Virus record (IMG/VR): IMGVR_UViG_3300034200_001961 | Strand: one strand, 5' to 3' | Source of the DNA: an uncultured virus (IMG/VR IMGVR_UViG_3300034200_001961) | Lineage: Duplodnaviria > Heunggongvirae > Uroviricota > Caudoviricetes | Length of the DNA stretch: 31,849 nucleotides | Shown: in pieces, positions 1-31,849 of the stretch | Layout of the letters: each line of letters begins with the position of its first letter | Numbering within the stretch: position 1 is the first letter of the stretch | Notes under the pieces: generated by a model | Database searches by the model: none | Seen by the model: only the letters and a program-made list of their open reading frames with translations | What the model was told of the DNA's origin: nothing | Program-made: the position numbers and the translations under genes

Positions 1-616
1 CGAGACGATCAACGTGCGCCCTTGCGGCACATACGCTTCCGGGCATGTAATCGGCGGCTTTGAATACTTCTCCGAGACCGCCAAGCGCACTCGCCGCTTC
101 CCGGAGTTTCCCGAGGAGTATCTCAACGACATCGGTTTGACTTGGGAGGGCAAGAACAAGGGGACCGGCGAGAAGGACCAGCCGAAGTATTTCCTCGCCA
201 TGACAGTCCTTAGCAAGGAGAGCGGTCAGTTCTCGATTCTGTTCATTCCGCAGCTCAAGCTGCGTGAACAGATGGAGCGCACTTTTGGCATTGAGGATTA
301 CATGTATGAGGGCGATTCCATTGCCCCTTACTACTTCTCGATCACTCGCACTGGCCTAAAAAAAGACACCGCCTACTACGCCACCCCGGCCCTCAAGCCC
401 GCCGACCCCGATTCCATCGAGCGCTGGGAAGCGGCCCGCAACGGGATCTGGCTGCCAGCCCTCTTTGACGGCGCCGACCCGTTCGCCGGCAGGCCTGCCA
501 CGGCCAAGGGCAAGCCTGCCAAAGGCAAGGGCCAACCTCCCGAAGCGACCGACGCCCTCGGCGCCCAGGGCGTTGCTCCCACTGCAGGTGCCCCCGGGGC
601 GGCTGATAAGTGGTGA
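1..616 (+). CDS. Probable phage single-stranded DNA-binding protein (5' truncated)
   Basis: The frame is open from the window start (ETINVRPCG...). It contains ITRTGLKKDTAY and LPALFDGADPF, which resemble phage SSB-like proteins with an acidic/aromatic DPF motif. It lies in the replication region. Confidence 0.5.
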   Translation, partial: ETINVRPCGTYASGHVIGGFEYFSETAKRTRRFPEFPEEYLNDIGLTWEGKNKGTGEKDQPKYFLAMTVLSKESGQFSILFIPQLKLREQMERTFGIEDYMYEGDSIAPYYFSITRTGLKKDTAYYATPALKPADPDSIERWEAARNGIWLPALFDGADPFAGRPATAKGKPAKGKGQPPEATDALGAQGVAPTAGAPGAADKW

Positions 617-1086
617 TGGATCGTGACTTGGCGGCAGCGGCGCGCTTCGCTGACCCCCATGCTATTCGTCAACCTTCAATTCTTCTCCCCATGAACCCTC
701 AATTCCTCGACCAGGCCACAGCAGCACGCTCCGCTAGGGCCAGCGCTTCGGCGCTCGACCAGTTGTCCGCCTTGCAGGAGACCGCCAAAGGCGCCCTGAT
801 GTACGGGCTCAGCGGGCTGCCTGTTTCGATTACGACTACCCAGGTGATCTTCGTGCTGCCGGTCACGATCTCTGAGGAGCGCTCCCAGGATGACTACCTC
901 CAGGCCTGCGACGAGCTGCTGGCTGAAGGGGCCATCGATTACTACCACTTCGTGAATCACACCGATCGCTGCCGCGCCAGCAATGGAAGCATCGACAACC
1001 TCTTCACCATGCTCGCCACCCCGCTGGTCATCGCTGTCCGCAAGCGAAGCGCTTGCTCTACTCGAGTTGGCCCAGCGGCCGGCTGA
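616..1086 (+). CDS. Hypothetical phage protein
   Basis: The ATG at 616 overlaps the upstream stop (TGATG). An alternative start is at 691, after a pyrimidine tract. Confidence 0.6.
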   Translation: MDRDLAAAARFADPHAIRQPSILLPMNPQFLDQATAARSARASASALDQLSALQETAKGALMYGLSGLPVSITTTQVIFVLPVTISEERSQDDYLQACDELLAEGAIDYYHFVNHTDRCRASNGSIDNLFTMLATPLVIAVRKRSACSTRVGPAAG

Positions 1087-1279
1087 CGTCAAAGCGATAT
1101 TCTCCCGCTGCGACGAGGAGGTGCTCCAGCACGCCTGGGCCCTCCTCGACCCCATCCAGCGGGGGGCCCTGCTTCTCACCCGCGTTTTTCGCGGGTCTTC
1201 TATCATTCTCGACAATTCCAGCTATGCCGACCCCGCAGACTTTGCCGGATCTGGTGAAGATTTTGATCAATCACCTTGA
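983..1279 (+). CDS. Hypothetical protein (98 aa)
   Basis: ATG start and helical, protein-like composition. It overlaps both neighbours. Confidence 0.5.
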   Translation: MEASTTSSPCSPPRWSSLSASEALALLELAQRPADVKAIFSRCDEEVLQHAWALLDPIQRGALLLTRVFRGSSIILDNSSYADPADFAGSGEDFDQSP

Positions 1280-1712
1280 AGGCATTGGTAATCATTTGCA
1301 GCTTCAAACCGCCAAGCTGACGGAGATTGCTGACAGCCAGCGAGAGGCGCTAGATCGCCTGAAATCCCTCGACGTCAACATTGACGGGTTCACCGATTCT
1401 GGCGCCAACTTGCGCACTTTCCAGGTCGATCAGTACACGACAGGCTTCTTGTCGCTGCTGGGGCCCTTGCTTTCGGCCAGGCTCAACAAAGAGCTGGGCA
1501 GCCGCTCGATCCCTGACCTCATAAAGGCCTGCGCTCCTCTAACACGAGATGCCCTCGAAGAGATGGGGGCTTACCGCCAGGCCCAGGCAGGCAGGGACCT
1601 GCTTGCCAACACGGCCGGCACGATGGGCGACGCCCGGACAGAGCCCGCCCCCGATCCCAGCTCCGACTGGGACGACCTGGATAGACAGCCCTTCACCCCG
1701 CCGAGCCAATGA
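1224..1712 (+). CDS. Hypothetical coiled-coil protein
   Basis: Likely ATG at 1224 (MPTPQTLPDLVKIL...). ATGA overlap with the next gene. Confidence 0.7.
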   Translation: MPTPQTLPDLVKILINHLEGIGNHLQLQTAKLTEIADSQREALDRLKSLDVNIDGFTDSGANLRTFQVDQYTTGFLSLLGPLLSARLNKELGSRSIPDLIKACAPLTRDALEEMGAYRQAQAGRDLLANTAGTMGDARTEPAPDPSSDWDDLDRQPFTPPSQ

Positions 1713-2701
1713 ACGAGTCTCAACCCTCCCCACCGAAAACCACCATCGAGGCCATTGGCCAAGACGCTCGCACCATCAAGGTAGCCTTCCAGCGCGATGG
1801 CGGCACCAAGTTCAGCGATGCGCCACTGCCGGGGGCCAGCCGGCCGGAGACCTTGCTTTGCTCTAGCGGCAACTTTTCCGGAACCGGCGACTACTTGAAG
1901 ACCTCTGTTGGCATTCCTGCTTTCGAAGACTGGCCTGACATGACCGTCGACTGGAGGCAAGACCTCCAGGGCAGGATCACCGACGTCCGTTTCACCAGGG
2001 GCGTGGCCCGCTTAACCGACCCACTTGCAATTTCTGCCATGAACATTGACCAGGCGCTCGAAAAAGCCATCAACAAAGCCATAAGCGAGCGCGAGCACGC
2101 TTTGGGCCTTGCGCTGAGCCTTGCGCTGGATCTCCCTAGCCAACACTGCCTTGCGGCGGCTATCCAAAACAAGGACAGACTCGCCTGCGTCAAGACTCCA
2201 ACCGCCGCCTGGTACTACGTCGACGGACGCTGCATTTATGGACATTCCCTCATGGAAACGCACTGGACGGAAGTCAAGTTTGGCCAAGGCCCCACCTACG
2301 TCACCGTGAAGGAAAGAACCCTCAACCCGTCCGACGCTCCAGCGTTTCAACCCCCCACCCCTCCGGCAGCCCCAACGCCCGACCCCGAAGAGGGCCATCG
2401 GATGCCGACAGAAGGCATTACCCACAGGCTGCCGAGGCCGGAAGATGCAGATGCCCTGGGCACGATCCAGGTCCTGAAAGATTCTCGCTGGCTGACCTGG
2501 AGCGTGGCTGCATTCAATGGGCACGCTTCCTGTTCCCCTCAGCTGCCCTGGATGCACACCCCCGGCTGGAAGCCCGATCCCTCGGTGCTCAAAGACCAAG
2601 CGATCGCGAGAGTCAAGGACGGCCGGGCCTATTTCACCTCCACTGACAAAGCGTTGATCCTGGCGGCCCTTGAGGCGGCCCCTGCGGAGCGGGCGGTATG
2701 A
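1709..2701 (+). CDS. Hypothetical mosaic phage protein
   Basis: 330 aa with ATGA coupling at both ends. A Pro-rich linker (PPTPPAAPTPDP) precedes a C-terminal ITHRLPRPEDAD...PWMH module. Confidence 0.8.
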   Translation: MNESQPSPPKTTIEAIGQDARTIKVAFQRDGGTKFSDAPLPGASRPETLLCSSGNFSGTGDYLKTSVGIPAFEDWPDMTVDWRQDLQGRITDVRFTRGVARLTDPLAISAMNIDQALEKAINKAISEREHALGLALSLALDLPSQHCLAAAIQNKDRLACVKTPTAAWYYVDGRCIYGHSLMETHWTEVKFGQGPTYVTVKERTLNPSDAPAFQPPTPPAAPTPDPEEGHRMPTEGITHRLPRPEDADALGTIQVLKDSRWLTWSVAAFNGHASCSPQLPWMHTPGWKPDPSVLKDQAIARVKDGRAYFTSTDKALILAALEAAPAERAV

Positions 2702-2949
2702 CAGCCTGGTGCGCCCCGCATAGCAGCAAGCCAAGAAGCGATCAGCAAATTGTTGACGAGTGCAACGCATTGGCACGACAGTTCTACAAAATGCAAGGCT
2801 GTGAACAATCAGCCGACTTCAAGTTCTACGAAGCTACCCATCCGGCCGAAGCGGGGTGCTGGAACATGGCCGCATTGGCTTACGACCACATTGAGGGCAC
2901 TGAAGTGGACGAGTGTCTCAGAGAGTTGGCGGAGCCTCCCAGCTGCTAA
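2698..2949 (+). CDS. Hypothetical phage protein (83 aa)
   Basis: ATGA overlap. The RSDQQIVDECNALARQFY...ATHP sequence resembles small phage proteins. A terminator follows. Confidence 0.75.
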   Translation: MTAWCAPHSSKPRSDQQIVDECNALARQFYKMQGCEQSADFKFYEATHPAEAGCWNMAALAYDHIEGTEVDECLRELAEPPSC

Positions 2950-3064
2950 AGTAGCCAAGCCTTCCGCCCCGCAAGAGACGGGCACGGAGGTGCTTCCTTG
3001 AAGCTGTCAGCTCAGGAAGCCTGGCTGGAGATTGGGACCTTCAGCTTCAGAGGGAGACATCTTC

Positions 3065-3100
3065 AAACGCCCTGGGCCTTCTCCGCCCGGGGCGTTTTTT
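3065..3100 (+). terminator. Rho-independent terminator
   Basis: Stem AAACGCCCTGGGC / GCCCGGGGCGTTT (one G-U pair) followed by a T run. Confidence 0.85.
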
Positions 3101-3144
3101 GTTGGCGCGTGCATCGCAAAGTCAGGCAGGCCTGCCCCTGAGTC

Positions 3145-3189
3145 TTGGCTTCGCAAGGCGCGCCTTCTACAATGGTCTCACCTGAGACC
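3145..3189 (+). promoter_or_regulatory. Sigma70-type promoter with adjacent palindromic operator
   Basis: TTGGCT (3145)-N17-TACAAT (3168), directly followed by the inverted repeat GGTCTCA-CC-TGAGACC (3174-3189). Confidence 0.65.
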
Positions 3190-3194
3190 CTTTC

Positions 3195-4013
3195 GTGTCG
3201 CTTCGCCTTGAGATCAATGGCCGGCGGCACTATCAGGTGGCTCCTGGGGTCTACGTCCCTTCAGTGACCACTGTCCTCGGGGCGACTGCTTCGCCGGCCA
3301 GCAAGAAGGCCCTGAACAACTGGCTGGAGAAGAACCCGGGCGGGCGGGAAGCCGCGGCCGATCGCGGCACGGCCGTCCATAAAGCCTGCGAGGACTACAT
3401 TCGCGGGCGCGTTGTTTCAGTCCCAGCTGAGATCCGCTGCTACTGGGACGGACTGGCGGCTCATCTCGACTCCTATGACAGCTTCATTTGGAGTGAGGTC
3501 CCCTTACTCCCCCAGCACAGGCACCTGATCGACGCCAAGAGCGGTATCGCCATGGTGCACTCCCTCCAGTACCGCTACGCCGGCGTTCCTGACCTGATTG
3601 CCTTGCGTAACGGGGCGCACTTCCTGGTCGACTTCAAGACTTCCAGCAACCCCTACTGCCGGTTCTTTCCCAAGCAGGACGACGACGAGATCCTCGCTGC
3701 CGGGGGGTCGTTCGGGGGGTGGATGAAGTACCTCAAATGCGCCACCCAGCTGGCGGCCTACAAGATTGCGATCAAAGAGACCCTGGGGGTCACCATAAAC
3801 CGAGTCGAGATCCTCACTTCCACGCCCCTGATCACGCAACGTTTCCAGATCTGTGGGCCCGAGCTCAAGAAGTTCGAGGTCAAATGGCTCCAGAAAGTTC
3901 GGGCCTACTACGACCTAGTCGCCCAGGAGACTGCAGCCGCAAGCGCCGGGCTCACCCTCGAGGAGTTGCTGGCCCTGCCGGCCGCCAAGCGGAAGGAGCT
4001 GGTGGCGGCCTAG
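3195..4013 (+). CDS. PD-(D/E)XK exonuclease (phage exonuclease, MGME1-like)
   Basis: Motifs PSVTTVL, RGTAVH, SE, YAGVPD, VDFKTS and QLAAY. Confidence 0.9.
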   Translation: MSLRLEINGRRHYQVAPGVYVPSVTTVLGATASPASKKALNNWLEKNPGGREAAADRGTAVHKACEDYIRGRVVSVPAEIRCYWDGLAAHLDSYDSFIWSEVPLLPQHRHLIDAKSGIAMVHSLQYRYAGVPDLIALRNGAHFLVDFKTSSNPYCRFFPKQDDDEILAAGGSFGGWMKYLKCATQLAAYKIAIKETLGVTINRVEILTSTPLITQRFQICGPELKKFEVKWLQKVRAYYDLVAQETAAASAGLTLEELLALPAAKRKELVAA

Positions 4014-4345
4014 AGGCGCTGGTCGGCCCGCGCCGGCCACAGGTTCCCGGGCACCTCACCCGGCGGCGTCAGCGGCAGAACGTCACCGGGATCTGGAGGC
4101 GGTGACCCCGCCGGCGGCATCCGGTACACGTCTTCGAGGATCTCCTTGCGCCGGCGCGCGTCGATCGCCGGGTTTGGTGTCACGTACCCCAGGGCGAACC
4201 CGCCAGCCCCGGTGAACAGACTGACCCCTTGCATATAGCAGCCGCCATCGAATTTAGTTCCGCTGACCCGGCAGTCCAAGATGTAGACCAGCCCGAGCGC
4301 AGTCAGCAATCCCGTCAGCGTGAAAACCGGTGCTGGAGCTTTCAT
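4010..4345 (-). CDS. Small membrane protein, holin-like
   Basis: Two hydrophobic segments and a charged/Pro-rich C-tail. ATGA-coupled to the upstream PAS gene. The holin role is inferred. Confidence 0.55.
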   Translation of the reverse strand: MKAPAPVFTLTGLLTALGLVYILDCRVSGTKFDGGCYMQGVSLFTGAGGFALGYVTPNPAIDARRRKEILEDVYRMPPAGSPPPDPGDVLPLTPPGEVPGNLWPARADQRL

Positions 4346-4980
4346 GATTCCTGCTCCTCAAATGTGTCGATACGCCCCATCCATCCGACCACGGCTCCGT
4401 CTACCCGCACCGCGTCGGCCATCACCCGCACCGGAATCAGCTGGCCACTGCGCACGTTCCGCAGTCTCAAGCGGTAACCAGGGAAATCTCGCTTGTCCTG
4501 CACGGCCGACCCCCAGTCCTCGGTGTAATGAGCCAGGTCCTCTGGAGCGATGCAGTTCTTCCAGCCCAGCCCGGCTGCATCTTCAGCTGTCATGCCCACC
4601 AGTTCCAGCAGGGGCCGACTGGATTGGACGTGGACGCCTTCAGCGTTGGTCGTGTAAGACAAGACCCCAGCCCCGTCACGCATGGCGTGAGCCTGCGCCT
4701 CGACGATCGCCAAGTGCCAGCGGATCCGGGCCAAGCATTGTTCGTTTCGTTTGGTCAGATCAAACAACGAGCCGCCGCCATTGGGATACAGCTGTCCCAA
4801 AACCAGGTCCAGCTTTCGCTGCGTCTCCCGGCCCGGCAGCCGCTTGCAGGCCCAGGAAGCCGACCTCCGCAGCAAGGGCCAGGTCCAGCTGTTCGTTTTC
4901 AAGAAGCCGTACCCCACCGCCCCCGCCCCGCCAGCCCAAGCAAGTCGCTCCAACAGCAGGGCCAACAGGACTGGATCCAT
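4342..4980 (-). CDS. Membrane-anchored PAS-domain protein
   Basis: Hydrophobic N-terminus, a LYPNGGGSLFD motif and a helical linker. A PAS_3-like domain follows (TNAEG...ELVGMTAEDAAGLGWKNCIAPEDL...W...YRLR...VVGWMG). Confidence 0.8.
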   Translation of the reverse strand: MDPVLLALLLERLAWAGGAGAVGYGFLKTNSWTWPLLRRSASWACKRLPGRETQRKLDLVLGQLYPNGGGSLFDLTKRNEQCLARIRWHLAIVEAQAHAMRDGAGVLSYTTNAEGVHVQSSRPLLELVGMTAEDAAGLGWKNCIAPEDLAHYTEDWGSAVQDKRDFPGYRLRLRNVRSGQLIPVRVMADAVRVDGAVVGWMGRIDTFEEQES

Positions 4981-5083
4981 TGCAACTGCCTACTCCTAAG
5001 CCGGAGACCTAGATGGGTTCTGCGCCCATTCTGCCACTACAGAGCAGTCTTGCGCTTCTGAGCGCCCAAGCGAATCGGGGCGG

Positions 5084-5154
5084 GTCGCAGTCGTCGCAAG
5101 GATTGACGCACTCTTGACGCAGTATTGACAAGAACAGGCCCGCCCATGCACACT
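5084..5154 (+). promoter_or_regulatory. Primase promoter with tandem TTGAC repeats
   Basis: TTGAC at 5103, 5114 and 5125 (11-bp period). TTGACA (5125)-N18-CACACT (5149). Confidence 0.55.
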
Positions 5155-5180
5155 CGAAACTGCATTCCTGCACTGCCGCC

Positions 5181-7550
5181 TTGACGCCGATCCTCTGGTC
5201 CGCCCACCCCGACATCCATGACAAACCTCTTTGGGAACCTCGTTTTGGTTATGGCTGGCAGCGGCGAGGCCCCGACCTCCAGGGCTTGATCGACCACATC
5301 ACTACTGGAGGCGCTTTTATTGCCGCCGCGATGACATCCCACCACCGCACGGCAGCGGCCTTTGAGTCCACATCCCTGGTGGCCATCGATGTCGACTATG
5401 GGCTGACCGCCGAAGAGTTCGCTCAACACCCCCTGGCTGCCTACGCCTGCTTCGCCTACACCACTCCGTCGCATGAACCGGAGGCCGGCAAGCACCGCTT
5501 CCGCGTCTTGTTTCGCTTGCCCGAAACCATTCACAGCGGAGAACTCTGCAAAGCGATTGTCACGATTCTCACCAATGCCCTGGGCGGCGACCGCAGCTGC
5601 ACCGACCCGACCCATCTCTTCTATGGCAACACCAAGGCTATCCGCCTGATCGAGGCACCAGACGCCGCTCTTGACGGGCAAATCATCCTTGACGCCGAGG
5701 CTTTTCTCGAACAGCAGCGCATTGCCTGCCGCGATGCCGCTTCCGAGGTCGACGAGCTTTCGATCCTGCGTGCCATCCATGTTCTCGAGCAGGTGCTCAA
5801 TCCCACTTGCGACGGCGAACGCGACAAGTTCGTCCGAATCTCAGCAGCCGCCCGCGCCGGCGGTGACGCTGTCTTTCCGGCCTGGTCTGATTGGGCCAGC
5901 AGAGGGCACCACGGATCCCAGAAGAACAAGCGCCAGTCCTCCGAGCGCTGGTTCCGCGGGCTCAAGGGAAGTTCCCTGGGCACCCTGTTTTTCCTGGCTT
6001 CCGAGCAAGACCCCAGCTGGCGCGACAGCCTGCCCGATGAACTGCGCTCTAGCGAAGGCCATGGCTTCAAGGGTCACTCCGACACCTATGCCGGCTACGA
6101 CGCGGAGGACTTCATGGGCGATCCAGCTATTTCGATCCCGAGCACTCCGCAGCCCTCGATGTTCGACCCCGAGTCCCCCTGGGCGAAGGTTGTAACGCTT
6201 TCTGCTTCTGCCGGCTACGAAGAGGAGGCCTTTCAGGGAGACCCACCCGAAAAACCCACAGGCGGCGACGGGGCCGGTGGGCAAGGAAAGCCCGACAAAC
6301 AGGGCCCCGGTCGTCCCAAGAAGGTCAAAAACGACCCGATCGAAACGATCATGGTCCGGCTGCGCAACCTCTACCCCAGCTTGCGCCGCAACGTCGTCAC
6401 CGACCAGGACGAGTTCGGTCCCAAGGGGAAGCCTCAGCAGCTGCCGGACTCCAGCACCACTTACGTCAGGCTCAGCCGCGGCACCGGCGACGTCTTCCCC
6501 AAAACACTTGTCAACGACTTGATCCAGGTGGTTGCCTACGAGAATCGCTACAACCCAGTCAAGGGCTACCTGGAGGGCTGTCTCTCTGGCCACACTCCTT
6601 GCCCCTACTTCGACCGCCTGGCCACTCAGCTCTTGGGCATTGAGGTTGAGGACAGCGATTCACTGGCCATCAACGGCCGCGCGGTGGCCGACGAAATCCT
6701 GCGGCGCTTCCTGATCGGGGCCGTGGCCCGTGCCATGCAGCCGGGGTGTGACATGCCCTGGATACCGATCTTCGTTGGCGCCCAGAATCTCGGCAAGTCT
6801 GCCTTCCTGCGCTACCTGGTTCCGCCCCAGCACTGCGGTCCCTCCTGGTCAGCCACGGTGCAGCAAGGCATCGGACTGCTCAAAGAGAAGCCGCACATGC
6901 TTCATGCCGGCTGGATCGTTGTTCTTGACGAGGTCGAGCGCTACTTCCAGCGCAGGTACGTTGAGGAGCTCAAGAACTTGATTTCGACCCCAGTCGACTA
7001 TTCCGCCAAGAAGTACCAGAACGAGGTTCACTACCCCCGGTCTTTTGTGATGGCTGGCGCCACCAACACCCGCGACTTTCTGGTGGACCCCACTGGAAAC
7101 CGGCGCTTCTTGCCGGTCATCATCCACGGCCGGGTGCCCAGCCCCGAAGACCCACGAGTGAAGATCATTGACCTCGACCGGCTGCAGCAGGACCGCGACT
7201 CGATCTGGGCAGCCGCCTACACGGCCTACCTGGCTGGCGAGCCCTGGACCTTCTCGTCTCACGAGCTGGCCCAGGTGAATGGCTACATCGATGGATTCAC
7301 TGCCGACAGCGGCATTGCCCCCTTGGTTGCCCGGGTCTTAAGCACTCACACCACCGGGCTGATCAGGGGCCGCCGCTACGTCCTGCTCAATGAGGTGATG
7401 CAGCAAATGGGCATCGAGGTGACCAAGTTCGCCCACATGCGGACTGCGGTCAGCGACGAGCTGAAGCGGCTGGGTTGGGAATCCAAGCGGGTCTTGATCA
7501 TGGCCAAGTTGACCCGGGTCTGGCTGGAGCCGGCAAGGGGGCAGTCATGA
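5181..7550 (+). CDS. Primase-helicase: AEP primase-polymerase + PriCT-2 + VirE/VapE-type P-loop helicase
   Basis: AEP motifs IDVD, YTTPSH and DRSCTDPTHLFY. PriCT-2-like segment AWSDWASRG. Walker A GAQNLGKS, Walker B VVLDE, and TN..FLVDPTGNRRF. Confidence 0.9.
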   Translation: MTPILWSAHPDIHDKPLWEPRFGYGWQRRGPDLQGLIDHITTGGAFIAAAMTSHHRTAAAFESTSLVAIDVDYGLTAEEFAQHPLAAYACFAYTTPSHEPEAGKHRFRVLFRLPETIHSGELCKAIVTILTNALGGDRSCTDPTHLFYGNTKAIRLIEAPDAALDGQIILDAEAFLEQQRIACRDAASEVDELSILRAIHVLEQVLNPTCDGERDKFVRISAAARAGGDAVFPAWSDWASRGHHGSQKNKRQSSERWFRGLKGSSLGTLFFLASEQDPSWRDSLPDELRSSEGHGFKGHSDTYAGYDAEDFMGDPAISIPSTPQPSMFDPESPWAKVVTLSASAGYEEEAFQGDPPEKPTGGDGAGGQGKPDKQGPGRPKKVKNDPIETIMVRLRNLYPSLRRNVVTDQDEFGPKGKPQQLPDSSTTYVRLSRGTGDVFPKTLVNDLIQVVAYENRYNPVKGYLEGCLSGHTPCPYFDRLATQLLGIEVEDSDSLAINGRAVADEILRRFLIGAVARAMQPGCDMPWIPIFVGAQNLGKSAFLRYLVPPQHCGPSWSATVQQGIGLLKEKPHMLHAGWIVVLDEVERYFQRRYVEELKNLISTPVDYSAKKYQNEVHYPRSFVMAGATNTRDFLVDPTGNRRFLPVIIHGRVPSPEDPRVKIIDLDRLQQDRDSIWAAAYTAYLAGEPWTFSSHELAQVNGYIDGFTADSGIAPLVARVLSTHTTGLIRGRRYVLLNEVMQQMGIEVTKFAHMRTAVSDELKRLGWESKRVLIMAKLTRVWLEPARGQS

Positions 7551-7825
7551 GCAAGAGACGCAACACAGACCGTGACCGTCGCCACTCGAAGAGCGAGCCG
7601 GCCCGAGAGGAGGGCGTCTCTCCGGCTGCTTTCCGCCGAGCCCGAGCGTCTTGGCTGAGTCTCACTGAGACAGCTGATTTCCAGCTCCTGCTGAGACTGG
7701 CTGCGCTGGAAGGCTTTCTTCCATGTCAGTCGCATCAGTCTCAGGCGAGACTCACGAAATCAGCGAGAATTGACGACCCCCTGTCGCTTAAGCCGGCTGC
7801 GGGGGAACCAGTCTCAAGGGGTTGA
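7547..7825 (+). CDS. Possible small basic protein (92 aa) overlapping the repeat region
   Basis: ATGA overlap with the primase stop. It may be a spurious frame across the GTCTCA repeats. Confidence 0.3.
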   Translation: MSKRRNTDRDRRHSKSEPAREEGVSPAAFRRARASWLSLTETADFQLLLRLAALEGFLPCQSHQSQARLTKSARIDDPLSLKPAAGEPVSRG

Positions 7826-8000
7826 CGCAAGAGCCTCACGAGCGCTTCCTTTCTGTCAGAAATAGAAACTCCACTGCGGACGCTTCATCCCTGTTTGTGC
7901 CCCCTTCCGAACACGCCCTGAATACCCGCTAGCCTCTGTGCGCTCCAAATCCGCATCCCATTGGCGGAAAGGGGGAAAACATTTCTGACAAGAAGGAAGC
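7659..8000. repeat. Iteron-like GTCTCA/TGAGAC repeats plus 20-bp inverted repeat; candidate replication origin or structured RNA
   Basis: Inverted pairs at 7659-7671 and 7737-7752. Half-sites at 7692 and 7811. Inverted repeat 7844-7863 / 7981-8000 matches at 18 of 20 positions. Confidence 0.6.
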
Positions 8001-8246
8001 ACCTATGCCCCAGGTGCGTCATGCCCCCCGGCCCCCTTCCAGCCCAACCGATCACAGCGAAGAGACCTCGTCATCGGCTCCCTAGCCACGCCGAACGGCT
8101 CTCGGCCTTTCCAGTCGCACCAAGCGGCTTCGGCTTCGGTGCCCTGGCCAGGGTCTCCTGGCTCCCGCCTTTCCCGCCCCTGGGGTCCGCGCCGGCATCT
8201 TCGGATCAAGCCTGCGCTTTAACCACCAATCTTCGAACTGTCCACC

Positions 8247-8576
8247 ATGCTCCTTGAGTTTCACGGCCACCAGTCGGTCCACCCCCTCGAAGGCCGCGAC
8301 CGGCCGATCGTTGATCGCCTGCTCGCCTGCACAGTGGACACCGCCACCGACACAGACGTCGTCGACCTGGCCCGCCTGGTCGCCCGCTATGCCGACTTCC
8401 AGGGCGCCTTCCCCCTGAAGAAGGACCTGATCCAGGCCGCCAAGACCTTGGGCTTCGCCAGTCGCGACGCCCTTAATGCCGCTGCCAGGCGCATTTGGCA
8501 GTCCGGCTACTCGCCAATGAGCGATCAGGCTGACACAGGTGTAGGATCTGGCGCAGACGTGCAGGCGGCCGAGTGA
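8247..8576 (+). CDS. DUF3288-family protein (cyanobacterial)
   Basis: HPLEGRDRPIVDRLL...DLARLVARYADFQGA...DL resembles the DUF3288 pattern. Confidence 0.75.
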   Translation: MLLEFHGHQSVHPLEGRDRPIVDRLLACTVDTATDTDVVDLARLVARYADFQGAFPLKKDLIQAAKTLGFASRDALNAAARRIWQSGYSPMSDQADTGVGSGADVQAAE

Positions 8577-8640
8577 GGCGGCTGGCGTCGTTCCCTCTCT
8601 TGAAAGCTTCTTGCTCCCTTACAAGCACTCCCAAACACTT

Positions 8641-9825
8641 ATGCAGCACTACGGAGAACCAGACCCTACCAACCCTGGCTCTGTCGGAGGCGTAGACATT
8701 GCCGCAGCCGAAGCCGCCCTGGAGGCTGAGGCGGAGGGGCCCATACAACCGCCTGGACGATCGGGCCTTACGTGGGAAGCCGCCATCAATGGCCTGCGTG
8801 ATGTACTGGCAGACCAGACAGAAAGGGCCGTTCAAGCACCTTGGCAACGCTCTCGGATCCTGACGGCCATGGGCTTGATGGTGGCAAATTCCGCCACCCC
8901 GCCAGCTCCGGTGCCAGAGACGCCTTCAAATGATGCTTGGTGGCGCGAACTCATCAGCGAGATCGCCAGGGTTCAGCATGTTGCAGCAAGCGAAGGCCAG
9001 GGCGGATCGTTTGACCTGGCCAAAGCTGTTGAATTGTGGTGCCGCCCCGCCACCCCGCCAGCGCCGGAACTGCTGGAAGCCAATTTTCGCGCTTGGCACA
9101 AAGAAGCACGGGGCTCTTTGTATTACGGGGCCATGCCTCTTTGTGACGCAATTGAGTGGGCGCAGCACCTGCTCCAACAAGTCACCCTGCAAGCGCTTGT
9201 TCCGCCGGCAGCACCGGCGCCGCCGATCACAGAGCCTTCAGCGCTACCTGAATTGGTCCGATACGGCTTTATTGGCGACGGCCCCAACCGGCCCCTGCTG
9301 GTTTGGCTGGTAGATGGCTATTGGACTCCATGGCACATCGCTGCCACCCTGCTTCAGCAACAGCAAGCCGAGCTGGCCGCCCTGCGGGCTGCGCCGGTGG
9401 TGGTTTCCGAAGAACTGCGCCAGATCGGCGACCGCCTGCGAAATCAGGACAACCGCTGCACCGCGAATCCGATCTTCCTGGTTCGCGGGAAAGAGCGGAT
9501 TTACGGCCTTGATTCAAGCGCCTCCGACGAGGCCGTGTGGATGAATGATGAGTGGAACCCCGTTGACATTCCCGAGGACGCCGACCCTGACCAGCCGCCC
9601 CACGGCTTAACGGTGGTCCGGTATACCGCTAGATGGAAAGTCCTAATGGTGGCATTCACGGAACAGGGATGCAAGGACCACCTGCGCCTTAATGGGCACA
9701 ATTATCGAATATACGATGAGGTTGGTATCTACGTTGATTCTCTCAATCGCTGCCCTGAGATGATCGCCATCAGGGAGTTTCTTTTAGGGCTGCCAGCGCC
9801 CCAGGCTGGGGAGACCCAGCCATGA
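8641..9825 (+). CDS. Mosaic phage protein with Ead/Ea22-like C-terminal domain
   Basis: Modules are separated by ATPPAP linkers and include DGYWTPWH. The C-terminal IGDRLRNQDNRCTANPIF...FTEQGCKDHLRLNGHN...EMIAIREFL resembles lambdoid Ead/Ea22-like proteins. Start at 8611 or 8641. Confidence 0.75.
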   Translation: MQHYGEPDPTNPGSVGGVDIAAAEAALEAEAEGPIQPPGRSGLTWEAAINGLRDVLADQTERAVQAPWQRSRILTAMGLMVANSATPPAPVPETPSNDAWWRELISEIARVQHVAASEGQGGSFDLAKAVELWCRPATPPAPELLEANFRAWHKEARGSLYYGAMPLCDAIEWAQHLLQQVTLQALVPPAAPAPPITEPSALPELVRYGFIGDGPNRPLLVWLVDGYWTPWHIAATLLQQQQAELAALRAAPVVVSEELRQIGDRLRNQDNRCTANPIFLVRGKERIYGLDSSASDEAVWMNDEWNPVDIPEDADPDQPPHGLTVVRYTARWKVLMVAFTEQGCKDHLRLNGHNYRIYDEVGIYVDSLNRCPEMIAIREFLLGLPAPQAGETQP

Positions 9826-10202
9826 GCATCCCAACCGTCAACTATCAAACCTCCCGCGATGATCTCATCGCCCGCATGGCTGATGAGCTGGATCGCCTTC
9901 AGCCGCTGCCTGCATTCCCGCCTGTCACGTCTCATCCGCTTGCTGCCGAAGCGCGCGCTTTGCTTCAGCTTGGCTTGTCGCTAGTGGTTGCTCCAGTTCC
10001 GGTAAGTGAGCGGCCATGGGAGCGGGAAGGTTGGTGTCATCCCGAAACTGGAATGTGCTTGATTGAGCAATGGTGCGCCGATGACATTTACTCGATAACA
10101 TGGAAACTTCAGCCTCCGATTAGCGAGCAGGAGATAGAAAAGGCAGACATTGCACGATCAAGGCTGTTTACCCTGAAGGGCGGGTCGATAACTTTTTGCT
10201 GA
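9822..10202 (+). CDS. Hypothetical mosaic protein, possibly frameshifted near the 3' end
   Basis: ATGA overlap. Contains an APVPVSERPWEREGWC module. Confidence 0.7.
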   Translation: MSIPTVNYQTSRDDLIARMADELDRLQPLPAFPPVTSHPLAAEARALLQLGLSLVVAPVPVSERPWEREGWCHPETGMCLIEQWCADDIYSITWKLQPPISEQEIEKADIARSRLFTLKGGSITFC

Positions 10203-10257
10203 TGTTCGGCAGATCGCTTCCTTTTGACAGCACTTTTTTGGCAGTACCTATTCAGCC

Positions 10258-10347
10258 ATGACTGCCATTGCCCTCTTTTTTATCTGCTTCACGGGCATTC
10301 CTTTTTGTCGATTCTTCGAAGTCCCAACGCCATTGCACCATGCCTGA
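10258..10347 (+). CDS. Possible 29-aa hydrophobic peptide
   Basis: MTAIALFFICFTGIPFCRFFEVPTPLHHA. It starts at a CAGCCATGA junction and its end overlaps the ATG at 10340. Confidence 0.35.
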   Translation: MTAIALFFICFTGIPFCRFFEVPTPLHHA

Positions 10348-10897
10348 CAGTAATCATGCTCCCCTCAAAACTGCCACCGAAAAACCAGCCATGGAACAGT
10401 ACGTCAAGCCCCGACGCATTTATCTTGCATCTTCGTGGCGGAATCCTACTCAGCCCGCAGTATTGGCCGCTTTGCGTGATGCTGGGCATGAAGTGTATGA
10501 CTTCCGTAATCCTGCTCCAGGCCATGAGGGCTTTTCCTGGAGCGACTGCGGCGGCATGGCTGCATCTTACGGGTCAGGCAGGGGAGCTAGAACGATTCCG
10601 TCCTATCTGGAGGCGATTCGTTCGGCACGCGCAACCGAAGGCTTTGCATTTGACAAAGAAGCGCTGGACCGGTGCGACACTTGCGTTCTGGCGTTGCCAT
10701 GTGGCCGTAGCGCTCACCTTGAGCTGGGTTACGCAACTGGTCAAGGCAAAGACACCTACGTGCTATTGCACGAGGAGGAATTTGAACCTGAGTTAATGTA
10801 CCTGCTTAATACAGGTATTTGCGCCAGCACTCAAGAACTTATCGAAGTTCTTGACCCTCAACGCTGCTACGGACGGCCAGCGCCCCAGGCTCAATAG
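10340..10897 (+). CDS. Nucleoside 2-deoxyribosyltransferase / nucleotide N-glycosidase-like protein
   Basis: IYLASSWRN, GHEVYDF, DKEALDRCD and CGRSAHLELGYA match the NDT superfamily Tyr/Asp/Glu pattern. Start at 10340 or 10391. Confidence 0.8.
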   Translation: MPDSNHAPLKTATEKPAMEQYVKPRRIYLASSWRNPTQPAVLAALRDAGHEVYDFRNPAPGHEGFSWSDCGGMAASYGSGRGARTIPSYLEAIRSARATEGFAFDKEALDRCDTCVLALPCGRSAHLELGYATGQGKDTYVLLHEEEFEPELMYLLNTGICASTQELIEVLDPQRCYGRPAPQAQ

Positions 10898-10946
10898 AGG
10901 GAGTCCTACCAATCAGGACCGCCACCACCTTCCTTGTTCTTTAACC

Positions 10947-11507
10947 TTGGCTGACACCTTCCGCTCCATCCGCTATCCCAAAATTCCCAAAAACTGGGAT
11001 CAACGTTTCCTGTACCTGGCTGCCACCGTCGCCGCCTGGTCCAAGGACCCCTCGACCAAAGTCGGCGCCGTAGCCGTGCGCCAGCGGCGGGTACTGGCCA
11101 CCGGCTACAACGGCCTGCCTACCGGCATGATCGACAGTGTGGAGCGCTTGCTCAACCGAGACGTTCGTCTCGCTTTAACAATTCACGCTGAGCTGAACTT
11201 GGTCACCTTTGCGGCCCGTCACGGTATCTGCCTTGATGGATCTACCGTTTACACTTACCCTTTACTGCCTTGCAGTAATTGCGCTACCGCTTTGATTCAG
11301 TCCGGTATAACCAAAGTAGTTGCCCCGGACTTCGTCATGCCGATGCGCTGGCAGGAATCCATCACCCAGGCCAAGCAAGCCTTCCTAGAGGCCGGCGTTG
11401 GCGTCGAGTTGCTGGCCATTGAAGGCCCTCTGCATGTAGCTGCTGCGTCAAATCCAGATCGCGATGACCACGAGGAAACTGAAGACGCGCACTTGCGGCT
11501 GGTGTAA
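10947..11507 (+). CDS. dCMP deaminase
   Basis: SKDPSTKVGAV, TGYNG, HAE and PCSNC zinc motifs. The TTG start at 10947 is inferred. Confidence 0.92.
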   Translation: MADTFRSIRYPKIPKNWDQRFLYLAATVAAWSKDPSTKVGAVAVRQRRVLATGYNGLPTGMIDSVERLLNRDVRLALTIHAELNLVTFAARHGICLDGSTVYTYPLLPCSNCATALIQSGITKVVAPDFVMPMRWQESITQAKQAFLEAGVGVELLAIEGPLHVAAASNPDRDDHEETEDAHLRLV

Positions 11508-11523
11508 TCCCACGCCAGTGCTT

Positions 11524-11799
11524 ATGCTGCACCCACTTGCTCAGCAGACCTTGCACAACTGTCCTCCGGGATCCCGCGTCAAGAACTCCCTTGACGGCCG
11601 TCTGGGCATGGTCTACAGCTCGCCGGAGCGAGCGCGAGCGTCTCTTGCCTTGGTTCCAGTCATGGTAGAGGGCTCCACCCGCCGCGAGCTTTGGGCCACC
11701 CACACCACCAGACCGCTCCCTCGGACTGAGCAATTTGTCGCCTTGGGTGGCACGAAGAGCGCGCCTGCCGGCTACCCTCTGACGCCTTTGGACGGCTGA
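11524..11799 (+). CDS. Hypothetical protein
   Basis: ATG at 11524. TGATG overlap with the next gene. Confidence 0.65.
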   Translation: MLHPLAQQTLHNCPPGSRVKNSLDGRLGMVYSSPERARASLALVPVMVEGSTRRELWATHTTRPLPRTEQFVALGGTKSAPAGYPLTPLDG

Positions 11800-12416
11800 T
11801 GGCCCGCCGGCGCAGCGGCTGGTACCTGGGCGAAGGCTTTCACGCCGAAGTGGCAATGGGCAAGCCCTGCCTGTTCGCTCGCCACAACCACGGTGCTCGG
11901 GACTACCGCAGCCAGCGCTACACGGACACCCAGGCCTGCGTTCAGTGCGTTGCAGAGCTGGTTCGGCCAACTTTGAACCTGGATGTCAATGCGGTTCTGC
12001 GCTCCTACCAGTTGCACTATCTGGAGTTCTGGGCCCTGGTTGACGTGCGCGGGGCGGATGATTGCTGGGAGCACCAGAACCGAGTTCTGGATTACGGCCG
12101 CAGCAGCTGGTCTCTAAGCGTGCGTCGCCCCACCTGGCTTACTGGCGGGCAGACACGCATTGCTCCCTACCGGGTCGCTTCCTGGTTTTCCTGGGGGGAC
12201 ACGGGCGCACTAGAGGTCAAGCCGGTCTGCGGCAACCGCGCTTGTTGCAATCCTTTGCATCTGCGAGTGGTGCACGTTCCCCACTTTCACCGGGCGGCCA
12301 CGATCGATCGAGTCGATCTATGCCTTCAAGTTGAGCAGCACCAGAGCTACACCAGCAAGCTGTTGCAACGGAGCACAGGGCGAGTTCCCGTAGAATCCAG
12401 CTCTGCCTCTCGGTGA
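11799..12416 (+). CDS. HNH/His-Cys-box endonuclease-like protein, probably inactive
   Basis: N-terminal GKPC..H...RY....CVQC zinc module, then FWALVD...DDCWE and VKPVCGNRACCNPLHL. Confidence 0.75.
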   Translation: MARRRSGWYLGEGFHAEVAMGKPCLFARHNHGARDYRSQRYTDTQACVQCVAELVRPTLNLDVNAVLRSYQLHYLEFWALVDVRGADDCWEHQNRVLDYGRSSWSLSVRRPTWLTGGQTRIAPYRVASWFSWGDTGALEVKPVCGNRACCNPLHLRVVHVPHFHRAATIDRVDLCLQVEQHQSYTSKLLQRSTGRVPVESSSASR

Positions 12417-12418
12417 CC

Positions 12419-13057
12419 ATGGGCTGGACCTCCGACGATTACGAAAGAAGCATCGGACTGAAGGGCGGGCAGGAGCTCCGCAATCCAGGATCGGACAACG
12501 CTCGGTTTCGGGCCGACCTTCAGAACTCCCAATATCAGGCGACCGCTAGGCAGCTTGGAATCAAGAACCTGGACAGTGCGAATGACCTGGCCAAGGTCAT
12601 CAGCCATCTCAACAGCCAGAAGCAGTCCGCATCTCCTGTGACCCCCAGTGGCGCCGGCGGCTCTCCTGCGGCCCAGGCCACTACCGCCACCAAGGACCGG
12701 GCTGAGGCTTCTTATCGCGAGTCTCTTCCTGCCACCACTCCAAAACAGGACCCCTGGGTTCCCCTCAAGTTTGGAGGCGGCGCCGGGGACGAAGCCCACA
12801 ACTCTCAGGCCCGCTCCAACAACGCCAACCTGGCCACCCAGGGGATGCTGGACGCGGCCCGCGCCACCCAGGAGAGCACTGCCAAGTCGGCCGATCGCTT
12901 CGACGCGATGACCTTCAACTCCTCCCAATGGATGGCGGATATTGACAGCCGCAACATGAGCGCCCTGTCCCCGAACCTCGCCCTGCCGAAGAATCCGACT
13001 GAAGCCCTGCAGGGGTTCTATGGCGACATTTCCAACAGGATGAAGAGCTACCTGTAG
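12419..13057 (+). CDS. Hypothetical protein, possibly virion-associated
   Basis: Long ORF rich in Ala/Ser/Asn/Gln. TAGAAT lies upstream at 12391. Confidence 0.7.
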   Translation: MGWTSDDYERSIGLKGGQELRNPGSDNARFRADLQNSQYQATARQLGIKNLDSANDLAKVISHLNSQKQSASPVTPSGAGGSPAAQATTATKDRAEASYRESLPATTPKQDPWVPLKFGGGAGDEAHNSQARSNNANLATQGMLDAARATQESTAKSADRFDAMTFNSSQWMADIDSRNMSALSPNLALPKNPTEALQGFYGDISNRMKSYL

Positions 13058-13063
13058 GCGGTC

Positions 13064-13092
13064 TTGCCTGGCTCAAAGTGTGTCTGTATAGT
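13064..13092 (+). promoter_or_regulatory. Sigma70-type promoter of the thyX operon
   Basis: TTGCCT (13064)-N17-TATAGT (13087). Confidence 0.7.
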
Positions 13093-13113
13093 GCAGCGAG
13101 TCGCAACCTCTTC

Positions 13114-13863
13114 TTGTCTGATCTCCAAGCGCCTGATCCTCTCTTTCGGGCGATCACTCTCGACCGCTGCTCTAAACCTCAGATCCTGTCCTGGCAAGCG
13201 ATGCACCAGGACTACAGCGAAGAAGCCGTTGCCGATGAGCCGGTCCCGGGCAGCGAGCAGGAGGCTGGCGAAATTCTTGTCAAGCACTTGCTCAAGGGCG
13301 AGAAGGGTCACTACGGCCCCCTTGAGCACCCGTCGATCACCTTCAATGTCATCGGCTTCCCTCACGACCTGATGCAGCAGGCCCGCACTCATCGGGTCGG
13401 GGTTTCGTTCGATGTGCAATCCGGAAGGTACACATCTCAGAGAATTGTTGACGTGGTCACAGGCAAGCGTCCACTGGAGGAGGTGTTCTATCTGCGCCCG
13501 GTCGGGACCTATTGTGATCGCTCCGGGAAGAGGTACGTCTACGGAGACTTGCAACGAGATCGTGATTTCCAGCAATGCCTAGAGCTGGCAAGCGCTTTTG
13601 CCGTCAAGGTTGACCAGGAGGGTCTCGGCATGGCTGAAGAACACGCCCGGGGCCTGATTCCCTATTGCATCCGCCAGCACTTTGTTGTGTCCTTCAACGC
13701 CCGCTCCCTGATGCACTTCATGGATCTGCGGGCCAAGGCCGACGCCCAGCTGGAGATCCGCCAGCTGTCCGCGATGCTCTTTGCTGAGTTCAAGGATTGG
13801 GTTCCCCAGATCGCTGAGTATTACGAAACCAAACGCCTGGGCAGAGCCCTGCTGGCCCCGTGA
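13114..13863 (+). CDS. thyX: FAD-dependent thymidylate synthase
   Basis: GHYGPLEH, QQARTHRVGVSFDVQSGRY, NARSLMHFMDLR and AQLEIR. Cyanobacterial-type AMHQDY. The TTG start at 13114 is inferred from the promoter position. Confidence 0.95.
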   Translation: MSDLQAPDPLFRAITLDRCSKPQILSWQAMHQDYSEEAVADEPVPGSEQEAGEILVKHLLKGEKGHYGPLEHPSITFNVIGFPHDLMQQARTHRVGVSFDVQSGRYTSQRIVDVVTGKRPLEEVFYLRPVGTYCDRSGKRYVYGDLQRDRDFQQCLELASAFAVKVDQEGLGMAEEHARGLIPYCIRQHFVVSFNARSLMHFMDLRAKADAQLEIRQLSAMLFAEFKDWVPQIAEYYETKRLGRALLAP

Positions 13864-14021
13864 TCGACCACAGCTGGATGGAGAACGTGCTTTGTTGTAG
13901 CGACGCCCGGATCAATGCCGCTTACGCCGATGAAGATGGCGAGCGAGCCGAGCGGGAGATGGATGCGGCTTGGTTGCTTGATCCAGTTCGATTTGTTTCC
14001 ACTTCCTTTGACTGCCCCTGA
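13860..14021 (+). CDS. Small acidic hypothetical protein (53 aa; not in the ORF track)
   Basis: GTGA overlap with the thyX stop. Sequence MIDHSWMENVLCCSDARINAAYADEDGERAEREMDAAWLLDPVRFVSTSFDCP. It stops 2 nt before the next ATG. Confidence 0.6.
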   Translation: MIDHSWMENVLCCSDARINAAYADEDGERAEREMDAAWLLDPVRFVSTSFDCP

Positions 14022-14023
14022 TC

Positions 14024-14458
14024 ATGCCCCGCCTCAATCAAGAGCAGGTTCTTCACCAGTTCTTCCCCGACATTTACACCTCTTCAAACCCCGAGGTGAT
14101 GCGCCGTATCGGCACCATGGCCTGCCGGCTGGTGCTGCTCGACATGCTGGGCTCTTACGAAAACGCCCGGGCCGAGCGCGGGCCCGGCGCCTTGGTGATT
14201 CGCATGGTCGAGGGCAAGCGCGACGCTGTCTATCTCTCGGTTGACGACTTTGACTCCGACCTGTCCATTGCCACTCAGGACGGCGATGTAGGCGCTTGCT
14301 CTTTTTTCTCAAGCATTCTCAGCGAGATTGCCAGCCTCAATCACGACACCCACGCCCTGTTTGTGATGGTCGAGAGCCAGGGCGCTTCCTGTGTGGCCGT
14401 GCCTTTCGAGGCGCCTGAGCGAGCGATCGCTGAGATGCTCAAGGAGGCTGCCCCTTGA
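14024..14458 (+). CDS. Hypothetical phage protein
   Basis: 144 aa with globular composition, tightly packed in the operon. Confidence 0.8.
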   Translation: MPRLNQEQVLHQFFPDIYTSSNPEVMRRIGTMACRLVLLDMLGSYENARAERGPGALVIRMVEGKRDAVYLSVDDFDSDLSIATQDGDVGACSFFSSILSEIASLNHDTHALFVMVESQGASCVAVPFEAPERAIAEMLKEAAP

Positions 14459-15108
14459 GCCGGCCCAGCCGCGGCCGGATCCCGGAGCACAGCGAGTACA
14501 TCGCCAGCGCTCCGCCCGAGGATTTCGTCACTGCCAGCCGGGCGGCCATGGGCGGGATCGATCTGGACCCCTATTCCACCAAGCTGAACAACGGCTTGAT
14601 CGGTGCCCGCACCATCTACAACACCAAGGAGCAGTCTCTCGATGAGATCCTGCAGCGTGAGTGGGGCCCGGTGGGCCAGGGCCGCACCATGGTTTTCTGC
14701 CCCAGTGGCATGGACCCCAATCGCCGAATGCTCCACAAGCTGCTGGAGGAGTACCGCGCTGGGCGAGTCAAGCAGGCCACCATCCTGCTGACCAACAGCG
14801 AGAGCGCCACCAAGTGCCCTTGGATCTGGGACTTCCCTGTTTGCCTCCCCTTCCGCCGGCCGCGGGTGCGCTGGTGGAACAGCGAGCTGGGGCGCTTCGA
14901 TACCTACACCCCGCCCCACTGGGGCTTTGTAGCCTTCTTCCCGCCCGCCGAAAGTTCAGCGTTTCTTGAGGGCCTCAACAGCTTCCATGCCGCCTTCTCT
15001 CCGATCGGGCGGATCGTCTTCAACGAACTCAGCGGCGACCAGACCTGGCAGACTCACTACCGCCAGTTGTACCGGAAGGGCTATTCCTTCCGCCCCCACG
15101 AGAAGTGA
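14455..15108 (+). CDS. Phage Dam-type N6-adenine methyltransferase homologue lacking NPPY
   Basis: AMGGIDLDPYS, KLLEEYRAGRVKQATILL, WDFPVCLP and FHAAFSPIGRIV. The motif IV position reads MVFCPSG. Confidence 0.75.
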   Translation: MSRPSRGRIPEHSEYIASAPPEDFVTASRAAMGGIDLDPYSTKLNNGLIGARTIYNTKEQSLDEILQREWGPVGQGRTMVFCPSGMDPNRRMLHKLLEEYRAGRVKQATILLTNSESATKCPWIWDFPVCLPFRRPRVRWWNSELGRFDTYTPPHWGFVAFFPPAESSAFLEGLNSFHAAFSPIGRIVFNELSGDQTWQTHYRQLYRKGYSFRPHEK

Positions 15109-15533
15109 GCCTGCTCCTGCACAGTTTCCGCTTTTCGACCGGCCGCCACTGCCCTCTGGATCGCGCCATCGTCTTCAATAGCAGCCTCACCTGGCGGCAG
15201 GCACTGCCCAAGGCTCTTCACCATCACCCTTCCCTCGTCCTACGCCGGGAGCAGGTGGAGGGCATTGCCAGGCTGGCCCGGGCCTTGAAGAACCTGGAGC
15301 CGACCAGGCCGCGCAACAGGCACTGGGGTCCGGCCTGGTGGCACGTTTTTCAGTGGTGGGATCCGGCTTTCAAGGACTGGAGCAGCGGCCGGCGCGCCTT
15401 GATTGCCCCCCGCTGCCATACCCCGCAGGAAGCGATACAGCTGCTCGAAGCGTCGCCATTGCGAGCCGTCCTTCGGGGCGGGGCGATTGAGGTGTTGATC
15501 CCGCGCCGCCCTAGCCGCCAAAGCGATTCTTGA
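15105..15533 (+). CDS. Hypothetical protein
   Basis: GTGA overlap with the upstream gene. Trp-rich, 142 aa. Confidence 0.6.
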   Translation: MSLLLHSFRFSTGRHCPLDRAIVFNSSLTWRQALPKALHHHPSLVLRREQVEGIARLARALKNLEPTRPRNRHWGPAWWHVFQWWDPAFKDWSSGRRALIAPRCHTPQEAIQLLEASPLRAVLRGGAIEVLIPRRPSRQSDS

Positions 15534-15795
15534 CTTCTTGGCGGCTGCCTTCAAACACTGCGTTCCCTTCTCGGCGCTCCGCCCCGCGCAGGGCTGAAGT
15601 GATGCCCCGCCTTCGGGCCGCTTCTACCGGATCGGGCTGGCCCGTGCTGCCGCCCATCACCGCCGCTCGCCGGTTGTCACGGGCGGCTCGCTGCAGGTAA
15701 GCCCCAATCAGTCGCTGGCTGCCAGCGCCTCGATCAACGGCATCGCGAGTCTCACGGTAACGGCGATCCATGGCATTGAAATTTGCAATTCGCAA
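15511..15795 (-). CDS. Small basic hypothetical protein
   Basis: Fills the gap divergent from nrdJ. The start is uncertain. Confidence 0.5.
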   Translation of the reverse strand: MRIANFNAMDRRYRETRDAVDRGAGSQRLIGAYLQRAARDNRRAAVMGGSTGQPDPVEAARRRGITSALRGAERREGNAVFEGSRQEVKNRFGG

Positions 15796-15849
15796 GGGCG
15801 CGGAACGCCCGCTGTGGCTCTAGGTTACCCAAGCTGCACTCGCCACTTT

Positions 15850-18800
15850 ATGCACCCTTCCAGTGACCCTTTCCCCGCCGACGCACGATCTGCTTACCCT
15901 CTGTTCTATCGCTCCTACTCCCGCCGCCTGGATGACGGCAGCCGTGAATCCTGGGAGCAAGTGGTCGAGCGCAATCTCAGCGCCCTGGTTGAGCTGGGTC
16001 GACTGAACCCTGAGCAAGAAGCCCTGCTGCGCCGGCACCAGCTGGACCTCACATCCCTGCCTTCGGGGCGCTGGCTTTGGGTCGGTGGCACCCCCTGGGC
16101 CACCGACCAGCGCAACTTCTATGGCGCATACAACTGCAGTTCGGTCCACGTCGATCAGCTCAGCGCCTTCGGGCTGCTGATGGATCTGGCGATGCAGGGG
16201 ACCGGCACCGGTGCGGTGCTTACTCGGGCCAATGTCGATCGGCTGCCGAAGGTTGTCAACCGGCTGGAGATCGACTACCGCGGCTCCCTGGGTTCAGCTG
16301 CCCCGGATGAGCGCAGTCCTCGCACGGCGGCAAGGCTTGTTGACTGCGAGCATCTTCTGATCAAGGTCGGCGATTCTCGCGATGGCTGGGTCACTTCCTA
16401 CCAGAAGCTCATCCAGCTTGCCTGCGGCGTCGGGTTTTTCAGTACCTCTGGCGCTATCAAGATCACGATCGACCTGAGCTGGGTGCGCCCACCTGGCGAG
16501 CGGCTCAAGGGCTTCGGTGGGGTGGCCAACCCCTCGGCCCTCCCTGAGATGTATGCCCGGGTAGCAGGGATCTTGAACCGCGCCATTGGCCGCCAGCTCA
16601 CGCCCCTGGAGTGCTGTCTGATTATCGACGAGGCCGCCCGCTGCGTCGTGGCCGGCAACATCCGCCGCAGCGCCGGCATGCGTCAGTTCGACGAAGACGA
16701 CCTTGAGGCCGCCGGCGCCAAGCGCAATCTCTGGGGCCAGGACGAGCAGGGCTACTGGGCGATCGATCCGGAGCGCGACGCATTGCGGATGGCCAATCAC
16801 ACCCGGCTCTTTCACCGCAAGCCCACCCGCGGCGAAGTGCTCGAAGCGGTGCGCAGCCAGCACGCTTGCGGCGAGGGGGCTATCCAGTTCATTCCTGAAG
16901 CCCTGGCCCGGGCCAATGCCGACATCCTCGGGCCCCAGTGGTTGAAGGAGAGCTTTCTTGCAGTGATTGAAGAAGGCGGGCTGGAGGGCGGCGCCAAAGG
17001 TCTTGCAACAATCCTGTTCGGCACGGGCGATCTCGATGATCTCGATCCCGAGCAGCGCCGGGAGTTGAACCACCGCATCAGCAGGTTTGGGCTTAATCCG
17101 TGCGGTGAGATAATCGGCTCCGACTTCCTGTGCAACCTCGCTGAAGTCCACCTCAACCGGCTCGACCCCAACGACTCCAGAGCGGTCGAGGAGGCTTTCC
17201 GCGCCGCTGCGCTCACGGTGTCTGTGCTACTTCACCACCACTTCCGCGACGAGCGGATGCAGGAAGCCCGGCTGCGAGACCCGATTGTCGGGGTGAGCTT
17301 CACTGGGTTGTTCGATTACTTCGTGCGCGCGCTGGGTGTCGACTGGCTGCGCTGGTGGGCCGAAGGCCGCCCGCCCCACGCCCAGGGGGCAGTGTTCTCC
17401 GCCTACGAGGTCAAGACCTTGCGCCGCTTCCGCGCCGTCGTCGAAGAGGAAGTAGCGACCTACTGCGAGGCCCACGGCCTGAAGGTCCCTAACCGCTGCA
17501 CCACCGTGCAGCCCGCTGGCTGCCTGGGGCTCGACGCGGTGCGCGTCACCAGCCGGGGGCTACTGCTGTTCAACGAAGCGAAGCTGCTTTGGGCCTGGCA
17601 TCAGGATGACCCCCTGCTCATTCGCGGCACACTGCCTGTGGTCGACACCGTGCGCAACGAACCCAGGCCCGCCCTACGTCTCACTCTGGTCAGCGGCCGG
17701 CAGATCGTCTGCACCCCGGACCACCGTTTCTGGGTAGAGAGCATGGGCTGGGTTCAAGCTCAAGCTCTTCGGATTGGCCACGAGCTTCAAGCTTCCCCAG
17801 GAGAACACTCCGGCCAGCCTGTCGCCACCCAGCAGCTGGAGGAGCCTGAGATGACCCCGGCCAAAGCCCCAAGCTCTCTGACACCAGGACTGGCCTACGT
17901 GGCCGGGGTCTCGCTGATCAAGAACCCCGCCCGGGTCACCTGGCCGGCCCTGCGCAACATGGCTCCTGACTGCTTGCACTTCTCCTTCCCTCTCACGGAG
18001 GGGGCGGCCGCAGACCGCCTGAACGAGTGGTTCGAGGACCTGTTTGAGATACCGCTCAAGCGGCGACTCTCGGGCCACACCATTCATCTGTTCAGCCGCG
18101 AGGCCCCCTTGCGCCGCTGGCTGGAGACCAACGGCCTCCTGATCGCCGATGCCCCTGAGACAGACCGGCTGCCTTTGTCTTTGCGCCAGTCCACTGCCAG
18201 TGCGATTCGTTCGCTCTTTGCGGGACTGATTGATGCGACGGCCAGCAAGATACGAAATCAGCCGCCTGTCATCAAGATCCAAAGCGAGCCCCTTGCCCGC
18301 CATCTCCAGCAGGTAGGGGAGGCCGTGGGCCTGGTCTTCCGCCTGCAGCGCCACCAGAACGGCAAAAAACCCTACTGGAAGCTGACCCTTTCGCGGTTCT
18401 GGAGCACTGCTCCAGCTTTGGACTATTTGGCCACTTACAGCCTCCACTGCCAGGGACGGGATATGCGCAAGACGCATAACTGCTTCGGGCACCATTACTG
18501 GCAGGTGGCCGCTATCGAGCAGATCGAAAATACCGCCACCGCAGACATCTGCTTGGGCGCTGATGACGACGATGCCTGGTACTGGGCAGGTGCCATCAAG
18601 AGCCACAACAGCAAGTCCTTGTTGACCAATGCCTCCCCGGGCTGGCATCCGCCCAAGGCCCCTTACTACATTCGTCGGATCACCTTCGCCAAGGACGACC
18701 CGATTGCTTTGGCCTGCCTGGCCTATGGCTACCCTGTCGTCCCATCTCAGTCCGATAAGGACGAGAGCGGCAGGCTGCTCAGCGACCCGCACGACCCGCG

Positions 18801-19281
18801 TTGCACCGAGTGGCTGGTGGAGATTCCCACTGCCACGCCCTGGGCAGAGCTGGAGGGGGCGGCCGAGATCGACACCGGCAAATTCCCCGCCCTGGCTCAG
18901 TTTGACTTCTACATGAACGTGCAGAAGCACTACTCGGGGCACAACACCAGTGCCACCCTGGAGCTCACCGAGGCCGAGATTGAGCCACTCGCCACGGCCA
19001 TCCACACGGCCATCGACACGGACCAGGGATACATATCTGCCGCCCTGCTGGCCCGCTTCGAGGACAAGGAGACCTTCCCGCGGATGCCGTTTGAGCCGAT
19101 CAGCAAGGAGCGCTACGAGGCGCTCTGCGCTGAAGTTGAGCAGCGCCGCACCAACGACTGCTTTTTTGAGGCTCTGGCTCACTTCGACAGCAAAGCAGTC
19201 GGCGGAGCCCCCCAAGTGGAGGGGCCCACCGGCTGCGATAGCGATAAGTGCCTGATGCCGGAAGCCGGGCCCGGAGTCTGA
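15850..19281 (+). CDS. nrdJ: Class II (adenosylcobalamin-dependent) ribonucleoside-triphosphate reductase with intein
   Basis: PSGRWLWVGG, YNC, VVAGNIRRSA, NPCGEI...CNL, TTVQPAG / SKSLL, and C-terminal GCDSDKC. Confidence 0.95.
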   Translation: MHPSSDPFPADARSAYPLFYRSYSRRLDDGSRESWEQVVERNLSALVELGRLNPEQEALLRRHQLDLTSLPSGRWLWVGGTPWATDQRNFYGAYNCSSVHVDQLSAFGLLMDLAMQGTGTGAVLTRANVDRLPKVVNRLEIDYRGSLGSAAPDERSPRTAARLVDCEHLLIKVGDSRDGWVTSYQKLIQLACGVGFFSTSGAIKITIDLSWVRPPGERLKGFGGVANPSALPEMYARVAGILNRAIGRQLTPLECCLIIDEAARCVVAGNIRRSAGMRQFDEDDLEAAGAKRNLWGQDEQGYWAIDPERDALRMANHTRLFHRKPTRGEVLEAVRSQHACGEGAIQFIPEALARANADILGPQWLKESFLAVIEEGGLEGGAKGLATILFGTGDLDDLDPEQRRELNHRISRFGLNPCGEIIGSDFLCNLAEVHLNRLDPNDSRAVEEAFRAAALTVSVLLHHHFRDERMQEARLRDPIVGVSFTGLFDYFVRALGVDWLRWWAEGRPPHAQGAVFSAYEVKTLRRFRAVVEEEVATYCEAHGLKVPNRCTTVQPAGCLGLDAVRVTSRGLLLFNEAKLLWAWHQDDPLLIRGTLPVVDTVRNEPRPALRLTLVSGRQIVCTPDHRFWVESMGWVQAQALRIGHELQASPGEHSGQPVATQQLEEPEMTPAKAPSSLTPGLAYVAGVSLIKNPARVTWPALRNMAPDCLHFSFPLTEGAAADRLNEWFEDLFEIPLKRRLSGHTIHLFSREAPLRRWLETNGLLIADAPETDRLPLSLRQSTASAIRSLFAGLIDATASKIRNQPPVIKIQSEPLARHLQQVGEAVGLVFRLQRHQNGKKPYWKLTLSRFWSTAPALDYLATYSLHCQGRDMRKTHNCFGHHYWQVAAIEQIENTATADICLGADDDDAWYWAGAIKSHNSKSLLTNASPGWHPPKAPYYIRRITFAKDDPIALACLAYGYPVVPSQSDKDESGRLLSDPHDPRCTEWLVEIPTATPWAELEGAAEIDTGKFPALAQFDFYMNVQKHYSGHNTSATLELTEAEIEPLATAIHTAIDTDQGYISAALLARFEDKETFPRMPFEPISKERYEALCAEVEQRRTNDCFFEALAHFDSKAVGGAPQVEGPTGCDSDKCLMPEAGPGV
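17521..18609 (+). mobile_element. Intein (363 aa) with degenerate LAGLIDADG domain
   Basis: Starts with Cys (CLGLD) after QPAG. Block B is CTPDHRF. It ends IKSHN followed by Ser. LAGLIDADG-like segments are AYVAGVSLIKN and LFAGLIDATA. Confidence 0.93.
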
Positions 19282-19626
19282 TCAGAGCCCCCGCTCGTCG
19301 AGGTCCTCGTCCTCCCTCACCTGGTGGGCGAGGACGATTCCCTCTTTGTCGACCGCGCAAGCCGTCACCGTAATAGCCATCGGCTCTGCAGCAGTGGAAC
19401 GGAGAAACCCCGCACAAGACCACAGCACCGCTTCGACTGCGTCGGGGCCGAGCAGTTCTCGGTTGCCGATGCGTGACGCCAGTTTTTCCAGCTGCGCGGC
19501 CAGCAAGCCGGCTTCACTGCCGCTGGGAACCTGGCGGTACGGGAAGAGTGCCAACGCGGCGTTTCGCCCGGCCATCTCGAAGGCCATCCCAACACCGCTG
19601 GGGAAATTGATATGCGCCTGACTCAT
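19282..19626 (-). CDS. Hypothetical protein
   Basis: ATGA-coupled to the upstream gene. Its stop abuts the nrdJ stop. Confidence 0.7.
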   Translation of the reverse strand: MSQAHINFPSGVGMAFEMAGRNAALALFPYRQVPSGSEAGLLAAQLEKLASRIGNRELLGPDAVEAVLWSCAGFLRSTAAEPMAITVTACAVDKEGIVLAHQVREDEDLDERGL

Positions 19627-20111
19627 CCCAACCCCAGCTGCTGATTGATTTGATTCATCTGCTGGCGCATGGATCCGATCACCGCGACCAGCTGATCTGT
19701 ATTGACCCCGCTCAAGGCGACCGGCGGCGCCAATCCAAACGACCCCGCCGTTCCGGGTGCTGGATTAAGCGGCCCGCGAACCATTCCGCTGCCGCTTAAT
19801 TTCGTCACGGTCTCCCCCAAGGCCAAGTCCAGCTCCTGGCGGGTGACCACCTCTTGCAGCACTGGTTCCAGTTGTGTGCGAGTGACCGCAGAAGTGTTCA
19901 GCTGCTGCAGCGCCTGCAGGAAGGGCGTCAGTTCGTCGCGGGTGGGGCGCTGGCCAATTCCAGAACGCAGGTCTTGGATTACCAGGCCAGTGTCCTGCAC
20001 GGAGCTGATATGGTCCCGGCGCAAGCGAGAGGTCGAAAGCCGGCCGCCGAGGAAGCCGCCAGCCCCGCCAACGACAAGTGCCACCACGCCAGAGAGAAGG
20101 TAAGTGAGCAT
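19623..20111 (-). CDS. N-terminally membrane-anchored coiled-coil protein
   Basis: TM segment MLTYLLSGVVALVVGGAGGFLGG and repeated TRxEL helices. It lies downstream of the lysin. Confidence 0.75.
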   Translation of the reverse strand: MLTYLLSGVVALVVGGAGGFLGGRLSTSRLRRDHISSVQDTGLVIQDLRSGIGQRPTRDELTPFLQALQQLNTSAVTRTQLEPVLQEVVTRQELDLALGETVTKLSGSGMVRGPLNPAPGTAGSFGLAPPVALSGVNTDQLVAVIGSMRQQMNQINQQLGLG

Positions 20112-20169
20112 AGAGAGGAATCAGAGGCTGCCAGATGCAGCAGGCAGCGTGAACTCTACCGCTCTTGAC

Positions 20170-21510
20170 TCACTGGGACCAACGCTTGGCCAGCCGCCGC
20201 CGGAGCAGGTCGAAATTCTGATAGGGCGTCATGCTGCCACTGCCGGCCGGCGCTGGCGCCAGGAAATCGACCGAAGCAATTGTGCCGTCCTGACTGAGGA
20301 CCCGGCCGGTGCCGCCCTGCCTGCCGATGACCGCTCCCTCGGGCACCTCTTGGCCCTTGGTCACGTTGATCGAATCAAGGTGGCCGTAGAGCACGTCGAC
20401 CTTCTGGCCGGTGGCCGGATCGATCGATTCCTTGACCACGTAATTGCCGTAGCCCTTGCCTGTCGCCCCCCGGCCCGAGCCCTGGTAGCCGATGTCTTTG
20501 ATCCGCCCGGGCAACAGGGACCTGAACTGCTTGTCCTCAAAGTAGAGATCGATCCCCGGCTGCCCTTGGTCGAACGAGGTCGAGATAGAGCGCTTGAATG
20601 GCACCGGTTTGGCGCCACTGGCAGCCGGGCCCGAGCCGCCGCCGCCGGGCTGTCTTGGCGTGCCCTGGGCAGCCACCTCCATGGGGGCAGCAATCGCCTG
20701 CGGCGGGACACTGGCCGGGGGTTCACCGCTAACCATTTGAGCCAAGGTCCCAGCCATTCGCTGCCGGCCTTGGGCGCCCCTGGCCGCCAGGTATTGCAGC
20801 CCGGCATTGCCAGCCCCGGCCACTCCGCCGGCGGCGATCGCGCTGCCGATCGTGGCAAGGGCCAGCTTCTCTGGTGTTTGCCCCTGTCCGGGCATTGGTA
20901 TTGCGGTTGATCGGTCTAACCCTCCGTAAGGATTCGGCACATCCAGGGACAGTTCCTTGAGGGGGTCTCCCCCGCCTGCTGCGGGCCTTTGAAAGCTGGC
21001 CCCCGAGACTGGGGGCGCCCCCTTCGCGGCGGCGGTGAACTTTGCCAGCAGGTCGGCAGCCTTTTTGACTGGCTGACCATAGGCACTTTTGCCTGCCAGC
21101 GTCGGCAGCGAAGCCCACTCCGGCGCCAGCTTGGCCAGCGTGCCAGCGTCTACCTTGCCGGCCATCACGTCGTCAAGGTTCACCCCGCGGCGCTCGATCA
21201 GCCGCATGGCCGCAGCATCTTGATTGGCCGGACTGAAGTCCTTGATCCCTAACTGCCCGGCGACTTCATCCCAAGTAGTCGAAAGGAACTGGTAGCGGCC
21301 CGAGGCATCAGAAGCCCACTGGCTGTTTACGCCACCCTTGCCGCGGCCCAGCACCTGGCGGGGGTGCTTCCACCCCCGGCTGGTATCAAAGCGGCCGCCG
21401 CCGAACTGGACGTTGTAGTCGGCGCCTTCCGCTGAAGCGATCGTGTCCAGCAGGGCACGACCGAAGGGGTTCTGCGCCGCGGCCTGGTAGTCCTGCAGTG
21501 TCCTGGCCAC
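20170..21510 (-). CDS. Lambda-R-like lysozyme (GH104/GH24) fused to a degenerate M23 domain
   Basis: RALLDTIASAEG, ASGRYQFLSTTW, FSPANQD and LAPEWASLP. The C-terminal part has GID, GYGNYV, LYGHL and IGRQGGTG. Confidence 0.88.
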   Translation of the reverse strand: MARTLQDYQAAAQNPFGRALLDTIASAEGADYNVQFGGGRFDTSRGWKHPRQVLGRGKGGVNSQWASDASGRYQFLSTTWDEVAGQLGIKDFSPANQDAAAMRLIERRGVNLDDVMAGKVDAGTLAKLAPEWASLPTLAGKSAYGQPVKKAADLLAKFTAAAKGAPPVSGASFQRPAAGGGDPLKELSLDVPNPYGGLDRSTAIPMPGQGQTPEKLALATIGSAIAAGGVAGAGNAGLQYLAARGAQGRQRMAGTLAQMVSGEPPASVPPQAIAAPMEVAAQGTPRQPGGGGSGPAASGAKPVPFKRSISTSFDQGQPGIDLYFEDKQFRSLLPGRIKDIGYQGSGRGATGKGYGNYVVKESIDPATGQKVDVLYGHLDSINVTKGQEVPEGAVIGRQGGTGRVLSQDGTIASVDFLAPAPAGSGSMTPYQNFDLLRRRLAKRWSQ

Positions 21511-21624
21511 GGTACCCCCAACTTCGAGGCTTCAGTCTACGGAGGCTCGCCTTGCGTCTTACGTGAGACAGGCGAGAGATAGCGCAAGGTGACCTAGGAT
21601 GGTGCATGCCGGGTCTACCTGTCC

Positions 21625-21882
21625 ATGCCGCCACTGCCTAGCGATCCTTCTTCTCAGCCCGGCCTCCCGGGCAAAACCTCTGAGATTGACTGGATCTCAA
21701 CCGAGAAGATGTGCCTCGATCTTGACATCTGCCGCTCCACTCTTTACCGGGTCCGCACTGATGACAAGCGAATGAAGCAAGGCTCTCATTACATCCGCAA
21801 GAACCCCACGTCGGTGAAATGCGGCCACTTGCTTTGGAACCCCGAAAAGGTCCGGGAGATCTTTGGGCGCCAGGGCCAATGA
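21625..21882 (+). CDS. Excisionase/AlpA-like helix-turn-helix DNA-binding protein
   Basis: [22 protein letters not shown]...GSHY...LLWN. TAGGAT lies upstream at 21595. Confidence 0.7.
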
Positions 21883-22166
21883 ACACGCCGGTTGATCCCA
21901 CTCAGTCACCGGAGCTGCATCTCACGCCCAGCGGCGAGAAGGACAAGGCGGCCTATTGGCGGCGGCAGAACGAGCTCGACCAGTTTCATCGAACCTTCAA
22001 GCCGCCCACCCACGAGGAGAAGTTGGCCATGGCCCAAGGCAAGCCGATGCCGGCCCGCTCCCGAATCCAGGCTCTCTCTGATGACGCCGCCAACCAATGG
22101 AGCGTCGAAGAAATTTACGGCATCGAGCCGCCTGAGGGTGGCGACACCGAACCGCATTCCCTCTAA
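21879..22166 (+). CDS. Hypothetical protein
   Basis: The ATG at 21879 overlaps the HTH gene stop (ATGA). Confidence 0.65.
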
Positions 22167-22191
22167 CCTGAGCTGCCCCGCCCCTGCTCCC

Positions 22192-25100
22192 TTGGCCTTC
22201 GTCCCGCTTCACAACCACAGCGACTACAGCATGCTGGACGGCGCCAGCCAGCTGCCGCAGATGGTGGAGCGGGCCGTGGAGCTGGGGATGCCAGCCCTGG
22301 CTCTCACCGATCACGGCGTGATGTACGGCGCCATCGAGCTACTCAAGCTTTGCGGCAAGGCCGGCATCAAGCCGATTATCGGCAACGAGATGTATGTGAT
22401 CAACGGCTCGATCGAGGATCCGCAGCCCAAGAAAGAGCGCCGCTACCACCTGGTGGTGCTGGCCAAAAACGCAGTCGGCTACCGCAACTTGGTGAAGCTC
22501 ACCAGCATCAGCCACCTGCGCGGCATGCGGGGCCGGGGCATCTTCTCTCGCGCCTGCATCGACAAGAGGCTGCTGCGCCAGTACAGCGAAGGCCTGATCA
22601 TCGCCACCGCCTGCCTTGGCGGTGAGATTTCCCAAGCGATCCTCAAGGGGCGCCCCGACGTGGCTCGCTCCGTGGCGGCCTGGTACCAGGAGGTGTTTGC
22701 AGGCGACTTTTATCTGGAGATCCAAGACCACGGCGGCACCGAAGACCGCATCGTGAACGTGGAGATGGCCCGCATCGGCGCTGAGCTGGGGATCGAGCTG
22801 ATCGCCACCAATGATGCCCACTACCTTGGCGCGGGCGATGTGGAAGCCCACGACGCTTTGCTCTGCATCCTCACGAGCAAGTTGATCAGCGACGAGAAGC
22901 GCCTGCGCTACACCGGCACCGAGTACATCAAGAGCGAAGCAGAGATGCTTACTCTTTTTGCTGACCACCTGGAACCGGAGACGGTGGCCGAAGCGGTGGC
23001 CAACACCGCTCGGGTGGCTCAGAAGGTAGAGGATTACGGCATCTTGGGCCGCCCCCAGATGCCCCGCTTCCCGATCCCGGAGGGGCACACGACCGCGACC
23101 TACCTTGCCGAGCTGGCCGAAGCCGGGCTGCGGCAGCGCCTGGGCCTGGTGGCCGGCGAGCCCTTTGATCCGGCCTACGGCGAGCGGTTGGAGTTCGAGC
23201 TGCAGGTGATGGACCGGATGGGGTTCTCTGCCTACTTCCTGGTGGTGTGGGACTACATCCGCTTTGCCCGCGACAGCAATATCCCGGTGGGCCCGGGCCG
23301 GGGTTCGGCGGCCGGCTCGGTGGCGGCCTGGGCCCTGGGGATTACCAATATCGATCCGGTGGAGCACGGCCTGCTGTTCGAGCGTTTCTTGAATCCAGAA
23401 CGCAAATCGATGCCTGACGTCGACACCGACTTCTGCATCGAGCGCCGCGGCGAAGTGATCGACTACGTGACCCAGCGCTACGGCAAGGACAAGGTCGCCC
23501 AGATCATCACCTTCAACCGCATGGCCTCCAAGGCGGTACTCAAGGATGTGGCCCGAGTCCTCGACATCCCCTACGGCGAAGCCGATCGACTGGCCAAGCT
23601 GATTCCCGTGGCCCGGGGCAAGCCCGCCAAGCTCAAGGAGATGATCGGCGCCGAATCTCCCAGTCCAGAGTTTCGCGAGAAATATCAAAGCGATCAGAAG
23701 GTGAAGCACTGGGTGGACTTAGCGATACGCCTCGAGGGGACCAACAAAACCTTCGGGGTCCATGCCGCCGGGGTGGTGATCGCCGCTGATCCTCTCGATG
23801 AGTTGGTGCCGCTGCAGCTCAATAACGACGGCCAGGTGATCACCCAATACTTCATGGAGGACGTGGAGGCGATGGGGCTGCTGAAGATGGACTTCCTTGG
23901 CCTCAAGAACCTCACGATGATCCAGAAGACCGTCGACCTGGTGGAGCATAGGAGCGGCGTGCGGGTAGACCCCGATGCCCTGCCGGCCGGCGACGAGGAC
24001 ACCTACGCCTTGCTGGCTCGCGGTGATCTGGAAGGCATCTTCCAGCTGGAATCCAGTGGCATGCGTCAGATCGTGCGCGACCTCAAGCCTTCGTCCTTGG
24101 AGGACATCTCGTCGATCCTGGCCCTCTACCGGCCCGGTCCGCTCGATGCCGGGCTGATTCCTAAGTTCATCAACCGCAAGCACGGCCGAGAGCAAATCGA
24201 TGTGCCTCATCCCAAGCTTGAGCCGATTCTGAGCCAGACCTACGGAATCATGGTCTACCAGGAGCAGATCATGAAGATCGCTCAGGACTTGGCCGGCTAT
24301 TCGCTAGGTGAGGCTGACCTGCTGCGGCGAGCGATGGGCAAGAAGAAAAAAAGCGAGATGGAAGAGCACCAGAGCCGTTTCGTGGAAGGGGCCACTAAAC
24401 GAGGCGTGGATGCCCAGGTGGCTGAGGACCTGTTTGAGCAGATGGTGCTCTTCGCTGAGTATTGCTTCAACAAGAGCCATTCCACCGCCTACGGGGCTAT
24501 CACCTACCAGACGGCCTATCTCAAGGCCCACTATCCGGTGGACTACATGGCCGCATTGCTCACGGTGAATGCAGGCGCCAGCGACAAGGTGCAGCGCTAT
24601 ATCTCCAACTGCAACGCGATGGGCGTCGAGGTCATGCCCCCCAGCGTGAACGCTTCCGGCGTCGACTTCACCCCTGTCGATGGACGGATCCTGTTCGGTC
24701 TTTCGGCGGTGCGCAACCTCGGCGAGGGGGCGATTCGCTCGTTGATTGACGTTCGTGATGGCGGCGGCCCGTTTCAGTTCCTGGCGGACCTCTGCGACCG
24801 CCTCAGCGGCTACCAGGTCAACCGCCGTGCCATTGAGTCGCTGATCCATTGCGGCGCCCTTGACGCGCTTGAGCCCCGGGCCAACAGGGCCCAGCTGATG
24901 GCGGACCTTGATCCAACCCTTGAATGGGCATCCTCTCGGGCCAGGGACCGGGCCAGCGGCCAGGGCAACCTTTTCGACCTGTTCGGGGGTTCCATATCTG
25001 GAAACGCTTCGCCCGATCTGTTCACCGCCCCGAAGGCGGCCCCGGTGGCCGACTATCCGCCGCAGGAGAAGCTCAAACTGGAGAAGGAGCTTCTTGGCTT

Positions 25101-25734
25101 CTATATCTCCGACCACCCCTTGCGCCAGATTGGTGCCCAGGCGAAACTCCTGGGCCCGACCGACTTGAGCGGCCTGGAGGAGCTGGCCGACAAGGCCAAG
25201 GTAAGCGTGGTGGCGATAGTGACCGAGCTGCGCCAGGTGACCACCCGCAAGGGCGATCGCATGGCGGTGCTGCGGCTGGAGGATCTCACCGGCAGTTGCG
25301 AGGCGGTGGTGTTCCCTAAGTCGTTTGCCCGCTTGGCGGATCACTTGATACTGGACGCCCGCCTGCTGGTGTGGGCGGGAGTGGACCACCGCGACGAACG
25401 GGTGCAGCTGATTGTGGACGATTGCTGCAGCATTGATGATCTGCACCTGCTGGTGGTGGATCTGCCGGTGAACCAGGCCGGCGACACTGCCGTCCAGCAC
25501 CGGCTGCGGGATTGTCTGCAGCGTCACAGGCCTGACGCAATGAAACGGGAGGCGGCAGAAGCGCTGGTGCCAGTAGTGGCCCGGGTCCTGGACGGCGAGC
25601 GCGGTCGCTGCGTGCAGCTCGGGGCCCAGTTCTGCGTGGCGGACGGCGGATCGACCGCCCGGGCCCTGTGCGCTGCTGGGCTTCAGGCCTCTCTGGTGCC
25701 CCTGCTTGATTCGCCCGGGGTCAGCAAGGGGTAG
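22192..25734 (+). CDS. dnaE: DNA polymerase III alpha subunit (intact, no intein)
   Basis: PHP motifs HNHSDYS, TDHG and NDAHY. Also [31 protein letters not shown], clamp-binding-like QGNLFDLF and an OB fold. The TTG start at 22192 (AFVPLHNH) is inferred. Confidence 0.97.
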
Positions 25735-25785
25735 CGGCGGGCTTGCCCCTGCGGCCGCGTCGGCTGCTCTCCGGTGCCAGGCGGC

Positions 25786-26370
25786 TCAACTCCGCCGCAT
25801 CTTGAACGCATCCATCGCCGGAGATGGCTCATTCGCCTTGGCGTCCATCCGGTTCAGCAGGTGCTGCAGAATCGCCCCGCCGCTGCCCAGCCCGGCTCCG
25901 CCCAAGAGTGCTGGCAGGGGACTGGTGCCGGCGCCGGCCTCCAGTGCTGGCGCCACCTGGTCAATGCTCTGTCCGCGCTCCGCTGCTTCCGCGTCGAAGG
26001 CGGTCATCCTCTGGCCGACACCAAGCGCGGCGGCTGCCAGGTCCGGCGCTCCTGCGCTGACTTGGGAGGCGAGCTTGACGGCGGCCTTGAACTCCTTGGG
26101 AGCCGCGGGCATACCCGCCAGGATCTGCTCCGCGGGCGTGCCCTTGAGAGCGTCCATGATCATCTCGCGAGCAACAGGGTCTGGTGCCTGGTTGACGGTC
26201 GCGAGTACGACTTGCATCGCCCGGGGGTCAAGGCTCGCCGCGTAGTTTCGCAACTCCTGCAATGAACTAGCCGAGCGATCCATTGCGTCGTTGACCGTCA
26301 TGTCGGCCACCCCGGCCCCGGCGAGTCCCAGCGCCCCGCTCATCGCGGCCGTCTTTAAGGCGGGGAACAT
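25786..26370 (-). CDS. Ala/Gly-rich hypothetical protein, possibly virion/membrane
   Basis: ATG start, hydrophobic Gly/Ala segments at both ends, and TAGACT upstream. Confidence 0.7.
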   Translation of the reverse strand: MFPALKTAAMSGALGLAGAGVADMTVNDAMDRSASSLQELRNYAASLDPRAMQVVLATVNQAPDPVAREMIMDALKGTPAEQILAGMPAAPKEFKAAVKLASQVSAGAPDLAAAALGVGQRMTAFDAEAAERGQSIDQVAPALEAGAGTSPLPALLGGAGLGSGGAILQHLLNRMDAKANEPSPAMDAFKMRRS

Positions 26371-26396
26371 GGCGTGATCACGGTCGTCTCACGAGT

Positions 26397-26630
26397 CTAC
26401 CGGGAAGATTTATCCGCCCCCGGCCGCGGGTCCAAGGTCAGGCCCATGCCTTTCTCGACGATCTCGCGCAGCTTCTCGGTGCTTGGGTAGTGGCGCAACA
26501 TTGTGCGGGCCGCGATCCTCAGCTCCATCGACAGGTTGCGCGACTCGGCCGGATCGGTCAGCCGCTGCAGGAAGGCCCTCGATGCCACCACCATGGCGGC
26601 CGATGCCAGGCGCCGTTTTCCGTTGTCCAT
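26397..26630 (-). CDS. BPSL0761-like small protein
   Basis: SRAFLQRLTDP...RIAARTMLRHYP pattern. Confidence 0.7.
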   Translation of the reverse strand: MDNGKRRLASAAMVVASRAFLQRLTDPAESRNLSMELRIAARTMLRHYPSTEKLREIVEKGMGLTLDPRPGADKSSR

Positions 26631-26659
26631 TGACACAAGGTTGACACACCTTGCATAAT
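26630..26659 (+). promoter_or_regulatory. Sigma70-type promoter with tandem TTGACAC
   Basis: TTGACA (26630)-N18-CATAAT (26654), with a second TTGACAC at 26641. Confidence 0.6.
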
Positions 26660-26681
26660 ACTGGGACTGGCTTGCGACACC

Positions 26682-27257
26682 TTGAGCTACTCGAACGATC
26701 GAATTACGCAGCCGTGGCTGGCCACCGCCGAAGCTTTACACCACGTCGAGCGGATTCACCAAGAGGAAGAGGCCGCGCTCAGCGGGCAGCCTGCTGCGCC
26801 CGCCGAAGACGACCTCAAGCCCACCAACCCCAAAACAGCGATCGGAGACAGGAAAGTCCCGCTCGCGCTGTGCTCCCCGATCGCAGCAGCTCACTGGGCT
26901 CTCGCCCAGTTCTCTGGCATGTGCAAGTATCAAGCCTGGAACTGGCGAATTGCTGGCGTGCGGAGCAGCACTTACGTTTCGGCGATCAAACGCCACCTTG
27001 ACGCTTACATCTCAGGCGAAGAGCTTGACCCCGTTGACGGCTCTCACCACCTCGGCAACATCATGGCCTGCTGCGCGATCTTGCTCGACGCGCAAGCGGC
27101 CGGCAAGCTCAACGACGACCGCCCGCCAAGCGTCGACTGCCGCGGCGCGTACGAGTTTGTCGAGAAGCAGATGGTCGCGCTTCGCGAGAAGTATAAGCAC
27201 ATCGAGCAGAAACCATACACGATCGAAGACACGATCAGGCCCGATGCAACAACCTGA
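26682..27257 (+). CDS. DUF5664 / dATP-dGTP diphosphohydrolase domain protein
   Basis: NPKTAIGDRKVPL, GMCKYQAWNWR, YVSAIKRHL, GEELDPVDGSHHLGNIMACCAILLD and DDRP. Confidence 0.85.
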   Translation: MSYSNDRITQPWLATAEALHHVERIHQEEEAALSGQPAAPAEDDLKPTNPKTAIGDRKVPLALCSPIAAAHWALAQFSGMCKYQAWNWRIAGVRSSTYVSAIKRHLDAYISGEELDPVDGSHHLGNIMACCAILLDAQAAGKLNDDRPPSVDCRGAYEFVEKQMVALREKYKHIEQKPYTIEDTIRPDATT

Positions 27258-27501
27258 CATGCAGCTCGACAGCGAACGGATTGGAGATTTCAAGATTGCC
27301 TAAGACTTGACCGGTTTCCCCGAGACTGGAGAAGCCGAGCGCGCTGGGATGCTCAGAGCCCTCTGCGCTTTCCATGAAGAGCGTCTCAACTGGCGTTTGC
27401 AGCGGGTCCTCGGAAACGCCTTCCCAGGGCGCGTTTCCGGGCAGCTACGCCCTGGCCCGGCCCGGTCGCCCCTGGCTACCAAGCCCAAGGGGTTTGCCTG
27501 A
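27244..27501 (+). pseudogene. Small gene with an in-frame TAA at 27301, or a 64-aa gene from TTG 27307
   Basis: MQQPDMQLDSERIGDFKIA*DLTGFPE...KPKGFA reads in one frame. Confidence 0.35.
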
Positions 27502-27516
27502 TGCCTGTCGCGGGTC

Positions 27517-28287
27517 TCAGGGAACGGGAGGCTCGGTCGCAGGCACGCTAAACGGAGCCGTGTACCGGCAAGCTGCAGTAAACCTAACGCAGTCGAGGTA
27601 TCCTCTCCAGTAATTATTACTGCCAGCATACCCTGCGCCGATAGTGTCGATAAAAAAAGTAGACGTGTAATTACTATTGGTTCCAACAAGCAGTCCATTA
27701 AGGAAAAGCCGTAACACTTGACCATTTCTAGTTAGCGCGATATGATTGAATACGCCAGAAGTCAGTGCGGGGCTTGGTACTACGCGGCTGAAAGCGTAGC
27801 TGTTGGCGTAAACAGTGATGCCGCCAGAAGATGGCGAGTCTTCGTTAAGCCTGAATATCTGCTGGTTCCCGCTAGCACCCAAAGTGGCACCCAGCATGCA
27901 CCTGTCTTCCAGTGCGTTCACTGCATTCCACCACAGCTCTGCCGTGAAGTCCCCTGCAAATGTTTCTCCGCTCCATCGCAGGGCGTCACCACTGCCGTCG
28001 AACAAGGCGCTGGATTCGCCGAACTGACTGGCAGCCGTGCTGAGTTGAGCGTTGCCAAGGACGGTAACCGCTTTCCCGTCCGGGCCACTGTCAACGAACG
28101 CGGTGCTCTCGTCGTCTCCGTTCATCAGGAACAGCGCCGTGACGTCGCCCAAGAACGGGTCGTTCGCAACCGGCCACTGGCCCGCCCTCCTCGCCATCGA
28201 CTGCTCGTTTGGCAGCCACAGTCCCGTCGCTGCACCTGCTGTCGGCGCTCTCGGTACCCCGATCAAGCCGCCGTTGAAACCCAGCAT
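27517..28287 (-). CDS. LamG/concanavalin A-like domain virion (tail) protein
   Basis: SALFDGSGD, GDFTAELW, FNHIALTRNG...LFLNG and GYLDCVRFT...RYTAPF. Confidence 0.85.
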   Translation of the reverse strand: MLGFNGGLIGVPRAPTAGAATGLWLPNEQSMARRAGQWPVANDPFLGDVTALFLMNGDDESTAFVDSGPDGKAVTVLGNAQLSTAASQFGESSALFDGSGDALRWSGETFAGDFTAELWWNAVNALEDRCMLGATLGASGNQQIFRLNEDSPSSGGITVYANSYAFSRVVPSPALTSGVFNHIALTRNGQVLRLFLNGLLVGTNSNYTSTFFIDTIGAGYAGSNNYWRGYLDCVRFTAACRYTAPFSVPATEPPVP

Positions 28288-28646
28288 TAGCTGATGTCCT
28301 CGTAACTGATCGTTAGCTCCAGATCGCCAGCCACGTCCGCCTTGGCCCTGAGGCTGTCGCCTTCTTTCAGGTAGATGTAAGCCTCACGGGCCACCAGGAC
28401 CTGCGTCGCGCCGGCGGGCACCGAGATCAATTTGGCCAGGTGGGTGTCCACCCCTGAACGCCGCCACACCAGGTCAATCTTCGCGATCAGGCTGCCGTCG
28501 ACATTGGCGCAGTAGACCGCATTGATCTTGAACACCTTGCCACTGGCCGCCGCGTTGGTCAGCGCATCCGCCAGGGTCGTTGTCACCGCGTAGCCAATCG
28601 TCTCGCCGGTGACGAGGTTTGGCTCCCTGAGATTCGGTGCGGCCAT
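28287..28646 (-). CDS. Putative virion structural protein (beta-rich)
   Basis: MAAPNL...ANVDG...IYLKEGDSL...ISYEDIS. TAATG overlap with the LamG gene. Confidence 0.75.
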   Translation of the reverse strand: MAAPNLREPNLVTGETIGYAVTTTLADALTNAAASGKVFKINAVYCANVDGSLIAKIDLVWRRSGVDTHLAKLISVPAGATQVLVAREAYIYLKEGDSLRAKADVAGDLELTISYEDIS

Positions 28647-28652
28647 AAACCC

Positions 28653-30476
28653 TTAGCTCCCCCACCACTCTATGAGGCCCAGCTCTTCGGTTCCATAGCG
28701 CTGCACGACCCAGCTGGCGAAGTAATCGCGTGGCGGCCCGGACTTGAGCGTCGCCTGCAGCCCGCCTGCGCCCCTTTGCGCCGTCTCCAGGCCGTGGGTG
28801 GCCACTGCGCTCAAGGTACCAAGCCCGAGCGCCCCCTGGCCTCGCAAGGCGCCGCTGAGGTCGGCTACCGGTGCAGCAAACAGTACCAGGGGCCCCAGTG
28901 AGCCCCGACCAACTAGGGCCGACTGCAAATTCATGGTCATCACCAGGCGGGAGCCACCCAGGCCACCGCGGCCTGCCAGGGTGCCGCGGGAACGGCGTTT
29001 GGTCTTGGGCCTGGCAACTCCCAATGCCCCTGCCCCCAGCAGCCGAATCTCCAGGCGCGCCACACGCCGCCCAGGAAGCACCGGTCCGTCGGGCCCGATG
29101 CCCAGCACCGGCACCAGCTGCAAGATGTCGACTCCATCGAGCTGTTGCACAAAGCCGCCCGAGGGCGGATCGAACAACCACACTTCCGTGGTCCCTCTGG
29201 GGCTCCACCAGTCGTTTTGCCGACACCAGGAGTAGGGCGGCTCGGCCGGATCAGTCCACAGGATCGGCTGATTGACGGGCCGGAAGGTGGGGGCCCCGCC
29301 CCGCAGCTCTCCAGTGGGGTCCAGCTCAAGGCCGATCGACGGGGCCACCGCCAGCAGCAGTCGATCGAAGGTGATCAGCTGCTGGCCCAGGGCCCGCCCC
29401 AGCTCCTTGAATGTGTAGTCTCGATCCAGCAGGGAACGCTCGTCCACCCACTGCCTGTCCTCCATCGAGGGGTAATCGCTGGGCTCGTAGAACGGCACGC
29501 CTGCTTGCCAACGCATGGCGTGGATGTGCTTGCACTCCCGGCGCCGGTCCACCCGCCGGTCCAAGTCCCGCCATTTCTTGCTGTAGCCAATCGACTCCTG
29601 CTCCCAAGGGGCCTGCTCGCCGCGCCCGGCAGATGCGACCGGGAAGCGGTCTCGTACCGATCCGCCGGTGCTCATTAAATCGGCAATCTGCCGGCCCTGG
29701 TAGTCCGGGCAGCTGCACTCGAAGCGGTGTGAACTGCACAGGTGCCGGGTTGCATCAGCCCGCCAGAAGACCGGTGCCTGCGGGCTATAGCCAATACGCC
29801 TCCAGTAGCTCCTGGGGCCAGACATCTGGCGGATAAAGGGTCTAGACAAATCGAAGATCAACTGGAACTTCGAAACGTCCACTTCGATCAGGGTCAGCGC
29901 CACCGCACCGACAGGGTCTTCGGCCAGGTCCTCCGGGTAGAGAGAGCCAGCAGCTGAATCCTCAAACTGATCGCCGACGAACGAGCGCCACACCGCCAAC
30001 TTGTCCCGGTCCAGAACACCCTTGACGTCGTAGATCAGCCGGTGCTTGGAGGGGTCGAGGTCGTCCCGGTCCAGAGTCAAGCTGCCAGGCTTGATCGATT
30101 GAGGCAGAATCAAGGCGCCTCGGGGGCGCTGGGTGACATGCCAGGCTGACTCGGCTGAGTTCAGGCTGGCAAACACCTGGGTGACCAAGGGAATGGGCCC
30201 GGTCCCGGGGCCGGTCTTCAGGCGGGCGTAGAAGGCCAGCTGCTGATCAAGCCAGCCTTTGCCGTCCCCGAAGAACATCTGCATCCCGGCTTGCCAGCGC
30301 CGGTAGTCGCTGCCTTTCTCGTAGCTCTCGATCAGGGTCGGAACCCGAATGCCGCCAGACTGGCCCGAGCCGGAGTACAGCCCTCGCGCCCGGCCGGCTA
30401 CCGGCTTCGAGAAGTCATCGCCGCCCCGGGGGCGCGGGAACGCGAAACTGGCGCCGTACCCCTTGCCTCGGGCCAC
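28653..30476 (-). CDS. Large protein with SWIM-type zinc finger and Gly-rich C-terminal repeats
   Basis: CSCPDY-...-CKHIHA motif and GxGxL repeats. The GTG start at 30476 is inferred. Confidence 0.75.
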   Translation of the reverse strand: MARGKGYGASFAFPRPRGGDDFSKPVAGRARGLYSGSGQSGGIRVPTLIESYEKGSDYRRWQAGMQMFFGDGKGWLDQQLAFYARLKTGPGTGPIPLVTQVFASLNSAESAWHVTQRPRGALILPQSIKPGSLTLDRDDLDPSKHRLIYDVKGVLDRDKLAVWRSFVGDQFEDSAAGSLYPEDLAEDPVGAVALTLIEVDVSKFQLIFDLSRPFIRQMSGPRSYWRRIGYSPQAPVFWRADATRHLCSSHRFECSCPDYQGRQIADLMSTGGSVRDRFPVASAGRGEQAPWEQESIGYSKKWRDLDRRVDRRRECKHIHAMRWQAGVPFYEPSDYPSMEDRQWVDERSLLDRDYTFKELGRALGQQLITFDRLLLAVAPSIGLELDPTGELRGGAPTFRPVNQPILWTDPAEPPYSWCRQNDWWSPRGTTEVWLFDPPSGGFVQQLDGVDILQLVPVLGIGPDGPVLPGRRVARLEIRLLGAGALGVARPKTKRRSRGTLAGRGGLGGSRLVMTMNLQSALVGRGSLGPLVLFAAPVADLSGALRGQGALGLGTLSAVATHGLETAQRGAGGLQATLKSGPPRDYFASWVVQRYGTEELGLIEWWGS

Positions 30477-30480
30477 CGAA

Positions 30481-31014
30481 TCAGTAGAACCCGCCCTGGG
30501 CCGCCACAATTGCCTGGGACGGCCCGAAGCTGGACTGCAGAATCACGCTGGCCCCTGCGTACAGATACCAGCCACGGGGCAGGATCAGCCCGGTGTTCTT
30601 CTTGTCCAGCTCGGACGGATAGGCTGCCACGGTCGCAGCTGGTGAGGCCAGGTTGGGCACCGGAGCCAGCAAAGGCAACAGCGGCAAGTTGGTCCGCTGC
30701 CCCAATGAAAGTGACAAAAAGTCAGCGCTAGCCACCGTCCAGGCGTTGGAGCTGTTCAGGCCTGCAGCCGTGGACTGCTCGCTGGCCACCACAATCAGGC
30801 GGGCAGCAGTGATCCCCGTCTCCGGGGCAACCGCCGTGATGCTGTCGATCATGCAGCCATCGCTGCCGCTGTCGACAAGCAAGCGCAGACCAGCTGGCAC
30901 GAGGCTTCGCAGGTTGGTTGGTGTCGAGAGGGCTGCAGTCTCGCCGACACCGACGATCTTGAATAGGGGGCGATCAATCAGCAGCGGCTGTTTGTTGGTC
31001 GAACTCGAAGACAT
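30481..31014 (-). CDS. Putative virion protein
   Basis: 177 aa, beta-rich, in the minus-strand structural cluster. Confidence 0.7.
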   Translation of the reverse strand: MSSSSTNKQPLLIDRPLFKIVGVGETAALSTPTNLRSLVPAGLRLLVDSGSDGCMIDSITAVAPETGITAARLIVVASEQSTAAGLNSSNAWTVASADFLSLSLGQRTNLPLLPLLAPVPNLASPAATVAAYPSELDKKNTGLILPRGWYLYAGASVILQSSFGPSQAIVAAQGGFY

Positions 31015-31023
31015 GGGTCGATC

Positions 31024-31849
31024 TCAATAGGGAGGGTTGGCAGCGCCAGGGTTGGGGCGCGAGTTATTGCGGTACGCCTCCCGCATCAGTTGGACCTGAT
31101 CTATCAGGTCGGCATTGAGGTTGAAGTCCGCTGCCGCGCCGGCCTGAGCCTGTTGCTCGGCAGTGAAGCCAACGTCGGCTCCAGTGGTCGACAAGGGGCC
31201 AGGGGCGGCGTCAATTGCCATGGTTTGCGGCAAGCCCGCCGGTGTAACAAGGGGCGCGGCGCCTTGCTTGGCCATAAAGCGATCGACAATGTTCAGCCCG
31301 TCGGCACCCCTGGCAGCACCTTGATTGCTCCGCGCCCAGGCAGCCAGGTCGGGGCGCAAGCCGCTGAAGCGATCGCCGTTCTCAGGGAAGGCGGCCCCCT
31401 GGGCAATCCCGCCGCCAGCGCCAAAGTCGGCCGCTGAAACTGGGACGGGTCGCCCGCCACCAAGTTCTGAAAGCATCCGGCGGCCGGTATTCCCAGGGGC
31501 ACCCGGCAGCACGCCGTTGCTGGCGGGTGTGCTGAGACTGGCCGGATCCACTAAGCGCATCCCGGCGTTGCCGGCCGCTTGAACCAGAGCCTCGTTCCGG
31601 GAAGCGCCCAGGGGGGCCATTACGGCGTTGCTTCGGCTAGCGGTACTGTTTGCGGGGGCGCGCTGAGGCGCCATTGGCATCGGAGCCTGTCCGGCGGGCA
31701 CGCGGTAATCTGCTGCAGCGTTGCCGCCGACGGGGCGGCGCGCCGGAGGCTGAGGCGCCACCGGGCGGGGCGAGACCCTGCGTGTGCCACCTACCCCGTA
31801 AGGGTCGACGTTGCTGCGGCCTGGGCTGTTGCCGTAGGGGTTGATATTG
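31024..31849 (-). CDS. Ala/Gly/Pro-rich hypothetical protein (5' truncated)
   Basis: The frame stays open to the window end (NINPYGNSPGRSNVDPYG...). Confidence 0.7.
   Translation of the reverse strand, partial: NINPYGNSPGRSNVDPYGVGGTRRVSPRPVAPQPPARRPVGGNAAADYRVPAGQAPMPMAPQRAPANSTASRSNAVMAPLGASRNEALVQAAGNAGMRLVDPASLSTPASNGVLPGAPGNTGRRMLSELGGGRPVPVSAADFGAGGGIAQGAAFPENGDRFSGLRPDLAAWARSNQGAARGADGLNIVDRFMAKQGAAPLVTPAGLPQTMAIDAAPGPLSTTGADVGFTAEQQAQAGAAADFNLNADLIDQVQLMREAYRNNSRPNPGAANPPY

Follow-up and report, generated by a model that had tools for sequence, protein, structure and literature searches.

A PAS protein with a probable membrane anchor and its overlapping partner gene in a lake-water phage: a tentative lysis-timing module

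Organization and setting of the gene pair

The DNA analysed here, a stretch of 31,849 nucleotides referred to as the window, comes from a lake-water phage, possibly a cyanophage, with a genome of ~94 kb (94,461 bp in the complete relative G001). The initial annotation described a two-gene minus-strand operon, joined by an ATGA overlap at 4342-4345 and lying between an exonuclease and a primase gene. Open reading frames and family matches established this gene structure. The proteins encoded by the first and second gene are called PAS212 and small111, and the locus consists of the following features.

4342..4980, minus strand: gene 1, PAS212, 212 aa; PNGGxS-motif, coiled-coil and PAS protein with a probable membrane anchor (ORF, PF08447, AF2 model)
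4010..4345, minus strand: gene 2, encoding small111 of 111 aa, a small membrane protein that probably forms a two-TM hairpin and also has a charged helix and Pro-rich tail
4342..4345, minus strand: ATGA stop/start overlap, the small111 ATG (4345-4343) lying over the PAS212 TGA (4344-4342); translational coupling
3195-4013, plus strand: exonuclease gene flanking the pair (phrog_298, E 1.9e-29)
5181-7550, plus strand: primase/VapE-type helicase gene flanking the pair (PF05272, E 1.2e-42)
4981..5180, no strand assigned: divergent intergenic region between PAS212 and the primase gene, with three close TTGAC(G/A) repeats at about 5101-5130, read directly and in G001

Relatives with 67-97% identity retain both genes and their overlap, with the same ATGA overlap in the relatives L007 and L010, so the arrangement of PAS212 and small111 is not due to chance. 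The position of the pair by the exonuclease and primase genes is also conserved within the clade. A promoter and terminator scan based on consensus sequences detected no promoter in 4981..5180, and no promoter motif common to 40 upstream regions of G001 emerged from an 8-mer enrichment analysis. Cultured phages searched with tblastn contained no match for PAS212, small111 or P0091, and locus scans with P0013 and P0017 yielded no useful loci. A Z-genome was considered on account of a PF18909 match and an S-2L-like primase; it was rejected because G001 has no PurZ/PurA-family match.

Structural features of PAS212 and small111

PAS212 was divided into four parts on the basis of its sequence, Pfam and the AF2 model of the whole protein (pLDDT 77).

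4894..4974, minus strand: N-terminal hydrophobic helix, residues 3-29 (AF2 helix 3-29); probable membrane anchor, N-out/C-in
4765..4785, minus strand: PNGGGSL motif (residues 66-72), more conserved than any other feature of the family; a low-pLDDT loop between helices in the AF2 model
4678..4767, minus strand: long linker helix, residues 72-101 (AF2 helix); coiled-coil-like, running into the PAS domain
4363..4677, minus strand: PAS domain, residues 102-206 (Pfam stretch 121-202, AF2 fold, Foldseek matches)

The hydrophobic N-terminus, the PNGGGSL motif and the helical linker that had been noted in gene 1 were all found again by Kyte-Doolittle analysis, in the sequence and in the AF2 model. The hydropathy of the TM helix is marginal, since its best 19-residue Kyte-Doolittle (KD) window (residues 4-22) reaches 1.58 and E11-R12 interrupt it. 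The approximately 30 residues that follow the helix are rich in K and R, so the remainder of the protein would be cytoplasmic by the positive-inside rule. Across 27 diverse family members, G69, S71 and D74 of the motif region are invariant, and N67 is at least 90% conserved. A Protein Atlas search with residues 1-100 returned no feature match. The structural neighbours of the same residues were viral PAS clusters and a viral cluster of 116 aa, all below the naming bar.

The PAS fold is well established. PAS212 matches PF08447 (PAS_3) with an E value of 5.4e-6 and 27.0 bits, above the curated gathering cut-off of 25.6, and a precomputed PF08447 assignment is present in 10 of its 15 close homologues. 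The AF2 model has a five-stranded antiparallel sheet flanked by helices (strands E107-111, 117-120, 166-174, 181-193 and 196-206), with a pLDDT of about 90. All top Foldseek matches in the PDB were PAS structures (PAS/LOV/FixL/ARNT/NifL/Aer, probability 1.00, target-normalised TM-score up to 0.81). These three lines of evidence agree with the single PAS domain proposed for gene 1. The chain stops at residue 212, only six residues past the last PAS strand, and therefore carries no kinase, GGDEF or HTH output domain, nor does it have any other Pfam match; the view that an output domain is lacking therefore held. The LOV motif GxNCRFLQ is missing as had been reported: the sequence there reads GWKNCIAPED, and relatives have G, A or L in place of Cys143.

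For small111, two segments were assigned as follows.

4274..4330, minus strand: TM1, residues about 6-24; clear, KD 1.91 over residues 5-23, AF2 helix 10-27
4178..4228, minus strand: putative TM2, residues about 40-56; Gly-rich (GVSLFTGAGGFALGYVT), weak hydropathy, AF2 helix 34-55 of low confidence

The second segment stays below a KD value of 1.0 in every 19-residue window, although it is helical (H34-55) in the AF2 model, which is itself of low confidence (pLDDT 54.7). A two-TM protein is therefore probable and not certain: in the earlier description of gene 2 as a small two-TM protein, the small size and TM1 stood, while TM2 is only probable. Homologues of small111 fall into 5 clusters, all within one phage clade. 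Residues 1-79 are conserved (C25, C36, GxGG, RRR) and the tail is variable; the invariant glycines of TM2 are G46, G48, G49 and G53. The protein has the holin-like traits of small size (111 aa), TM1 and a charged stretch, RRRKEILED, after the second helix, and it gave no match to described holin families in Pfam (E up to 10) or PHROG (E up to 0.001). Credible small membrane proteins in G001, as judged by crude ORF calls and hydropathy cut-offs, are few: small111, a 159-aa TM protein by the M23 hydrolase, and a 151-aa ORF. small111 is thus among very few holin candidates. A complex prediction for PAS212 with residues 1-82 of small111, run without controls, scored 0.00, which speaks neither for nor against binding.

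A phage protein family and its genomic neighbourhood

In a survey that covered viral contigs and cultured phages, sequence comparison suggests that PAS212 belongs to a large, undescribed and phage-restricted family. The family layout is a TM helix, PG, a helix, PNGGxS-x-x-D and a coiled coil, with the PAS domain present or not, and PAS212 has this TM-PNGGxS-x-x-D-helix architecture. A strict pattern scan for the family found 302 viral contigs. The best 150 matches of a profile search comprised 71 short proteins of 106-261 aa, of which those inspected have the family layout, and 79 long multi-PAS proteins that aligned over the PAS part only. Short forms without a PAS domain are 76-184 aa long. 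phrog_9869, a family with no assigned function, was matched by 17 of 27 PAS212 relatives; PAS212 itself matched 0 PHROG families at E <=0.01, phrog_9869 included. Literature searches found neither the PNGGxS motif nor a PAS-holin fusion, nor any characterised PAS-less PNGGxS protein. Whatever its function, this analysis defines a large uncharacterised phage family with an invariant PNGGxS-x-x-D junction.

PAS-less homologues were found in 6 distinct cultured actinophages, and a PNGG-type motif is present in mu1/6 gp52, P1312_040, TurkishDelight gp37, LiSara gp70 and Sonali gp22. HHalign comparison of the 27-member family profile with gp52 of Streptomyces phage mu1/6 (97.9%, E 6e-13, 68 columns) and with P1312_040 (96%, E 4e-9, 31 columns) established the homology of the N-terminal module. 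Their gene positions are as follows.

mu1/6: gene order endolysin-holin-gp52
TurkishDelight: gene order endolysin-holin-gp37
Sonali: gp22 overlaps lysin A
P1312 (Thermobifida phage): P1312_040 overlaps an amidase gene
LiSara: gp70, in the fifth of the 6 phages, is itself named holin in RefSeq

In 4 of the 6 phages the homologue adjoins an annotated endolysin or holin gene, so the earlier statement that PNGGSS-type motifs occur near phage lysis genes holds for cultured actinophages, with the lysis role taken from gene position and depositors' annotation and not from experiment. BLAST searches with mu1/6 gp52 and P1312_040 (E <=0.01) found no mycobacteriophage homologue.

Around the long forms, the association with lysis genes is a borderline statistic. 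Of 44 dereplicated long-form loci, 7 had a lysis-category PHROG no more than 3 ORFs away, compared with 1 of 42 at the control distance of 5-8 ORFs (Fisher one-sided p 0.034 by loci; 0.12 by ORFs, 7/242 vs 1/150), and some of the counted neighbours are probably spurious because the ORF calls were crude (longest-first, or GC3-guided for G001). The other 37 loci had no lysis gene within 3 ORFs. The neighbourhoods of the long forms varied widely (tail fibre, terminase/portal, head, replication, glycosyltransferase), and a small same-strand TM protein was found directly downstream of the long form in only 5 of the 44 loci. In the window, an M23/transglycosylase endolysin-like gene at 20170-21510 is 15 kb from the pair, and the map of G001 places a second endolysin-like gene ~47 kb away. 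The proposed tie between homologues and lysis genes is thus supported by the PAS-less actinophage members, but the long forms and the distances of the pair from both endolysin-like genes count against it.

These contexts also bear on what else the pair might do. Superinfection exclusion or a membrane barrier is an unlikely explanation, in which an early inner-membrane pair would block the DNA entry of later phages or alter some process at the host membrane; PAS212 would be the regulator, and small111 would resemble T4 Imm, a two-TM protein. Exclusion would fit a pair that lies with early/middle replication genes and runs divergently to the primase gene, and it would also fit the scattered accessory positions of the family (after tail-fibre genes, by terminase, next to integrase) and the confinement of small111 to one clade, as expected on this reading for a fast-evolving accessory gene. 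However, PHROG and Pfam gave no likeness to a known exclusion protein, and exclusion leaves the PAS-less homologues beside actinophage endolysin and holin genes unexplained. No tyrosine integrase (PF00589) was found in G001 or G003; for the complete relative G001 this makes prophage-type immunity unlikely. A prophage-expressed moron was rejected as a separate candidate on the same integrase search, which covered the tyrosine type only.

Interference with host signalling is quite unlikely. Here the tethered PAS domain would be a decoy that heterodimerises with the PAS domain of a host sensor kinase or cyclase and rewires signalling, and small111 would be incidental. PAS domains commonly dimerise, dimeric PAS structures were among the Foldseek matches, and the sensor part of histidine kinases is similar to a lone PAS domain joined to a coiled-coil linker; the multi-PAS proteins that make up 79 of the best 150 profile matches, aligned over the PAS part, point the same way. 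Nevertheless, conservation in the family peaks at the N-terminal motif and not at the PAS domain, and the existence of PAS-less short forms indicates that the core function resides in the N-terminal module. The conserved translational coupling with small111 also argues against a decoy.

A role in tethering phage DNA replication to the membrane, on the model of phi29 p16.7 (TM helix, coiled coil and C-terminal domain), would explain the exonuclease-primase position kept within the clade and agrees with other long forms by replication genes (L029, exonuclease; L066, DnaE-type polymerase; L056, exonuclease and polymerase-exonuclease), but it is highly improbable, as PAS is not a DNA-binding fold and most family members lie outside replication modules.

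A possible lysis-timing role and comparison with known systems

The reading that we prefer, and hold tentatively, is that the pair is a lysis-timing module with a cytoplasmic sensor. This keeps part of the initial annotation, which had proposed a sensor-gated lysis module: the PAS fold, the anchor and the N-terminal homology to lysis-cassette proteins speak for it, whereas a place in the replication module, the lack of a nearby endolysin gene and a small111 that is confined to one clade and has no holin-family match speak against it. On this view the two genes would encode a holin-like module of two membrane components, one of which carries the cytoplasmic sensor. PAS212 would span the inner membrane once, with its short N-terminus outside and its coiled coil and PAS domain in the cytoplasm; small111 would be a co-translated two-TM hairpin of N-in/C-in topology whose second helix is Gly-rich, with a further, charged helix in the cytoplasm. 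The two proteins may associate in the membrane and jointly set the timing of permeabilisation for lysis. Binding of a cytoplasmic ligand or cofactor by the PAS domain would alter the coiled-coil dimer or its register, and this change could shift the association of the TM helix with small111 and so make the time of lysis depend on host state.

Lysis timing is a key phage fitness trait, and its recognised controls are holin accumulation, antiholins and lysis inhibition of the T4/N4 type. A sensor domain fused to a lysis-cassette membrane protein, if true, would be a new post-translational input route. The stronger proposal, that a widespread and phage-only class of output-less, membrane-anchored PAS proteins gates a holin directly by passing a ligand, redox or light signal through the PNGGxS junction and the TM helix to the holin-like partner, we consider doubtful. 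If direct gating were true, lysis time would follow host metabolic state without a transcription step, and in a lake phage burst timing would be linked to the energy or light status of the host.

Among known systems, T4 lysis inhibition (holin T, antiholins RI/RIII) shares the concept of a sensor protein acting on a holin so that a signal shifts lysis timing. It has no sequence or fold relation to the pair and involves no PAS domain, and RI senses from the periplasm. The PAS and HTH protein VqmA, from vibriophage VP882, is likewise a phage-encoded PAS sensor over a lysis decision; it is soluble and acts on transcription through a DNA-binding output, whereas PAS212 lacks any output domain and is probably anchored in the membrane.

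Class II holins and pinholins (S21 68), as described in PMC13056207, resemble small111, which is small, has two hydrophobic helices, one of them Gly-rich, and a charged cytoplasmic C-terminal segment, and is predicted to be N-in/C-in. small111 differs in its lack of a family match, its weak TM2, its long Pro-rich tail, two invariant loop cysteines and the absence of an adjoining endolysin. According to the same source, LysF1a and LysF1b of the F1-cluster mycobacteriophages Girr and NormanBulbieJr are both needed for efficient lysis; LysF1a has two TMDs (N-in/C-in), LysF1b has one TMD (N-out/C-in) and an extended helical cytoplasmic domain, and their genes share a -4 bp ATGA overlap (PMC13056207). 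The helix counts of PAS212 (one TM) and small111 (probably two) and their ATGA overlap parallel this layout, and the charge distribution of the two proteins predicts matching topologies. Compared by layout only, PAS212 and small111 differ in their reversed order (one-TM protein first), their position outside a lysis cassette, and the PAS domain and PNGGxS motif of the one-TM protein.

The actinophage PNGGxS proteins, from Streptomyces phages mu1/6 and TurkishDelight, Arthrobacter phages Sonali and LiSara, and Thermobifida phage P1312, differ from PAS212 in having no PAS domain, a length of 91-184 aa, hosts in the Actinomycetota and a position mostly beside endolysin or holin genes. Their layout of TM helix, (R)PG, helix, (L/Y/H)PN(G/S/A/H)G(G/S/L)S(L/I)(R/K/F)D and helix is that of the N-terminal module of PAS212.

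A coupled gene pair between exonuclease and primase

We tentatively rate PAS212 and small111 as a holin-like lysis module to which a sensor domain has been added, a rating that rests on a large undescribed protein family. The initial annotation described a two-gene minus-strand pair with an ATGA overlap between the exonuclease and primase genes, and both ORFs were found there. The ATG of small111 lies over the TGA of PAS212, and the stops of small111 and the exonuclease gene overlap tail to tail by 4 nt.

Genes of the locus and the window
3195-4013: exonuclease
4010-4345, minus: small111, 111 aa
4342-4980, minus: PAS212, 212 aa
5181-7550, plus: primase/VapE-type helicase
Other window genes: dCMP deaminase, ThyX, class II ribonucleotide reductase, DnaE-type polymerase

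The window carries replication and nucleotide metabolism genes plus some structural genes. The pair and its overlap are kept in relatives at 67% (L007/L013) and 74% (L010) identity. The nearest record found for the window is G001, a complete viral genome of 94,461 bp with direct terminal repeats, in which the PAS212 counterpart is 95% identical and no tyrosine integrase was found. At least half of the sampled words of the stretch 3900-5250 occur in each of 20 metagenome runs, taken from lakes or fresh water and spread over 20 studies; two of these runs may be the source.

Three close TTGAC(G/A) repeats on the plus strand (GATTGACGCA, CTCTTGACGC, AGTATTGACA), conserved in G001, lie between PAS212 and the primase gene (5101-5130) and may serve the divergent promoters as stacked -35 boxes or as regulator sites. 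In L007, a same-strand gene (7258-7926, +) immediately precedes the PAS gene where the window has the divergent primase junction; the 222-aa product of this gene has an HTH-looking stretch and no Pfam match at E <= 0.001. The DUF3288 protein at 8247-8576 (+; PF11691, E 3.8e-15) belongs to a family typical of cyanobacteria and, together with the lake-water origin and the 62% G+C of the window, hints at a freshwater picocyanobacterial host. The class II ribonucleotide reductase (15814-19281, +; 1155 aa) has a weak intein-splicing match; the G001 orthologue has 1483 aa, and the difference suggests variable intein content. A 2-aminoadenine genome was hinted at by a dATP/dGTP diphosphohydrolase N-terminal domain (26682-27257, +; PF18909, E 8e-23) and by the primase, for which the primase-polymerase of cyanophage S-2L came second in the list of cultured-phage matches (29.6% identity). 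The idea was rejected, as the complete relative G001 has no PurZ/PurA-family gene.

Membrane segments and the PAS domain

The second gene had been described as a holin-like two-TM protein. Its first TM helix is clear (residues 5-23, KD 1.91), but the second segment (about 40-56) is Gly-rich and weakly hydrophobic. Two invariant cysteines lie in the loop after the first helix, and the C-terminal part consists of a charged helix (RRRKEILED) and a variable Pro-rich tail. The AlphaFold2 model was poor (pLDDT 54.7; helices 10-27, 34-55 and 59-75), and the homologues form five clusters only, all within one phage clade. No match was found in Pfam (E up to 10) or PHROGs, but small111 stays on the short list of holin candidates because, when all ORFs of G001 were screened by hydropathy, very few other credible small membrane proteins emerged. 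An exclusion-type membrane function of the pair is a rival explanation at this point.

The AlphaFold2 model of PAS212, built on 16 homologues (mean pLDDT 77), shows helices at 3-29, 33-46, 51-64 and 72-101, the PNGGGS motif in a low-confidence loop (65-71) and a PAS fold at residues 102-206 (pLDDT about 90). The hydrophobic N-terminus claimed for this protein corresponds to the first helix, which carries a conserved E11-R12 pair, but its hydropathy is only moderate (KD 1.58). The 30 residues directly after it are Arg/Lys-rich, so the positive-inside rule would place the coiled coil and the PAS domain in the cytoplasm. The single PAS domain was borne out by Pfam PAS_3 (27.0 bits, cut-off 25.6) and by a Foldseek check, whose top matches were all PAS (haem PAS, FixL, LOV/aureochrome, ARNT/HIF, NifL, Aer). 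It is not a standard LOV sensor, as had been noted: it lacks the LOV motif, and relatives do not conserve Cys143 of GWKNCIAPED. The protein ends six residues past the last PAS strand and indeed has no output domain; a second rival explanation regards it as a decoy for host PAS signalling proteins.

A PNGGxS family and its lysis-gene neighbours

Across 1.84 billion representatives, a profile search picked out 12,083 proteins at E <= 0.001. Among the best 150, 71 have 106-261 aa and the other 79 are longer, comprising 78 large multi-PAS proteins, matched only in their PAS part, and a 363-aa protein aligning over nearly the whole profile. The 22 of the 71 short proteins that were aligned all begin with a hydrophobic stretch and carry the PNGGxS motif, followed by a helix and a PAS domain. 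In 27 diverse members, motif residues G69, S71 and D74 are invariant, as are G115 and W140, and for N67 conservation is 90% or higher. What marks the family is therefore the junction motif rather than the PAS domain. The most conserved family feature is Asn-Gly-Gly (PAS212 67-69) followed by an S-x-x-D helix cap, and Asn-Gly is the most deamidation-prone dipeptide. The motif region of 17 of the 27 members, but not PAS212 itself, matched phrog_9869 (98 positions, unknown function). An IMG/VR scan for PNGGxSLRD gave 488 stretches, 302 of them encoding relatives, and the best 80 of these include long forms (172-260 aa) and 76-aa short forms without the PAS domain. Atlas neighbours with the TM-PNGGxS-helix-PAS layout fall in clusters labelled 100% viral. 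The sole labels in the source annotations are 'PAS domain S-box-containing protein' and 'hypothetical protein', and the motif strings had no match in the literature searched.

BLAST with the PAS-less forms reached six distinct cultured actinophages.

PAS-less homologues in cultured actinophages
Streptomyces phage mu1/6, gp52: order endolysin gp50, holin gp51, gp52; overlaps the holin gene by 4 nt
Streptomyces phage TurkishDelight, gp37: order endolysin gp35, holin gp36, gp37
Arthrobacter phage Sonali, gp22: overlaps the lysin A start
Thermobifida phage P1312, gene 040: overlaps the amidase gene start
Arthrobacter phage LiSara, gp70: annotated as holin in RefSeq
Glutamicibacter phage BIM BV-113, 00590: unannotated region

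Each of these proteins combines a TM helix with an (R)PG repeat and the HEL(H/Y)PNxGxS(L/I)(R/K)D motif. In profile comparison, the 27-member alignment matched mu1/6 gp52 over 68 columns covering TM helix and motif (97.9% probability, E 6e-13) and P1312_040 (96%, E 4e-9). The initial statement that PNGGSS-type motifs occur in small membrane proteins near phage lysis genes thus holds for the mu1/6, TurkishDelight, Sonali and P1312 loci.

Twenty-three near-identical viral loci (L071-L093) encode a 56-aa two-TM protein and an unannotated 161-177-aa protein, then the 76-aa PAS-less form. Tail-fibre genes precede this group and RecE/RusA genes follow it, which is the classical lysis-cassette position, but no lysis family was detected there.

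For the wider survey, 80 viral loci were dereplicated to 44 (42 long and 2 short forms), and PHROGs annotation (E <= 1e-4) covered 242 ORFs lying no more than three ORFs away from the family gene, 139 of which were also compared with Pfam.

Gene categories within three ORFs of the family gene at 44 loci (categories overlap)
Lysis: 7 loci; at -1, spanin (L016, L054) and endolysin (L051); further off, L030 (-2), L025 (-3), L050 (+2, weak) and L024 (holin at +3)
Tail or tail fibre: 9 loci
Head, packaging or connector: about 13 loci
DNA/RNA metabolism: about 11 loci, including L029 (exonuclease) and L066 (DnaE polymerase)
Glycosyltransferase: 4 loci
Integrase: 1 locus

As a control, 150 ORFs were drawn at random from the 267 eligible ones that lie 5-8 ORFs away from the family gene at these loci; they gave one lysis match, from 42 loci. 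Lysis-gene enrichment around family genes is modest and borderline (one-sided Fisher, p 0.034 by loci and 0.12 by ORFs). By gene position, the proposed linkage of homologues to lysis genes holds for most of the actinophage PAS-less forms and, in the survey, for only 7 of the 44 loci. A small same-strand TM protein immediately downstream was found at 5 of the 44 loci only. A replication tether is the third rival explanation.

Lysis-like genes also occur elsewhere in this phage and in G001.

Lysis-like genes apart from the pair
20170-21510, minus: M23/transglycosylase gene, 446 aa; phrog_90 endolysin, E 1.6e-25
48339-49517 of G001, minus: second endolysin-like gene, 392 aa; phrog_894, E 3.3e-18

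In the 446-aa protein, a transglycosylase-like N-terminal part is joined to a C-terminal M23 peptidase; its gene, 15 kb from the pair, is followed by genes for a 162-aa protein with an N-terminal TM anchor and a long helical region, and for a 114-aa protein. Together these genes (19282-21510, minus) resemble a lysis or wall-degrading cluster distinct from the pair; they may form a lysis cassette of their own, or encode a tail lysin and partners of spanin or holin type. The second gene (G001 region 47074-49725, minus) lies downstream of portal and terminase genes, and none of its flanking small ORFs has a TM helix.

The lysis reading and known systems

Our best-supported reading, still tentative and somewhat short of an even chance, is that PAS212 and small111 form a holin-like two-component membrane module that would set or modulate lysis timing. 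The one-TM subunit, PAS212, would have acquired a cytoplasmic PAS domain with a putative sensing role, and the two proteins would interact and permeabilise the membrane. A function outside both this reading and the three rivals seems improbable.

The published phage PAS proteins in the literature listed, for example VqmA of VP882, are soluble transcription factors, and no PAS-holin fusion is described among the listed literature matches to 'PAS domain' and 'holin'. The lysis reading has an architectural parallel in F1-cluster mycobacteriophages, where efficient lysis needs both LysF1a (2-TMD, N-in/C-in) and LysF1b (1-TMD, N-out/C-in), whose genes overlap by ATGA (PMC13056207). With their predicted topologies, PAS212 and small111 would reproduce this pairing in reversed gene order.
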